From Eubacterium sp. CAG:38 (lineage in GTDB: Bacteria > Bacillota > Clostridia > Oscillospirales > Ruminococcaceae), in NCBI GenBank assembly GCA_963660925.1, contig CAVKZS010000001.1, positions 30,046 to 94,045 of the forward strand: 64,000 bases of DNA, in the 5' to 3' direction. The stretch's first letter is position 1. Each line of letters starts with the position of its first letter. The position numbers and the translations under genes were made by a program. Of the stretch, positions 1 through 64,000 are shown piece after piece. The notes under the pieces are model-generated. The model had not been told where the DNA came from and made no database searches. It was given only the letters and a program-made list of their open reading frames with translations.

Positions 1-390
1 GATTTTCTGCAGAACCGGGAGCCATTTTCTCTCGGGGCCAAAAGCATCTTTCGTGCTGCCGCGACCGATTGGTTCACCGGCTACATCACGGCCAAATCCG
101 CTACCGATATCTACTATCTGACACATCGCTGCACCCACAGCGATAAGGAGAGCCGCGAAAAGCTCAACCAGCTGCTCACCATTCTCGGCCTGCTCGATAC
201 GAGCAGCGACGCTATTTTCCACGCGATATCTTCCCCCGTATCGGATTTCGAGGATGCCGTCATGATCGAGACAGCCCGGCGTAGCCGGATGGACTGCATC
301 GTGACCCGCAACACCAAAGATTACGCCAAAGCGTCGCTTCCCGTCTACACGCCAGATGAATTTCTGGCCCGCTTGGAAGCATCTTCCTGA
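1..390 (+). CDS. PIN-domain protein (VapC-like), 5'-truncated by the window edge
   Basis: Frame +1 is open from base 1 to TGA at 388-390 (not in the ORF track). Translation contains DFEDAVMIETA and DCIVTRNTKDY, typical PIN-domain C-terminal motifs. Confidence 0.8.
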   Translation, partial: DFLQNREPFSLGAKSIFRAAATDWFTGYITAKSATDIYYLTHRCTHSDKESREKLNQLLTILGLLDTSSDAIFHAISSPVSDFEDAVMIETARRSRMDCIVTRNTKDYAKASLPVYTPDEFLARLEASS

Positions 391-441
391 GAAACAGCAA
401 ACGCAGAGTCAACCGAAAGGACTCTGCGTTTGCTGTTTCTC
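389..441. terminator. Bidirectional intrinsic terminator
   Basis: 22-bp perfect inverted repeat GAGAAACAGCAAACGCAGAGTC / GACTCTGCGTTTGCTGTTTCTC between convergent genes. Confidence 0.8.
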
Positions 442-1287
442 TTATTCTTTTTCAAATACCAAAAACCGGAAATCAATCGTCGTTGTCAGCTCCGGCAAAG
501 CGGCGAGGCGGGCAGCTCCGTCGCGGGGCGTTTTCCAGTAGTAGGGCGTCATAGCGAAGAGGGCCTCCAACTGCTGGGCCGGGACGGTGATCTCGCCCGA
601 GACTTCCCGCTCCCCGATGGCGCGGAATCCCTCATAGGCGATCTCCTGCACCGGGTTCTTGTAGGGCTTTTCGTAGAGGACTGCCTTCATCTGGTAGAGG
701 TGTTCCGCCCCCGGCACGACGTAGATCATCCGTCCGCCCGGGCGCAGCACCCGCAGGAACTCTTCCCGCGCAAAAGGCGAAAAGCAGTTGAGCAGCAGGT
801 CGGCCCACCCGGTCCGGATCGGCTGGGAAAAGCTGGACGCCACGGCGTATCCGGCCTGCGGCAACGCTTTTGCGGCCAGCCGGACGGCCGGTTTTGCGAT
901 GTCGAACCCGGCCAGCTCCAGCGGCTTTCCGGCCTCGGCGAACTGCCGGGCAATGCAGCGGTCGTACCAGCCCTCGCCGCAGCCTGCATCCAGCAGGCGG
1001 AGCGGTGCTTCCGGAGCTGTCGACTGACCATGCTCAAGGCAGAGTTCCCCCAAAGCCTCGCCGAAGATGCCGTAGTACCCGGCGTTCAGGAAGGCGCGGC
1101 GGGCTGCGACCATCTCTTTGCCGTCGCCGGGGGCCTTGGTGCGCATCTTCTGCACCGGCAGCAGATGCCAGTACCCCTCTTTGGCCCGGTCAAAGCTGTG
1201 TCCGGCGGTGCATTTCAGGGTCGTTTCGCCCGCCAGCGGTTTCCCGCACAGGGGGCACTGCCACGGCAGCTGTCTCGGTTTGTTCAT
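442..1287 (-). CDS. rlmA: 23S rRNA m1G745/748 methyltransferase RlmA family
   Basis: N-terminal Zn finger (CPLC...C...HSFD), SAM motif LDAGCGEGWY and the MTPYYW motif. Confidence 0.85.
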   Translation of the reverse strand: MNKPRQLPWQCPLCGKPLAGETTLKCTAGHSFDRAKEGYWHLLPVQKMRTKAPGDGKEMVAARRAFLNAGYYGIFGEALGELCLEHGQSTAPEAPLRLLDAGCGEGWYDRCIARQFAEAGKPLELAGFDIAKPAVRLAAKALPQAGYAVASSFSQPIRTGWADLLLNCFSPFAREEFLRVLRPGGRMIYVVPGAEHLYQMKAVLYEKPYKNPVQEIAYEGFRAIGEREVSGEITVPAQQLEALFAMTPYYWKTPRDGAARLAALPELTTTIDFRFLVFEKE

Positions 1288-3263
1288 CAGATCTCCTCGC
1301 TGTGATCCTCAATGGGAGCGGTCGCGCCGCCGTGGGCGGTCATATACTCCTCAAAATTGCTGAATTTCTGCTGCGGCGGGCGGCGGCTGATCAGCACCAG
1401 ACCCGGGTCTTCGTCCTTGGCGGCGGCACTGCGGCCGCGGCTGCGGGTGTTTGTCTGCTCCGGCTTGCGGGGAGCACGGCCTGCACCCAGCGGGGCAGTG
1501 TTGCTGTTCCGACGGCTCTGGGAATTGTTTGCATTGTTCTGTGCATTCTGCACCGGCTTCGGCTCGGCAGAACCCGCGCGGTTGCTGCGGTCATTGCGGC
1601 CGTTCCGGGCCGGGCGGTCGTTCTTGGGCTGGGCCGCACGGTTGTTGTTCCGGTCATTGCGGGCGTTGTTCGCACCGTTGTTCGGGTTGCTCTGTGCGTT
1701 CTGGGCCTGCTGCACGCTGCGGGCCGTCTTGATCTGGGGAGCAGGCTGGGGAGCCGGGGCTTTCTTGGCCGGGCGGAGCGGCGTTGCTTCGGGTGCGCTC
1801 ACAAAGTGCGGGTCGAACTTGGGCTGTGCATTGCTGCTGCGATTCTGCGCCGGGGCTGCGGTGTTGTTGTCGCGACGGGGGCGGTTATTGGAACGGCGGT
1901 TTTCATTGCGTCCGCCGGGAGTGCGCTTCTGGTTTTCATCCATGGGTTGTTCCTCTTTTGTTACGGATTTGGGCTGTTTTGCAGGCTTCTCGGCCTTTTT
2001 TGCCGGAGCCGCTGCGGGAGCCTTGGCCGCTTTGGGTTCTGCTTTGGGTGCCTCGGACTGCTGTGCCACAGCCTCGGCTTTGGGCTTGCGGCCCCGCACC
2101 GGGGGCTCTTTCTTGGCCGGGGCGGGCACACCGTCCCAAGGGTGGCCGGACACCACCGGGATCTTCCGGCGGTTCAGCTTTTCGATGCCGGCCAGATACT
2201 CCTGCTCCTCGGGGGCGCAGAAGCTGACGGCGGTGCCGTCAGCACCGGCGCGGGCCGTGCGGCCGATCCGGTGCACATAGGTCTCCGGCACCTCGGGCAG
2301 GTCGTAGTTGAACACATGGGACAGCTCGCTGATGTCGATGCCGCGGGCGGCGATGTCGGTAGCCACCAGCACCTTGGTCTTGCCGGCCTTGAAGCCCTCA
2401 AGGGCGGCGACGCGGGCACTCTGACTCTTGTTGCCGTGGATGGCCGCCGCCGGAATGCCCTGCTTGGTCAGGTCGCGGGCGATCTTGTCCGCGCCGTGCT
2501 TGGTGCGGCTGAACACCAGTGCGTTCTGCACCGGCGGGTTCAGGTTCTTGATGAGCCACGGGAGCAGGAGCTTTTTGTTGCCCTTCTCCACAAAATACAA
2601 ACTCTGGTCGATCCGGTCCACGGTGCTGGACACCGGGTCCACCTTGACGAAGGCCGGGTTGTGCAGGATGCCCGCGGCCAGCTGCTCGATCTCTTTCGGC
2701 ATGGTCGCGCTGAACATCAGGTTCTGCCGCTTGGCGGGCAGCTTTGCGATGACCCGTTTCACGTCGTGGACAAAGCCCATATCCAGCATCCGGTCGGCCT
2801 CGTCCAAGACAAAAATTTCAATGTCCGACAAGTCGATCAGGCCCTGCCCCACCAAGTCGTTCAGACGGCCCGGGCAGGCGATCAGGATGTCCACGCCCCG
2901 CTTGATGGCCTCGACCTGCGGGGCCTGCCCCACACCGCCGAAGATGACGGTGCTGCGGAGCTTGAGGTACTTGCCGTAGGCTTCAAAGCTTTCGCCGATC
3001 TGGAGCGCAAGCTCCCGGGTCGGGGTCAGGATCAGGGCGCGGACAGCCCCCTTCTTCCGGGCGGGCTGGGCGGTCAGCCGGTCCAGCATCGGCAGTGCGA
3101 ACGCCGCCGTCTTGCCGGTGCCCGTCTGGGCGCAGCCCATTAAATCCCGTCCTTCCAGCACCGGCGGAATGGCCGATGCCTGAATGGGCGAGGGCGTTTC
3201 GTAGCCCGCCTCCGCAACAGCACGCAGAATGGGGGCGGACAGATTCAATTCGTTAAAAGTCAT
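1287..3263 (-). CDS. DEAD-box RNA helicase (RhlE-like) with long disordered C-terminal tail
   Basis: Q motif [31 protein letters not shown] and HRIGRTAR motifs, followed by a low-complexity tail of about 280 aa. Confidence 0.95.
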
Positions 3264-3273
3264 GGTTCTCCTA

Positions 3274-4566
3274 TTATTCTTTGATCTTGCGGCACTCTAC
3301 ATAGTACCGCTTTTCCTCCGCGTGGCCCATACTGAAGGTCTTGCGCGGGAGCACGCCGCCCAGCACGACGCCCTTGAAGAGGTCGCGCTTTTCAAACGGC
3401 GGCAGCAGGAACGCCACACCGCCCTGTTTGGTCAGGGCGCGGACAGCCGGCTCGTCGTGGACATAATCCACCCGGGCTTCCTTATGATGCTCAAGGAAAT
3501 ATTCGATAAATTCGTCGATGGTGCCCACGGTCAGCGGGGCAACAGGGTCTTCAAAGCTCAGCACATTCGAGACGTGGGGGCCGGCCAGCGTGAAGGACTG
3601 CTGCTTGGTGTCGCCGAAGCAGATGCCCGCCATATTTGCGTCGCTCCAAGTGATGAGGGAGAGCAGCACCGCGCCGCAGTCCACGTTGAAGAGGACGCGG
3701 TGGATCGGCTCGATCTCGATGGCCGGGGAGTGGACGTTGCAGACCTCGGCAAGGCACCAGCGGGCCGGATGGGTCAGCTGCTCCTCCGGGGTCAGGGTCT
3801 TTTTCAGCTCTTCCCAGCAGGCTTTGGCCGAGGCCAGCGAGTGGTTGCCGTCGCCGACGGCCAGCGTCAAGGGCTGTGCGCCCTTGGCCTCTGGATATTT
3901 CGCGTCAAAGGCTTCCTGACTGCCGAGGGCATTCAGGGCATGGTCGATCTGCTCCAGCAGGGCCGGATCTTCGACGGCCCAGCCCGCAATGTGGCCGCCG
4001 CCCAGCATCAGCTCGCCCTCGTAGACCTTCCGCAGTTCGTTTTTCTTGGCCCCGATGGGCTCGATGAGGGTGCAGTCCGGGTCATCGGCCAGCATCATCA
4101 CATGGGGCGTTTCCAGCGTTGCGCCCCGCCGCACTGCCATCCGGGGCGGGATGCGGGATTCGACCGTGCTCTCACTGGGCCGGACGGCCGGGCGGGTGCC
4201 TCTGGCATAACTATATGCTTCCAGATCGATCTTCCCCACAAGGCCCTGCCGCACCCGGCCGCTCTGCTCGGTGCGCTCGACGTAAATGAAACCATCCACT
4301 GCGCGGGTCAGCACGTCGCGGGCGTAGGCGTCCATGGTGTCGTGGATCTTCTCCACCCGGGCGTTCACATCGCTGTCCTCAAGGTAGACCTCGGGCAGGA
4401 TGAGATGCAGCGTGCTGGGGCAGTCGGCGGCCGTCTGTGCCGCCTTTTCCCAATAGGCGCGGTCGCTGGTAAACTGATCGCAGGCCACGCATCCCCACTG
4501 CTCCAGCGGGATGTTTTCCGCAGGCAGAAGGATGTGAGCAGGTGAAAAGCAGGATGCGTGATTCAT
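3274..4566 (-). CDS. DUF1015 family protein
   Basis: [19 protein letters not shown] and LPRKTFSMG motifs typical of this family. Confidence 0.75.
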
Positions 4567-4601
4567 AACTGATTCCTCACTTTCAGGGTTCCGAAAAAGC
4601 C

Positions 4602-5729
4602 TTATTCAAAATAATTTGCCGCGTTATCCCGGATGACGATGTGCTCTACGCCCGAAGCCGCGAGGCTCTGCACCAGTTCGGCGCGGGATGCCTCATCCAG
4701 CGTGGACTTGGAGGGCACGGTCACCAGCAGATTCTTCATACCGAGCTGGGCCGCCGGTGCCCCCAGTGTGGAAGCGGTATCCGTCACCTGACCCAGTGCA
4801 TAGCCGTACCACAGGGTCACGCTGTCGCCGAAGCGGGCCTGCCATGCGGCGATGTCCGCCGTCAGCTGACCGGCGCGGTCCACGCCGTTGGTATTGCCGA
4901 AGTCCTGCTTGCCGTTCTGGGCCGAGGGGAACTGCACGTTCTCCAGCAGGATCTGATCGAAGCCCGCAGTGTGCAGCTCGTCGATGAGGTCGCCGATGTA
5001 CTGCACGGCCTCCTGCGAGTAGGGGTTCAGCCACGGGTTGCCGCCGGCCGAAGCCTTGTTGTCCAGCCAGAGGTAGGCCTGATTGGTGTAGCCGATGGCC
5101 ATGGTGCGGACGGCGCGGGCACCGGCCGGGTCACGGAAAGCCGCAAGCTTTGCCACCGGGACCAGCCCTTCTTCCTTGAAGATCGCCGCGATCCGGGCCG
5201 GGTCCACGGTTTGGGACGCTGCATTGGCCGCGCCTGCCGCGGTCTGGGACGGGAAGTAGACCGTACCGGCGGTGTCTTTCAGGGTCACCACCGCATAGGC
5301 TGCACCCTGTGCCGCCGCCTGCTGTGCTGCCGCGCGGATGGCGTCATCACTGGTCAGTGCGGTGACATCCACCTCGGTCCAGCTGCCCGCAACGATGGCG
5401 GTGCCCGGTGCGGGTTCCGGCTCTGCCACGGAGGAAGCCGCCGGCTCGCTGGAAGCGGCCTCCGAAGAAGCCGCGCTCGACGCTGCTTCGCTGGAAGCGG
5501 CACTGGACGCCGCGCTGGCAACACCCGACGCCGAGAGGTCGCGGTTGCGCACCACCGTGTACCAAGTGTGGGTCGCCCAGTCCAGCACATGGGGTGCGGC
5601 CACCCATGCAGCCGCCAGCACCGCGATCACGAGGACTGCGATGCCGATCCCTTTTTTGATCCGCGTTTCGCGGCTGTAAAAACTCCGCCGGTAGCGTTTC
5701 ACCTTGGTGCGTTTTTTGTAGTGTGCCAT
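4602..5729 (-). CDS. Membrane-anchored putative glycoside-hydrolase-like protein (DUF4015-like)
   Basis: Basic N-terminus, one TM helix, Ser/Ala linker, then VTLKDTAG, AAFRDP, WLNPY and GFDQILLENVQFP motifs. Confidence 0.7.
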   Translation of the reverse strand: MAHYKKRTKVKRYRRSFYSRETRIKKGIGIAVLVIAVLAAAWVAAPHVLDWATHTWYTVVRNRDLSASGVASAASSAASSEAASSAASSEAASSEPAASSVAEPEPAPGTAIVAGSWTEVDVTALTSDDAIRAAAQQAAAQGAAYAVVTLKDTAGTVYFPSQTAAGAANAASQTVDPARIAAIFKEEGLVPVAKLAAFRDPAGARAVRTMAIGYTNQAYLWLDNKASAGGNPWLNPYSQEAVQYIGDLIDELHTAGFDQILLENVQFPSAQNGKQDFGNTNGVDRAGQLTADIAAWQARFGDSVTLWYGYALGQVTDTASTLGAPAAQLGMKNLLVTVPSKSTLDEASRAELVQSLAASGVEHIVIRDNAANYFE

Positions 5730-5754
5730 AAGTGTTCCATCCTCCCTGTCCCGA

Positions 5755-6363
5755 TCACAGGATCACAGAATGTCCGGTAAAGCCATAGATCGCCAGTGCC
5801 AGCACGCCGATATACACCAGCGTAATAGGCAGGCCGCAGAATGCAGACGGGATTGCCCGGCTGCGCAGACGGTTCTTGGCCTCGGTGACCAGCATGACCG
5901 CCAGCAGATAGCCCAGCCCGCTGCCGAGGCCGAAGCCCAGCGACTGGCCCAGCGTAAAGCTCTGGGTGCGCTCCACCAGCACCGTACCCAGCACGCAGCT
6001 GTTCAGCGCGGCCAGCGGCAGGATGCGGATGAGCAGGCCGCTGCGGGGCCCCTTGACCAGCCGCAGCACCAGATACTCGAACAGGCAGACCAGCGCGATG
6101 CAGGCCAGATAGACCAGCGGGCGCAGCTGGGCGCGGTTTTCCAGCGGAGCGATCAGGCCGCCCGCATAGAACGCCAGCGGTGCCACCAACACCTGCGTGA
6201 TGCAGAGCATCAGGGCGAACCACCAGCTGCTGGTGCGGTCATCGCCCACCAGCTGCACCAGACGGGAGACGCCCAGACCGCGGGTAAAGATCGCGTTCTG
6301 CGCAAAGACCGCCAGCACTGCATAGCTAAAGAAGATGCCGACGGCATTCAGAACTTCTCTCAT
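5755..6363 (-). CDS. RnfA/NqrE-like membrane protein (divergent)
   Basis: Hydrophobic, 202 aa; LPLAALNSCVLG, GLGSGLGYLLA and IPSAFCGLPITL...LALAIYGF align with the RnfA pattern. Confidence 0.8.
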   Translation of the reverse strand: MREVLNAVGIFFSYAVLAVFAQNAIFTRGLGVSRLVQLVGDDRTSSWWFALMLCITQVLVAPLAFYAGGLIAPLENRAQLRPLVYLACIALVCLFEYLVLRLVKGPRSGLLIRILPLAALNSCVLGTVLVERTQSFTLGQSLGFGLGSGLGYLLAVMLVTEAKNRLRSRAIPSAFCGLPITLVYIGVLALAIYGFTGHSVIL

Positions 6364-7079
6364 TGCTTGCGCTCTCCTTCCTTCTGCAGGGCGATCAGGT
6401 TGACCGCCTCGGTCTTCAGATCCTTCTTCCGCCAGTTGGCGACGGCGCGCCAGACGGCGCAGAGCACGCCCAGCACGATGAAGCCGCCGGCCGGCATGGA
6501 CGCCATCGGCAGGGCCGGGCGGGTGCTCAATACCACGCCGAAGATGCTGCCCTGTGCCAGAAACTCCCGCACGCAGCCCACCAGCAGCAGGATCAGCGCG
6601 TAGCCCACGGTGATCCGCAGGCCCTTGGAGATGGCTTTCCGGGGCCGCTCCTGAACCCGGCCAAAGCGGTAGATCAGCAGCGGCTCCACGGTCAGCAGGG
6701 GCAGATAGACGCCCAAGCTCAGCAGATCCACTCCGAACAGGCTGTTCAGCAGCGGATACATCACAAAGTAGACCGCCGCCGCACTGCCGCAGTAGATCAG
6801 GCCGCGGGGCAGCAGCTTCTTTTCCAGCTCTTCCGCCGAGGGCTGCTCGTCCCGCAGGGGGACGGCGCGGCTCAGCAGGCAGGCCAGCAGGCGGGACGGG
6901 GTCAGCAGCAGCAAGACCGCCACCGCCAGCATCCCGGCGTTTTTGCCGCTGGTGGCCAGCACCACCAGCGGGGCCAGACCCATGCCCTGCATGACAACGG
7001 GATTGTTCAGGAACACGCGGTCGTGGTGGGCGTACTTGTCCGGGTTGCGGACGATCTGTTCAGCAACGTTGCGTTTCAT
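6360..7079 (-). CDS. RnfE/NqrD-like membrane protein (divergent)
   Basis: NNPVVMQGMGLAPL, VREFLAQGSIFG and PAGGFIVLG motifs. ATG at 7079 overlaps the upstream stop (ATGA) and has a GGAGG SD. Confidence 0.8.
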   Translation of the reverse strand: MKRNVAEQIVRNPDKYAHHDRVFLNNPVVMQGMGLAPLVVLATSGKNAGMLAVAVLLLLTPSRLLACLLSRAVPLRDEQPSAEELEKKLLPRGLIYCGSAAAVYFVMYPLLNSLFGVDLLSLGVYLPLLTVEPLLIYRFGRVQERPRKAISKGLRITVGYALILLLVGCVREFLAQGSIFGVVLSTRPALPMASMPAGGFIVLGVLCAVWRAVANWRKKDLKTEAVNLIALQKEGERKQ

Positions 7080-8095
7080 TCCGCAGCCTCCTTTCCGTCC
7101 TCCGGGGTCTTGTGGAGCAGCTGGTACAGCCGCAGCTCGGTGCGGTCGAGCCAGCCGGAAATGCTGTTGACCACCAGCAGCGCAAAGCACACGCCGGTGT
7201 CGTACACGCCGAAGTACCGGAAGCCCATGGTCATAACGCCCAGCAGGACGCCGTAGAGGATGCGTCCGATCCGGTGGTGGGCGCAGGTGTACGGCTCATT
7301 GAAGAGGAACACCGCGCTGAACAGCATCGCACCGGTCAGCAGCTCGTCCCGCACGCCGCCCAGACGGGCCGCGAAGGTGGTGAAGATGGAACTGCCCATC
7401 AGTCCGGCTTCCCGGGGGAAGAGGAACGCAATGAGCGCACTGGTGACAAGGAAGCTGATGGCCGTGCTCAGGCGGATGTCCTTCTGGCTCCAGAGGAAGA
7501 AGCCGCAGGCCACGATGATGAGGGCCGCGCCGGTGCCCATGGGGGCCGCATACTCGCCCAGACCAAGGCTCAGCGCGCTCATGTTCAGCAGACCGCCGCT
7601 GCGCAGGGTGTCTGCGATGGAGCTGGACAGCGGCACGCCCGACGCATCCCAGAGCGGGATGTTCGCATAGGGCTGGGGATACCGGAACACCTGCTCCGGC
7701 CATGAAACTGCCGCAACGGTATAGCCCACGGCGGCAGGGTTGAAGGGGTAGCTGCCATATCCGCCGAACACCTCTTTACCGATCAGCACGCCCACCAGCA
7801 CCGCCGCGATCAGGACATACCAATCCACGGTGGCCGGCAGCAGCAGCGCGATGACCAGCGCGAAGCTCTCGTTGGAAAAGTCGGATGCCTGATACACGCG
7901 CCGGCGCAGCAGGCTGACCAGACGGTCGCACAGGTTGCCGGTGAGCAGTGCCGCCGCGCAGAGCAGCAGCGGCCGTGCCCCATACAGATAGCAGGACATA
8001 CAGAGCAGCGGGATGGCCATAAAGCAGATGTGCTTGTAGTAGCGGCCGGTCCGGTTCAGCTCCTTCTCCTGCAGTTCAATGATCGTTTTTTCCAT
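7076..8095 (-). CDS. RnfD/NqrB-like membrane protein (divergent)
   Basis: GKEVFGGYGSYPFNPAAVG and GVCFALLVVN motifs. Start placed at ATG 8095, just after the rpe stop. Confidence 0.8.
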   Translation of the reverse strand: MEKTIIELQEKELNRTGRYYKHICFMAIPLLCMSCYLYGARPLLLCAAALLTGNLCDRLVSLLRRRVYQASDFSNESFALVIALLLPATVDWYVLIAAVLVGVLIGKEVFGGYGSYPFNPAAVGYTVAAVSWPEQVFRYPQPYANIPLWDASGVPLSSSIADTLRSGGLLNMSALSLGLGEYAAPMGTGAALIIVACGFFLWSQKDIRLSTAISFLVTSALIAFLFPREAGLMGSSIFTTFAARLGGVRDELLTGAMLFSAVFLFNEPYTCAHHRIGRILYGVLLGVMTMGFRYFGVYDTGVCFALLVVNSISGWLDRTELRLYQLLHKTPEDGKEAAE

Positions 8096-8108
8096 GGCAG
8101 TACCCCGC

Positions 8109-8759
8109 TTACAGAGCTGCCAGACGGCGCACCATCTCCGCCGGTTCCGCCGCGCCAAAGACCGCGTTGCCTGCCACCAGAACGTCTGCACCCGCCTCGA
8201 CGCAGAGGGGCGCGGTGTTCGCATCCACGCCGCCGTCCACTTCCAGCAGGTAGTGCAGGCCCCGCTTTTCCCGCTCGGCTTTGAGCCAGCGGAGCTTGTC
8301 GATGGCCGAGGGCATGAACTTCTGGCCGCCGAAGCCCGGCTCCACGCTCATGACCAGCACCAGATCCAGCTGATCCAGATAGGGTACCAGTGCCTCGGGC
8401 GGGGTGTTGGGCTTGATGGTCAGGCCGGTCTTGCAGCCCAGAGCCTTGACTTTATCCAGCGTCTGCTGGATGTCGTCTTCACATTCGAGGTGGAAGTTGC
8501 AGAGGGTCGCGCCCGCCTTGATGAAGGGTTCCGCATATTCCAGCGGGTGGGAGATCATCAGGTGGACGTCGTAAAACGCCTCGGGCAGGCCCTTGTGCAG
8601 GCTCTTGAGCACCGGCACGCCAAAGCTGATGTTCGGCACAAAGTGGCCGTCCATCACGTCATAATGCAGCATCTTGGCACCGGCGTCCAGCACCATCCGG
8701 CAGTCGTCGCCCAGATGGGTAAAGTCGGCGGAAAGAATGGAAGGACTCACAATCGTCAT
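8109..8759 (-). CDS. rpe: Ribulose-phosphate 3-epimerase
   Basis: SPSILSADF, HYDVMDGHFVPN, DVHLM, MSVEPGFGGQ and EVDGG motifs. GGAGAG SD before ATG 8759. Confidence 0.95.
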   Translation of the reverse strand: MTIVSPSILSADFTHLGDDCRMVLDAGAKMLHYDVMDGHFVPNISFGVPVLKSLHKGLPEAFYDVHLMISHPLEYAEPFIKAGATLCNFHLECEDDIQQTLDKVKALGCKTGLTIKPNTPPEALVPYLDQLDLVLVMSVEPGFGGQKFMPSAIDKLRWLKAEREKRGLHYLLEVDGGVDANTAPLCVEAGADVLVAGNAVFGAAEPAEMVRRLAAL

Positions 8760-8976
8760 TGTACTATACTCTCCGTAATTTTCAGAAAGATTTTCGCTCA
8801 TTGTCCAGTTTTTCTTCTCTTTCCGGGGCCGTTTCACCGACCCGGAGAGAGATGGACATAGCTATTTTTTAGTTTACATGAAAACGCGCAAAAAATCAAA
8901 CCCGCAGCGGTGTTTTTCACGAAAAACACAGAAAACCAGACCACCGGCCCTTGCGGGCGGCAGTCTGGCTGTGTGT

Positions 8977-10500
8977 TCAGTTGACGGGTTTCATGCTTGC
9001 GGGGTCCTCCACGGCACCGGGACGGCCGCTCTCGTCGGGCAGACGCTTCATCCCGCCGGGATTGGGGGCCTGTGCAGGCAGAGTGAACACGAACTTGCAC
9101 CACTCTCCCTGCTGGCTCTCCACCCGGATCTGCCCGCCGGCCAGATTGACCAGCACCTTGCAGATGTTCAGGCCGAGGCCCGCGCCCCGGGCGTGCAGCC
9201 CGCGGGAGCGGTCTTCCTTGTAGAACCGCTCAAAGACATAGGGCAGTGCTTCCGGGCTGATGCCCTGTCCGGAGTTCCAGATGGAGATCTCCACATCTGG
9301 GCCAAGCTTTTCGACGCCGAAGCGGATGGTGCCGCCGGCGGGGGTGAACTTGATGGCGTTGTCCAGCAGGTTGTAGGCCACCTGATGGATCAGGTCGGGG
9401 TCGGCGTAGACCAGAACCTTTTCGTCCATGGTCAGGCCCTCGATCTCGATCATACCGTCGTTGATCCGCTGCTCGGCCGACAGTGCCACGCCGGTCAGGG
9501 TCTCCCAGATGTTGAACATCCGGGCGTTGACCTGATACTCGCCGCTTTCCAGCTTGGACAGATCCAGCATATTCTGGATCAGCCGCGCCAGACGGCCCGT
9601 TTCCTCCGAGACCAGCTGCAGGTAATGATTCTGCATCTCGGGCGGGATAGTGCCGTCCAGAATGCCGTCAATGAAGCCCTTGATGGTGGTCATCGGAGTG
9701 CGCAGCTCGTGGGCGATGTTCCCCATGAACTGGCCCCGGGAGTTGTCGTTCATCTGGATGTTCTCGGCCATGGTGTTGAAGGTGCGGGCCAGATCTGCCA
9801 CCTCGCCTTCGCCTTCCACGCCCTCGACCCGCACCGACAGATCGCCGCCGCCGAACCGCTGGGCCGCGTCGGTGATCTTCTGGAGCGGATCGGTTAGCCG
9901 GCCCATCAGCCGCTTGGTGAACAGGCTCGCCACCAGCAGCATCAGGCAGGCCGACAGGAAGAAATTCGAGAAGAATTGATACCGGAACTCGGTCAGCCGC
10001 TTGCCGGACGAGCAGAGGAAGAGATAGCCGCTGCGGTTTCCGGCCACTCGCATATTCTCGATGGGGTGGATGGAAACATAGGTCTTTTCATCCAGTACCC
10101 CGTCCAATGTGCCGAACGTATGATAGTTTTCTGCCGCCGTGTCTGCCTTTTCCAGCAGGGCAGCAGGCACTACGTCTTCCTGAATGTTCTCTTCGTCCGA
10201 GGCCAGCAGGATGTTGCCGTCGGTGTCGGTGAAGAAGAGATACGCCTCCGCACTCTCGCCGATGATCTCCAGCTTGGTGCTCAGGGCGTCCAGCTCCTCG
10301 CCCTCGGGCAGAGCGGCCTCTTCGACAAAGTAGGACGCCGCCCGCTGGGTGACGCTGACCACTTCATCCAGCGCATCGTACCGCTCCCGGGCGAAATACT
10401 GGTTGAACAGCACCCACTCCGACGCGCCCATCACCACGATGCCCAGCAGCATCAGGGTGGACACCATCGAGAAGAAGGTGACCGAGATACTTTTGCGCAT
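8977..10500 (-). CDS. Sensor histidine kinase (2 TM, HAMP, HisKA, HATPase)
   Basis: AHELRTPMT H-box, NLLDNAIKF N-box, GAGLGL G2 box. Confidence 0.95.
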   Translation of the reverse strand: MRKSISVTFFSMVSTLMLLGIVVMGASEWVLFNQYFARERYDALDEVVSVTQRAASYFVEEAALPEGEELDALSTKLEIIGESAEAYLFFTDTDGNILLASDEENIQEDVVPAALLEKADTAAENYHTFGTLDGVLDEKTYVSIHPIENMRVAGNRSGYLFLCSSGKRLTEFRYQFFSNFFLSACLMLLVASLFTKRLMGRLTDPLQKITDAAQRFGGGDLSVRVEGVEGEGEVADLARTFNTMAENIQMNDNSRGQFMGNIAHELRTPMTTIKGFIDGILDGTIPPEMQNHYLQLVSEETGRLARLIQNMLDLSKLESGEYQVNARMFNIWETLTGVALSAEQRINDGMIEIEGLTMDEKVLVYADPDLIHQVAYNLLDNAIKFTPAGGTIRFGVEKLGPDVEISIWNSGQGISPEALPYVFERFYKEDRSRGLHARGAGLGLNICKVLVNLAGGQIRVESQQGEWCKFVFTLPAQAPNPGGMKRLPDESGRPGAVEDPASMKPVN

Positions 10501-11195
10501 TACTGACGCACCTCGAATTTATAGCCCACGCCCCAGACGGTCTTCAGCTCCCACTTGTCGGAAGCACCGGCCAGCTTCTCGCGCAGACGCTTCACATGGA
10601 CGTCGATGGTGCGGGAGTCGCCGTAATACTCGAAGCCCCACACCTCGTCCAGCAGCTGGTCGCGGGTGTAGACCCGGTTGGGGTGAGACGCCAGACAGTT
10701 GAGCAGTTCCAGCTCCTTCGGGGGAGCCTCCACCACCTTGCCCTTGACCCGCAGCTCGTAGCTGTTCATGTCGAGGCGCAGGTTGTCGAACTCAATGACG
10801 CCCTCGGTGCTCTCGGTCTTGGTGGAGGTGGTGCAGCGGCGGAGCACCGCCTTGATGCGGGCCACCACCTCTTTGGAGTCGAAGGGCTTGACCATGTAAT
10901 CGTCTGCACCCAGCTCGAGACCCAGAACCTTATCGAAGGTCTCGCCTTTGGCCGTCAGCATCATCACAGGGGTGTTGCCCAGCTTGCGGATGCGGCGGCA
11001 GACTTCAAGGCCGTCCATCTTGGGCATCATCACGTCCAGCAGCACCATGTCGGGCTTGACCTGATTGAACTTTTCAAGGCCCTCTTCGCCATCGTTGGCC
11101 ACCGTGACCTGATAGCCTTCCTTGGTCAGATAAAGCCGCAGCAGTTCGCAGATATTGGTATCGTCGTCCACGACGAGGATCTTTTCGTTTGCCAT
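10500..11195 (-). CDS. OmpR/PhoB-family response regulator
   Basis: VVDDD, LLDVMMP, GADDY and KPF receiver motifs; winged helix RTIDVHVKRLR...TVWGVGY. Confidence 0.95.
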   Translation of the reverse strand: MANEKILVVDDDTNICELLRLYLTKEGYQVTVANDGEEGLEKFNQVKPDMVLLDVMMPKMDGLEVCRRIRKLGNTPVMMLTAKGETFDKVLGLELGADDYMVKPFDSKEVVARIKAVLRRCTTSTKTESTEGVIEFDNLRLDMNSYELRVKGKVVEAPPKELELLNCLASHPNRVYTRDQLLDEVWGFEYYGDSRTIDVHVKRLREKLAGASDKWELKTVWGVGYKFEVRQ

Positions 11196-11357
11196 AAGTG
11201 TTCTTCCTCCTGTGTATCCTGTATGCCCTGCCGATCGGCAAAGCTTCCAATTCTAACCTTATTCTCTATTATACGGGACAGTTATGACAAAATAAAGAAG
11301 GTTTTGTATGATTTTTTCACATTTGGGGGAGCAACTGCCGCCGAGATCCCGTGCCGC

Positions 11358-12176
11358 TCACCGCATTAGATACGCATACCGCCGCATTTGTTCCCGAAGA
11401 AGCTGTTCCACACGGGAGATCACTTGCTCCGGATAGTATTCCTGCAGCGGTCGAAGTTCCTCGGCCACTTCTTTGGCTCCAAAACGGAAATGCAGCGGGA
11501 TCCCGTACAACTCTTCCGCAGCATCCACCTGCTGCTCAAAGCTTGCGTGGAATGGTTTTGCTTTCACGCACTTTCTGCAATCGTCCAGCGATCGATCCAG
11601 CGAAAAATCACAGCTCGTATCTGCCAGCAATGAAAGTCCCTGATCGAAGAATGGGCTTAATTCATAACGGTCTTGTTCTGTATCGTATAGGACCGCTATG
11701 TTATTGGTGTGGCGATCTTCGTTCAGGAAAAACGCATCCAGTTCCAACATCGCGGTCAGATACGTCCCAAATCCGGTCAGACCTGTGTACTGTTCAACTT
11801 GCTCTACGGTGTATCGGATCCGATCCGGCACTTCCCCAAACTCGACCAGCCGCAGAGCCAGACTTCTGCCGGTGTGCTGCCGATACAGTTTTTCCAGCGG
11901 GATCAGCTTTTGGTTTTCCTTCAGAAAATTCTTGCTGCGGCAGCCGGTCAGCTTTTGTCCTCTGTATAAAATCTCCACTGGATCGTACTCCACAAACGGA
12001 TAATTCAGCTCTGCTCTGCACAGCAGCTGGGATACCAGAACCTCTGCCAGTCCTTCATACCCCATGTGGTCTGCCTTATACCACCATTCTCCCAGCTTCC
12101 ATTTCAGCTGGTTTCCCTTCGAGGTGTGCCCTTCGGTCTCCTGCAGCCGGATTTCGCTCAAATCTATGCGTTCCAT
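11358..12176 (-). CDS. HipA/CtkA-like serine/threonine kinase
   Basis: SKGNQLK loop, catalytic LNEDRHTNN, Mg-binding LSPFFDQG. Lacks a HipA N-terminal subdomain. Confidence 0.8.
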   Translation of the reverse strand: MERIDLSEIRLQETEGHTSKGNQLKWKLGEWWYKADHMGYEGLAEVLVSQLLCRAELNYPFVEYDPVEILYRGQKLTGCRSKNFLKENQKLIPLEKLYRQHTGRSLALRLVEFGEVPDRIRYTVEQVEQYTGLTGFGTYLTAMLELDAFFLNEDRHTNNIAVLYDTEQDRYELSPFFDQGLSLLADTSCDFSLDRSLDDCRKCVKAKPFHASFEQQVDAAEELYGIPLHFRFGAKEVAEELRPLQEYYPEQVISRVEQLLREQMRRYAYLMR

Positions 12177-12186
12177 AATTCACCCC

Positions 12187-12792
12187 TCATGAAGCCTTTT
12201 TGTGGATCACGTCGATCCATTGCTGATCCTCGGCCATCCGGCCCTTGGTTTTCTCAATGATCAGAAGCGGATCGTAAAACGGCACCCCCACATCGCTCAG
12301 GACCCATTTCAGGTGCGCCCGCGTCTCCGGAAAACACCGGTCTTTCAGGAACCACTCAAAATCTTCCCACGTCGGGTTTTCTACTGTACCGAATGCCCGA
12401 AGTGGAATTTTGTCCGTGTAATTTTTGATGCTGATCTTCTCGTGTTTAAAATCCACATCAATGGTGGTACACAGCTCATTCTGATTCATATAGTTGAGCC
12501 GCAATGCCACATCCGGGTCGTCGCTGCACTTTTCCATCCGATCCAGCTGCTTGTAGATCGTCTGGCGGCTGACCCTGTACCGTTTCGCAAGCTCTGTCGC
12601 TCCCATTCCCTGCCGATGCAGTGCCAGCATTTCTGCCGCCTGCTGCGGCGTCAGGCTGCTTTTGCGTCCGGCCCCGCGCTCGTTGCGGGGAATCTTCTTT
12701 TCACACCGGGCTTTCTGTGCAATTGTGCGCAGCTCGTCGGGGTCAACTGTCCCAAAAATATCAAAAACCTGCGTCTTGAAGTCCTCTTTCAT
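12187..12792 (-). CDS. HTH protein with C-terminal HipS/HipA-N-like domain; putative antitoxin
   Basis: Resolvase-type HTH (AGRKSSL...ELAKRYRVSRQTIYK) plus FLKDRCFPETR...YDPLLII...GRMAEDQQWI. GGGAGG SD before ATG 12792. Confidence 0.65.
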   Translation of the reverse strand: MKEDFKTQVFDIFGTVDPDELRTIAQKARCEKKIPRNERGAGRKSSLTPQQAAEMLALHRQGMGATELAKRYRVSRQTIYKQLDRMEKCSDDPDVALRLNYMNQNELCTTIDVDFKHEKISIKNYTDKIPLRAFGTVENPTWEDFEWFLKDRCFPETRAHLKWVLSDVGVPFYDPLLIIEKTKGRMAEDQQWIDVIHKKAS

Positions 12793-12814
12793 CGCTGTGC
12801 CTCCCTTCACTTTT

Positions 12815-12843
12815 ATTATAGTTTCGCTTCACCCGTATGTCAA
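12815..12843 (-). promoter_or_regulatory. Sigma70/SigA promoter for the HTH-kinase pair
   Basis: Perfect TTGACA-17 bp-TATAAT on the minus strand. Confidence 0.85.
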
Positions 12844-12899
12844 TCTTTTAATTTTCTTACGTTTCATTTTTTGTTCAGCATTTAAACTTTCGCTTTCTC

Positions 12900-12928
12900 T
12901 TGCACTCCCGCCCGCCTTTGCGTATAAT
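12900..12928 (+). promoter_or_regulatory. SigA promoter of ychF
   Basis: TTGCAC-17 bp-TATAAT. Confidence 0.75.
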
Positions 12929-12976
12929 GATAGATGTATTATTATGTTCACCAAACGTGTAAGGAGCGTATTCTAT

Positions 12977-14110
12977 ATGAAATTAGGTATCGTCGGCCTG
13001 CCGAACGTCGGCAAGTCCACTCTGTTCAACGCCATCACCTCCACCAAGAACGCGGAGGCGGCCAACTATCCCTTCTGCACCATTGAGCCGAACTCCGGCA
13101 TCGTGGCTGTGCCCGACAAGCGGCTGGACAAGCTGGCCGAGATCTGGCAGACCAGCAAAAAGACGCCCGCCATCGTCGAGTTCGTGGACATCGCCGGTCT
13201 GGTCAAGGGTGCCAGTCAGGGTGCGGGCCTTGGCAACAAGTTCCTCGGCCACATCCGCGAGTGCGATGCCATCGTGCACGTCGTCCGCTGCTTCGACGAT
13301 GACAACATCATCCACGTCGTCGAGGACGTGACCAAGGCCGAGGCCGTGGATCCCATCGCCGACATCGACGCCATCGACTATGAGCTGATCCTCTCCGACC
13401 TCGAAGTGGTCCAGAACCGCGCAGGCCGGATGGCCAAAGCCGCCAAGAGCGGCAACAACAAGGGTGCTGCTGCCGAGGCCGAGTGGCTGCAGAAGCTTGC
13501 CGACCACCTGAGTGCCGGCAAGCCCGCCCGCAGCTTTGAGTTCGACGAGAACGACACCGAGCAGCAGAACGTTCTGCGTGAGATGGGCCTGCTCAGCGCA
13601 AAGCCTGTTCTGTACGCCTGCAACGTGGGCGAGGACGACCTGATGGACGGCATCGAGAACAACAAATACGTCCCGCTGGTGGCCGCCCGCGCCAAAGAAG
13701 AGGGTGCCCGCTACATTCCCATCTGCGCCAAGACCGAAGAGGACATCGCCGACTACTCGCCCGAAGAGAAGAAAGCTTTCCTCGCCGAGATGGGCATCGA
13801 GGCCAGCGGTCTGGACAACCTGATCACCGCCAGCTACGATCTGCTGGGCCTGATCTCCTTCCTGACCGACGGCAAGAAAGAGTGCCGCGCATGGACCATC
13901 CGTAAGGGCACCAAGGCTCCGCAGGCTGCCGGCAAGATCCACAGCGACTTCGAGCGCGGCTTCATCCGCGCCAGCGTCATCAGCTACGGCGACCTCGAGG
14001 CCAACAACTTCGATTACGCGGCGGTCAAGGCCAAGGGCCTGCAGCGCACCGAGGGTAAGGAGTACGTCGTGCAGGACGGCGATGTGATCGAGTTTCTGTT
14101 TAATGTATGA
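12977..14110 (+). CDS. ychF: Ribosome-binding ATPase YchF
   Basis: [48 protein letters not shown] motifs; AAGGAG SD. Confidence 0.97.
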
Positions 14111-14117
14111 TTAAAAT

Positions 14118-14273
14118 AAACCTCTCAGTCTGCTTCGCAGACAGCTCTCCTAGTAGGAGAGCCCTTGGCAAAGAGGGATTGTTTTCGGATTCCATCGAAA
14201 ACGCTGCGGATTGCCAAGGCCTCCCCTATCAGGGGAGGTGGCATCGAGCGAAGCGAAGATGACGGAGAGGTTT
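14118..14273. repeat. REP-like palindromic element, inverted dimer
   Basis: Two inverted units of AACCTCTC(A/C)GTC-hairpin-CA(G/C)CTC(T/C)CC-N-GG(A/G)GAG-CCTTGGCA; the same family recurs four more times in the window. Confidence 0.8.
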
Positions 14274-14289
14274 TTAGAAGGAGTTTTAA

Positions 14290-14973
14290 ATGATTATCGG
14301 AATTATGGGCGCGATGCCCGATGAAGTCGATCAGCTCTGCGCCAAGCTCACGGATGTTACCGTGGAACCTTACGGCGGTGTGGAGTACCACAAGGGCACG
14401 CTGGCCGGCAAGCAGGTGGTTGTCTGCTGCGCCGGCATGGGCAAGGCCAACGCCGCCGCCACCACGCAGGTGCTCATCACGAAGTACGGTGCCGAGAAGA
14501 TCATCTTCTCCGGCATCGCCGGCAACATGACCTCCAAGATCGGCATCGGCGATGTGGTCATCGGCAAGACCGTCCTCTACCACGACGCCCAGCTGGACAT
14601 GATCTGCCAGAACCCGCCCTTCCTGAAGGAGTACACCGGCGACCCGGCCCTGATCGCCGCCGCCGAAGCCGCCTGCGCCAAGGTGGGCGTGAAGTCTCTG
14701 ACCGGCAAGATTGCCACCGGCGACCTGTTCGTGGGCGACAGCGAGACGAAAGCCGCCATCGAGAAGAAGTGCGCCCCCGACTGCGTGGAGATGGAGGGTG
14801 CTGCGGTCAGCCAGATCGCGGCCAAGAACGGGGTGCCCTGCGTCATCCTGCGCGCTATGAGCGACAACGCCGACGAGGACGGCCACGAGGTGCTGGTGGT
14901 CAAGAAGTTCAGCATCGCCGAGTATGTAGCCACCGCCACCAAGATCGTGGCGGCGATGGTGGAGAGCTTATAA
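14290..14973 (+). CDS. mtnN: 5'-methylthioadenosine/S-adenosylhomocysteine nucleosidase
   Basis: IGIMGAMPDEV, GMGKANAA, VEMEGAA, RAMSDNA motifs. Confidence 0.92.
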   Translation: MIIGIMGAMPDEVDQLCAKLTDVTVEPYGGVEYHKGTLAGKQVVVCCAGMGKANAAATTQVLITKYGAEKIIFSGIAGNMTSKIGIGDVVIGKTVLYHDAQLDMICQNPPFLKEYTGDPALIAAAEAACAKVGVKSLTGKIATGDLFVGDSETKAAIEKKCAPDCVEMEGAAVSQIAAKNGVPCVILRAMSDNADEDGHEVLVVKKFSIAEYVATATKIVAAMVESL

Positions 14974-15408
14974 AAACTGCTCCAGCTTGATCCGGTTGTC
15001 TTCCTCAAAATCTTGCAGTTTCTGCATCAGCCGCTTGGAGCCGGGGGCTGCGTCCGGGTAGTCTTTCTGGCTCTTCACACAGTCCATCACGCCCTGACTG
15101 CTGCCCTCGGACAGCATTTCGGCCAGATTCCGGGTGGATTTGTCGGTCATGGTCTTCATAGCGACGCCCATCTTGGTGTTGAACTTGGCCATCGCGCTCT
15201 GTCCCTGCGCGGTGCCGCCGCAGGCGGCAATGGCCGTGTGCGCCTCCTGATTGAGCTGGCGGTAGATGTTCTGCTGGCGGAGCAGTTCGGCCTTGAACCG
15301 GGCGTCGTCGGTCATGGGGACGATCTGCTCGAGGGTGTTCTTCCCCATTTCGGTGTTCTGCACCACGGCTTCCAGCAGGTTGAGGTTGTCGTTTTTCTGA
15401 TTTTCCAT
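14968..15408 (-). CDS. Conserved hypothetical protein (helical, possibly ferritin-like bundle)
   Basis: 146-aa ORF with host-like codon usage and a GGGGGA SD. Confidence 0.7.
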   Translation of the reverse strand: MENQKNDNLNLLEAVVQNTEMGKNTLEQIVPMTDDARFKAELLRQQNIYRQLNQEAHTAIAACGGTAQGQSAMAKFNTKMGVAMKTMTDKSTRNLAEMLSEGSSQGVMDCVKSQKDYPDAAPGSKRLMQKLQDFEEDNRIKLEQFL

Positions 15409-15410
15409 AC

Positions 15411-15454
15411 AAAAAATCCCCCTTTTGGCGTTATCCTGTCCAAAAGGGGGATTT
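15411..15454 (-). terminator. Intrinsic terminator-like hairpin overlapping the SD of the next gene
   Basis: 15-bp perfect stem AAATCCCCCTTTTGG / CCAAAAGGGGGATTT with a T run on the minus strand. Confidence 0.7.
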
Positions 15455-15468
15455 CTTATACCTGTTGG

Positions 15469-16266
15469 TTATTTATAGCTGTAAATGGAATCGCCGCCGG
15501 CAGCTTCGATCTCACGCAGGCGGTCTTCGGCCAGCTGATAGAGTGCCTCCCAGTTGCGGCAGTGCACCTCATGGGTAGAGGCCACGGCGATGGACTGGGT
15601 GAAGGGCACCCGGCGCATCAGGCCCACCGAAGCGATGCACTCCCGCGGCATCTCCTTGCAGATCTCCCGCAGCTCTGCCGCCAGCTCCTCGCCGGTCTTG
15701 TCGGCACAGGCGATCAGGAACAGCGCGTCGCTCATCCGGCAGACCACCCGTTCCGCCGGGCGGTCGTAATGCTTCTTCCACTGGTTTGCCACAAAGCAGA
15801 CCAGCTGATCCATCACGGCCTCGCCCTGTTTGCGGCACATCTCCACGGCGTGGTCGATCTCAACCAGCGCGATGGACGCGCAGCGGTGAGCGTCCGCCCA
15901 CTCGTCCAGCTTGGTGCACAGTTCGGTCTCGGCATAGCGGCGGTTGAATACCCCCGACAGAAAGTCGTGGTTCATGTCCTCACGGCACATCTCCCGCTCC
16001 CGGGCGGTCATCCGGTCCTCCGGCAGGGTGTTGCCTGCCAGCGGCGCGGTCATGGTCAGCTCCCAGAGCTTGTCATCGGCCCAGATCTGGCGGCGCAGCA
16101 CACAGTCCACCTGACCGTTGCGCAGTACATAATCCACCATCAGGCCGTCGTCCTGCCAGTTGCGAGCCATCTCTTCGTCGGCTTCGGTCAGGGTCACTTC
16201 CTCAAATGCGGGCTTGGCCCCCTCCGCGAACCGGCGCAGATCCTGCTCCGTCCATTCATTTTTCAT
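15469..16266 (-). CDS. Degenerate GGDEF-domain protein
   Basis: HDFLSGVFNRR and ALVEIDH motifs are present, but RMSDALF replaces R-x-GGDEF. Confidence 0.75.
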   Translation of the reverse strand: MKNEWTEQDLRRFAEGAKPAFEEVTLTEADEEMARNWQDDGLMVDYVLRNGQVDCVLRRQIWADDKLWELTMTAPLAGNTLPEDRMTAREREMCREDMNHDFLSGVFNRRYAETELCTKLDEWADAHRCASIALVEIDHAVEMCRKQGEAVMDQLVCFVANQWKKHYDRPAERVVCRMSDALFLIACADKTGEELAAELREICKEMPRECIASVGLMRRVPFTQSIAVASTHEVHCRNWEALYQLAEDRLREIEAAGGDSIYSYK

Positions 16267-16470
16267 GCGTTATTTTCCCCATCATCACGCGTGCCGGGTT
16301 CTCTTTTCCCGGTGCGCTGCTCTTCGTGAACTCAAATTTCCACGGTGTCGTCACGATTCTGGGTAAATTATACCACTGCGGGCAGGCCGTTGCCAGCAAA
16401 ACGCACAAATATCTTGAAAGTTTTTTGCATTTTCAGCAGATTGCTAAATTCTGCTCTTTTTTTCGACAAA

Positions 16471-18012
16471 TTATGCACGGCAATACACTTCGCATTCCGC
16501 GCAGATCCGCTTGGCCAGCATCTCGGTCTCAAAACCGGCCGCAGCACGCCACGTCCAGTTTCCGCCCAGCTTGCCCGGGGTGTTCAGATGCGCTTCGGCT
16601 CCCAGACCCAGCCAATCGGACATAGGGATGATGGTGCGGTCGGCCACCGAGCCGAGGGCGGCGCGGATCAGCGCGATGCGGGCGGCATCCACCTTGACGG
16701 CAGCGACTTCCTTGGCGGTGGGCTTGCAGGGGGCCAGATGCAGGTAGGCGGCCACATTGGCCTTCTCCTTCTCGGTGGCCAGATTGGTCCACCAGTCGGT
16801 CAGGGTGGTGTTGTCGTGGGTGCCCGGGTAGACCACGCAGTTCTTGACGTGGTTGTGGGGCAGATACTCGTTGTCGCCGCCGCTGAAGGCAAACTGCAGG
16901 ACTTTCATGCCCGGGAAGGTGCTGTCGGCCAGCAGGTCGCGGACGCTCTGGCAGAGGTCGCCCAGATCCTCGGCGATGATGGGCAGCTTGCCGAGGGCTG
17001 TTTCCAGCGCGTGGAAGAGGTCCATCCGGGGGCCGATCTCCCACTTGCCGGTGCGGGCCGTGGGGCTGCCCGCCGGGATCGCCCAGTAAGTATCGAAGCC
17101 GCGGAAGTGGTCGATCCGCAGCAGGTCGTAGATGCCCAGCGCGTGGCGGACACGCTTGATCCACCATGCGTATCCGGTCTGTTTATGGTACGGCCAGTTA
17201 TACAGCGGGTTACCCCAGAGCTGGCCGTCGGCCGAGAAATAATCCGGCGGGCAGCCGGCGACCCGGGCAAAGCTGCCGTCCGGGTTCAGCTCGAACAGTT
17301 CGCCGCCGACCCACGCATCCACCGAATCGGCCGAAACGTAGATGGGGATGTCGCCGAGGATCTGCACGCCCTTCGCGTTGGCGTAGGCCTTGACCTTCTT
17401 CCACTGGATCGCGAACTCATACTGCAAAAACTTCCAGAAGCCGATCTCCTCTTCGTTCTCGGCGCGGAACGCATTCAGGGCGTGCTCTTCCCGCTGGCGG
17501 TACTCGCGGGGCCACTCGGTCCAGCTCTTCATCCCGTTGGCGGTCTTGAGGGCCATATAAAGGGCGTAATCGTCCAGCCAGTTCTCGCTGGCGAGGGTAA
17601 AGGCATAGTAATCGTCGGGGTAGTACATCGCACAGCCGTGCTTATCGGCGCACTGCTTGCGCCATGCGGCGTAGGCCTCCCGCAGGACTTTGTACCGGCT
17701 GGTATACAGGGTGCCGTAGTCCACTTCCAGCGGCTTGTCGCCCCACTTTTCGGCTTTGAGCTGGGCGGCGGTCAGCAGGCCGTCGGCCTTGAGCGCGTCC
17801 AGATCAATGAAATAGGGGTTGCCCGCAAAGGCAGAGCAGCTCTGGTAGGGGCTGTCGCCGTAACCGGTGGGGCTCAGCGGCAGGATCTGCCAGATCTTCT
17901 GGCCCGCTTCGGCCAGAAAATCCACAAACTTCAATGCCTCCGCGCCGAAACAGCCGATCCCGTAAGGGCCGGGCAAGCTGGACACCGGCATCAGAATTCC
18001 ACTTTCACGCAT
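16471..18012 (-). CDS. malQ: 4-alpha-glucanotransferase (GH77)
   Basis: SGILMPVSSLP, GQLWGNPLY, RIDHFRGF, IIAEDLG, GTHDN motifs. Confidence 0.97.
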   Translation of the reverse strand: MRESGILMPVSSLPGPYGIGCFGAEALKFVDFLAEAGQKIWQILPLSPTGYGDSPYQSCSAFAGNPYFIDLDALKADGLLTAAQLKAEKWGDKPLEVDYGTLYTSRYKVLREAYAAWRKQCADKHGCAMYYPDDYYAFTLASENWLDDYALYMALKTANGMKSWTEWPREYRQREEHALNAFRAENEEEIGFWKFLQYEFAIQWKKVKAYANAKGVQILGDIPIYVSADSVDAWVGGELFELNPDGSFARVAGCPPDYFSADGQLWGNPLYNWPYHKQTGYAWWIKRVRHALGIYDLLRIDHFRGFDTYWAIPAGSPTARTGKWEIGPRMDLFHALETALGKLPIIAEDLGDLCQSVRDLLADSTFPGMKVLQFAFSGGDNEYLPHNHVKNCVVYPGTHDNTTLTDWWTNLATEKEKANVAAYLHLAPCKPTAKEVAAVKVDAARIALIRAALGSVADRTIIPMSDWLGLGAEAHLNTPGKLGGNWTWRAAAGFETEMLAKRICAECEVYCRA

Positions 18013-18189
18013 AATGATCCATTCCTCGATTCTTCTCAACAGATTTTTCAGCAGTTCAGGTAATTCTTATCATAACATAACCGCAGACTATTTTCCACAG
18101 CCAAAAAACGTGGTATACTGGTTTTATTGGCTGTTAAGTTCGAAGACAAGGCCCGCCCGTCTGCGATAGACGCTCAGACTTGCCCGGCC

Positions 18190-18248
18190 TGCCAAGGGCT
18201 CTCCCTCTGGGAGAGCTGGCAAAGCCGTAAGGCTTTGGCTGAGAGGGC
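18190..18248. repeat. REP-like element, monomer
   Basis: TGCCAAGGGCTCTCCCTCTGGGAGAGCTGGC-hairpin-CTGAGAGGG, the reverse orientation of the 14118 unit. Confidence 0.75.
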
Positions 18249-18266
18249 TATTAGAGAGGTACCCCC

Positions 18267-19457
18267 ATGCAACCCACCCAAAAATATTACGAAGCGGACG
18301 CGTTCCGCACCAAGGCCGACAGCACTATCCTCGCCGTGGAACCGGACCCCAAGACCGGCGGCGGGAAGATCGCGCTGGACGGCACGGTTTTCTACCCCGA
18401 AGGCGGCGGCCAGCCCGCCGACAAAGGCACGCTCACCCTCGCCGACGGCACCGTGCTGAACGTTCTGGATGTCCACGAGCAGGGCGGCGTCATCTGGCAC
18501 ACGGTCGACACCCTACCCGAAGCGGCTGCCGTTGGCTCTGCCGTGACCGGTGCGATCGACTGGGACCGGCGGTTCGACAAGATGCAGCAGCACACCGGCG
18601 AGCACATCCTCTCCGGCATCCTGCACTCAATGTTCGGCGCGGAGAACGTCGGCTTCCACATTGGTTCCGAGGCCGTCCGGATGGACACCAGCGTCCCCAT
18701 CTCCGCCGAGGGCCTGCGGCAGGCCGAGCTTGCCGCCAACCGGATCGTCTGGCAGGATGTGCCGGTGGTCATCACCTACCCCACCCCCGAAGAGCTGGCC
18801 GCGCTGACCTACCGGAGCAAGAAAGAGATTTCCGGGCAGGTGCGGATCGTGACCATCCCGGGCGCGGACGTCTGCGCCTGCTGCGGCACCCACACCGCCA
18901 CCACCGGGCAGGTGGGACAGATCAAGATCCTCGCCGCCGAGAACTACAAGGGCGGCGTCCGGCTGAGCATCGTCTGCGGCAAGCGCGCCTTGGAAGAATC
19001 GCAGGCCATGCGGGGCCGGCAGGCCGACATCGGCGCACTGCTGAGCGCGAAATCCAGCGAGACGGCCCACGCCGTCCACCGGGTGTACGACGAGTACACC
19101 GCGTTGAAATTCGCCCACTTCGGCCTGTGCAGCCAGCTGTTCGACGCACTGGCCGCCCTCACCCGGCCCGGCGAGGACGCTGTCCGGATCGTGCCCGGTC
19201 TGGACCCTGACGGCCTGCACCGGCTGGCCGTCCGGCTGACCGAAGCCACCGACGGCCTGTGCGCGGCCCTGACCGCCAACGAAAAGGGCACCGGCTACTG
19301 CCTTGCCAAAGCCAACGGCGATGTCCGCGCCCTGACCAAAGCCCTGAACACCGCCCTCAACGGACGCGGCGGCGGCAAGCCCGGCATCTGTCAGGGCAGC
19401 TGCGCCGCCACACCGGAAGAAGTAGAGAAGTTTTTAAAGGAGAACCACGAATTATGA
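18267..19457 (+). CDS. AlaX-family alanyl-tRNA editing protein with DHHA1 domain
   Basis: FYPEGGGQPAD, QQHTGEH, CACCGTH and GRGGG motifs. Confidence 0.9.
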   Translation: MQPTQKYYEADAFRTKADSTILAVEPDPKTGGGKIALDGTVFYPEGGGQPADKGTLTLADGTVLNVLDVHEQGGVIWHTVDTLPEAAAVGSAVTGAIDWDRRFDKMQQHTGEHILSGILHSMFGAENVGFHIGSEAVRMDTSVPISAEGLRQAELAANRIVWQDVPVVITYPTPEELAALTYRSKKEISGQVRIVTIPGADVCACCGTHTATTGQVGQIKILAAENYKGGVRLSIVCGKRALEESQAMRGRQADIGALLSAKSSETAHAVHRVYDEYTALKFAHFGLCSQLFDALAALTRPGEDAVRIVPGLDPDGLHRLAVRLTEATDGLCAALTANEKGTGYCLAKANGDVRALTKALNTALNGRGGGKPGICQGSCAATPEEVEKFLKENHEL

Positions 19458-20218
19458 GAATGCGTTTCAAGCCCTATGCCCGCGCTGAGCTGATGGCCAG
19501 CGATTTTCATGTCCACGATCCCTTTGTCTGGGGCGGCAAGTGGCGCGCCCAGTACGCCCGGCCCGAACAGCCCTTCATCCTCGAACTGGGCTGCGGCAAG
19601 GGCGGTTTCATCTCCCAGCTGGCCTGCGCCCACCCCGAGAACAACTACCTCGGCATCGACATCACCGATAAAGTGCTGATCCTCGCCAAGCGGAAGATCG
19701 AAGCCGCTTACACCGAAGCGGGCCGCCCCATCGACAACGTGAAGATCATGAGCGCGGACATCGAGCGGATCCACAACGTCATCACCCCCGAGGACACCGT
19801 CAGCCGGATCTACATCAACTTCTGCAACCCGTGGAGCAAGAACGCTTCCTCCAACAAGCACCGCCTGACCTATCCCCGCCAGCTGATCCAGTACCGCGCT
19901 TTCCTCGAGGACGGCGGCGAGATCTACTTCAAGACCGACGACGATGATCTCTTCCGGGACAGCCTCGAGTACTTCCCGGCCTCGGGCTACGAGATCACTT
20001 GGAAGACCTTCGACCTCCACGAGAACGAGCCGGAGTGGAACATCCGCACCGAACACGAGGGGATGTTCACCGAGATGGGGATCAAGATCAAAGCCCTGAT
20101 CGCCCGGAAACTGCCCGGCGACGACACCGTGACGTGGATCGAGCCGAAGGTGCTCAAAAAGCTGGCAGCGCAGGCGGAAGCCGAAGCCAACGCCGAGCCG
20201 CAGCCCGCACAGGACTAA
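19454..20218 (+). CDS. trmB: tRNA (guanine-N7)-methyltransferase
   Basis: ELGCGKG, INFCNPW, HRLT, FKTD and TEHE motifs. ATGA overlap with the upstream stop. Confidence 0.92.
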   Translation: MRMRFKPYARAELMASDFHVHDPFVWGGKWRAQYARPEQPFILELGCGKGGFISQLACAHPENNYLGIDITDKVLILAKRKIEAAYTEAGRPIDNVKIMSADIERIHNVITPEDTVSRIYINFCNPWSKNASSNKHRLTYPRQLIQYRAFLEDGGEIYFKTDDDDLFRDSLEYFPASGYEITWKTFDLHENEPEWNIRTEHEGMFTEMGIKIKALIARKLPGDDTVTWIEPKVLKKLAAQAEAEANAEPQPAQD

Positions 20219-20233
20219 CGGGAGGTGCGTGCT

Positions 20234-21301
20234 ATGGCATCCGTTGTTTCCTTCTTCACCAACACGATGATCCTGAACGAGCTTTCGCTCTATCAGGTCT
20301 TCGCCTATTTCCTGATCTACTCCTGCCTCGGCTGGTGCGTCGAGGTCGTCTATGCCGCCGTCACCACCGGCGAGCTGGTCAACCGGGGCTTCCTCAACGG
20401 CCCGGTCTGCCCCATCTACGGTTTCGGCATGCTCATCGTCCTGTTCGCCCTGACGCCCTTGGAGCACAGCGTCCTGCTGCTCTACATCGGCGGCGTCATC
20501 CTCCCCAGTGCGCTGGAGCTGGTGGGCGGCTGGCTGCTCTACAAGGTCTACCACACCCGGTGGTGGGATTACAGTGACTATCCCTTCAACATCGGCGGTT
20601 ACATCTGCCTCGAGTTCTGTCTGCTCTGGGGCGTAGGCACGCTGGTCATGATGAAGGCCGTCCACCCCGCCATCGCCTCCATCTTTGCCATGATCCCGCC
20701 CGCGGTGGGCCTGATCCTGATGGTTCTGCTCTATATCGTCTACGCGGCCGATCTGGTCGTCACCCTTGTCACGGCCAAGGGTCTGGTGCAGGATCTCGAA
20801 ACGCTGGAAAAGGTGGGCGACAGCATCCATGCCATCAGCGACGCCATGACCGACCTGCTGGGCAATACCGCCCTCGATGCCGACCAGAAGATGGACGAGA
20901 GCCGCCTGCAGCTCAAGCTGGCCGCTGCCGAAGCCCGGGATTCTGCCGCCAAGCTGTCCCGCACCGACGCCCTTGCCGCCATGCGGTCCAAGGCGGATGA
21001 AGCCATGGAAGCTGCCCGCAAAGCCTCGCAGGACGCCAAGCTCAACGCTACTGAAGCCGCAACTGCGGTCAAGCTGGCCGCCAAAGGCACTGCCGAGCGG
21101 ACCGCCGAGCTGCTCCGTCTGGAACAGCTGTCCGAGGAGCTGCAGGCCCGCAGCGAAGAGATGCAGGCCCGCCTGCAGAAAGAGCATTCGCCCATCGGCC
21201 GCCGCCGTATGATCCGCGCCTTCCCCAAGATGAAGTACGGCAAAAAGCTCACCCCCCTCGCTACCCTGCGGGAGCGGCTGAAAAACGAAAAGAAAGACTG
21301 A
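20234..21301 (+). CDS. CmpB-like (putative ABC permease family) membrane protein with coiled-coil tail
   Basis: YSCLGWCVE, NRGFLNGPVCPIYG and WWDYS...NIGGYICL motifs; GGAGGT SD. Confidence 0.8.
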   Translation: MASVVSFFTNTMILNELSLYQVFAYFLIYSCLGWCVEVVYAAVTTGELVNRGFLNGPVCPIYGFGMLIVLFALTPLEHSVLLLYIGGVILPSALELVGGWLLYKVYHTRWWDYSDYPFNIGGYICLEFCLLWGVGTLVMMKAVHPAIASIFAMIPPAVGLILMVLLYIVYAADLVVTLVTAKGLVQDLETLEKVGDSIHAISDAMTDLLGNTALDADQKMDESRLQLKLAAAEARDSAAKLSRTDALAAMRSKADEAMEAARKASQDAKLNATEAATAVKLAAKGTAERTAELLRLEQLSEELQARSEEMQARLQKEHSPIGRRRMIRAFPKMKYGKKLTPLATLRERLKNEKKD

Positions 21302-21312
21302 TCCTTCCCACA

Positions 21313-21344
21313 ACAAAAGCCCCGGCTCGCGCCGGGGCTTTTGT
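21313..21344. terminator. Bidirectional terminator
   Basis: ACAAAAGCCCCGGC / GCCGGGGCTTTTGT between convergent genes. Confidence 0.85.
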
Positions 21345-21356
21345 GCGTTATTCAGC

Positions 21357-22277
21357 TTATTTCCAGAGATTTTCGGGGTAGAGGCCCTCTTTGGTCATCC
21401 GGTCGATGGCGGCGACGACGAAGGGCTTATCCTCGCGGTAGGTCACGCCGTACCACTTGTCGTGGCTGCTCAGAAGCTTGACAGCGGCCTTGTGCTCGTC
21501 GATCAGCTCGGTGACGACGGTCGGAAGGAAGTACTCGCACTTGAGCGGATTTTTCGGCAGATTCTCGGTCAGCCAGCCGGCAAAGCGGCGGTCGGCCTCA
21601 TCGAGGAAGCTGCGGCTGAAGCCCCACAGGTTCATGCTGACCGGGGTATCGCCGGGCAGGTCGGTCCAGCTGGCACCGCCGTCCTCGGTATAGTGGATGC
21701 CGTCCGCATAAGTCTCGATCCGGGTGCGCTCGGTAACGCTGTGGAGCGTGCCGTCGGGGTTGGCCATGCAGACGCCGCGGGAGACGCTGCCGTTCTCGGA
21801 GACGGTGTTTTTCAGCAGATAGCTCACCATGCAGTAATCGTAGAGGGTGCCGTCCTCATGGGTGGAGAGATAATCGTAGATCACCTTGAACGCCTCCGGG
21901 CCGTAGTAGTCGTCGGCGTTGATGACCGCAAAGGGGCCGTCAATGAGGTCTTTCGCGGCCAGCACTGCATGGCAGGTGCCCCACGGCTTGACCCGGCCCT
22001 CCGGGATGGCAAAGCCTTCCGGCAGATTTTCCAGCTGCTGGAACGCATACTTCACCTGCATCACCTTGGACACCCGGTCGCCGATGGCGGCGCGGAAAGT
22101 CTCTTCCAGCTCCTTTTTGATGACGAACACCACCGTCTCGAACCCTGCGCGGTGGGCGTCGTAGAGGGAATAGTCGATAATGACCTGACCGTTCGGCCCC
22201 ACCGGGTCGATCTGCTTCATGCCACCGTAGCGGCTGCCCATGCCTGCCGCCATGACCACCAGTACCGGTTTGTTCAT
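21357..22277 (-). CDS. Sugar-phosphate nucleotidyltransferase family protein
   Basis: VMAAGMGSRYGGMKQ, KPWGTCHA and VINADDYYG motifs. Confidence 0.88.
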   Translation of the reverse strand: MNKPVLVVMAAGMGSRYGGMKQIDPVGPNGQVIIDYSLYDAHRAGFETVVFVIKKELEETFRAAIGDRVSKVMQVKYAFQQLENLPEGFAIPEGRVKPWGTCHAVLAAKDLIDGPFAVINADDYYGPEAFKVIYDYLSTHEDGTLYDYCMVSYLLKNTVSENGSVSRGVCMANPDGTLHSVTERTRIETYADGIHYTEDGGASWTDLPGDTPVSMNLWGFSRSFLDEADRRFAGWLTENLPKNPLKCEYFLPTVVTELIDEHKAAVKLLSSHDKWYGVTYREDKPFVVAAIDRMTKEGLYPENLWK

Positions 22278-22442
22278 TGTTTGTAACCTCCTGCTCGCAG
22301 AACTTTTGCCCCATTATACTCCAAATCCGGCCCGGCAACAAGGCACCGGCCCCTGTTTTTTCGTTCCATCTGCTTTACTTTCGGCAGAAAAGGCGGTATT
22401 CTTTATATATTGTACTGTTTCAGCATTTTTCAGGAGGGACCC

Positions 22443-24215
22443 ATGGACATCCGCCAACTGCATTATTTTCTGGTTCTCTGCGAGGAGATGAACTACACCC
22501 GCGCGGCCCAGCGGCTGTTTTTGTCGCGGCAGGCGTTGCGGCAGAGCATCACCGCACTGGAGGCTGAGCTGTGCGGCCCGCTGTTCGTCAGCGCGCACCA
22601 CAAGCTCTCCCTGACCGACCGGGGCCTGAGCCTGCAGCGGCACGCCGCGCCGGTGGTCGAGCAGTTCCAGCAGATGCAGGCCGCGCTCCATGCCGAGATC
22701 CAGTCCGCCGAGCCCATCAAGATCGGCATCAGCGTCTCGCTGGTGCCCGACTATCTGCCCGGCCTTGAGACCCAGCTCGACAAATTCCGACAGCAGTATC
22801 CCCACATCGAGATGCGGTTCCGGCTGCTGGACAACGACGCCGTGGCCGACGGGGTCGAGCAGGGCGAGCTGGACGCCGGCCTTGTGATGGACTTGGGCTG
22901 TGCAGCCAAAGTGCTGGCCCGGACAACCCTCCGGGCAGACCCTGCCTGTCTGCTGGTGCCCCGGGGCCACCCCTTCTGGGAGAAAGAGAGCATCCCCCTC
23001 GCCGAGCTGCGGGGCCAGCACATCCTGCTGCCCAGCCTGCGGCAGGATCTCTTCGCGCCCCTCTGGGACACCTGCGCCCGGGCCGGTTTTGCGCCCGACG
23101 CCGAGATCGGCCCCAGCTTCTATCAGGCCTATTACCTCGTGCAGGAGCAGCTCTGCACCTGCCTGACCCGGTACGAGCCGGGTGCCCGCCGGGAGCTGGA
23201 CCGGGTGCGGGACGTGCTGATCGAGGATCTGCCGCCCCTCTGCGTCTCCCTCGTCCAGCGGCGGGACCACAGCTCTGCCTACATCGACCTGCTGCGCAGC
23301 TATTTGATGGATGTGCTGGGCGGTTCGGCTTCCCTGCCGCCCCGCCGCGGACGGCCGGCCAAGCCCTTCTACAACCTGCCCGTCCTGTCCAGCAGTGCCG
23401 AAAAGCAGCCGGTGCCTACCGCTGCATCCCACCCGGCACCCGGCACCCCGCTGCCCTTCGAGGGCGGCCACAACTTCCGGGAGCTGGGCGGCTACACCGC
23501 CGACGAAGGTAAGACCGTCAAATGGGGGCAGATCTTCCGGGGCATCCCCACCAGCCTGCTGCAGAGCGACGCCGACCGGAAGCTGCTGGATTCGCTGGGC
23601 CTGCGGCTGATCCTCGACCTGCGGAGCGAGGCAGAGGCCGCAAAACAGCCCGACTATGTGCCGGACGGTGCCCGTCTGGTGCGGATCTGCGGCCTCTGCC
23701 ACCCGGACGGCACCGAGATTGCCTTCTCGCCCGAGGACAAAGAGAAATTGCTGAAAGGCCGTCTGGACGAGGACCACAACATGGCCGACGCCATGTACGA
23801 GCAGATGCTTTTCGGCAACAAGGCGTTCAAGGAGCTGTTCCGCGCGCTGGAAGCCGGCGAGACGCCCATTCTCTTCCACTGCTCCGCCGGAAAAGACCGC
23901 ACCGGCGTGGCCGCCATGCTCATTCTGCTGGCTCTGGGAGCCACGGATGAAGTCATCTCCGCCGATTTCGTCCAGAGCAATGTCTGCCGCCAGTCGGAGC
24001 TGGAAGCAGCATGGGCCAAGCACGCTGACGAGATTGCCGCGAACCCCGCCATGAAGGAGCATTACCTCGGCATCGCGGGCGTTTACCCCGAGTCGGTGCC
24101 CTTTGTGCTGGGCATCATCCGGCAGAAATTCGGCAGCGGCGACGCCTACCTCGAGGCCGAATACGGCCTGACCCCCGCCCGCCTCATGCGCCTGCGCCGG
24201 ATGTATTTAGAATAA
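22443..24215 (+). CDS. LysR-family regulator fused to a protein-tyrosine phosphatase (MptpB/IphP-like)
   Basis: LysR HTH (NYTRAAQRLFLSRQAL) and substrate-binding domain, then NFRELGGY, ILDLRS and the P-loop HCSAGKDRTG. AGGAGG SD. Confidence 0.88.
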   Translation: MDIRQLHYFLVLCEEMNYTRAAQRLFLSRQALRQSITALEAELCGPLFVSAHHKLSLTDRGLSLQRHAAPVVEQFQQMQAALHAEIQSAEPIKIGISVSLVPDYLPGLETQLDKFRQQYPHIEMRFRLLDNDAVADGVEQGELDAGLVMDLGCAAKVLARTTLRADPACLLVPRGHPFWEKESIPLAELRGQHILLPSLRQDLFAPLWDTCARAGFAPDAEIGPSFYQAYYLVQEQLCTCLTRYEPGARRELDRVRDVLIEDLPPLCVSLVQRRDHSSAYIDLLRSYLMDVLGGSASLPPRRGRPAKPFYNLPVLSSSAEKQPVPTAASHPAPGTPLPFEGGHNFRELGGYTADEGKTVKWGQIFRGIPTSLLQSDADRKLLDSLGLRLILDLRSEAEAAKQPDYVPDGARLVRICGLCHPDGTEIAFSPEDKEKLLKGRLDEDHNMADAMYEQMLFGNKAFKELFRALEAGETPILFHCSAGKDRTGVAAMLILLALGATDEVISADFVQSNVCRQSELEAAWAKHADEIAANPAMKEHYLGIAGVYPESVPFVLGIIRQKFGSGDAYLEAEYGLTPARLMRLRRMYLE

Positions 24216-24248
24216 GCCTAAAAATCTTGAAAAATGAGTTTGGATTAC

Positions 24249-24277
24249 TTGACATTCCGCCGAATCTCTCGTAATAT
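24249..24277 (+). promoter_or_regulatory. SigA promoter upstream of rny
   Basis: TTGACA-17 bp-TAATAT. Confidence 0.7.
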
Positions 24278-24550
24278 AAGAAGTAGTATGGAATTCATGA
24301 CGCTGTATGCTGGGCGTTCTGCGAACAAATTTCAATGGGGCTTCATCTGCCCGTTTTTATAAGAAGATCTTGTAAATCTCAAAAAGCCGCATCAAGGACC
24401 TGCAGACCGGGCAAACCGCCGCTCTGCCTGTGTTTTGTTGTCTCTTTTCCGTTGAAAATCGCATCATAGAACCTGTTCCCGCGCTTTTGCACCGCAGCGT
24501 CTCCAGAATTTAGTTGAATTTGAATTTTGACTTTAAGGAGAGTGAACACG

Positions 24551-26122
24551 ATGACCCCGATCACTTTGATCGTGGCGTTGATCGTAGCTGCCGTTGGCAT
24601 CGGCGCGGGTTATTTTATTGGTTACAACAACCGTAAAAAGACCGCTGAGGCCCAGATCGGCAGTGCCGAAGCCGAGGCGACCCGCCTCGTGAACGAAGCG
24701 ATCAAAACCGCGGACCAAAAACGCAAAGAAGCCGTTCTGGAAGCAAAGGACGAGGCTTTCCGCCTGAAAGCGGAAGTTGACGCCCAGAAAGCGGAGGCCG
24801 ACAAGGAGATCAAGCAGCGTCGCGCTGAGATCACCCGGCAGGAGAACCGCATCGACCAGAAGGAGACCGCCCTCGACCGCAAGACCGAAGCTCTGGAGCG
24901 GAAAGAGGAAGAGCTGAAAAAGAAGAACGAAGAGGCTGACGCACATCTGGCCGAGATCGACGCCCTGCGCGCCAAGGAGATGGAGCGTCTGGAGACGCTG
25001 GCCGGCCTGAGTCAGGAAGACGCCCGCGAAGTGCTGCTGCACAAGGTGGACGAGGAACTGACCCACGAGAAAGCCGTCCGTGTGGCTGCCTACGAGACCG
25101 ATCTGAAGGAGAACTGCGACAACATCGCCCGCAACCTGATCGGTCAGGCCATCAGCCGCTGCGCTGCTGACCACTGCAGCGAGACCACCGTCAGCGTCGT
25201 GCCGCTGCCCAGTGACGAGATGAAGGGCCGCATCATCGGTCGTGAGGGCCGCAACATCCGCGCCCTCGAGACTGCGACCGGCGTGGATCTCATCATCGAC
25301 GATACCCCGGAGGCCATCACCCTGTCCTCTTTCGACCAGACCCGCCGCGAGGTCGCCCGGATGACGCTGGAACGTCTGATCGGCGACGGCCGTATCCATC
25401 CGGCCCGCATCGAGGAGACGGTGGAGAAGTGCCGCCACGACCTCGAGCTGCAGATGAAGCGCGAGGGCGAGCACGCCGTTATGGAGCTGGGCATCCACGG
25501 CCTGCACCCCGACCTGATCAAGCTGATCGGCCGCCTGAAGTACCGCACCAGCTTCGGCCAGAATGCCCTGACCCACAGCATGGAAGTGGCTTGGCTGGCT
25601 GGCCTGCTGGCCGGTGAGATGGGCGTGAACGTCACGCTGGCACGCCGTGCCGGTCTGCTGCATGACATCGGCAAGGCTCTTGACCACGAGATCGAGGGCA
25701 GCCACGTCCAGATCGGCGTCGATATCTGCCGCAAGTATAAGGAGAACACCCAGATCATCCACGCCATCGAAGCCCACCACGGCGATGTCGAGCCCAAGAC
25801 CCCGCTGGCCTTCATCATTCAGGCCTGCGACGCCATCAGTGCCGCCCGCCCGGGTGCCCGCCGTGAGAACGTTGAGAGCTACGTCAAGCGTCTGGAAAAT
25901 CTGGAGGAGATCTCTTCCAGCTTCGAGGGCGTCGAGCAGGCATTCGCTGTGCAGGCCGGCCGCGAGGTGCGCATCATGGTCAAGCCCGACGTCATCAGCG
26001 ACGATCAGGTGATCCTGCTGGCCCGTTCCATCGCCAAGAAGATCGAGGACACCCTCGATTATCCCGGCCAGATCAAGGTCAACGTCATCCGCGAGAGCCG
26101 TGCTGTCGAGTACGCAAAGTAA
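24551..26122 (+). CDS. rny: Ribonuclease Y
   Basis: N-terminal TM helix, coiled coil, KH domain ([13 protein letters not shown]) and HD domain (LLHDIGK). Confidence 0.97.
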
Positions 26123-26136
26123 ATCCTGTCTTTTCC

Positions 26137-26170
26137 GAAGCCGCTGTGGGAAACCACGGCGGCTTTTTTC
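26137..26170 (+). terminator. Intrinsic terminator of rny
   Basis: AAGCCGCTGTGG / CCACGGCGGCTT stem followed by a T run. Confidence 0.85.
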
Positions 26171-26182
26171 TGTGTTTTGTGC

Positions 26183-26211
26183 TTGACAATCCCGGGCAAA
26201 GGGAGTATACT
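26183..26211 (+). promoter_or_regulatory. SigA promoter of the symporter gene
   Basis: TTGACA-17 bp-TATACT. Confidence 0.8.
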
Positions 26212-26275
26212 TCTCCTCACAACCCAATAAACATACAAATAATATAGGTTTTATAGGAATAGGAGGAATCAACTC

Positions 26276-27595
26276 ATGTCTGTGGATCTTCTGGATCTGG
26301 GGGCCTTGGCCCTGAGCGCAGTGTTCTTTGCACTGCTGTATTACCTGCACAAGAAAAAGCACGTCGATTTCGGCATCCGCACCATTCTGGCCGTTGGTCT
26401 CGGCCTGATCGTGGGTCTGGTCTTTAAGGGCCATCACACCTACGTTGCGGCGGTCGGCACCATTTACGCCCATGTTGTTTCAGCTGTGGTCGTGCCGCTG
26501 CTGATTTTCAGCATCATCTCCAGCATCACCAACCTCGGCAACTCGGTGCGGCTCAAGAACATCGGCCTCAAGACCGTCTTCTTCCTCGTGCTGAACACCT
26601 TCTTTGCCAGCGTCATCACCCTGATCGCCGGCATCGTCACCAACGTGGGCCACGGCGTCCAGTATGAGCTGGCCACCGACTACACCGCCAAGGAAGTCCC
26701 CACCTTTGTGGATACCGTCATCAGCCTCTTCCCCAGCAATCTGGCCTCCCACTGGGTCAACGGCGAGGTCGTTCCCATCGTCGTCTTCTCCATTCTGGTT
26801 GCCATCAGCTACAACAAGCTGGCCGTCAAGAAGCCCGAAGAGGCCGCACCTTTCAAAAAGTTCATCGACGCCGGTGATCTGGTCATGGGCCGGGTCGTCA
26901 GCTATGTCATCTCCTTCACCCCGTATGCCGTTCTGTCCCTGATCGCCCGCGCCGTCAGCCGCTCTTCTCCGGCCGATCTGCTGCCCCTGCTGAGCGTTCT
27001 GGTGCTGACCTATGTGCTCTGCGCCATCCAGATCTTTGTGGTCGAGGGTGCGCTCATCAAGTTCGTGGGCCATCTCAGCCCGATCAAGTTCTTCAAGGGC
27101 ATCTGGCCGGCAGCCACCGTCGCCTTTACCTCCCAGAGCAGCATCGGCACCATCCCGGTCAACGTCAACCAGCTGACCAAGAAGCTGGGCGTCAACGAGG
27201 ACATCGCCTCCTTCGGTGCAAGCCTTGGTGCCAACCTTGGTATGCCGGGCTGCGCCGGTGTCTGGCCCACCCTGCTGGCCGTCTTTACCATCCATCTGCT
27301 GGGCATTGACTACACCCCCGTGCAGTACGCCTTCCTCGTGGTGCTGGCCGTCGTCGTCTCCATCGGCACCGTCGGCGTGCCCGGCACAGCCACCATCACC
27401 GCCACGGCCCTGTTTGCCGCCGCCGGCCTGCCCGTGGAAGCCATCATCCTGCTTTCGCCCATTTCCAGCATCGCAGACATGGCCCGCACCGCCACCAACG
27501 TTGTGGGTGCTGCTACGGCTACGACCCTCGTTGCGGCCACCGAAGGCCAGCTAGACAAGGCCGTGTACAACGGCGAAGCTGCCGAGAACGCCTGA
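26276..27595 (+). CDS. Dicarboxylate/amino acid:cation symporter (TcyP-like, possibly cystine uptake)
   Basis: AFTSQSSIGTIP, GMPGCAG and DMARTATNV motifs of the DAACS family. Confidence 0.88.
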   Translation: MSVDLLDLGALALSAVFFALLYYLHKKKHVDFGIRTILAVGLGLIVGLVFKGHHTYVAAVGTIYAHVVSAVVVPLLIFSIISSITNLGNSVRLKNIGLKTVFFLVLNTFFASVITLIAGIVTNVGHGVQYELATDYTAKEVPTFVDTVISLFPSNLASHWVNGEVVPIVVFSILVAISYNKLAVKKPEEAAPFKKFIDAGDLVMGRVVSYVISFTPYAVLSLIARAVSRSSPADLLPLLSVLVLTYVLCAIQIFVVEGALIKFVGHLSPIKFFKGIWPAATVAFTSQSSIGTIPVNVNQLTKKLGVNEDIASFGASLGANLGMPGCAGVWPTLLAVFTIHLLGIDYTPVQYAFLVVLAVVVSIGTVGVPGTATITATALFAAAGLPVEAIILLSPISSIADMARTATNVVGAATATTLVAATEGQLDKAVYNGEAAENA

Positions 27596-27630
27596 TCTGC
27601 GTTCTCTTCTCCCATCAAGACTCTCCTTCT

Positions 27631-27671
27631 GCGCCCTTTGTGCCCGAAAAGCACAGAGGGCGTTTTTCTTT
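27631..27671 (+). terminator. Intrinsic terminator
   Basis: CGCCCTTTGTGC / GCACAGAGGGCG stem followed by a T run. Confidence 0.75.
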
Positions 27672-28002
27672 ACAAAACAAAGGGCCCGCGCATCGCTGTA
27701 TTTTTATGGCGTACAAGTCATACTTATTTTGCAGCCACTGTATTTTCGTAGCGTACAGTACAGGGTCAAAACTATACAAAATTTAACGCGGATTTTCGGC
27801 AGAATGTTGGTCAAACCACAGAAATCCCATCAAACGCCTCGGTTTTTCGGCAAACCCCTTTCTTTTTCGATCGGGGCGGAGTATAATACAGCCATCGCAC
27901 AAGGGTGTGTGAGCTCCAGAGGGGGAGCCAAGTCACCTTGTGCATTTTTCAGAACCACGCGCTTTATCAAGCTAAAGTGGTGAAGAGAGGGGAAAAGATA
28001 TT

Positions 28003-29712
28003 ATGAGATTCGATCGTCGTATTTCGCGCCGCAGCTTTCTGGCAGCTGCCGGTGTCACCTCTGCTGCTCTGGCACTGACTGCCTGCGGCGGCTCGTCCAG
28101 CACGGCAGCTTCTTCTACGGCTGCTTCCACCGGCGCAAGCTCCGCAGCAGCTGGCACTGCAGCGGGCGGCACGCTGAACATCATGCTGGAGACCGAGGTC
28201 CAGTCTCTGGACCCGCAGGTGGCCACCGACGGCACCTCCTTTGAAGTCATCGCCGACTACACCGACGGCCTGATGCAGATGGATGCCGACGGTGCTGCGA
28301 TCCCGGCCATTGCCGAGACCTACGACATCAGCGAGGACGGCAAGACCTACACCTTCCACCTGCGCAACGCCAAGTGGTCCAACGGCGATGCCGTGACCGC
28401 CGCCGACTTCGTGTTCGGCTGGCAGCGTGCCGTCGATCCCGCAACGGCTTCCGAGTATTCGTATATGCTGTCCGACATCGGTCAGGTGGTCAACGCCGCC
28501 GAGATCATTGCCGGCGAGAAGCCCGTCACCGATCTGGGCGTGACCGCCGTCGATGACAAGACCCTCGAAGTCCAGCTGAACGTTCCCGTCAGCTACTTCC
28601 TGAGCCTGATGTACTTCCCGACCTTCTACCCGGTCAACGAAGCCTTCTACAACACCTGCGCCGACACCTTCGGCACCAGCCCCGACACGGTGCTGTCCAA
28701 CGGTGCCTTCGTCCTGACCGACTATCAGCCCGCTGCCACCGCATTTGAGCTGACCAAGAACCCCGATTACTACGACGCCGATAAGATCGCGCTGGACGGT
28801 CTGGCCTATCAGGTCATCAAGGACAGCCAGCAGGCTCTGATGAGCTATCAGACCGGCGCACTGGATATGACCCTGCTGAACGGCGAACAGGTCGATCAGG
28901 TCAAGGACGATCCCGAGTTTACCAGCGTGGGTGCCGGTTACCTGTGGTACATCAGCCCCAACATCTCCGGTGTGCCCGATCTGGTCAACGAGAACCTGCG
29001 CAAGGCCATCACCTTCGCACTGGACCGTGACGCCATCACCAACGATGTGCTGAAGGATGGTTCCGCCCCCTGCTACACCGCCGTTCCTCCGCAGTTCGCA
29101 ACCGGTCCCGACGGCAGCGACTTTGCCGCCGACCAGACCCAGTTCTCCGAGTACTGCGCTTACGATGCAGACAAAGCCAAGGAGTATTACGAAGCCGCCA
29201 AGAGCGAGCTTGGCAAGGATTCCTTCACCTTTGATATGGTCGTGGATGCCGACGATGCACCCCAGAAGGTCGCACAGGTCGTCAAGGAGCAGCTGGAGAC
29301 CACGCTGGACGGCTTCACCCTGAACCTGACCGTTGAGCCCAAGAAGCAGCGCGTGCAGGATATGCAGGACGGCACCTTTGAGATCGGCCTGACCCGCTGG
29401 GGCCCCGACTACGCCGACCCGATGACCTACCTCGGTATGTGGGTCACCGGCAACTCCAACAACTACGGTCTGTGGAGCGACGCCGATTACGATGCCATCA
29501 TTGATGAGTGCACCACCGGCGACCTCTGCACCGATCCCGAGGGCCGCTGGGCTGCCCTGTACGAGGCCGAGCAGATCGTCCTCGAGCAGGCCGTCATCTT
29601 CCCGCTGTACGGCCAGTGCAACGCCGAGATGATCTCCAGCAAGGTCACAGGCGTCGAGCATCACCCCTGTGCTCTGAACCGCGTGTACAAGAACACCGTC
29701 AAGAGCGAGTAA
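28003..29712 (+). CDS. oppA: Oligopeptide ABC transporter substrate-binding lipoprotein with twin-arginine signal
   Basis: SRRSFL Tat motif, LTAC lipobox, family-5 signature YTFHLRNAKWSNG, and WGPDYADP. Confidence 0.92.
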   Translation: MRFDRRISRRSFLAAAGVTSAALALTACGGSSSTAASSTAASTGASSAAAGTAAGGTLNIMLETEVQSLDPQVATDGTSFEVIADYTDGLMQMDADGAAIPAIAETYDISEDGKTYTFHLRNAKWSNGDAVTAADFVFGWQRAVDPATASEYSYMLSDIGQVVNAAEIIAGEKPVTDLGVTAVDDKTLEVQLNVPVSYFLSLMYFPTFYPVNEAFYNTCADTFGTSPDTVLSNGAFVLTDYQPAATAFELTKNPDYYDADKIALDGLAYQVIKDSQQALMSYQTGALDMTLLNGEQVDQVKDDPEFTSVGAGYLWYISPNISGVPDLVNENLRKAITFALDRDAITNDVLKDGSAPCYTAVPPQFATGPDGSDFAADQTQFSEYCAYDADKAKEYYEAAKSELGKDSFTFDMVVDADDAPQKVAQVVKEQLETTLDGFTLNLTVEPKKQRVQDMQDGTFEIGLTRWGPDYADPMTYLGMWVTGNSNNYGLWSDADYDAIIDECTTGDLCTDPEGRWAALYEAEQIVLEQAVIFPLYGQCNAEMISSKVTGVEHHPCALNRVYKNTVKSE

Positions 29713-29733
29713 AGAACAACTGAACAGCTGAAC

Positions 29734-29780
29734 CAAAGGCCGCACAGTGGCCCCTGCAAAAAGCCACTGTGCGCCTTTTT
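29734..29780 (+). terminator. oppA-oppB intergenic hairpin (partial terminator or mRNA stabiliser)
   Basis: GCACAGTGGC / GCCACTGTGC stem followed by TTTTT. Confidence 0.65.
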
Positions 29781-29863
29781 GCCATTGCAGCTGTCCGCGG
29801 CTGGCGCACGATTGGCCGCAGAAAATGACAATTCCGAAACCCGGATAAAGGGGGTTACCCGAC

Positions 29864-30799
29864 GTGAAAAAATACACACTCAAGCGCATCCTCACCTCGC
29901 TGTTTACCCTGCTGGCCATCCTGCTGGTGCTGTTCATCCTGATGCAGCTGATGCCCGGCTCGCCCTTCAACGACGAGAAGCTGACGGCCGATATGCGCGC
30001 CGCGCTGTACGCCAAGTACGGCCTCGATCAGCCCATTTACATTCAGTTCTTCCGCTATGTCGGCAATATGCTGCGGGGCGATCTGGGTGTAAGCTACAAC
30101 ATCTCCAAGAATACGCCCATCTCCCAGCTGGTGCAGGCCCGCCTGCCCGTCTCCATCCAGATCGGCGGCATGGCCGTCACGCTGGGTGCCTTGGTAGGTC
30201 TGGTGCTTGGCATCATCGCCGCCCTCAAGCGGGACACCATCTTCGACACCATCGCCACCATCATTTCGGTCATCGGCGTGTCGGTGCCCTCCTACGTCTT
30301 TGCACTGGCGTTGAGCTACACCTTCGGCTTCAAGCTGCAGTGGTTCCCGATGCTGTTCTCCGCCAAGGACATCTTTGGTTCCAGCGTCCTGCCCAGCATC
30401 TCGCTGTCCATGTTTACCATGGCGTCCATCGCCCGCTTCACACGCAGTGAAATGATCGAAGTCCTCGACTCCGACTATATGCTGCTGGCCGAGAGCAAGG
30501 GCATCTCCGGCCCGGCGTTGATCTTCCGCCACGCTTTGCGCAACGCCCTGATCCCCATCATCACCGTGCTGGCCCCGCTCATCGTGGACCTGATGACCGG
30601 CTCGCTGGTGGTCGAGAAGATCTTTGCGATCCCGGGCGTCGGCAGCCTGCTGGTGACCGCCATCCAGTCCAACGACTACAATGTGGTCATTGGTCTGAGC
30701 TTCATTTACAGTGCCATGTACATCGGCATCATGCTGGTGGTCGATCTGCTGTACGGCATCATCGACCCGAGAATTCGTCTGGCAAAGGGGGATGATTGA
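29864..30799 (+). CDS. oppB: Oligopeptide ABC permease
   Basis: GTG start, MPGSPF, GDLGVS, HALRNALIP and VEKIFAIPG motifs. Confidence 0.92.
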   Translation: MKKYTLKRILTSLFTLLAILLVLFILMQLMPGSPFNDEKLTADMRAALYAKYGLDQPIYIQFFRYVGNMLRGDLGVSYNISKNTPISQLVQARLPVSIQIGGMAVTLGALVGLVLGIIAALKRDTIFDTIATIISVIGVSVPSYVFALALSYTFGFKLQWFPMLFSAKDIFGSSVLPSISLSMFTMASIARFTRSEMIEVLDSDYMLLAESKGISGPALIFRHALRNALIPIITVLAPLIVDLMTGSLVVEKIFAIPGVGSLLVTAIQSNDYNVVIGLSFIYSAMYIGIMLVVDLLYGIIDPRIRLAKGDD

Positions 30800-30801
30800 C
30801 C

Positions 30802-31905
30802 ATGGCAGAAAAAGCGATCCGTCTGGGCGGCGAAAGCACTGCCGCCGCCATCACCAAGGCCGTCAACGACTCCTTCCCGGAGCACACCTTTGACGCAGCC
30901 GATTTCACCCTCAAGCACAACGATGCCGAGATCGCGGTGGACACCAACTTCGCGGCACAGAGCTTCTGGAAAGACGCCCGCATCCGCTTCTTCCGCAAGA
31001 AGAGTGCCGTGCTGGGCCTTGTCCTCATCGTCGTCATCGTCCTGCTGGCCATCTTTGGCCCGGGCATGAACAGCTACACCTACTCCGGGCAGGACCTGAG
31101 CCAGAAGAACTTCGCGCCCCGCGTGCCCGGCATTGAGCAGTTCGGCATTCTGGACGGCAGTGAGAAGATGAGCACCACCACCGGCTCCAAGATCATCAAC
31201 AACTATGTCGAAAAGGGCAAGACCGACGTCTACTACTGGTTCGGCAGCGACCTGTACGGCCGCGACATCTGGACCCGTACTTGGGAGGGTGCCCGGGTCT
31301 CCCTCATCATCGCGGTGGCCGCCGCCGTCATCGACATGGTGATCGGCATGAGCTACGGCCTGATCTCGGGCTATTTCGGCGGAAAAGTCGATATGCTGAT
31401 GCAGCGGTTCCTCGAGATCGCCAACGGCATTCCCCGTCTGGTCATCGTGACGCTGCTGCTGTTGGTCCTGCAGCCCGGTATGCTGACCATCATCTTCGCC
31501 CTGATGCTTACCGAGTGGGTCGGCATGAGCCGCATCGCCCGCGCCGAGATGCTCAAGCTGAAAGATCAGGAATTCGTGCTGGCGTCCCGGACGCTGGGTG
31601 CAGGCAGCTTCTTCATCATCTTCAAGGAAGTGCTCCCCAACATCATCGGACCCATCATCACGCAGGTCATGTTCAGCATCCCCACCGCCATCTTCACCGA
31701 GGCGTTCCTTTCCTTCGTGGGTCTGGGCATCCCGGTGCCCCAGTGCTCACTGGGTTCTCTGATCAGCGAGCTGTACAACAGCTTTACCACCCATCCGTAC
31801 CAGATCATCCCGCCCATCGTGGTCATGAGCCTGCTGATGCTCAGCTTCAACCTCGTGGCCGACGGCCTGCGGGAAGCTCTGGATCCCAAGATGAAGAGTA
31901 TGTAA
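30802..31905 (+). CDS. oppC: Oligopeptide ABC permease
   Basis: FGSDLYGRD, EAFLSFVGLG and DGLREALDP motifs. Confidence 0.92.
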   Translation: MAEKAIRLGGESTAAAITKAVNDSFPEHTFDAADFTLKHNDAEIAVDTNFAAQSFWKDARIRFFRKKSAVLGLVLIVVIVLLAIFGPGMNSYTYSGQDLSQKNFAPRVPGIEQFGILDGSEKMSTTTGSKIINNYVEKGKTDVYYWFGSDLYGRDIWTRTWEGARVSLIIAVAAAVIDMVIGMSYGLISGYFGGKVDMLMQRFLEIANGIPRLVIVTLLLLVLQPGMLTIIFALMLTEWVGMSRIARAEMLKLKDQEFVLASRTLGAGSFFIIFKEVLPNIIGPIITQVMFSIPTAIFTEAFLSFVGLGIPVPQCSLGSLISELYNSFTTHPYQIIPPIVVMSLLMLSFNLVADGLREALDPKMKSM

Positions 31906-31921
31906 AAGGAGGCAGCACACC

Positions 31922-33019
31922 ATGCCTGAGAACAAAAAAGAACAGGTTCTGTCGGTGCGTGACCTCGACATTACCTTTAAGACTACCGCAGGCCCCGTCC
32001 ACGCCATCCGCGGCGTGAACATCGACCTGTACAAAGGCGAGACGGTGGCTCTGGTGGGCGAGTCCGGTTCGGGCAAGTCCGTCACCATGAAAGCCGCCAT
32101 GGGCATTCTGGCCCAGAACGCCACCGTCAACAGCGGCTCCATCCAGTTCAGCTACCATCACGCCGACGGCAGTCCCGAGACCGTGGACCTGCTGCAGAAG
32201 GACAAGAAGTGGATCCGCCGCCACATCAACGGTAAGCGGATCGCCATGGTCTTTCAGGATCCCATGACCAGCCTTGACCCCACCATGCAGATCGGCAAGC
32301 AGATCATGGAGGGAATGCTCTGGCACTTCAAGATGCCGAAAGCCGAAGCCTACAAGAAGGCCGTCGAGCTGCTGGAAGAGGTCGGCATCACCGACGCCGA
32401 AAAGCGGATGAAGAGCTACCCGCACCAGCTCTCCGGCGGTATGCGGCAGCGCGTGGTCATCGCCATCGCACTGGCCTGCGACCCCGACCTGCTGATCTGC
32501 GACGAGCCCACCACCGCACTGGACGTGACCATTCAGGCCAAGATCCTTGAGCTGATCCGCTCCATCCAGAAGGAGCGCGGCATCTCGGTCATCTACATCA
32601 CTCACGATCTGGGCGTGGTGGCCAAGGTCGCCGACTATGTGGACGTCATGTACGCCGGCAAGATCGTCGAGACCGGCACCATCGACGAGATCTTCTACGA
32701 TCCGCGCCACCCCTACACTTGGGGCCTGCTGTCGGCCATGCCCGATCTGGACACCGCCGACGACCGCCTGTATACCATCCCGGGTTCGCCACCGAACCTG
32801 CTGCATGAGAAGCCGGGCGATGCCTTTGCGCCCCGCAACCACTTCGCCCTCAAGATCGACGATGAGGTGGAACCGCCCATGTTCAAGATCACCGACACCC
32901 ACTATGCGGCCACTTGGCTGCTGGATCCCCGTGCGCCCAAGGTCGAAATGCCGCCGGAGCTGCAGCAGCGGATCGCCCGGATGAAGGCTGAAGCAAAAAA
33001 GATCGAGGAGGCGGAGTAA
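31922..33019 (+). CDS. oppD: Oligopeptide ABC ATPase
   Basis: [24 protein letters not shown] and HPYT motifs. Confidence 0.94.
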
Positions 33020-33952
33020 ATGGCAGCACAATCGGCTACCCCTCTGCTGAAAGTCGAGGGTTTGAAACAGTATTTCCGCGTCAACAAGAATTTCACGGTC
33101 AAGGCCGTGGACGACGTGAGTTTTGAGATCTATCCCGGCGAGACCTATGGTCTGGTGGGCGAGTCCGGCTCGGGCAAATCCACCATCGGCCGGAGCATCA
33201 TCCGGCTGTACGACCCCACCGCCGGCAAGATCACATTCGACGGGCAGGACATCAGCGGCAAGCTGACCCACGCCCAGAACGCCACCCTGCGCACCCAGAT
33301 GCAGATGATCTTTCAGGACCCCATGGCGTCCCTGAACCCCCGCAAGAAGGTGGAGGACATCATCGGCGAGGGTCTGGACATCCACCATATGTACAAGACG
33401 CAGGACGAACGCCGCGAGAAGGTGGAGCGCATTCTCGCCAAGGTCGGCCTTGCGCCCGAGCACGCCGAGCGGTACCCCCACCAGTTCTCCGGCGGCCAGC
33501 GGCAGCGCGTCGGCATCGCCCGCGCCCTCATCATGAACCCCAAGCTCATCATCGCCGATGAGTGCATCTCGGCTCTGGACGTGTCCATTCAGGCGCAGGT
33601 GGTCAACCTGATGAAGGACATCCAGCAGGAGACGGGCACGGCCTATCTCTTCATCGCCCACGACCTGTCCATGGTCAAGTACATCTCCGACCGGATCGGC
33701 GTGCTCCATCTGGGCCACCTGCTGGAGACCGGCACCACCGAGGAGATCTTCGCCACCCCCATCCACCCCTACACCCGGAGCCTGCTGTCGGCCATCCCCC
33801 TGCCGAACCCCGTGGTCGAAAAACGCCGCGTCGCCGAGACCTACGACTACGCCACCTCCGGCATCGACTACAACAAGGGCACCAGCCACCATGTCAGCGG
33901 CAGCCACTACGTCAAATGCACCGACGAAGAATTCGCCAAGTGGTGTAAGTAA
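33020..33952 (+). CDS. oppF: Oligopeptide ABC ATPase
   Basis: [17 protein letters not shown] and AHDLSMV motifs. Confidence 0.94.
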   Translation: MAAQSATPLLKVEGLKQYFRVNKNFTVKAVDDVSFEIYPGETYGLVGESGSGKSTIGRSIIRLYDPTAGKITFDGQDISGKLTHAQNATLRTQMQMIFQDPMASLNPRKKVEDIIGEGLDIHHMYKTQDERREKVERILAKVGLAPEHAERYPHQFSGGQRQRVGIARALIMNPKLIIADECISALDVSIQAQVVNLMKDIQQETGTAYLFIAHDLSMVKYISDRIGVLHLGHLLETGTTEEIFATPIHPYTRSLLSAIPLPNPVVEKRRVAETYDYATSGIDYNKGTSHHVSGSHYVKCTDEEFAKWCK

Positions 33953-33961
33953 ATTTGCAGC

Positions 33962-33995
33962 AAAAAATCCCTGCACGGCTGTGCAGGGATTTTTT
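33962..33995. terminator. Bidirectional terminator
   Basis: AAAAAATCCCTGCAC / GTGCAGGGATTTTTT. Confidence 0.88.
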
Positions 33996-34016
33996 CGTTT
34001 TCATCTTCAAATTGTT

Positions 34017-34850
34017 TCAGTGCGCCGGGCGGAAATCGGCCGGGCAGACTTCTCCGCCCTGTGCAAGGAGTTGCCGGAGTATCTGCATGACGCCCTGCTC
34101 CCAGTGGGGCGGCGCGAGGAAAGGTACCCGCTGGCGGAGGGGCAGACTGCCGTTTTCCATCAGGAAGCCATAGCGGGCCGTTTCCAGCATCTCCGCGTCG
34201 TTGTAGGTGTCACCGAAAGCCATCATGCTGCTGGCCGGGATGCCGAGCTTTTCGCCCAGAATGGCCAGTGCCGCGCCCTTGTGGACGCCGGGGTTCATGA
34301 TGTCTACCCAGTTCTTACCCGCGACGGCCACCGAAAATTCCGTGCCGCAGGCCGGGCCGTAGAGGGTGTCGAAGGCTTCCTGTGCGTTGTCCCGGGGCAG
34401 ATAGATTGTGAACTTGTCCGCCGGGGCTGTCACCTCCGTCAGATCGTCCACATATTCCACCCGGGTGTAAAACTGCTTCATCACGGCGTCGTACTGCTGG
34501 TACTGCCGCTCCACATAGGCACTTTTCAGCCCGCAGAGGACGGCCACATCCCCGGCCTGACGGCTCTTGCGGGCCAGCGCACGCCAGCCCTCGGGCGGCA
34601 TCTCGGAGGTGTAGAGGTCCTCGCCGTTCCAGCGGATGGCACCGCCGTTGTCGCCGATCAGGATCATCTCCCGGCGCAGGGTCGGGAACATCTCTTCCAA
34701 GGTATAGAGCGGCCGGCCGCTGGCGGCAGCGAAATGGATCCCCCGCGCGGCCAGAGCCTTGACCGTCGGCACGAAATCTGGCGGGAGCTGGCTGTGCTCG
34801 TCCAGCAGCGTCGCGTCCATATCCGACGCGATCAGGCGAATGCGGTCCAT
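34017..34850 (-). CDS. Cof-type HAD-IIB phosphatase
   Basis: SDMDATLL, ASGR, KG and FGDTYNDAEM motifs. Confidence 0.9.
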   Translation of the reverse strand: MDRIRLIASDMDATLLDEHSQLPPDFVPTVKALAARGIHFAAASGRPLYTLEEMFPTLRREMILIGDNGGAIRWNGEDLYTSEMPPEGWRALARKSRQAGDVAVLCGLKSAYVERQYQQYDAVMKQFYTRVEYVDDLTEVTAPADKFTIYLPRDNAQEAFDTLYGPACGTEFSVAVAGKNWVDIMNPGVHKGAALAILGEKLGIPASSMMAFGDTYNDAEMLETARYGFLMENGSLPLRQRVPFLAPPHWEQGVMQILRQLLAQGGEVCPADFRPAH

Positions 34851-34863
34851 CGGCGGTTCTCCT

Positions 34864-36549
34864 TTATCCCATGTAGCTGATGTTCACATCCAGCTGGCCG
34901 CTGTACCCGCTAATCCGGGCCGAGCAGCTGCCCTGCCACAGATTGCAGGCGATGGGGCTTGACGCGACGTTGTAGTGGGCGTTCCAGATGCTGTATCCGG
35001 TCAGCTGGCTCAGATCGAGCCGCTTGCGGAACCACTGGGTGGAAGCATACACACCCGGCTGATAGCCCAGAGCCTTGACCTCCTCGCAGAAGGCGATGGC
35101 GCACTTGGTGCGGTCGGCCTGTCCCAGACCATCGGCACGTCCGCCGCCGTTGGAGGCACCGGAAGCCTCGCTGTCAAAGTAGATGGGGTAATCGAGTCCG
35201 CGGCCATTCAGGACATACCAGCAGCCCTGCGCTTCTTCCCGGGCCTCGTTCTCGTTGACGGCCTGACTGAAGAAGTAGACGCCCACCTTCAGGCCCGCAT
35301 TCCGGGCGTTGGTGAAGTGTTCCTCAAACATGGGATCCTGCACCAGCGTGCCGCTGCCGTAGCCGCGGTAGCCGATGCGGATGATGACAAAATTGACACC
35401 GGCCTGCTTGACCTGCTGCCAGTTGATCTTGGACTGATATTTGGACACATCAATGCCGAAGTTGGCGGCCGTCTGCACGCCGTTGGCATCAAAATAATAG
35501 AGCTTATTGTCGATGGCGCGGATGCCGGTGACCGGCTTATTGGTGCCCTGATCGTAATAATAGGTCTTACCGTTCACGGTGCGCCAGCCAGAATAGACCG
35601 GCTCGGCAGGCTTGGAAGATGCTGCCGGTTCATCCGTCTTGTCGTCGTCCTTGATGCCGAAGAACCACTTCCAGAGCCACTTGAAGAAGCCGTTCTCGCT
35701 GTCAAGGCAGGTGGTCTCCAACTCGCTCTCATCCAGCGTGCCGGCATCCAGTGCGGCGCGGATCTCTTCCGGGGTCAGCAGGATGGTGCCGTCCTCGGTG
35801 GTGATCTGTGCATCGGCCAGCTCCTCCTCAATGGAATTGGTGCCGGCAGTGGGCTGTTCGCTCACAGCCTCGGATTCTGCCGTGCTCTCGGCGGCTTCGG
35901 ACTCTGCGGGTGCTTCTTCCGGCTCTGCGGCAGGTTCCACGCTTTCAGCAGGAGCTTCCGCAGCGGGTTCGGTTTCTGCATTCTCATTTTCGACCGGCGT
36001 TTCTTCCGGGGCACTCAGCGGATCCTCTGCGGCCAGCTCTGCCGTCTCCTGCTGGAACTTCGGGAAGGCGTTCTCCTGCTCGATCTCCGCCGTGCTGCCC
36101 GCCATGGGGTCGGCCGGCGTTTCGGGCTGGGCCGGTGCTTCTGCGGCCGGTTCGGACGCGGCCGGAGCGGTTTTCTCCGGGGCTTCCGGCTGCTCAACAG
36201 GCTTGGATTCCGGCTTTGCTTCCGGCTTCTTCACCGTCTCGGGCTGGGTCGTCTCCGGCTCCTGCTGGGCCTGCGACGAAGCTTCCGGTTCGGTTTGGGT
36301 CGTTTCCGTCTTGGGATTTTTGGTGCTGTGGTTGTATTTTGCGTTCAGATCGGTAGATTCGCTCTCCCACCGCAGGGTGGTCGGTTCCACCGCAAGGCCC
36401 GTAGGCTGGGTGAGCAGCAGGGCCGTGGTGCCGGCCCCGCCCACCGCGACCGCCAGAGCCATGACCATAGCAGCCACGGCCTGCCCCACGCCGCGGCGTG
36501 CGCCCTTTCCTTTCTTTTCGGATGTGTTTTTATCTTTCATGCCGTTCAT
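34864..36549 (-). CDS. GH25 muramidase with N-terminal anchor, long acidic linker and cell-wall-binding repeats
   Basis: GIDVSKYQ, YFDSE (DxE) and LDVN motifs; GWRTVNGKTYYY repeat. Start may be at 36540. Confidence 0.88.
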   Translation of the reverse strand: MNGMKDKNTSEKKGKGARRGVGQAVAAMVMALAVAVGGAGTTALLLTQPTGLAVEPTTLRWESESTDLNAKYNHSTKNPKTETTQTEPEASSQAQQEPETTQPETVKKPEAKPESKPVEQPEAPEKTAPAASEPAAEAPAQPETPADPMAGSTAEIEQENAFPKFQQETAELAAEDPLSAPEETPVENENAETEPAAEAPAESVEPAAEPEEAPAESEAAESTAESEAVSEQPTAGTNSIEEELADAQITTEDGTILLTPEEIRAALDAGTLDESELETTCLDSENGFFKWLWKWFFGIKDDDKTDEPAASSKPAEPVYSGWRTVNGKTYYYDQGTNKPVTGIRAIDNKLYYFDANGVQTAANFGIDVSKYQSKINWQQVKQAGVNFVIIRIGYRGYGSGTLVQDPMFEEHFTNARNAGLKVGVYFFSQAVNENEAREEAQGCWYVLNGRGLDYPIYFDSEASGASNGGGRADGLGQADRTKCAIAFCEEVKALGYQPGVYASTQWFRKRLDLSQLTGYSIWNAHYNVASSPIACNLWQGSCSARISGYSGQLDVNISYMG

Positions 36550-36914
36550 TCTGCCTCCGCTTGATCGGGCATTTCCCGGTTTTTTTCATACGTTTCAAAG
36601 ACACTATTTTCACTCTTTCAGTATACACCCAACCCCCGGTCTGCGTCAATCGGCTTTGGCCGCAGGCGGCGGGCAGAGCCCAGATTTCACAACTCGGGCC
36701 GGTGTCTTGCTCCGCAGGAACATTCCGCTCCGGAGTGTATACGTTTTTCTGCACGGAAAAATTGCACCTGAAGCACGAAATCGGTCTTTTTCGGGCAAAT
36801 TTTCATTTTCCTCTTGCTGTCTTGACAGGTGTATGGTATCATGATGGTCATGCAGTTCGGTTGCAGTCAAACGCGGAACTTCAAGGACATCCAAGACAGA
36901 AAGGCAGAGTACTT

Positions 36915-37973
36915 ATGTCAAATGTAAAAGATTTCTTAAAACGCAAAGATATCGTCATCACGCCGCAGCGGTATCTGATCGAAGCCCTCGGTGCCATGGC
37001 GCAGGGTCTGTTCGCCAGCCTGCTGATCGGCACCATCATCAAGACGCTGGGCCAGCAGACCGGGCTGGACGTGCTCGTGGACCTCGGCAGTTATGCCACC
37101 GCCATGAGCGGCCCAGCCATGGCCGTCGCCATCGGCTGGGCACTCCACTGCCCGCCGCTGGTGCTGTTCAGTCTGGTCACGGTCGGCTACTCCTCTAACG
37201 CGCTGGGCGGGGCCGGCGGCCCGCTGGCCGTCCTCATCATCGCCATCGTTGCTTCGGAACTCGGCAAGGCTGTCAGCAAGGAGACCAAAGTAGACATCCT
37301 TGTGACTCCGCTGGTGACCATCTTTGCGGGCGTCGGCCTCTCGATGCTGATCGCGGCCCCCATCGGTGCCGCCGCCAGTCAGGTGGGTACCCTCATCATG
37401 TGGGCCACAGAGCAGGCTCCCTTCGTCATGGGCATTCTCGTCTCGGTCATCGTGGGCGTTGCCCTGACCCTGCCGATCTCTTCCGCTGCCATCTGCGCCG
37501 CACTGGGCCTGACGGGTCTGGCCGGCGGTGCGGCCGTGGCTGGCTGCTGCGCCCAGATGGTGGGCTTTGCCGTCATGAGCTATAAGGAGAACGGCGTCGG
37601 CGGTCTGGTCAGTCAGGGCCTCGGCACCAGTATGCTCCAGATGGGCAACATCGTCAAAAATCCCCGCATCTGGATCGCCCCCACCCTTGCCAGTGCCATC
37701 ACCGGCCCGCTGGCCACCTGCCTGTTCCATCTCGAGATGAACGGCGCGGCCGTCTCGTCCGGCATGGGTACCTGCGGTCTGGTGGGGCAGATCGGCGTGT
37801 ACACCGGCTGGGTCAACGACGTGGCCGCCGGCACCAAGGCCGCCATCACCCCGATGGACTGGGTCGGCATGGTGCTGATCTGCTTCGTCCTGCCCGCCGT
37901 GCTGAGTGTTCTCTTCTGCGAGATCGAGCGCAGGCTGGGCTGGATCAAAGAGGGCGACCTGAAGCTGGATTGA
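36915..37973 (+). CDS. PTS EIIC-like / PfoR-family membrane protein
   Basis: MAQGLFASLLIG, TLPISSAAI and GLGTSMLQ motifs; highly hydrophobic. Confidence 0.8.
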   Translation: MSNVKDFLKRKDIVITPQRYLIEALGAMAQGLFASLLIGTIIKTLGQQTGLDVLVDLGSYATAMSGPAMAVAIGWALHCPPLVLFSLVTVGYSSNALGGAGGPLAVLIIAIVASELGKAVSKETKVDILVTPLVTIFAGVGLSMLIAAPIGAAASQVGTLIMWATEQAPFVMGILVSVIVGVALTLPISSAAICAALGLTGLAGGAAVAGCCAQMVGFAVMSYKENGVGGLVSQGLGTSMLQMGNIVKNPRIWIAPTLASAITGPLATCLFHLEMNGAAVSSGMGTCGLVGQIGVYTGWVNDVAAGTKAAITPMDWVGMVLICFVLPAVLSVLFCEIERRLGWIKEGDLKLD

Positions 37974-37985
37974 TCCCCTGTTCTT

Positions 37986-38029
37986 GGCTCGCCCCTCGGG
38001 AGAGCTGGCGCGAATGCGCCTGAGAGGGC
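37986..38029. repeat. REP-like element, short monomer between convergent genes
   Basis: GGCTCGCCCCTCGGGAGAGCTGGCGC-GAAT-GCGCCTGAGAGGG. Confidence 0.65.
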
Positions 38030-38032
38030 ATT

Positions 38033-38527
38033 TTACAGCTTTTTGCCGTTGAGCACCGCTTCTTTCAGCACATCCTGCTCATACGTCAGTTTGAGAGAGA
38101 AGAAGGGCCGCTCTTCATCGAGCAGTTTCAGGAAGATCTTGTCCCCCTCCCAGATGGGAAGATCCTTCACCTGCTCCTTCGGCACCCACTCCAAAACGCC
38201 CTCATTGCAGGCGTCGCCCTTGATCATCGTGCCGGTCCACTCCGTCGCGGTGAAGAGGTGCATATACTCGGTCAGATCGTCCAGAATGAAGGTCACGATG
38301 CCCCGGTAGCGGTAGCGCGTCAGGGTCACACCCGTCTCTTCCCACACTTCGCGGAGCACACAGTCCTCCGGGCTTTCAAACCGCTCGAACTTTCCGCCCA
38401 CGCCGATCCACTTGTCCTTGTTCATGTCGTGCTCTTTCTTGACCCGGTGCAGCATCAGGTAGGCACCGTCTTTTTCCAGATAGCACAGGCTGGTGTTCAG
38501 CATCGGAAAGTTCGTGTTCAATTCCAT
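38033..38527 (-). CDS. NUDIX hydrolase (MutT/8-oxo-dGTPase-like)
   Basis: Nudix box GGKFERFESPEDCVLREVWEETG. Confidence 0.9.
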   Translation of the reverse strand: MELNTNFPMLNTSLCYLEKDGAYLMLHRVKKEHDMNKDKWIGVGGKFERFESPEDCVLREVWEETGVTLTRYRYRGIVTFILDDLTEYMHLFTATEWTGTMIKGDACNEGVLEWVPKEQVKDLPIWEGDKIFLKLLDEERPFFSLKLTYEQDVLKEAVLNGKKL

Positions 38528-38538
38528 TGGTTTTCTCC

Positions 38539-38576
38539 TTTAAATCCCTATATTCTATTTAAATCCCTATATTCTA
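38539..38576. repeat. 19-bp perfect tandem duplication
   Basis: TTTAAATCCCTATATTCTA occurs twice in tandem in the NUDIX leader. Confidence 0.85.
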
Positions 38577-38591
38577 TTATATAGAACATAT

Positions 38592-38625
38592 AAGGCGTTC
38601 CGCAGGGTCTCCTACGGAACGCCTT
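38592..38625. terminator. Hairpin downstream of the ricin-domain gene
   Basis: AAGGCGTTCCG / CGGAACGCCTT. Confidence 0.6.
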
Positions 38626-38656
38626 TGTCGTTTCACGTTATTTCAGAATATTTGTC

Positions 38657-39247
38657 TCATGCCTTGCGGCTGGCGCGGCCTTTGCCGGCGTTGTTCAGCT
38701 TGCGGACCAGATCGTTCTGGTGCTTGCGCTGGGAGGGTGTCGGCTCGGCATCCCGCTTTTCCTCGCCGCGGGCCGAAGTCTGCTGCGCATTGGCATCCAC
38801 CCGAACCAGATTCCATTCCTGATTGCCGCCGGCGACGTAGTTCCAGATCTGGGCCTGTGCGCCGTTGGAGGTGTTCATCCCCACGAGGTCGATGTACTTG
38901 TCGGCCAGCACATTCCGGATGCGGGTGCGCCCGCTGCGGGTCGGCTCCAAGGCCCAGCACTGGCTCAGGCCGCTGGTACGGCCCCACTGATGGAGCCAAG
39001 TGCCCTCCATCACGCCGCCGAGGGCGAGGTCGATCATCTTGCCGGTAAACCGGTTCTGGATCCGCCAGCGTCCGTCACCCGCGTCCACAAACTTCCACTG
39101 CTGCCACGGATGGCCCGCATAATCCCACAGGCGGATCGCAGCACCGTTCTCAGTGTTGAAGTTCTTGACCTCCAGCACCTTCCCGTTGGGAGCTTTGATG
39201 AGGTAAAATTCGTCTTCGAGTATTAAAACCTGCGATGTTTTCGCCAT
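38657..39247 (-). CDS. Ricin-type beta-trefoil lectin domain protein without signal peptide
   Basis: Three QxW repeats (QQWKF, QCWAL, QEWNL), each preceded by a K-x-[LI]-[DE] segment. AAGGAG SD. Confidence 0.85.
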   Translation of the reverse strand: MAKTSQVLILEDEFYLIKAPNGKVLEVKNFNTENGAAIRLWDYAGHPWQQWKFVDAGDGRWRIQNRFTGKMIDLALGGVMEGTWLHQWGRTSGLSQCWALEPTRSGRTRIRNVLADKYIDLVGMNTSNGAQAQIWNYVAGGNQEWNLVRVDANAQQTSARGEEKRDAEPTPSQRKHQNDLVRKLNNAGKGRASRKA

Positions 39248-39733
39248 AGCTGCGATCTCCTTTCCGATTTGGTGGTTCTATTATAGCTTATTTTGAAAGC
39301 GGCAACAAGGATAGTTTTCCATAATCTTTTTTCGTTTTCTTGTGCAGTTTGTTCGTCCCACGTTCTACTGCCAAAATCCGACCTTCAAAACAGGGCTTTT
39401 GCCGGCCCAAAAAGGGCGATTTTTCCGGTTTAAAAAGCAAGAACTTTTGGCCCGTTTTCTTTAAAAGTATAACTTTCAGACCCCACCCGAAACAGGCCGT
39501 TTCCGCCGCCCGGACCGGCCCGCTGCCCCTGCACAAAACGCGCTGTTTTCGCTTTGGAAACACTTTGTCTTTCTATGACCGGCTTTTGGCCAAATTGTGA
39601 ACATTCTGTGCGCGGCAGGCGGTCAGGTCCGCTGTCGCTTCACCTTGATAAAGTAAAGCAGTTTTTGCCACTTCACTTTTGTGAATTTACCATTTTTCAG
39701 AGAACGCTTTCATTTGTTTCACGTTTTCGGGTA

Positions 39734-39762
39734 TTGACTTTATCTCCGGGATGCGGTATAGT
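39734..39762 (+). promoter_or_regulatory. SigA promoter of the small membrane protein
   Basis: TTGACT-17 bp-TATAGT. Confidence 0.75.
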
Positions 39763-39853
39763 ATGGTTGCAGGGAGCGGTGAGTTCCCACGAAAACATTG
39801 AACTTCAGGTTCCGGTCCGCCGGGCCTGCGAGAAAAATATAGGAGGTTTGATT

Positions 39854-40036
39854 ATGTACTATTACATTCTGGGTTGTGGCATTGCTTGTGTGGTTCTGTT
39901 CGGCATCAGCAGCATGGAATCGGTATGCGTCAAGCCGGCCGAGATTCTGGCAAAGGTCGTTCTGTGGCCTGTTGCCCTGATGGAAGCAGTTGTTCGTTAC
40001 AGCTCCACTCATCACAACTTCAAGGCTGCGCTGTAA
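39854..40036 (+). CDS. 60-aa small hydrophobic protein
   Basis: AGGAGGT SD; MYYYILGCGIACVVLFGISS...LWPVALMEAVVRY; has its own promoter and terminator. Confidence 0.8.
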   Translation: MYYYILGCGIACVVLFGISSMESVCVKPAEILAKVVLWPVALMEAVVRYSSTHHNFKAAL

Positions 40037-40067
40037 GCACACACGCTTCGTGATCTGAAACGACAAC

Positions 40068-40112
40068 GAGGCCGCGGCACTCAACGAAACGAGTGCCGCG
40101 GCCTTTTTGTTT
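40068..40112 (+). terminator. Intrinsic terminator
   Basis: AGGCCGCGGCACTC / GAGTGCCGCGGCCT followed by a T run. Confidence 0.88.
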
Positions 40113-40198
40113 TGCACTCCGGGCGGGATTATGATATGATAAGGGCAGAATCCCCCGCCAAACCGCAAAAAACAGTTTTGAGAAAAGACAGGAGCACT

Positions 40199-40690
40199 AT
40201 GAAACCCGATTATAAACTGGTCGCAAAGGCTAAATACATCCACATGACCGCCGACCTTGCCAGCGAGCTCTGGCACGAGGTCTACAAACGCTATTATCCG
40301 GCAAAGCAGCTCGACACGCTGGTGGACACCCTGCAGAGCGCGGACGCCATCGAGGAGGACATCGACAATGATGTGAACTACTTCCTCGTCTTCCTCGGGG
40401 ACAAGCTGATCGGCTATTTCGCATGGAAGATGGAGAACACCGCCCTCCACCTGATCCACCTCTACCTCAAGCCCGAATACCGGGGCAAGGCACTGGGCCG
40501 GGACATCGTGTCCACCTGCGAGCGTCTGGCCCGGGGCGAGGGCCGGGGCCGCGTCTACTGCGAAGTCCACAACAAGGCCCTGCCTGTGATGCAGTTCTTC
40601 AAAGCGCGGGGCTACCGCCCCCTCCGCCCGGGCGAAAATGTCGTGGCCGGCATCGAACTGCAGCAGACCATTCTCGAGCGGATGCTGTAA
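40199..40690 (+). CDS. GNAT-family acetyltransferase
   Basis: LYLKPEYRGKALG motif A; FFKARGY. Confidence 0.85.
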   Translation: MKPDYKLVAKAKYIHMTADLASELWHEVYKRYYPAKQLDTLVDTLQSADAIEEDIDNDVNYFLVFLGDKLIGYFAWKMENTALHLIHLYLKPEYRGKALGRDIVSTCERLARGEGRGRVYCEVHNKALPVMQFFKARGYRPLRPGENVVAGIELQQTILERML

Positions 40691-40699
40691 AATTCCCCA

Positions 40700-40739
40700 T
40701 TGCATTTTCCCGGCGAATGTACTACACTAAAGTAGTGTA
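40700..40739 (+). promoter_or_regulatory. SigA promoter with overlapping inverted-repeat operator
   Basis: TTGCAT-17 bp-TACACT. TACACTA-AAG-TAGTGTA palindrome at 40723-40739 covers the -10. Confidence 0.65.
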
Positions 40740-40793
40740 TTGAAGTGCCCGCTGCGGGCCGCACCTACGCCAAAAACGGGGAGGAAAAGCGAT

Positions 40794-41093
40794 ATGGCAA
40801 AAGACCACCCGACCGGAGAATCCGGTCTGTATGCCGCGCTTCTGGAGCTGAAAACGCCGGAGGAGTGCTACCGTTTCCTGCAGGACGTTTGCAGTTACGC
40901 CGAGCTGAGCGCAATGGAGCAGCGTTACAACATCGCCGAAAAGCTGGTGAGCAAGCAGAGCTACACCAGCATCATGGGCAACATTGGCGCATCCAGTGCC
41001 ATCATCAGCCGGGTCAGCCGGGTGATCGGCCGGGAGGACAGCGTCCTCCGCCGGATCCTCGAAGAAAAAGAAGGAGGCTCTTCCAATGAGTAA
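40794..41093 (+). CDS. YerC/YecD-family TrpR-like regulator
   Basis: LKTPEECYRFLQDVCSYAEL...QR and GASSAIISRVSR motifs. Confidence 0.85.
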   Translation: MAKDHPTGESGLYAALLELKTPEECYRFLQDVCSYAELSAMEQRYNIAEKLVSKQSYTSIMGNIGASSAIISRVSRVIGREDSVLRRILEEKEGGSSNE

Positions 41094-41637
41094 GGCAGTT
41101 GTATTTTTCGCCGACGGCACCGAGGAGTGCGAGGCTCTGCTGGTGGTCGATCTGCTCCGCCGCGCCAAGGTCGAGGTCATCGTGGCCTCCGCCATGGGCC
41201 GCAAAGAGGTCGTCAGCAGCCATAAGGTCCACCTGACCACCGACGCTGTGGCCGAAGAAGTCGATTACTCCGACGTGGATATGGTCGTTCTGCCGGGCGG
41301 CATCCCGGGCACGCCCAACCTCGCCGCCAACAAGACCGTCACCGATACCTGCGTGTCCTTTGCCAAGGCCGGCAAGAAGGTGGCCGCCATCTGCGCCGCT
41401 CCCAGCATCCTCGCCAACCTCGGCCTGCTGGAATGCAGGAACGCCACCTCTTATTCCAGCTTTCAGGATAAGCTGGCCGGTGCCATCGTCCACGATCAGG
41501 AAGTGGTCGTCGATGGCAACATCACCACCAGCTATGGCCTCGGCGGTGCCATCCCCTTCGGCCTCGAGCTGGTGCGCCAGCTCGTCAGCCCCGAAGAGGC
41601 TGACCGCATCCAGAACGCCATCGCCTATCGGCATTAA
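41086..41637 (+). CDS. DJ-1/PfpI (YajL/ThiJ-like) protein
   Basis: DGTEECE, VLPGG and AAICAAP motifs. Confidence 0.92.
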   Translation: MSKAVVFFADGTEECEALLVVDLLRRAKVEVIVASAMGRKEVVSSHKVHLTTDAVAEEVDYSDVDMVVLPGGIPGTPNLAANKTVTDTCVSFAKAGKKVAAICAAPSILANLGLLECRNATSYSSFQDKLAGAIVHDQEVVVDGNITTSYGLGGAIPFGLELVRQLVSPEEADRIQNAIAYRH

Positions 41638-41655
41638 GAACGGAGGCCTTTCTCT

Positions 41656-42540
41656 ATGCGCTTTATCACCTGCCGTTTACCGGACGGGATCGAAGACCCG
41701 GCCATTTTGTCACCGGACGGGAAACAGGTCTGGCCGCTGAGCTGGCTGGGCTTATCTTACGAAACACTGAACGACGCGATCCCCTTTCTGACCCCGCAGG
41801 TGCGGGCCGGGCTGTCGCTGGCCATCGCGGGCATTCCTGCCCTGCCGATCGAGTCCGTGACTCTCGAAAGCCCCATCCCCGCACCGGCGCAGGATGTCAT
41901 CTGCCTCGGCATCAACTACATGGCCCACTCGGACGAGGCGGAGAAGTATTCCGCCGATGCTTTTGCGACCCAGCATCAGGATGCGATCTACTTCTCGAAG
42001 CGGGTCACCCGGGCTGTCCCGGACGGCGGCTGCATCGAGGCCCACACCGATCTTGTAAAGAAGCTCGATTATGAGTGCGAGCTGGCCGTCGTGCTGGGCA
42101 AGGACGCGAAAGATGTCCCGGACGGACAGACGAAGGATTACGTCTTCGGCTACACCATCCTCAACGACGTCTCGGCACGGGACGTCCAGACCGCCCACAA
42201 GCAGTGGTATTTCGGCAAGAGTCTCGATGGGTTTACCCCCATCGGCCCCTGCATCGTCACGGCGGACGAGTTTTCCGACTACCCGCCCAGACTCGGCATC
42301 CGCAGCTTTGTCAATGGCGAAAAACGGCAGGACTCCAACACGTCCTTGCAGATCTTCGACATTGACCATGTGATCGCGGAGCTGTCGCAGGGCATGACCC
42401 TGAAAGCGGGCACCATCATCGCCACCGGCACCCCGGCCGGCGTCGGGATGGGGATGGACCCGCCGCAGTTCCTTGTGCCGGGCGATGAAGTCCGGTGCGA
42501 GATCGACGGCATCGGTTCACTGACCAATAAAGTGAAGTAA
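41656..42540 (+). CDS. Fumarylacetoacetate hydrolase family protein
   Basis: CLGINY, DYECEL, NDVSARD, GKS and ATGTPAGVG motifs. Confidence 0.92.
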   Translation: MRFITCRLPDGIEDPAILSPDGKQVWPLSWLGLSYETLNDAIPFLTPQVRAGLSLAIAGIPALPIESVTLESPIPAPAQDVICLGINYMAHSDEAEKYSADAFATQHQDAIYFSKRVTRAVPDGGCIEAHTDLVKKLDYECELAVVLGKDAKDVPDGQTKDYVFGYTILNDVSARDVQTAHKQWYFGKSLDGFTPIGPCIVTADEFSDYPPRLGIRSFVNGEKRQDSNTSLQIFDIDHVIAELSQGMTLKAGTIIATGTPAGVGMGMDPPQFLVPGDEVRCEIDGIGSLTNKVK

Positions 42541-42582
42541 AAATTGAGGACATCCGGCGAACGCTGGATGTCCTCAATTTTT
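42541..42582. terminator. Bidirectional terminator
   Basis: AAATTGAGGACATCC / GGATGTCCTCAATTT. Confidence 0.88.
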
Positions 42583-42588
42583 ATAGAA

Positions 42589-43677
42589 TCAGATTTTCTT
42601 GACCGTCAGTTCATGAGGATAGTGATTCAGCACCTCGCAGCCATCCTCGGTGACCCGTACCAGATCCTCGATCCGGACGCCGAATTTGCCCGGCAGGTAG
42701 ATGCCCGGCTCGATGGAGAAGCACATTCCCGGCGTGACGACATTCTCGTTGACCGCCGACACATCTCCGGCCTCGTGATCCTCCAAGCCGATGAAGTGGC
42801 CGAGGCGGTGGTTGAAGTAGGGGCCGTAGCCTGCCTCGGTGATGATATCCCGGGCTGCGGCGTCGATGTCGCAGAGCCGGACGCCCGGCTTGACCAGAGC
42901 TTCGGCGGCGGCCTGCGCCTGCCGCACCAGCTCGTAGACCTTCCGCTCTTCCTCGGTGGGTTCCGCGGTGAAGAAGGTGCGGGTCATATCGGAGCAGTAG
43001 TCCTGATACACACCGCCTACGTCGATCAGGACGCACTGGCCGGCGGTCAGCTGGGTATCGTCGTTGCCGTGGTGCGGGTCGGCGGCATGAGCACCGAAAC
43101 CGCAGATCGGCTCGAAGCTGACCCCGGAGCAGCCGTGGGCCGCATAGATGGTCTTGATCTCCTCGGCCATCTGCTTTTCGGTGACTCCCGGGCGGATGAG
43201 GCCGGCGAACTCGGCCATGCAGTCGTCGTTCACCTTGGAGGACGCGCGCATGGCAGCCTGCTCTGCCGCATCCTTGACAGCGCGGGCGTCGTCGCAGGCG
43301 GCGGAAGCGTTCTGGTAGGCGGGCGCGGCGTTCAGCTCCATCAGGCGGAGCAGGAACCGGGCCGGCCAGTTCTTGTCGATGCCAAGCGGCTTGTCCTTGT
43401 CCAGCCACGGCAGCAGCTTTGCCGGGGCGTCCTCGCCGTCCAGATAGTTCTCCACCGGGATGCCGGCATCCGGCGTGCCGAACAGCGCGTTGACGAACAT
43501 CCGGTGCCCGCCGTCGGCTTTCAGCAGCAGGGCCAGCATCCGCTCGCCCGGGTGGAAGATCCGCACGCCCGTCAGATAAAAGATGGTGGGCGGGTCGCTG
43601 ACCACCATCTGGGTCAGACCCATCGCCGCCAGATTTTTGGTGACACGCTCGAACCGTTGTGCATGGATTTCGTTCAT
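42589..43677 (-). CDS. Xaa-Pro peptidase (M24 family)
   Basis: YCSDMTRT, HRLGHFIGLEDHE, SIEPGIY and GVRIED motifs. Confidence 0.93.
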   Translation of the reverse strand: MNEIHAQRFERVTKNLAAMGLTQMVVSDPPTIFYLTGVRIFHPGERMLALLLKADGGHRMFVNALFGTPDAGIPVENYLDGEDAPAKLLPWLDKDKPLGIDKNWPARFLLRLMELNAAPAYQNASAACDDARAVKDAAEQAAMRASSKVNDDCMAEFAGLIRPGVTEKQMAEEIKTIYAAHGCSGVSFEPICGFGAHAADPHHGNDDTQLTAGQCVLIDVGGVYQDYCSDMTRTFFTAEPTEEERKVYELVRQAQAAAEALVKPGVRLCDIDAAARDIITEAGYGPYFNHRLGHFIGLEDHEAGDVSAVNENVVTPGMCFSIEPGIYLPGKFGVRIEDLVRVTEDGCEVLNHYPHELTVKKI

Positions 43678-43750
43678 AACAGTCTCCCTCTCTGTAATTT
43701 ATTTGATTCAATTTGCGTTTTGTATAGAAAACAGCCTCGTTCGCCTGCCC

Positions 43751-43778
43751 ATTCACAAACAATTCATAATAAATTCAT
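43751..43778. promoter_or_regulatory. Three ATTCAY direct repeats at 11-bp spacing (candidate OmpR-family site)
   Basis: ATTCAC at 43751, ATTCAT at 43762 and ATTCAT at 43773. Confidence 0.55.
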
Positions 43779-43988
43779 ATACCGTCTATTTTTCTCCGGT
43801 ATATGTATGGCATCACAAGCGCAGCGGAAGCTGTTTTCGCGTCCAGTATAGCACGACCGGCGGAAAAAATGAATCTCTGATTCTCTTCTCTGGAAATACG
43901 GAACGGAATCTGCTATACTGGAACCAACGGATCTGCATGGTCAACGCTGTGCAGCCACCGCACAGCTGAGGAAAGGAATTGAATCGTT

Positions 43989-44516
43989 ATGAAAATTGGT
44001 TTTTGGGAACTCGTGGTGATCGTCATCGTGGCGTTCGTCTTCATCGGCCCCGACCAGCTGCCCGTCTACGCCAAGAAACTGGGCAAGATGCTCCGTGAGC
44101 TGAAGAAGTACACCGGTGCTGCTTCCGAAGAGATCCAGAAAAACGTGGTCGAACCGCTGAACGAAATCCAAGCCCCCCTCAAGGAGGCCGTTGCCCCCCT
44201 GACGGACATCAAAAAGGACATCGACAACAGCGTGAAGGACGTGACCAAGAGCTTCACCGGCATCGGCAAGACCAGCAAGGAAGAGGCTGCCAAGGCGGAG
44301 GAAGCCGAGGAAGTGACCGATCTGACGGAGGAGTCCGTCGAGGAGCTACCCGAGCAGGATGCCCCTGCTGCGGAAACTGCAGCCCCGGCTGAGACCACCG
44401 AGACCGCCGCAGAAAAAGCGGCCGAGCCGGTGGAAGAGCTGCCCGAAGCAGCCCCCGCGGAGGCCGCCGCCGAAGAGCCTGCCGAAGCCGCTCCTGCCGA
44501 GGAAGCCAAGGTCTGA
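43989..44516 (+). CDS. tatB: Twin-arginine translocase TatB-like subunit
   Basis: MKIGFWELVVIVIVAFVFIGPDQLP, amphipathic helix and long acidic tail; IGP rather than the TatA FG. Confidence 0.75.
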   Translation: MKIGFWELVVIVIVAFVFIGPDQLPVYAKKLGKMLRELKKYTGAASEEIQKNVVEPLNEIQAPLKEAVAPLTDIKKDIDNSVKDVTKSFTGIGKTSKEEAAKAEEAEEVTDLTEESVEELPEQDAPAAETAAPAETTETAAEKAAEPVEELPEAAPAEAAAEEPAEAAPAEEAKV

Positions 44517-44617
44517 TCTTCCCTTATGAATGCACCCGCGCCTGCGGTTGTAGGATACATTTCTGGTAAATACGCCCGCCTTGCGGCGCGGCAAATGTAA
44601 AAAAGGAGATTTTTATT

Positions 44618-44818
44618 ATGCGTATTGGTACAAACGAGCTGCTTATCATTCTGGTCGTTGCTCTGCTGATCTTTGGACCCAAGAACCTGCCGAAGCTGGG
44701 CAAGATGTTCGGCAAGACCATCAACGGCTTCAAGAAGGGCATGGAGGACACGGAGGATTCTGAGGATTCCGGTGACGAAGTGAAGAAGGCTGCCAAGAAG
44801 GACGAAGACGAGGAGTAA
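44618..44818 (+). CDS. tatA: Twin-arginine translocase TatA
   Basis: ELLIILVVALLIFGPKNLPKLG...GFKKG. Confidence 0.92.
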   Translation: MRIGTNELLIILVVALLIFGPKNLPKLGKMFGKTINGFKKGMEDTEDSEDSGDEVKKAAKKDEDEE

Positions 44819-44820
44819 TT

Positions 44821-45627
44821 GTGGCTACAAACGTAAAGCGCAAAAAGAAAGCCGAAGTCATGTCCGATGACGGCAGCATGACGCTGACCGGCCATCTGAA
44901 GGAGCTGCGGAACAGGCTGATCATCTGCGCGGCGGTGTTTGTGGTCGCGGTCGTCATCACCCTGATGTATGCCGACCGCCTCATCGACCTGCTGACGGCA
45001 ATGGGGCAGGGGTACTACACCTTCGTCTCCATCGCCCCGCAGGAAAAGCTGATGCAGTATTTCCGGGTCTCCCTGCTGGCAGCCTTTGTCATCACGATCC
45101 CGGTCGCCCTGTATCAGATCTACGCCTTCGCAAAGCCCGGCCTGAAAAAGAGCGAGACCTTTTTTCTGAAACTGGTCATCCTGCTGGGTCTGCTCCTGTT
45201 CTGCGTCGGCGTGCTCTTCGCCTACAAGCTGATGATGCCCTTCATGCTCCGCTTTTTGAGCACCGGCATTGAGGGTGCGGATTACATCCAGACCACCACC
45301 AGCATCGAGAGCTATGTCAACCTCTGCCTGACCATGTTCATGATCTTTGGCTGTGTGTTCGAGATGCCTCTGGTCACCATCATCCTGTCCAAAATGGGTC
45401 TGATCTATCCCGAACTGCTGAAGAAGGTTCGCGGCGTCGCCATCGTGCTGATCTTCTTCATCGCAGCCGTGGTCACCCCGCCGGACATCGTGTCGCAGTG
45501 CATGGTGGCCTTCCCCATGGTGCTGCTGTACTTCATCAGTACCTTCCTCAGCGGTATTTTCTACAAGCCGAAGTCGGACGATGACGACGACGAGGACGAA
45601 GAAGAGGACGACTCTGACGAAGAGTAA
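44821..45627 (+). CDS. tatC: Twin-arginine translocase TatC
   Basis: HLKELRNRL, FAKPGL, FEMPL and VTPPD motifs. Start is GTG 44821 or a downstream ATG. Confidence 0.93.
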   Translation: MATNVKRKKKAEVMSDDGSMTLTGHLKELRNRLIICAAVFVVAVVITLMYADRLIDLLTAMGQGYYTFVSIAPQEKLMQYFRVSLLAAFVITIPVALYQIYAFAKPGLKKSETFFLKLVILLGLLLFCVGVLFAYKLMMPFMLRFLSTGIEGADYIQTTTSIESYVNLCLTMFMIFGCVFEMPLVTIILSKMGLIYPELLKKVRGVAIVLIFFIAAVVTPPDIVSQCMVAFPMVLLYFISTFLSGIFYKPKSDDDDDEDEEEDDSDEE

Positions 45628-45654
45628 GCGTTTCTTCCGGCATTTTCAATTTTT

Positions 45655-45684
45655 GCTCCCCTGTGTCCGCAGGGGAGTTTTTTG
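45655..45684 (+). terminator. Intrinsic terminator of the tat genes
   Basis: CTCCCCTG / CAGGGGAG followed by a T run. Confidence 0.8.
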
Positions 45685-45822
45685 TTGTCCAAATTTCCCG
45701 GCTGATTTTCGGCCTTTTGCACAAAGTGCATTTCGTCCCCTGCTCTTTTTGCTTTGAGTATGTTATACTGTTGTCAAACACAAACCGGCGGGCATCCGCC
45801 GCGAAGAAGGGGTAAATGAACT

Positions 45823-46773
45823 ATGAAAGAATACGCATTCGGCATTGATCTGGGCGGCACCACCGCCAAGGTCGGCCTGTTCACCACCACCGGCGACCTG
45901 CTGGAAAAATGGGAAGTTCCCACCGACACTTCCAATGCCGGCGAGCACATCCTTGAAAACCTCGCCGCTGCCATCCGCGGCAAGATGGACGAGAAGCACC
46001 TGACCGCCGAGCAGGTCGAGGGCATCGGCATCGGCGTGCCCGGCCCGATCCTCGACTCCCGCATCGTACCCATCGTCTGCGCCAACCTCGGCGGCTGGGG
46101 CAAGCGGAACGTCTCGGAGGAGCTGGGTGCCCTGCTGGGCGGCATGAAGGTTCTGGTCGGCAACGACGCGAACGTAGCCGCACTGGGCGAGATCTGGATG
46201 GGTGCTGCCAAGGGCTGCCGGAGTGCCGTCATGGTCACGCTGGGTACCGGTGTCGGCGGCGGCGTCATCGTTGATGGCAAGGTTATCGACGGTGCGCACG
46301 GTGCAGGCGGCGAGATCGGTCATATCACGGTCAACCGTCACGAAACGGCCACATGCGGCTGCGGCAAGCACGGCTGTCTGGAGCAGTATTCCAGCGCGAC
46401 CGGCGTCGTCCGCTGCATGAAGAAGCTGCTGGACGAGAACCCCGACACCCCCTGCACCCTGCGCGGCACCGACTTTGCCGCCAAGGACGTCTTTGATGCC
46501 GCCCGCAATGGCGACGCCCTCGCTGCCCGCGAAGTGGATGAAATGACCGACACCCTCGGCATGGCACTGGCTACCATTGCCGCCACCACCGACCCCGAGA
46601 TGTTCATGATCGGCGGCGGCGTTGCCCGCGCCGGCGACGTGCTGTTCGATCCCCTCAAGGCGCACTATAAGACCTACGCCTTCTCCTCCTGCCGCGAGAC
46701 TCCCATCAAGCAGGCCATCCTCGGCAATGACGCCGGCATCTATGGTGCCGTGCGGCTCATTGTGGGGGAGTAA
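45823..46773 (+). CDS. ROK-family glucokinase
   Basis: GIDLGGT, NDANVAALGE, TLGTGVGGG, GEIGH and CGCGKHGCLE motifs. Confidence 0.92.
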   Translation: MKEYAFGIDLGGTTAKVGLFTTTGDLLEKWEVPTDTSNAGEHILENLAAAIRGKMDEKHLTAEQVEGIGIGVPGPILDSRIVPIVCANLGGWGKRNVSEELGALLGGMKVLVGNDANVAALGEIWMGAAKGCRSAVMVTLGTGVGGGVIVDGKVIDGAHGAGGEIGHITVNRHETATCGCGKHGCLEQYSSATGVVRCMKKLLDENPDTPCTLRGTDFAAKDVFDAARNGDALAAREVDEMTDTLGMALATIAATTDPEMFMIGGGVARAGDVLFDPLKAHYKTYAFSSCRETPIKQAILGNDAGIYGAVRLIVGE

Positions 46774-46849
46774 CAGAAACTCCTCAGCGACATTGGGCAT
46801 CTGTTGTTCAATGTCTCTTTTCTTATTCAAGTAAACGGATTAAGAATTG

Positions 46850-47419
46850 ATGTTCGATTACAAGAAATATTTTGACATCTATTGTCATGAAAATCGGCTT
46901 GCCTTACATTTGTCTTTTGAAATGCCTTCCGGATACGAAGCCGCAAATGGAACATTTGATGTAGCAAGCAAAACCATTTTTATCAATGAAAGGCTTTTAG
47001 ACAAATCCTCTGATTACAAAAAGGCATTTTTTCTCTTTCATGAGCTGCGTCATGCTTCGCAGTATCTCTTTCTCAATCAATTCAGCGATGCGATCAAGCG
47101 AAGTACTCAGTATATCATCATGTACGATAGAACTTGTTACAAGCTGGTAAATGGTGATTATCTGAAATGCAGATTAACCGGCGATGAAACATATCTTACG
47201 AATTTGTACCTTGGTCAGCCGCATGAAGTCGATGCAAACCGATTTGCCTATGAACAGACCAAAAAGATTTACGGAGATTCTGCTGAATTGAAGGAACTGT
47301 TTCATTTTTGGATGCCTCGTCAGGCAATTTCGGATAAAATCTACGATGATGTGTTTTCTTCCATCGACAAACTCACAAAAACTGCTTTTTCTGAATCTGA
47401 GGTGAAGAACGATGAATGA
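46850..47419 (+). CDS. AT-rich hypothetical protein with HExxH zinc-metallopeptidase-like motif
   Basis: FHELRHASQ and a downstream HEVDANRFA; AT-rich codon usage; weak SD. Confidence 0.7.
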   Translation: MFDYKKYFDIYCHENRLALHLSFEMPSGYEAANGTFDVASKTIFINERLLDKSSDYKKAFFLFHELRHASQYLFLNQFSDAIKRSTQYIIMYDRTCYKLVNGDYLKCRLTGDETYLTNLYLGQPHEVDANRFAYEQTKKIYGDSAELKELFHFWMPRQAISDKIYDDVFSSIDKLTKTAFSESEVKNDE

Positions 47420-47597
47420 ACCGATGGAGCAGAACTGGGTCTCCCCGCTGACGCAGGAAGATCGCGACTATTTTGCGTATTTCCGTACAGTCTGCAAACG
47501 TTACAACATCGTTCCTTCTAAGGCGGCCCGCTTGGAATACGAATTTGTCACCCGCGTTGCAGAGAGCGAATTTTATCTGCAAAAAGCTGCAACTTGA
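47412..47597 (+). CDS. 61-aa hypothetical protein
   Basis: GAGGTG SD; fills the gap between two same-strand genes. Confidence 0.7.
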   Translation: MNEPMEQNWVSPLTQEDRDYFAYFRTVCKRYNIVPSKAARLEYEFVTRVAESEFYLQKAAT

Positions 47598-47615
47598 AAC
47601 ACAAAGGATTCTCTT

Positions 47616-48152
47616 ATGACATTCACACCAATTGAAACCGCCCGTCTGCGGCTGCGTCCGCAGGAAGCCCGGGATGCCGGGTTTGCACTCTGCATCTGGG
47701 GCGATCCCATTACCGGAAAATACCTGTCCGACCCTGCATTGGACAGCATCGACGACCTGAACGAATACATGGACTTGCTCCGCCACCTGAACGACAGCAG
47801 CGACTGCTATTACGTCATCGCCGAGGACAAAACGACCGGCCAGCCCATCGGCACCTGCTGTGCCGTGGTCAAGGAAAATGGCACCTGCTGGGATATCGGC
47901 TATTGCATCCACCCCACCGCATGGCACAAAGGCTATGCCAAAGAGATGGTGCGTACCCTCATGGACTTCGGCATTCAGATGGGCGTCCGGACTTTTCTGG
48001 CCGATGTCGCCGCTGACAATGCCGCATCCTGCGCCGTCATGCACTCTCTGGGTTTTGTCGGCACAGAGAACGGCACGTTCCGCCGCGGCGGAACATCCAT
48101 GGAGTATCGGAATCTGACCTTCCGGAAAGAGGATGCTGAACCGACGGCTTGA
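47616..48152 (+). CDS. RimJ/RimL-type GNAT acetyltransferase
   Basis: IETARLRLRP, IGYCIHPTAWHKGYAKE and NAASCAVMHSLGF motifs. Confidence 0.88.
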   Translation: MTFTPIETARLRLRPQEARDAGFALCIWGDPITGKYLSDPALDSIDDLNEYMDLLRHLNDSSDCYYVIAEDKTTGQPIGTCCAVVKENGTCWDIGYCIHPTAWHKGYAKEMVRTLMDFGIQMGVRTFLADVAADNAASCAVMHSLGFVGTENGTFRRGGTSMEYRNLTFRKEDAEPTA

Positions 48153-48182
48153 TTGAGGCTGTGCCTTTTGATTTTCCACAAG

Positions 48183-48224
48183 AAAAAAGCGAAACTGTTG
48201 AATGTTCAGCAGTTTCGCTTTTTT
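48183..48224. terminator. Bidirectional terminator
   Basis: AAAAAAGCGAAACTG / CAGTTTCGCTTTTTT. Confidence 0.88.
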
Positions 48225-48239
48225 GCATCTTTTGATTTT

Positions 48240-50027
48240 TTACAGCGTATCCTCGCCGGGCAGCTGGTTCCACAGGCGGTAATAGACGCCCTGCTTTGCC
48301 AGAAGCTCGTCGTGGGTGCCGGACTCGACGATGCCCTCGGAGCCGAGGACAAGGATGCGGTCATAGTTCTTAATGGTAGTCAGGCGGTGGGCGATGGTCA
48401 AAGTGGTGCGGCCATGGGCCAGCTTTTCGAGGCTCTGGCCGACCAGAATTTCGCTTTCATTGTCCAGTGCACTGGTGGCTTCGTCGAGGATCAGGATGGG
48501 CGGATTTTTCAGGAACACGCGGGCAATGGCGATCCGCTGTTTCTGGCCGCCCGAGAGCTTGACGCCCCGCTCGCCGACGTAGGTATCGAAGCCGTCTTTC
48601 AGGGCCAGAATGAAGCGTTCCGCACCGGCCAGACGTGCTGCCTCAATAATTTCCTCCCGGGTAGCTCCGGGCTTACCATAGGCGATGTTCTCGGCCACGG
48701 TGCCGCTGAACAGATACACATCCTGCTGAACGATGCCAATTTCATGACGCAGGCTCTTGAGGGTGACATGCTGGATGTCCTGTCCATCCACCAGGATCTT
48801 GCCGCTGGTGACGTCGTAGAACCGGGGGATCAGGTTGCAGAGGGTCGTCTTGCCGCCGCCGGAAGGCCCGACCAGAGCCAGACGCTCACCAGCCTTGATA
48901 TCAAGGCTGACATGGTGCAGGACTTTGTTGTGATCGTCCGGATACTCAAAGCTGACATCCTCAAACCGGATAGCACCCGGGCCGGGCTGAAGCGGTTTTG
49001 CGTCCGGCGCGTCGTGGATGGTAATGGGCGTATCCATAATTTCGGCAAAACGCTCGATGCCGGTCATGCCTCGCTGGAACTGCTCGGCAAACTCGACGAT
49101 ACGGCGGATGGTTGCAATCAGCGTTGTAACATAAAGAATATAAGCCACTAGATCACCGGCGTTGATCTTGCCATACACCAGCGACAGACCGCCGGCGAGG
49201 ATGACGACCAGATACATCAGTCCGTCAAAAAGACGGGTCGAGGTGTTGAACGCCGCCATTGCATAGTAACCCAGCGTCTTGATTTTTTCAAATTCCCTGT
49301 TACCCTGCGCGAATTTCTCCCGTTCCTGATCTTCGGCGGCAAAGGCTTTGACAACCCCCTGTCCCAGCAGGCTGTCCTCGATGGTGGCATTCAGTTCGCC
49401 GATCTGGACACGCTGCTGACGGAACCGGGCGCGGAGACGGTGATTCAGTTTGACCGAGACGACGCCCATCAGCGGCACACAGGCAAAGACCGCCAGTGTC
49501 AGCGGAATGCTGGCCTGACACAGGATAACAAAAGATGCCAGAATCTTGATGAATGCGATGAAGAATTCTTCCGGGCAGTGGTGTGCAAACTCGGTGACAT
49601 CGAACAGGTCGTTGGTGATACGGCCCATGATGGTGCCGACCTTGGTATTGTTATAGTAGGTATGGTCGAGCTGGAGCAGATGGTCGAACGCATCCCGGCG
49701 CATATCCGTTTCGATATGGACGCCCATGATATGGCCGATGCCTGACATAAAATACTGTGCTGCACCGTCAATGATGCGAAGCACAAAATAGATCAGTGCC
49801 AGCTTGAGAACGATGCCTGCGGTCAGGGTGATGCCGACGCCCATGGCCGAGTTGGTGATGGTGCTCATGATCCGGGGCAGAACGATGTCGCAGAGGGTGG
49901 TCAATGCGGCGCAGAACAGGTCAAGGAACAACGTCTTTTTGTACTTGGCCAGATACGGCAGAAATCGCCGGATGAGTGCGCCGCTGCTGGTATGATGTGC
50001 CGCAGGGTCTTGGATTGTTTTCTGCAT
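48240..50027 (-). CDS. ABC exporter, fused permease/ATPase (MsbA/Sav1866-like)
   Basis: TM domain plus GPSGGGKT, LSGGQKQR and DEATSALD. AAGGAG SD before ATG 50027. Confidence 0.93.
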   Translation of the reverse strand: MQKTIQDPAAHHTSSGALIRRFLPYLAKYKKTLFLDLFCAALTTLCDIVLPRIMSTITNSAMGVGITLTAGIVLKLALIYFVLRIIDGAAQYFMSGIGHIMGVHIETDMRRDAFDHLLQLDHTYYNNTKVGTIMGRITNDLFDVTEFAHHCPEEFFIAFIKILASFVILCQASIPLTLAVFACVPLMGVVSVKLNHRLRARFRQQRVQIGELNATIEDSLLGQGVVKAFAAEDQEREKFAQGNREFEKIKTLGYYAMAAFNTSTRLFDGLMYLVVILAGGLSLVYGKINAGDLVAYILYVTTLIATIRRIVEFAEQFQRGMTGIERFAEIMDTPITIHDAPDAKPLQPGPGAIRFEDVSFEYPDDHNKVLHHVSLDIKAGERLALVGPSGGGKTTLCNLIPRFYDVTSGKILVDGQDIQHVTLKSLRHEIGIVQQDVYLFSGTVAENIAYGKPGATREEIIEAARLAGAERFILALKDGFDTYVGERGVKLSGGQKQRIAIARVFLKNPPILILDEATSALDNESEILVGQSLEKLAHGRTTLTIAHRLTTIKNYDRILVLGSEGIVESGTHDELLAKQGVYYRLWNQLPGEDTL

Positions 50028-50060
50028 GGATTCTCCTTCATTTTTTGCTTGCTCTTGTCC

Positions 50061-50197
50061 AACCTCTCCGTCATTGCTTGCGCAATGACACCTCTCCTTG
50101 TAGGAGAGGCCTTGGCAATCCACGAAAAACAAAATCTTTTTGCCAAGGGCTCCCCTCAGTAGGGGAGCTGTCGAGCGATAGCGAGACTGAGAGGTTT
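50061..50197. repeat. REP-like element, inverted dimer
   Basis: Same two-unit architecture as 14118-14273, in the opposite orientation; abuts the yggS stop codon. Confidence 0.8.
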
Positions 50198-50915
50198 ACT
50201 TCTTCGAGTAATCTCTTTCTCCATAAATGGCTGTGCCGATGCGGACGAGGGTGGCTCCTTCGCGGATGGCGTTCTCAAAGTCGCCGCTCATTCCCATCGA
50301 AAGGGTCTCCATAGCGACGTTCTCATAGCCCCGCTCGCCGGCCTGCACAAACAACTTATGCACAGCGGCAAGGTAGGCGCGGTTCTGGGCATCGTCGTGG
50401 TTGACGGGCGGGATGGCCATCAGGCCCTTGACCCGGATGTGGGGCTTGGCGGCAGCGGATTCCAGCAGCGGCCAGAGCTGGTCGGGCGAAACGCCGGACT
50501 TGCTCTCCTCCCCGCCGATGTTGACTTCCAGCAGGATGTTCTGGACAAGGCCCGCTTTGGCGGCTTCCTTCTCGATGGCCGCCAGCAGATGTTCGCTGTC
50601 CACGCTCTGGATCAGGCTGGCCCGGCCCAGAACCTTCTTGATCTTGTTGGTCTGCAGGTGGCCGATGAAGTGGCTGGGCTTGCCGCAGTAAGCCCCTGCG
50701 TCAAAGTTGGCACAAAGCTCCTGCACATGGTTTTCGCCGAACACGTCGATCGGCAGGGCGGCACTTGCCGCCACCGTCTCGGCGGTGCGGGTCTTGCAGG
50801 CGGCGCAGAGCAGGATCTCCGACGGGTCGCGTCCGGCTTCCCGGGCGGCGGCTGCCATCTTTTCCCGGATCTCGGCGACGGCCTGCCGCATCTCTTCCAG
50901 TGTTTTTTCTGCCAT
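50196..50915 (-). CDS. yggS: YggS-family PLP homeostasis protein
   Basis: FGENHVQE, HFIGHLQTNK, LSMGMSGD and VRIGTAIYG motifs. Confidence 0.93.
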   Translation of the reverse strand: MAEKTLEEMRQAVAEIREKMAAAAREAGRDPSEILLCAACKTRTAETVAASAALPIDVFGENHVQELCANFDAGAYCGKPSHFIGHLQTNKIKKVLGRASLIQSVDSEHLLAAIEKEAAKAGLVQNILLEVNIGGEESKSGVSPDQLWPLLESAAAKPHIRVKGLMAIPPVNHDDAQNRAYLAAVHKLFVQAGERGYENVAMETLSMGMSGDFENAIREGATLVRIGTAIYGERDYSKK

Positions 50916-50920
50916 GGTGC

Positions 50921-51481
50921 TCAGTCCTCCTCGGTATACTTGGCCCGTTCGCCGCCGATCAGCTTCGGGCGGGTACGGGCGCAGAGAATGTTGGCCTCGC
51001 CGATCTTATTCAGGCTGAGCCGGACCGGAACAGCCACCCGCCTGAGGTGCATCCCGATCAGGGTGCCGCCGATGTCGATTCCGGCATGGGCGCGGATCTC
51101 CTCAACGGCGACGGGGTCTTTGAACTTCTTCCAGCAGGTGGTCGCCCAGCTGCCGCCCGCATGGGGACGGGGCACAACGCAGACTTCCTCCCAGCCGTAC
51201 TTCTCGGCGGCTTCCCGTTCGAGGATGATGGCGCGGTTCAGGTGCTCGCAGCACTGTGCCGCCAGCCAGATGCCGTTTTCGGCCAGCACCGGCGCGATGC
51301 CGGCGTAAACGGCCTGCGCCGCCTCGAGGCTGCTGTCCTTGCCGATGTGCCCGCCCACGATCTCGCTGGACGAGCAGCCCACCACAAAGACGTCGCCCTT
51401 GCGGAGTTTGGCCTGTTCCAGCAGTTCAGTCACGGCCTGCCGTGCCTCCTGCTCGATCTGTTTCTGAAATGCTTCGGTCAT
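50921..51481 (-). CDS. TIGR01440/YwlG-family protein
   Basis: VVGCSSSEI, QCCEHLNRA, HAGGS, GIDIGGTLIGMHL and RPKLIGGERA motifs. Confidence 0.88.
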   Translation of the reverse strand: MTEAFQKQIEQEARQAVTELLEQAKLRKGDVFVVGCSSSEIVGGHIGKDSSLEAAQAVYAGIAPVLAENGIWLAAQCCEHLNRAIILEREAAEKYGWEEVCVVPRPHAGGSWATTCWKKFKDPVAVEEIRAHAGIDIGGTLIGMHLRRVAVPVRLSLNKIGEANILCARTRPKLIGGERAKYTEED

Positions 51482-51496
51482 AAAAAACACCTCGTT

Positions 51497-52810
51497 TTAT
51501 ACTCTTGCCATCAGCAGACTTGCCGCGTCTGCTGCGCCGAAATACACTTTGCTGTCCACCGGACACACCGCCGTGCAGTCATCCATTTTTCCGCCTGAGA
51601 TGCTTCGCTTCCAGCTGCCGGAAACCGTGTCCACCGCTTCCGCACAGGGCGCATCCAACGATAGCCGGAACAGCTTTTCCTGCAGGTTCTGGCCTGCACG
51701 CAGGGCCACGCCGCGCAGGAAGGTGCTGTCCGCATTTTGTTCCAGCCAGCTGCTGCGGCTCCAGCGGTAGCTGATGTACAGCGTTCCGTCCCCGTCCATC
51801 GCCAGCGCACCGGGATAGCCCGGCAGACCGGATGCAAAACTCCGGCAGTTTTTTCCGCCAGCGGTCCGTTCCCGGGCGGAGGCATCCACACTCCACACGC
51901 AGCGGTTTGCAAGGTCGGACACATACAGCGTGCTGCCGTCTGCCGAGAGTGCCAGTCCGGACGCACCGGCCACGCCGCCCAGCACCCGCTGCACCGAGCG
52001 GTCTGCCGGGTCGTACACATACACCCAGCCGGTGCCGGTGTGGGCCAGCAGTTCGGTGCGCAGGGCACTCTCCAGCCCGCTGGCCGCACTGGCATCCGCG
52101 GCCACGGCGAAATACACCTTGCCGTCCGGACCGACTTCCACAGCCGACAATCCCCCCAGCGGTGCCCCGTCGATCTGGGTCACCACCTGCTCCACCGCTG
52201 CGCCCCAGCTGTCGTGCCGGGCGCGGCAGAGGGAACCACCGTCCGCCGTCACCACGGTCAGCCACAAGTCGCCCTCGCCATCAAAGGCAAAGCCGGTCAG
52301 TTCTCCGTCCACCGTCAGGATGGCCTCATAGTGCCCGCCGTCGGTGCGCACCAGATCACTGCTGCGTTTTTTCAGGGTAGCACCGTCCCACGCAGCGGCA
52401 TACACAAAGCCGTCCTGCGCACGGATGCAGTCCACACCCTGATACTCGCCCAGATCCCAGATATCCTTGCTGTCGGCAGAAAGTTCCGTCTGGACCGCGC
52501 CGGTGTCCTGCCGGAGATCCGGTGTTCGGTAGACCTGCGGCGGCGTATCAATGGGCCGGAGCACCAACGCATACACCAACGCCAGCAGTGCCGCGACGCT
52601 GAAGAGCCGTCCGGCCACCTGAAAGCGGTGGAGCACATACTCCCGCTCGGCAACGGCCTGCGCCTGCATCTGGGCGCGGCGGCGGGCGGCGGCCGCACTG
52701 GTTTTCCGGGCACGGCGGCTCCACCGGTCCACCCAGAGGGCCACATTGGGGCCGATGGTGATGGAGGCGATGAACAAGATCAGGATAAATTCCACAAGTC
52801 CGATCCGCAT
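51497..52810 (-). CDS. Strictosidine-synthase/SMP-30-like beta-propeller with a TatA/B-like N-terminus
   Basis: N-terminus MRIGLVEFILILFIASITIGP, a second TM helix, then propeller repeats (GLALSADGSTLYVSD, LPGYPG). Confidence 0.75.
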   Translation of the reverse strand: MRIGLVEFILILFIASITIGPNVALWVDRWSRRARKTSAAAARRRAQMQAQAVAEREYVLHRFQVAGRLFSVAALLALVYALVLRPIDTPPQVYRTPDLRQDTGAVQTELSADSKDIWDLGEYQGVDCIRAQDGFVYAAAWDGATLKKRSSDLVRTDGGHYEAILTVDGELTGFAFDGEGDLWLTVVTADGGSLCRARHDSWGAAVEQVVTQIDGAPLGGLSAVEVGPDGKVYFAVAADASAASGLESALRTELLAHTGTGWVYVYDPADRSVQRVLGGVAGASGLALSADGSTLYVSDLANRCVWSVDASARERTAGGKNCRSFASGLPGYPGALAMDGDGTLYISYRWSRSSWLEQNADSTFLRGVALRAGQNLQEKLFRLSLDAPCAEAVDTVSGSWKRSISGGKMDDCTAVCPVDSKVYFGAADAASLLMARV

Positions 52811-52901
52811 AGGCAAAAGGTCCTTTGTTTTGTCTTAAAATAAAGAGTCGGTTTATCGTTTTAGTATAGCACACTTGCCATTTTAAACGCAAGCCGTGTG
52901 T

Positions 52902-53019
52902 CAGGTGGGATGGGAGTTTTCCAAGCAAATGTCCGGGGAAGTGGGGCCCCGGTGCATAGCACTGGGGCGGAACCGCGGGTTCCGGACTCCATTTGCAGGA
53001 AAAGCTCCCAGACCGCCTG
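52902..53019 (+). other. 118-nt imperfect rod-like hairpin (candidate ncRNA or MITE)
   Basis: Five nested complementary segments with several G-U pairs on the + strand. Confidence 0.5.
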
Positions 53020-53073
53020 TCTCCCGCCTCATTTTTGTGGTATACTATGGAGAGAGTCCGGTTTTTCCAAAGG

Positions 53074-53117
53074 ATTCACTTAAAATTCACAGAAATTCCC
53101 AATTGATGTATTAAGAT
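53074..53117 (+). promoter_or_regulatory. ATTCAC direct repeats and -10-like TAAGAT upstream of the response regulator
   Basis: ATTCAC at 53074 and 53085, ATTCCC at 53095, TAAGAT at 53112. Confidence 0.55.
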
Positions 53118-53158
53118 AAACTCGAGTTATCAAGTTTTACAGCGAGGAGGGCCGCCTT

Positions 53159-53845
53159 ATGGCAAAAATTCTGATCGTTGACGATGAGCCTCGGATCCGG
53201 GAGCTGATCCGGGAGCATTTACAATATGCAGGGTATGTCTGCGAGGAAACGGGCGACGGTTCGGCAGCACTTTCGCTGCTGACCGGCGGCGGATACGATC
53301 TGGTCATTCTGGATGTGATGATGCCGTTCATGGACGGCATGACCTGCCTGCGGGAGATGCGCAGCCGCCACATCAACACCCCGGTCATCATCCTGACCGC
53401 CCGGGGCGAAGAATACGACAAACTGGCCGGCTTGGAGGGCGGTGCCGACGATTATGTGGTCAAGCCCTTCTCCCCCCGGGAGCTGGTGGCCCGGGTGCGG
53501 GCGGTGCTCAACCGCACCCTGCCCCGCACCGAGAACCCCAATGGAGCCATGGTCTTTGGCGACCTGACCATCGACACGGCCAGCCACACCGTCCGGGTGG
53601 CCGGCGAGGAAGTCAGTCTGACGCCCAAGGAGTTCGACCTGCTGGTCTTCCTCGCGTCCAACAAGGGCATCGCCCTCAGCCGCGAGAAGATCCTGCAAAA
53701 AGTGTGGAACTACGACTACTTCGGAGAGGACCGCACCGTGGACACCCATGTGAAGATGCTGCGCGGGCACCTCGGCAAGTGCCGCAGCTATATCGCCACC
53801 GTGTGGGGCATCGGCTATAAGTTCGACCCCGACGCAGCGCGCTAA
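53159..53845 (+). CDS. OmpR/PhoB-family response regulator
   Basis: IVDDE, LDVMMP, KPFSPREL and RTVDTHVK...TVWGIGY motifs. Confidence 0.95.
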   Translation: MAKILIVDDEPRIRELIREHLQYAGYVCEETGDGSAALSLLTGGGYDLVILDVMMPFMDGMTCLREMRSRHINTPVIILTARGEEYDKLAGLEGGADDYVVKPFSPRELVARVRAVLNRTLPRTENPNGAMVFGDLTIDTASHTVRVAGEEVSLTPKEFDLLVFLASNKGIALSREKILQKVWNYDYFGEDRTVDTHVKMLRGHLGKCRSYIATVWGIGYKFDPDAAR

Positions 53846-53863
53846 ACGGAGGATCGGCATCGG

Positions 53864-55372
53864 ATGCGGCAACCGAAAAAAGCCCGGCGCACCATCGGCA
53901 TCCGCGGGCAGCTGATGTGGTTTCTCTGCTTCATCTGCCTGCTGCTGCTGGGAATGTTCTGGTTCCTGAGCACCAAGCTCTTGGAGCCGCTGTATATCCG
54001 GCACATCCAGACCCAGCTGACCGCCGAGGCCGAATCCATCGTCTCGGAGATGGACGACGCTATCGCACAAGGGGACGTGCTGTCCTACTGGGCGTTCGGC
54101 GGCATCAAGGTCACGGACGACACCTTCTTCAACGAATTGAAGAGCAAACTGTACGAGAACAGCCCCATGAGCAGCTTTTGCGTGGACATCTCGGATTCCA
54201 CCCTGCGCACCATCAAAAAGTTCGAGAACCTGACCTTCTGCAACCTCCACGAGACGGCTCTGCCCGACCCGGACGATGAGGACATCAAATACTCCACAGC
54301 CCGGGCCATCCGGCAGTACTGCCGGCAGACCGGCGGCTTCGTCCGGACGTTGGAACCGCCCACCCCCTCCGGCTCGAAACAGCTGGTGGTGGGGCGGCTG
54401 ACCTCCGACGGCGCGTATACGGTGCTGGTCACCACCAGCCTGATGCACGTCTCCGAGGCCGGCGAAGTGATGAGCACTGTGCTGCCGCTGGCCGCCGCGC
54501 TGATCTTTGCCTTCTCGATGTCGGCGGCGTGGCTGTTCAGCGAGTGGTTCACCAAGCCCCTGCGCCAGCTTTCGGCAGCAGCGCGGCAGGTGGCACAGGG
54601 CAACTATGCCGTTCACGTCGAGAGCAACCGCAACGACGAGCTGGGCACCCTGTCGCAGGAGTTCAACCACATGGCGCAGGAAGTCCAGCACGCCGCCCAG
54701 ATGCAGCGGGATCTGCTGGCCAACGTCTCCCACGATCTGCGCACCCCGCTGACCCTCATCAAGGGCTACGCCGAGACGGTGCGCGATCTGACCGGCGACG
54801 ACAAGGCCCACCGGGACGAGCAGATGAACATCATCGTGGACGAGGCCGACCGGCTGACCGCGCTGGTCTCCAGCGTGATGGAGCTGAGCAAAGTGACCAG
54901 CGGCGCGGAGAAATGCGAGCGGGTGCACTTTGATATGGGCCAGCTCTGCGACGAAGTCAGCGAGCGGTACGACGCCCTCTGCGCCCAGAACGGCTGGGAG
55001 CTGAAACTGGAACTTCCCGACGAGGAACTTCCGGTCTACGCCGACCCCAACATGATGCAGCGCGCCCTCCACAACCTGTTAGGCAACGCGATGCACCACA
55101 TCGGCGAGGATGGACTGTTCTTCCTGCGGGCTTTCCGGTGCGAAGAGGGTGTCCGTGTGGAAGTGGCCGACCACGGGCCGGGCATCTCTGCCGACGATCT
55201 GCCCTATATCTTCGACCGGTATTACCGCTCCCGCTCCGACGCGGGCAAGCAGGGCACCGGCCTCGGCCTTTCCATCACCAAGGCCATCTTCCAGCAGCAC
55301 GGCTTCCGCTTCGGCGTCCAGAGCACGCTGGGCAAAGGCACGACCTTCTGGTTCATTATGACCGATTCATAG
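53864..55372 (+). CDS. Sensor histidine kinase (2 TM, HAMP)
   Basis: SHDLRTPLT, NLLGNA, DHGPGI and GTGLGL motifs. Confidence 0.95.
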   Translation: MRQPKKARRTIGIRGQLMWFLCFICLLLLGMFWFLSTKLLEPLYIRHIQTQLTAEAESIVSEMDDAIAQGDVLSYWAFGGIKVTDDTFFNELKSKLYENSPMSSFCVDISDSTLRTIKKFENLTFCNLHETALPDPDDEDIKYSTARAIRQYCRQTGGFVRTLEPPTPSGSKQLVVGRLTSDGAYTVLVTTSLMHVSEAGEVMSTVLPLAAALIFAFSMSAAWLFSEWFTKPLRQLSAAARQVAQGNYAVHVESNRNDELGTLSQEFNHMAQEVQHAAQMQRDLLANVSHDLRTPLTLIKGYAETVRDLTGDDKAHRDEQMNIIVDEADRLTALVSSVMELSKVTSGAEKCERVHFDMGQLCDEVSERYDALCAQNGWELKLELPDEELPVYADPNMMQRALHNLLGNAMHHIGEDGLFFLRAFRCEEGVRVEVADHGPGISADDLPYIFDRYYRSRSDAGKQGTGLGLSITKAIFQQHGFRFGVQSTLGKGTTFWFIMTDS

Positions 55373-55375
55373 CAA

Positions 55376-55406
55376 ACAAAAAAGGTCGCAAATGTGGCCT
55401 TTTTTC
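55376..55406. terminator. Bidirectional terminator
   Basis: AAAAAGGTCGCA / TGTGGCCTTTTT between convergent genes. Confidence 0.7.
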
Positions 55407-55413
55407 TGTTTGT

Positions 55414-55575
55414 TTATGTCTGGGAGCTTGCGCTGTGGTAGATGCCGAAGCTGGTATCCGGTTCCGGCATTTTCACTTTCGATGCCCGGTCGTTGACCGC
55501 GAACATCATGGCCGCCATCGCTGCCAGCACACCCGCGATGATGAGCCATTTGATCCAATCTGGAAGTTTTTTCAT
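55414..55575 (-). CDS. 53-aa single-TM small protein (not in the ORF track)
   Basis: MKKLPDWIKWLIIAGVLAAMAAMMFAVNDRASKVKMPEPDTSFGIYHSASSQT; AAAGGGGA SD; directly follows the pectinesterase gene. Confidence 0.7.
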   Translation of the reverse strand: MKKLPDWIKWLIIAGVLAAMAAMMFAVNDRASKVKMPEPDTSFGIYHSASSQT

Positions 55576-55602
55576 CCGTTTTGTTCCCCTTTATCTTCCG
55601 GT

Positions 55603-56544
55603 TTACTCCGGGCGGCAGCGTTTCCGCGCCCGCTTGAGCAGGTCGGCGGCTTCCGCCGCCGTGGGCTTTGCCACCCATGCCGGACGTTCGGCAGCCCCTG
55701 CGCCGGTGCTGCCCTCTTCGGCAAAGCGGGCGATGTTCGTGTCCGTCCGGTCGTTCCACGGCGAAAAGCCCTCGGGCGCAATGTGTGCCCCCAGACGACA
55801 GTCCAGCACGGCGGTCTTGCCGGTGGGCCGCCACGGACGGCCCAGATAGACCGTTCCTGCCGGGCAGTCTGAGACGAAATCACAGTCCCAGAACACAAAG
55901 CCCAGTCCCTCGGCAGAGCCGGAGGGTGCGGTGACATAGCTGCGGGGGATATGGTTGTTGACTGTGCGGAGAACGCACTGCTCAAAGAGCGCGTCGGCCC
56001 CGCCGAAGATGAAGTCGATGTCGCCCGCAATGGTACAGCCCTGATAATACTGCGCCGAGGGCCGGCGGGGTGCGAACACCCGCGGGCCGAGGAAGCCGTC
56101 CTTCTCCCGCTCTTTTTCAGGGAGCGGTGCGCAGAACAGGGTGTCCTGATTTCCCAGCAGGGTCACATTCCGGAACACCGCCTGTGCACTGTCCACATAG
56201 GCCGCCACTGCCTGTCCCACCGCGCTGCCCGGCCCGGCGTCGTTCTCAATGGTCAGGTTTTCCACGGTCAGCTTCTCGCCGCTGAAAAACGCGGTGTAGC
56301 TGCGGAAGGTGTGGGTCGGCCGGCCGTCCGGGTGGGGCAGCTTGCCGCCGTCGCCCCAGACGAGCTTGGTCTGTTCCGGTCCGGCTCCCCGCAGGGTGAT
56401 CTGCCGTTTTTCGCAGACCAGCTTTTCCCGGTAAATGCCCGGTGCGATCTCAATTTCTGCTTCGATGTCATAAGGCACGGCGTTCACCGCCTCGGTAATG
56501 GTGGTAAAGTCGCCGCTGCCGTCCCGTGCAACGTGAAGAATCAT
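55603..56544 (-). CDS. Pectin methylesterase (CE8), no signal peptide
   Basis: GIYRE, QAVAA, QDTL, DFIFG and LGRPW motifs. Confidence 0.9.
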   Translation of the reverse strand: MILHVARDGSGDFTTITEAVNAVPYDIEAEIEIAPGIYREKLVCEKRQITLRGAGPEQTKLVWGDGGKLPHPDGRPTHTFRSYTAFFSGEKLTVENLTIENDAGPGSAVGQAVAAYVDSAQAVFRNVTLLGNQDTLFCAPLPEKEREKDGFLGPRVFAPRRPSAQYYQGCTIAGDIDFIFGGADALFEQCVLRTVNNHIPRSYVTAPSGSAEGLGFVFWDCDFVSDCPAGTVYLGRPWRPTGKTAVLDCRLGAHIAPEGFSPWNDRTDTNIARFAEEGSTGAGAAERPAWVAKPTAAEAADLLKRARKRCRPE

Positions 56545-56547
56545 AAG

Positions 56548-56653
56548 AACCCTCTCAGTCTCGCTCCGCTCGCCAGACTCCTCCCTCTGTCGCTGATGCG
56601 ACATCTCCCTCCGGCCGGAGGGAGTCTTTCCTCAAAGGGAGAGCCCTTGGCAG
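56548..56653. repeat. REP-like monomer carrying a nested 49-bp related unit
   Basis: Outer AACCCTCTCAGTC...CCAG|CTTTCC...GGGAGAGCCCTTGGCA is interrupted by 56577-56625. Confidence 0.7.
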
Positions 56654-56739
56654 GTCGGACAGGTTTCCGCGCCAGACATTCACAACTGCGCCCTGTCCTC
56701 GTTTTCAGACTTTTATTATAGCCATTGGATATGAACATT

Positions 56740-59028
56740 TCAACAACTTTCCAAGCGAAGGACGGCGGCGGTGATGTCGTCGGGGCGGCCGGTCTGTTCG
56801 GCACGGGTGCGGGCGGCTTCGACCAGCGTTTTCGCCAGCTTGTCGGGCGGGTCATCCGCCGCCGCACTCAGTTCAAGCTGTTGCAGTACCCAGCCGGTGC
56901 CATCCACCAAGAGGCCGTCTGACACCAGCACCGCGTAATCTCCCGCTGCCAGATGCACCATCCGGCTCTGGCCGGTGACACCGCCGAGGATCCCCATCGG
57001 CAGGCTGACGTCGCCCACAGCTCTTGCCCGGCCCCCGTGGACGAGAAAGCCCGGGGCCGCACCCGCCTTGAAGAGCCGGGCTGTGCCGGTGTAGAGATCC
57101 ACGCTGATGAGGTCCAGCGTTGCACCGCTCTCTTCGTCGCTCTTGAGGGCCAAGGCCACGTTGACCAGCCGCGCCGCCAGCTCTGCGGTGAACCCGGCCT
57201 TCAGCAGCCGGGCCGTCAGTTCGGCGGCAAGGTTGCCGTCCACGGCGGCGGGCCGGCCGGTCCCCATCCCGTCGCAGAGGATCATCTGAGCCGCCGCCGG
57301 GCTGCAGAACTGCTGGACCGCATCGCCCGAAATGCTCCCCCGCGCCGCCGCGCCCGCCGTGCCGAACACGACCCGCAGGGCAGGCTTTTCGCAGAAGAGC
57401 AGGGTCGTCATCCCCCGGCAGGAGAGCACCTGCGGCGTCTCCAAGGTACGGCGGCAGATCTGCCCCACCTCCTGCGCCAGTGCCGCCAGCTCTGGGGCAG
57501 AGAACCGGGTGCGCGGCAGGGTGACCGCCGCTTTCGTCCGGCCCAGATCGTCCAGCGTGACCGCACATTCCAGCGGCGGCGTCCCCAGCCCGGTAAAGAA
57601 TGCCGCTACCCGGTCGGATTTATAGGGTTCCGGGTTGCCCGGCCGCCCCAGCTGCTCGCTGAGGACGCCCAGTGCATCGGCCACCGCGCTGTATTGTTCG
57701 GTCAGGGCCGCGCGCATGGCCTCGGCGTGGATGTGTGCGGCTTTCCGGCTCCGGTACAGCGCAAACGACCGGTTGACCGCCGCGCAGAGAGCCGCCGGGT
57801 GGATGCACCGGGAGAGGGTGCCGGGCAGGTCGGCGGGGTGCAGAGGACCCTGCTGCTCGAGGATCGGCCGCAGGGCCTCCAGCCCGGCGCGGAGCGTTTC
57901 GTATTCCTGTTTCCAGCAGACCTCCTGCCGCCCGCAGTTGAAGCAGAGGGTGTCGTGGGTGTTGTCGATGACCCAGCGGAAATCCTCGCATTTCCGGGGC
58001 AAGGCGTCGTAGACGTCGTTGACCGTCTCGGCCAGCGAGGACAAGCTTTCGGCTACCGCTTCCAGCCGGGTCGCCGCCGCCGAGAGCCGGGGCCGCTGGG
58101 TCTGCGATTCCGCCGTGTCCTCCAGCGCAGCCGGGGCCAGCCAGCTGCCCGGCATCCAGACCACGGCCAGAATCCCCAGCCCCGCGCTGAGCAGAAAGCC
58201 AAATGCCGCCCCGATGGGCTGGACGCAGAACGCCCCGGTGATGCACCCGCCCGCGTAAGCGGCAAAGCTCTCAACTCTGCGGCCCGGCGTCAGAACAGCG
58301 GCCGCTGCCGTCCCGCAGGCAAGTCCGGTGGCGGCAATGGCCAAATCAGGGTCTGCCCCCGCAAGGGCGGCTCCCGTCACCGCGGCAAAGGCCAGAGCGT
58401 CCCGGCCCCGTCCGCGGCAGCAGAGAAGCAGTTCCGCGGCAGCACAGACGGCTACCCCGGGCGACAGCTTCCACAGCGAAACGCCGCCCAGTGCCGCCGC
58501 GCAGACCGCACAGACCAGCAGCGTCCCAAAGCCCGGCTTCTCGGGCGGAAACCGGCGCAGGCCCAGCCCAAGAGCACCAGCCAGCAATGCGTCTGCCCCG
58601 CAGAAGAGGGCGAGTTCCACCCCGCCTGCGCCGGAGAAACACAGCCCGCCCAGCACCAGCGTGCCGCAGCCGGCGATAAAGGCCGGAAGCGTCCGTTTGG
58701 GCCAGCACCACCGTGCGGCCACTGCCGCACCCACGGCGCAGATCAGGCAGATGCTCCGGAGCGAAAGCTCCCCGAAACTGTGGAGCAAAATCCCCAGCAC
58801 CGCACCGGCCGCACAGGGCGCAAAGCAGTCCTCCGCCAAGCCCAGTGTCAGCCCCAGCCCGAACGGGAGCAGTGCGCCGTAAAGGACCGCCCAGCCGCCC
58901 GCAAAGCCCACCGCCAGTGCACAACCCCGGCGCAGCAAGGGCCGGACAGCCGCCCGGCCGCTCAGAGCCGCCGCCATCGGGTGGGTTGGCCCGGAAGAAC
59001 GCAGATCGAGTCTCGACGATCCCAGCAT
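56740..59028 (-). CDS. spoIIE: SpoIIE-like membrane PP2C phosphatase
   Basis: Multi-TM N-terminus, CFNC...CW central region, PP2C motifs LCDGMGTG, ATLDL, VSDGL and DDITA. Confidence 0.85.
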   Translation of the reverse strand: MLGSSRLDLRSSGPTHPMAAALSGRAAVRPLLRRGCALAVGFAGGWAVLYGALLPFGLGLTLGLAEDCFAPCAAGAVLGILLHSFGELSLRSICLICAVGAAVAARWCWPKRTLPAFIAGCGTLVLGGLCFSGAGGVELALFCGADALLAGALGLGLRRFPPEKPGFGTLLVCAVCAAALGGVSLWKLSPGVAVCAAAELLLCCRGRGRDALAFAAVTGAALAGADPDLAIAATGLACGTAAAAVLTPGRRVESFAAYAGGCITGAFCVQPIGAAFGFLLSAGLGILAVVWMPGSWLAPAALEDTAESQTQRPRLSAAATRLEAVAESLSSLAETVNDVYDALPRKCEDFRWVIDNTHDTLCFNCGRQEVCWKQEYETLRAGLEALRPILEQQGPLHPADLPGTLSRCIHPAALCAAVNRSFALYRSRKAAHIHAEAMRAALTEQYSAVADALGVLSEQLGRPGNPEPYKSDRVAAFFTGLGTPPLECAVTLDDLGRTKAAVTLPRTRFSAPELAALAQEVGQICRRTLETPQVLSCRGMTTLLFCEKPALRVVFGTAGAAARGSISGDAVQQFCSPAAAQMILCDGMGTGRPAAVDGNLAAELTARLLKAGFTAELAARLVNVALALKSDEESGATLDLISVDLYTGTARLFKAGAAPGFLVHGGRARAVGDVSLPMGILGGVTGQSRMVHLAAGDYAVLVSDGLLVDGTGWVLQQLELSAAADDPPDKLAKTLVEAARTRAEQTGRPDDITAAVLRLESC

Positions 59029-59185
59029 GAAAAAATCCCCGCTTTCCGGCGGGGATCTTTTTGCGTGTTTGGTTCTGTTTCCCGCGCCTTTCGCATATAC
59101 TCTAGCGCAGACGCCGGGCGGTTTTTGGGTGGATCCGGACTTTTGCCAAAATCACACCGGAAACACGAATTTTCTTAGGTAATTT

Positions 59186-60655
59186 TTAGCCATTCAGCTT
59201 CTCAATGGCGGCCTTGACGCGGGCGAGGGTCTTTTCGCGGCCCATCATGCAGGCGAGGTCGGTGCCGCCGCCGGGGGTGCGCTGCTTGCCAGAGAGGGCG
59301 ATGCCCAGCGGGTAGAGCAGCCAGCCGTTCTTCTTGCCCAGTTCTTCGGCCTTGGCTTTGCAGGCGTCGAACACCGCGTCGCGGTTGGTGAAGTCCAGAG
59401 CCTCGTCGCTCAGGACGGGCAGCAGGGCTTCCAGAGCCTCTTTTGCGGTCTCGGGCGTGGTCTTCTGCTTCTTGTTGGCGTAGAGGCTCACGTCGTACTC
59501 GGGCATCTCGTCGAAGAAGTCCAGCTGTGCGGGGATCTCGCCCAGAACCTCGCAGCGGGGCTGCAGGTTGGCGCAGAGCAGCTTCTTGTCGATGGGGGTG
59601 TGCACGGCCTGATCGATCCACGGCTCGGCCTTCTTGAGGAAGTCCTCGGGCGACAGGCGGCGGATATACTCGGCGTTGATGGCCCGCAGCTTGAGCGGGT
59701 CGAAGATGGCCGGGGACTTGGAGATGCCGGACGGCTCCCAGATCTTGACCAGATCCGCGAGGGAGAAGATCTCCTGCTCGGCATACTCTCCCTTGGGGCT
59801 CCAACCCAGCAGGCAGATATAGTTCAGAATGGCCTCGGTCAGGTAGCCCTTTGCCACCAGATCCTGATAGCTTGCGTCGCCGTTGCGCTTGGACAGCTTG
59901 TTCTGCGCGTCCTTCATGACCGGCGGGCAGTGGATATAGACGGGGATCTCCCAGCCGAATGCCTGATACAGCAGGTTGTACTTGGGGGTCGAGGACAGAT
60001 ACTCGCTGCCGCGGATGACATGGGTGATGCCCATCAGGTGGTCGTCCACGACGTTGGCGAAGTTGTAGGTCGGCATTCCGTCGGTCTTGATGAGGATCTG
60101 GTCGTCCATCTCGCTGTTGTTGACCTCGATGTGGCCATACACCACGTCATCAAAGCCGGTCACGCCCTCGCGGGGGATCTTCTGGCGGATGACATAGGGC
60201 TCACCCGCGGCCAGACGCTTTTTGACCTCTTCCTCGGGCAGATCGCGGCAGCAGCCGTCGTAGTGGGTCATCTCACCGTTGGCACGCTGCTCGGCGTGCA
60301 GGGCTTCCAGACGCTCCTCGGTGCAGAAGCAGTAGTAAGCCTTGCCCTCGGCCACCAGCTGCTCGGCATACTGCTTGAACATTCCCATCCGCTCGCTCTG
60401 AACGTAGGGTCCCACCGGGCCGCCGATGTCCGGGCCTTCGTCCCAGAGCAGGCCGGTCTCCCGCAGGGTGTTGTAGATGACATCCACGGCACCCTCGACA
60501 TAGCGGCCCTGATCGGTGTCCTCGATGCGGAGGATGAAGGTGCCATCCTCGTGCTTGGCCATCAGGTAGGCGTACAGGGCCGTGCGCAGGTTGCCAACGT
60601 GCATATAGCCCGTGGGCGACGGCGCAAAACGGGTGCGGATCTTGTTGCTCGGCAT
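59186..60655 (-). CDS. gltX: Glutamate--tRNA ligase
   Basis: RFAPSPTGYMHVGN, RIEDTD, YYCFC and KLSKR motifs. Confidence 0.97.
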   Translation of the reverse strand: MPSNKIRTRFAPSPTGYMHVGNLRTALYAYLMAKHEDGTFILRIEDTDQGRYVEGAVDVIYNTLRETGLLWDEGPDIGGPVGPYVQSERMGMFKQYAEQLVAEGKAYYCFCTEERLEALHAEQRANGEMTHYDGCCRDLPEEEVKKRLAAGEPYVIRQKIPREGVTGFDDVVYGHIEVNNSEMDDQILIKTDGMPTYNFANVVDDHLMGITHVIRGSEYLSSTPKYNLLYQAFGWEIPVYIHCPPVMKDAQNKLSKRNGDASYQDLVAKGYLTEAILNYICLLGWSPKGEYAEQEIFSLADLVKIWEPSGISKSPAIFDPLKLRAINAEYIRRLSPEDFLKKAEPWIDQAVHTPIDKKLLCANLQPRCEVLGEIPAQLDFFDEMPEYDVSLYANKKQKTTPETAKEALEALLPVLSDEALDFTNRDAVFDACKAKAEELGKKNGWLLYPLGIALSGKQRTPGGGTDLACMMGREKTLARVKAAIEKLNG

Positions 60656-60774
60656 ATCAAAACGCTCCTTTGAATCTCTTCTATCGTCATAAGCAAAAAA
60701 TTGCGGATAGCTATGTTTAGTTTAGCGGTTTGCCGAGGGTTTGTCAACCGGGGCTTTTCGCCTTATTGCACAAA

Positions 60775-60805
60775 CACCCCCGGCATCGGAAAAGATACCG
60801 GGGGC
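60775..60805 (-). terminator. Hairpin downstream of the PTS gene
   Basis: CCCCCGG / CCGGGGG stem. Confidence 0.55.
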
Positions 60806-60832
60806 ATATGGTTTTCAAAACCCGTTTTCTTT

Positions 60833-62449
60833 TTATTCCTGCTCCACTGTGCTTTCTGCAGGTTCTTCCTTAAATGTAAAGAATGTAAACAGGAAAGAGA
60901 TCACCGCGCCGATCACAATGGCGATAACCATATTGATGAAGTTGGATTTATCCGCCGAAAGGTAACGCACAATGCCAAAAATCGTGCAGTTACCGGAGGG
61001 ATAGGCGACAACCTTCATCAATCCGGCATAACCTGCTGCAACAAAATTTCCCAGCATAACGCCAATCAGCGGCTTTTTAAAACGAAGGGAAATACCAAAC
61101 AGAGCCGGCTCCGATACGGCACCAAATACAGCTGTGGATGCTGCCGCAATCGCTTCGTTTTTCACGTCTTTAGAGGAACTTTTCAGTGCCACCGCCAGAC
61201 AGACTGCTCCCTGATTGATGTTATTCAGGATATTAGACGTAACACTGATCGGCTCATAACCCAACGTAACAAAACTCTGGATGCAGTAAGTCGCCATACC
61301 AGTGTGCATACCCGTCATAATCAGCAGCGGGAGCAGACCGGCAAACACAGCACAGCCCAAGAACCCAATCGTGTTATACAGCCACATGATACCAATTGCC
61401 AGATAATCGCCCAGAATCGAGCCAATGGGTCCAAGCACACACAGTGCGACTGGTACAGTGATCAGAAGTGTCACGAACGGTTCCAGCATAGAGCGCAGGG
61501 CTGCAGGACTGTATTTGGCAACGACCTTTTCCACCTTGCACATAAAATAGACACTCAGAAGAGCCGGGAACACTGTGGAAGCATAGCTGGCATCGTAGAT
61601 CGGCAGGCCAAAAATTGACAAACTCGTGCCTTCGCTGACAGCATTGATAAACGTGGGATGAATGAAAATCGCACCAACCAGAATGCCTAGCATCAGGTTT
61701 CCGCCAAATTTTTTCGACGCAGATGCGCCGACCATGACCGGCAGGAAGTAGAATGCTGCATCACCTACAAAAGTCAATACGGTGTAGGTCGGCATATCGC
61801 TGTTCAGCACACCAGCCATCGTCAACAGAAGCACAATCAGCTTGATCAAGCCGCCGCCGATTAACACCGGCATCAGAGGCACAAGACAGCCCGACAAGCC
61901 ATCTAAAACGGCCGCTGCACCGAACTTTTTCTTTTTTGTCGCATCCAAATTTTCATTCACCTGTTTTTGCTGTGCAAGGCCGGTCTTTTTACAAATCAAC
62001 TCATACGCATCTGCTACACTCTGTCCGATGATAATTTGCAGCTGATCGCCAGACCACTGTGCTCCAACAACGCCCTTGATTTTCTTGATCGCATCCACAT
62101 CCACCTTGCTCCGGTCATTGATGTTAAACCGAAGGCGTGTGACACAGTGTGTAAAGAAGCTGATATTTTCTTTTCCACCGACAAGTTCTAAAATCTTGTC
62201 CGCAAGCTCATCATAATTTTTTTCCATATCGTTCTCTTGTTCCTCCTGTCCGGTCAAGTGCAGGGCCAAGCGGCCGCGCTCCAATTCGGCGGCTTCAATG
62301 CCCTCGGTCTGCCGGACTGCCTCAAGGTCTACTGCACCGGCATCTTTCAGCATCACATACAAGATGTCTTTGCGCGGGATCGTCCGGCTGATGTTCTCCT
62401 GCCCTCCGATGTGCGGATAAACGCTTTGTAAGATGTCCTTGTCTGCCAT
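60833..62449 (-). CDS. BglF/ScrA-type PTS permease: degenerate EIIB + EIIB + EIIC, no EIIA
   Basis: GGKENISFFTHCVTRLRF, FYFLP, GMH and SEPALFG motifs; extra N-terminal IGGQENIS domain; AGGAGG SD. Confidence 0.88.
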   Translation of the reverse strand: MADKDILQSVYPHIGGQENISRTIPRKDILYVMLKDAGAVDLEAVRQTEGIEAAELERGRLALHLTGQEEQENDMEKNYDELADKILELVGGKENISFFTHCVTRLRFNINDRSKVDVDAIKKIKGVVGAQWSGDQLQIIIGQSVADAYELICKKTGLAQQKQVNENLDATKKKKFGAAAVLDGLSGCLVPLMPVLIGGGLIKLIVLLLTMAGVLNSDMPTYTVLTFVGDAAFYFLPVMVGASASKKFGGNLMLGILVGAIFIHPTFINAVSEGTSLSIFGLPIYDASYASTVFPALLSVYFMCKVEKVVAKYSPAALRSMLEPFVTLLITVPVALCVLGPIGSILGDYLAIGIMWLYNTIGFLGCAVFAGLLPLLIMTGMHTGMATYCIQSFVTLGYEPISVTSNILNNINQGAVCLAVALKSSSKDVKNEAIAAASTAVFGAVSEPALFGISLRFKKPLIGVMLGNFVAAGYAGLMKVVAYPSGNCTIFGIVRYLSADKSNFINMVIAIVIGAVISFLFTFFTFKEEPAESTVEQE

Positions 62450-62511
62450 TGCAGTTTCCTCCTGTGAATGTTCGGGTATATGTAATTCCTGTGCACAGAA
62501 TACATCAAAGT

Positions 62512-62617
62512 AAAAAATCCGGAGCGCACTCCGCCGCAGCAAAACCGCAGGGCATCGCGCCTTACCTGCTGCCGTGAAGTCCGCCCCGGATATCGCGCCC
62601 TTGCGGGCTGCCGCTCC
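62512..62617 (-). promoter_or_regulatory. RAT-like hairpin overlapping an intrinsic terminator upstream of the PTS gene
   Basis: GGAGCGGCAGCCCGCAAGGGCGCGATATCC overlaps the stem ATCCGGGGCGGACT / AGTGCGCTCCGGAT, which is followed by a T run. Confidence 0.6.
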
Positions 62618-62637
62618 AGAAAACGAGCTGTTTTATT

Positions 62638-63468
62638 TCATTCCTGTTCGCGCTCGTACACGCGCTGGATGTGCATGATGAGGTAAACCACCTCATCGTC
62701 GTTGCACTCCCAGCCATAGGTATTTTTCAAGTACCGCACCACCTTCTGAACGCAGACGTAGATCTCAGGATACTCCCGCATCAGGGTGCGGCGCAGCCCT
62801 TGGGACACATTGTCGGTCTGCACGCCGTTCTGCAGCCGCTGGATGAGATAGCGCAGATGGGTGGCAAAGCGGCTGTAATTGTAGCTGTCCTTGTCCAACC
62901 GGATGTGCAGGCTGCTCTCCACGATCTCATTGACCTTGGCGATCACCTGCATACTCAGCATCAGGCTGTGCATATCGCCGCTTTCCGCCTCCGCATTGAT
63001 GAAGTGCATCGCAATGTTGATGGCTTCGTTCTCCGGAAGATCCAGCCCGGCCTGCTCCCGCAGCATCTGCAGTGCGGTGTCGGCCATGGCGGTCTCCTTC
63101 GGGTAGAGGTGCCGGATATCGTAGGCAATGGGGGTGGTCAGGTCGATGCCCTTTTTCAGGCGTTCTGCCGCAAACTGCACATGATCCGCCAGCGTGAAGG
63201 GCAGGTTTGGGTTCAGCGGACATTCCAGCTCGATGCCGGCCTGATCCGCAATGTCGGCGCAGGCCATCACAATGGGCTGCGAAAGCTCTGCGATCATCCC
63301 GAGGTACTTCGGGTCCACATCGTAGAAGGTCCGCTCGATCTTGGAGAGATCGTCCAGCTCATAGGGCACCGGCGGGAAGCCCACGCCTTTACCCAGCACC
63401 ACGACCTCATGGCCGGTCTTGTCGAGTGCGAGGGCGGCACTGGTGTTGATTTTTTTGATGATCTGCAT
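62638..63468 (-). CDS. BglG/LicT-family PRD antiterminator
   Basis: CAT domain MQIIKKIN...VLGKGVGF; PRD histidines in LADH, AMHF, ATHL and IMHI. Confidence 0.93.
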   Translation of the reverse strand: MQIIKKINTSAALALDKTGHEVVVLGKGVGFPPVPYELDDLSKIERTFYDVDPKYLGMIAELSQPIVMACADIADQAGIELECPLNPNLPFTLADHVQFAAERLKKGIDLTTPIAYDIRHLYPKETAMADTALQMLREQAGLDLPENEAINIAMHFINAEAESGDMHSLMLSMQVIAKVNEIVESSLHIRLDKDSYNYSRFATHLRYLIQRLQNGVQTDNVSQGLRRTLMREYPEIYVCVQKVVRYLKNTYGWECNDDEVVYLIMHIQRVYEREQE

Positions 63469-63497
63469 TTCCAGTCCCCTCCTGACCTTTTCCGGCA

Positions 63498-63591
63498 TAA
63501 AAAAACAGGACGCGCATACACTTCACCCCTCAAATCCGGAAAACCCATTTTTAAGAAGTGAACAAGTTGCGCCTCCTGAGAGTATCGTCTT
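63498..63591 (-). promoter_or_regulatory. RAT-like sequence overlapping a terminator upstream of the antiterminator gene
   Basis: AGACGATACTCTCAGGAGGCGCAAC resembles the RAT core TACT...AGGC. CAGGAGGCGCA pairs with TGCGCGTCCTG, which is followed by T7. Confidence 0.65.
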
Positions 63592-63604
63592 GTTTCTGTT
63601 TAAG

Positions 63605-63633
63605 ATTCTAGCATAGAGATTTTCGCCCGTCAA
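63605..63633 (-). promoter_or_regulatory. SigA promoter of the BglG/PTS unit
   Basis: TTGACG-17 bp-TAGAAT on the minus strand. Confidence 0.75.
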
Positions 63634-63681
63634 TCCGCAGACCTGCCAAAAAATCTCCTCGGAATTTAGGCAACTTGTCTC

Positions 63682-64000
63682 TTACTTGTCCAGTCCGAAC
63701 AGGTGGAGCAGCTTCTGCCAGAAGGTCCGCTTGACGGCGGGAACTTCTTCTTGAACCGGCTCCTCGGCCTTTTCGACGGCGGCGGTCTTGATGACGAACT
63801 GCACCGAATCCACATTGGTATTCTTGTCGGACACGAAGGAATAGACCTCCTCGCCGCCGGTCAGGGAGTCCATAACGGTCTGGATCTGCTCGTCCACCTT
63901 GCCGTCGATGCCGTCGGTCTGCTGGGCGAAGGTCTGGGTACCGTCGGAGAGGGTCTTGGCACCGTCGGCCAGCTCGCCGGTCTTGCTGTTGAGCTGGCCG
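63682..64000 (-). CDS. C-terminal part of a heptad-repeat (xxxLxxG, YhgE/Pip-like) protein, truncated by the window edge
   Basis: Open frame ...TGELADGAKTLSDGTQTF...SFVSDKNTNVDSVQFVIKT...FWQKLLHLFG. Confidence 0.65.
   Translation of the reverse strand, partial: GQLNSKTGELADGAKTLSDGTQTFAQQTDGIDGKVDEQIQTVMDSLTGGEEVYSFVSDKNTNVDSVQFVIKTAAVEKAEEPVQEEVPAVKRTFWQKLLHLFGLDK

What the first reader, a model, noticed from the sequence alone, without database searches (positions are those of the whole stretch)
5755..8095. Cofactor-less RnfD/E/A-like membrane trio without rnfC/G/B: a possibly repurposed complex
Seen: three translationally coupled genes (4-bp overlaps) homologous to RnfD, RnfE and RnfA, inside the run rpe > D > E > A > DUF4015 > DUF1015 > DEAD helicase > rlmA, with no rnfC, rnfG or rnfB nearby. 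Established: RnfD carries covalent FMN on a [S/T]GAT motif, and RnfA/RnfE hold an intramembrane Fe-S centre through the cysteines of LGxCP and NC motifs. Seen: the D-like protein has VPLSSSIA where [S/T]GATPL is expected. The E-like protein has GLAP and TVEP, so both cysteines are lost. The A-like protein has GLGVS and LNSC, so one is lost and one is shifted. The ORFs remain intact with normal codon usage. Inference: a non-redox paralogous complex that reuses the Rnf membrane scaffold, for example for ion flux, transport or signalling.
Basis: partly seen in the sequence, partly recalled or inferred. Interest (0 to 1): 0.82.

Follow-up and report, generated by a model that had tools for sequence, protein, structure and literature searches.

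The report
Cofactor-stripped Rnf membrane trio, gut Clostridia
Faecalibacterium and most of its relatives carry a second, conserved copy of the three membrane subunits of the Rnf respiratory ion pump; it has lost the iron-sulfur and attached-flavin sites the pump needs, yet is kept even in tiny genomes where no working pump was found, so it probably does a different, undescribed job.

Summary
Confirmed, with corrections. The genes are intact RnfD/E/A paralogues (D', E', A'); a complete rnfCDGEAB lies elsewhere in the genome. In 85 degenerate loci, three of the four Fe-S cysteines are absent in all, the flavinylation motif is absent in all, and the FMN pocket is filled with bulkier residues. 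Corrections: the second RnfA cysteine is replaced by Ser, not shifted, and the riboflavin ligands are largely kept (Asn119, Glu267), so 'cofactor-less' is unproven. A' is single-copy in 182 of 250 family genomes; dN/dS is 0.26-0.30. The clade nests inside a second intact rnf lineage, with intermediates; its ancestral operon added an RnfC lacking the NAD/FMN loop and a DUF4015 pseudo-glycosidase, each dispensable. Five genomes hold only the degenerate E'/A' pair and no ApbE; four 0.7-0.9 Mb genomes keep all three genes scattered. Best guess (0.4): a redox-uncoupled cation carrier using the E'/A' core. Function is untested.

The parts
7076..8095 (-). D', RnfD paralogue, 339 aa; flavinylation motif lost, FMN pocket filled, riboflavin-site Asn119/Glu267 kept
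   Evidence: model pLDDT 94.5, TM 0.75-0.78 to solved RnfD chains
6360..7079 (-). E', RnfE paralogue, 239 aa; both cluster Cys lost (Ala36, Pro133); Glu132 replaces the Asn beside the vacated site
5755..6363 (-). A', RnfA paralogue, 202 aa; both cluster Cys replaced by Ser (Ser33, Ser122); Asn121 kept
4602..5729 (-). DUF4015 protein, 375 aa: basic N-terminal tail, one long helix (residues 20-60), low-complexity linker, glycosidase-like TIM barrel lacking the family's conserved motifs; frequent but non-obligate companion
8109..8759 (-). rpe, ribulose-phosphate 3-epimerase; positional anchor of the locus and probable first gene of the transcript
   Evidence: within the fetched flank in 69 of 72 degenerate loci
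8758..8807 (-). two weak sigma-70-like matches upstream of rpe (9 of 12 bases each)
   Evidence: consensus match only, 5 found in the region against 2.3 expected
8932..8951 (-). terminator-like hairpin after the histidine kinase gene, separating it from rpe
   Evidence: consensus match only, 12 found against 9.0 expected

Best explanation
SHOWN BY SEQUENCE: D', E' and A' descend from a second rnf operon of Oscillospirales that lost rnfB, rnfG, the membrane [2Fe-2S] site and the covalent FMN site, so they cannot run ferredoxin:NAD+ electron transfer. They are kept together under purifying selection, also where no intact Rnf or ApbE was found. INFERRED: they assemble as a D'E'A' membrane complex with a housekeeping role. 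MOST LIKELY MECHANISM (inferred, untested): the inverted E'/A' dimer keeps the alternating-access core that carries Na+ in Rnf, with small polar or acidic side chains where the cluster sat, and works as a redox-uncoupled monovalent-cation carrier or gated leak for ion, pH or membrane-potential balance. D' is sealed on the outer side and acts as scaffold or regulator through its retained cytoplasm-side riboflavin pocket.
For: Cys in register at E'1, E'2, A'1: 0 of 85 loci each; at A'2: 41 of 85; no locus has more than one of four. Flavinylation motif 0 of 85 against 13 of 19 in rnfG-type operons. FMN cavity filled: Arg to Tyr/Phe/Ile, Glu to Thr/Ala, Asn to Leu/Met, Ala to Leu, Leu to Phe. The central site stays polar: A' first-Cys position Ser in 62 of 85; A' Asn/Asp 83 of 85; E' Asn/Asp/Glu 76 of 85; the gate Arg 66 of 85 and its partner Glu 52 of 85. 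These match the Na+-site and ion-pair residues N112(A), N107, R67 and E115(E) of A. woodii Rnf (PMC11889175, passages). In four reduced genomes the site reads Lys/Arg plus Asp, as if a side chain replaces a bound cation. Independence from redox partners: 5 of 5 selected genomes have only the low-scoring PF02508 pair and 0 of 5 have ApbE; four 0.7-0.9 Mb genomes keep D', E' and A' at separate loci with no RnfC-like or DUF4015-like gene found. dN/dS 0.26-0.30.
Against: No transport data exist. Several Na+-path residues are lost: A' equivalents of Q85, E88 and Y105 are mostly hydrophobic, T110 is Thr in only 24 of 85, and the window's own E115 equivalent is Gly140. Polar residues at helix breaks can be kept for folding alone. 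Without the cluster no driving force or gate is known, and an ungated leak would be costly. D' is the best-conserved subunit in the reduced genomes while E' and A' diverge most, which fits a D'-centred function as well.
Confidence: 0.4

Rival explanations
1. Half-wire or redox sensor: D' still binds riboflavin, and RnfC' (or free ferredoxin/flavodoxin where RnfC' is lost) feeds electrons to it. The flavin's redox state is then read out, or passed to a membrane or free flavin acceptor; E'/A' are scaffold or effector.
For: Riboflavin ligands: Asn 56 + His 20 of 85; Asp 55 + Glu 21 of 85; the surrounding K-x-x-F-G-G and T-x-P residues are also kept and are near-canonical in the reduced genomes. 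RnfC' keeps two CxxCxxCxxxCP motifs in 12 of 15 loci. Precedent: the Nqr/Rnf-like D subunit lacks the flavinylated Thr yet is proposed to carry electrons (PMC10979944, passages).
Against: RnfC' lies beside the trio in only 15 of 72 loci and was not found in this 88%-complete genome or in the four smallest genomes. Its NAD/FMN glycine loop is gone in 15 of 15. The outer FMN cavity is filled, so no exit for electrons is evident. In the window the Asp is Glu and a neighbouring Asn is Tyr.
Confidence: 0.25
2. Envelope sensor or scaffold: the DUF4015 pseudo-glycosidase binds a cell-wall or dietary glycan outside and signals through D'E'A', in the place once held by RnfG.
For: DUF4015 follows A' in 49 of 72 loci and 56 of 57 close loci. 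It is a single-helix-anchored TIM barrel that has lost the Q-x-D-Y-x-R motif invariant in 37 of 37 free homologues. It already follows intact or nearly intact rnf operons (L129, L137, L157). mecA and a two-component pair lie next to the locus.
Against: The partnership is not obligate: a whole clade (L082-L092, L094) and the reduced genomes keep the trio without it beside them, and genus g6 keeps rpe-mecA-DUF4015 with no trio at the locus.
Confidence: 0.15
3. Riboflavin (or other small solute) importer built on the D' pocket.
For: Riboflavin pocket kept. RibH occurs in 7 of 182 A'-positive against 18 of 68 A'-negative genomes; by genus 7 of 106 against 7 of 29. RnfD has the urea/ammonium transporter fold.
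Against: This genome already has an ECF S-component gene directly behind an FMN riboswitch, and 17 of 24 trio-bearing genomes searched have an FMN riboswitch. No FMN riboswitch was found at 12 loci scanned (11 trio-bearing, one intact operon) or in window 1-16000. The D' constriction is bulkier, not more open. Kin are not independent, so the RibH contrast is overstated.
Confidence: 0.1
4. Accessory or spare subunits of the genome's intact Rnf, or slowly decaying duplicates.
For: dN/dS is higher than for rpe (0.13) or the response regulator (0.06), and branches are long.
Against: Frames are intact in the loci examined; single copy in 182 of 250 genomes; kept where no intact Rnf or ApbE was found; derived from a different rnf lineage than the genome's working operon.
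Confidence: 0.04

Closest known systems
Rnf complex RnfCDGEAB (C. tetanomorphum 7ZC6, A. woodii 9ERI, A. vinelandii 8AHX)
   Same: Homologous D, E, A subunits in the same order; D' fold TM 0.75-0.78; riboflavin ligands and part of the RnfA/E Na+ site kept.
   Different: No rnfG at any of 72 loci and no rnfB in the operon; at most one of four cluster Cys; no flavinylation motif; RnfC absent or without its NAD/FMN loop; occurs without ApbE.
Na+-NQR (NqrABCDEF)
   Same: Also proposed to have arisen from a duplicated rnf operon that lost rnfB, with a cofactor-free RnfC homologue, NqrA (PMC4014512 and PMC12174285, passages).
   Different: NQR keeps both covalent FMNs, the [2Fe-2S] cluster and NqrC, and gained NqrF; this clade lost the core cofactor sites and gained no redox subunit.
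Nqr/Rnf-like two-subunit systems (PMC8238504, PMC10979944)
   Same: RnfD-like subunit without the flavinylated Thr.
   Different: Those fuse an NAD-binding domain to D, pair with a flavinylated RnfG-like subunit and lack A/E (passages). Here A and E are kept, and G and the NAD domain are absent.
DUF4015 / Cthe_0052 (4S1A), Cwp19-like glycosidases
   Same: The fourth gene has this TIM-barrel fold (Foldseek E 1e-11 to 4S1A; profile E 2e-30).
   Different: The motifs invariant in free DUF4015 proteins are degenerate in the 52 operon copies, and the C-terminal half of the barrel is unconserved.

Membership tests
Rnf complex | Six subunits C, D, G, E, A, B in one cluster | tested here: not met
   rnfG 0 of 72 loci; one ferredoxin-like hit on the opposite strand; RnfC' 15 of 72; none of C, G, B beside the window's trio
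Rnf complex | Four Cys of RnfA/RnfE binding the membrane [2Fe-2S] cluster | tested here: not met
   window 0 of 4 in register; family 44 loci with none, 41 with one
Rnf complex | [S/T]GA[S/T]-like motif for covalent FMN on RnfD | tested here: not met
   0 of 85 against 13 of 19; Ser or Thr remains at the column in 53 of 85
Rnf complex | Riboflavin ligands Asn and Asp in RnfD | tested here: inconclusive
   window Asn119 and Glu267; family N/H 76 of 85, D/E 76 of 85; binding itself not testable
Rnf complex | RnfD fold | tested here: met
   pLDDT 94.5; TM 0.75-0.78 to 8AHX, 9ERI, 7ZC6 chain D
Rnf complex | Score above curated rnfD/rnfE/rnfA cut-offs | tested here: not met
   136/207, 47/213, 64/229 bits
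Rnf complex | Na+ site and ion pair in RnfA/E | tested here: inconclusive
   N112, N107, R67, E115 equivalents mostly kept or acidic; Q85, E88, Y105, T110 equivalents mostly lost
Rnf complex | Ferredoxin:NAD+ activity coupled to ion pumping | not testable with these tools
   needs purified protein
Na+-NQR | NqrA, NqrC, NqrF partners and Nqr-level scores | tested here: not met
   nqrB 56/350, nqrD 32/245, nqrE 56/248 bits; no such partner among the conserved neighbours scanned
Nqr/Rnf-like system | RnfD domain fused to an NAD-binding domain, with a flavinylated RnfG-like partner | tested here: not met
   D' is 339 aa with PF03116 only; no FMN_bind gene at the locus
Active DUF4015 glycosidase (fourth gene) | Q-x-D-Y-x-R motif invariant in free homologues | tested here: not met
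   37 of 37 free copies have it; among 52 operon copies Asp 16, and Tyr and Arg not among the four commonest residues; the window reads L-L-E-N-V-Q. That these residues are catalytic is my inference.

The most novel reading that the evidence does not exclude
A respiratory pump's membrane core was converted into a housekeeping, redox-independent cation transporter: the Fe-S cluster that gates Na+ movement in RnfA/E was replaced by Ser/Asn/Asp/Glu side chains, and the resulting D'E'A' complex is important enough to survive in 0.7 Mb genomes. It would be a new transporter family and a natural test of whether RnfA/E, not RnfD, is the ion path in Rnf and NQR.
Probability: 0.33. Interest if true: 0.9.

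Novelty: new variant of a known kind. Interest (0 to 1): 0.74.

Why it matters
Ruminococcaceae-type bacteria, Faecalibacterium among them, are major gut anaerobes. Pipelines label these genes as Rnf subunits, so 'Rnf present' or 'two copies' misstates their energy metabolism; species descriptions list RnfA, D and E as '2 copies' without comment (10.1101/2020.12.09.414284, passages). The literature disagrees on whether Na+ crosses through RnfD/NqrB or RnfA/E (PMC12174285, PMC9588780, PMC11889175). A natural cluster-free D/E/A trio, with a graded series of intermediates, lets ion binding be tested apart from electron transfer. Retention in very small genomes points to an unrecognised basic function.

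Tried and rejected
RNA evidence: one weak metatranscriptome run was offered; its contigs cover parts of the locus, one across the D'/E' junction, but contigs cannot show transcription. My first guess that the gene between rpe and RnfC' was thiN was wrong: it is mecA on the other strand. Riboflavin-importer idea tested and lowered. An obligate DUF4015 subunit was rejected. An opened urea/ammonium-type pore in D' was rejected: constriction residues are as bulky or bulkier. The protein search, the 50%-cluster search and the ESM Atlas returned only Rnf-type labels or unnamed relatives. A bootstrap tree timed out and was replaced by a 24-taxon SH-aLRT tree. A simple hydropathy count was too crude to use. 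Nine paper searches found no description of this clade; the library lacks most subscription papers, and no supplements were read. The one DUF4015 paper (PMC12700454, one passage) and PMC5861303 (passages) were not informative.

Full report
OBSERVATION. The three frames are intact and overlap by four bases at each junction. They hit PF03116 and PF02508 but score well under the curated rnfD, rnfE and rnfA cut-offs. The genome (G000, 88% complete) holds two PF03116 and four PF02508 matches; the others belong to a complete rnfCDGEAB on contig C81 with all motifs, and ApbE is on C91. A six-frame scan with profiles built here found no second rnfC and no mecA in G000. The closest named loci are mostly Faecalibacterium; all three genes stand in the same order in 55 of 57, the other two ending at contig edges.

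COFACTOR SITES. Numbering comes from C. tetanomorphum (PMC9588780, passages and section 9 part 1) and A. woodii (PMC11889175, passages), carried over through the pairwise alignments and the genome's own intact subunits. Among 85 degenerate loci, Cys stands in register at 0, 0, 0 and 41 loci for E'1, E'2, A'1 and A'2, against 20, 20, 19 and 20 of 20 in rnfG-type operons; no degenerate locus has more than one. In the window all four are replaced. The flavinylation motif (PMC8238504, passages) is present in 0 of 85 against 13 of 19. Ser or Thr remains at that column in 53 of 85, so I do not claim the hydroxyl is gone. The FMN cavity is remodelled: Arg130 to Tyr/Phe/Ile, Glu185 to Thr/Ala, Asn90 to Leu/Met, Ala35 to Leu, Leu240 to Phe, Gly237 mostly larger. 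In contrast the riboflavin ligands are kept: Asn or His in 76 of 85, Asp or Glu in 76 of 85; the window has Asn119 and Glu267. The D' model is confident (pLDDT 94.5) and matches solved RnfD at TM 0.75-0.78.

SELECTION. Nei-Gojobori dN/dS over 57-58 close sequences, using pairs with dS 0.1-1.0 (1480 of 1596, 1526 of 1653 and 1531 of 1596 pairs), has medians 0.257, 0.297 and 0.282 for D', E', A'; against the four nearest loci it is 0.09-0.20. Neighbours give 0.06-0.20 and the DUF4015 gene 0.37. Selection is purifying, though looser than on rpe.

RANGE. An A' profile (55 rows) matched 182 of 250 family genomes at E <= 1e-43, always once. I set that threshold above the best intact RnfA score I verified (142 bits). 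It undercounts: the four smallest genomes score 50-94 bits. Only a subset of hits was checked at the locus. Of 20 loci fetched from other families of the order, 7 were degenerate (four families) and 13 were intact-type. Outside the order I tested only the DUF4015 profile on 300 class genomes: none of the 29 best foreign loci had D', E' or A' within about 1.5 kb, and one followed rnfB. That is weak evidence for the range limit.

ORIGIN. In D+E+A trees all 83 degenerate loci with three usable genes form one clade (support 1.0; truncated L099 and L114 left out). It nests inside a second lineage of rnfG-type operons, separate from the lineage of the genome's working Rnf (SH-aLRT 100 and 95). The series reads: L129 C-D-G-E-A-B plus DUF4015 with all motifs; L137 C-D-G-E-A plus DUF4015, no rnfB, one Cys and the FMN motif lost; L144 rpe, mecA, C-D-E-A, DUF4015; then the rest. 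Branches are long and no outside root was used, so the order of losses is an inference. Among 72 degenerate loci, some cut by contig ends, rpe is near in 69, DUF4015 in 49, mecA (opposite strand) in 33, RnfC' in 15 and rnfG in 0. RnfC' keeps two 4Fe-4S motifs in 12 of 15 and has lost the glycine-rich NAD/FMN loop in 15 of 15, usually to an acidic D-E-x-D-G. The DUF4015 protein is a helix-anchored TIM barrel closest to 4S1A whose conserved family motifs are degenerate.

INDEPENDENCE. I picked five genomes because they gave a single E-type match. All five (90-94% complete, four genera) have only the low-scoring PF02508 pair and no ApbE. Of five further picks, one had both operons, one only the intact one, two only degenerate hits and one none. 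Four genomes of 0.7-0.9 Mb (92-97% complete, two genera) each keep one D', one E' and one A' at separate loci, with no RnfC-like or DUF4015-like match; ApbE was not tested in these four. They fall inside the degenerate clade. Co-retention after the operon broke up argues that the three work together and need neither accessory gene. The trio is not universal: it was not found in several small and large genomes (g6, g109, g17), so it is not essential everywhere. Absence calls rest on incomplete assemblies.

MECHANISM. In A. woodii Rnf, Na+ crosses through the RnfA/E dimer by alternating access, bound beside the cluster; the C. tetanomorphum and NQR models favour RnfD/NqrB. Here D' is more sealed than RnfD, while the E'/A' centre stays polar: Ser at the first A' Cys (62 of 85), Asn/Asp next to the second (83 of 85), and Asn, Asp or Glu on E' (40, 19, 17 of 85), which could replace the cluster's negative charge. 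The four smallest genomes show Lys/Arg plus Asp there; replacement of a cation site by a Lys is recalled from other transporter families and was not tested. Against this, four other Na+-path residues of RnfA are mostly lost and the window's gate Glu is Gly. I put a redox-uncoupled cation carrier at 0.4, a riboflavin-based half-wire or sensor at 0.25, a glycan-sensing scaffold at 0.15 and a riboflavin importer at 0.1. The RibH contrast (7 of 182 against 18 of 68) is unexplained and may be phylogenetic; an FMN-riboswitch-led ECF gene already exists in this genome.

KNOWN OR NEW. It fails the Rnf membership tests for subunit set, cluster ligands and flavinylation, and is neither NQR nor the Nqr/Rnf-like system. 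Nine paper searches found no description; one species description lists the extra copies as ordinary Rnf subunits. NQR is a precedent for a duplicated rnf operon gaining a new role (PMC4014512, passages). Earlier notes of this scan report cofactor-stripped Rnf remnants in other lineages; I did not check them, and a sequence look-up with E' found no look-alike there. If right, they make stripping of Rnf a recurrent event, which lowers uniqueness and raises generality. Verdict: a real, conserved, apparently undescribed variant whose function is open.

Noticed in passing
L129, L137, L131, L132, L144 (other Oscillospirales families): A second rnf lineage with graded loss of cofactor motifs (intact, loss of the RnfC loop, loss of the FMN motif, loss of one Cys and rnfB), sometimes followed by the DUF4015 gene.
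   Followed up: partly
L105:7581-8651, L187:9095-10402 and others: RnfC' keeps its 4Fe-4S motifs and replaces the glycine-rich NAD/FMN loop with a conserved acidic motif; kept in two 1.0 Mb genomes where no ApbE was found.
   Followed up: partly
L199:2090-3526, L200:2060-3523, L202:1905-3341: In the 0.7-0.9 Mb genomes A' is followed directly by a lipoprotein-like gene of about 480 aa with no Pfam family above cut-off.
   Followed up: partly
L208-L210 (genus g6): rpe-mecA-DUF4015 with the C'D'E'A' block cleanly missing; the pseudo-glycosidase is kept on its own in 1.1-1.3 Mb genomes.
   Followed up: partly
family-wide: Riboflavin synthesis (RibH) is rare in this family (25 of 250) and enriched where A' was not found.
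   Followed up: partly
window 11358-12810 (-): A gene pair (207 aa with an HTH domain; 272 aa with no Pfam hit) between the two-component genes and the YchF-like gene; it resembles HipA-type kinase modules (recalled, not tested) and looks lower in GC.
   Followed up: no
window 15469-16266 (-): GGDEF-domain protein in which the GGDEF signature is not visible in the translation; probably inactive.
   Followed up: no
G000 C82, C50, C61, C14: Four further FMN_bind-domain genes outside the rnf operon, possible extracytosolic flavoproteins.
   Followed up: no
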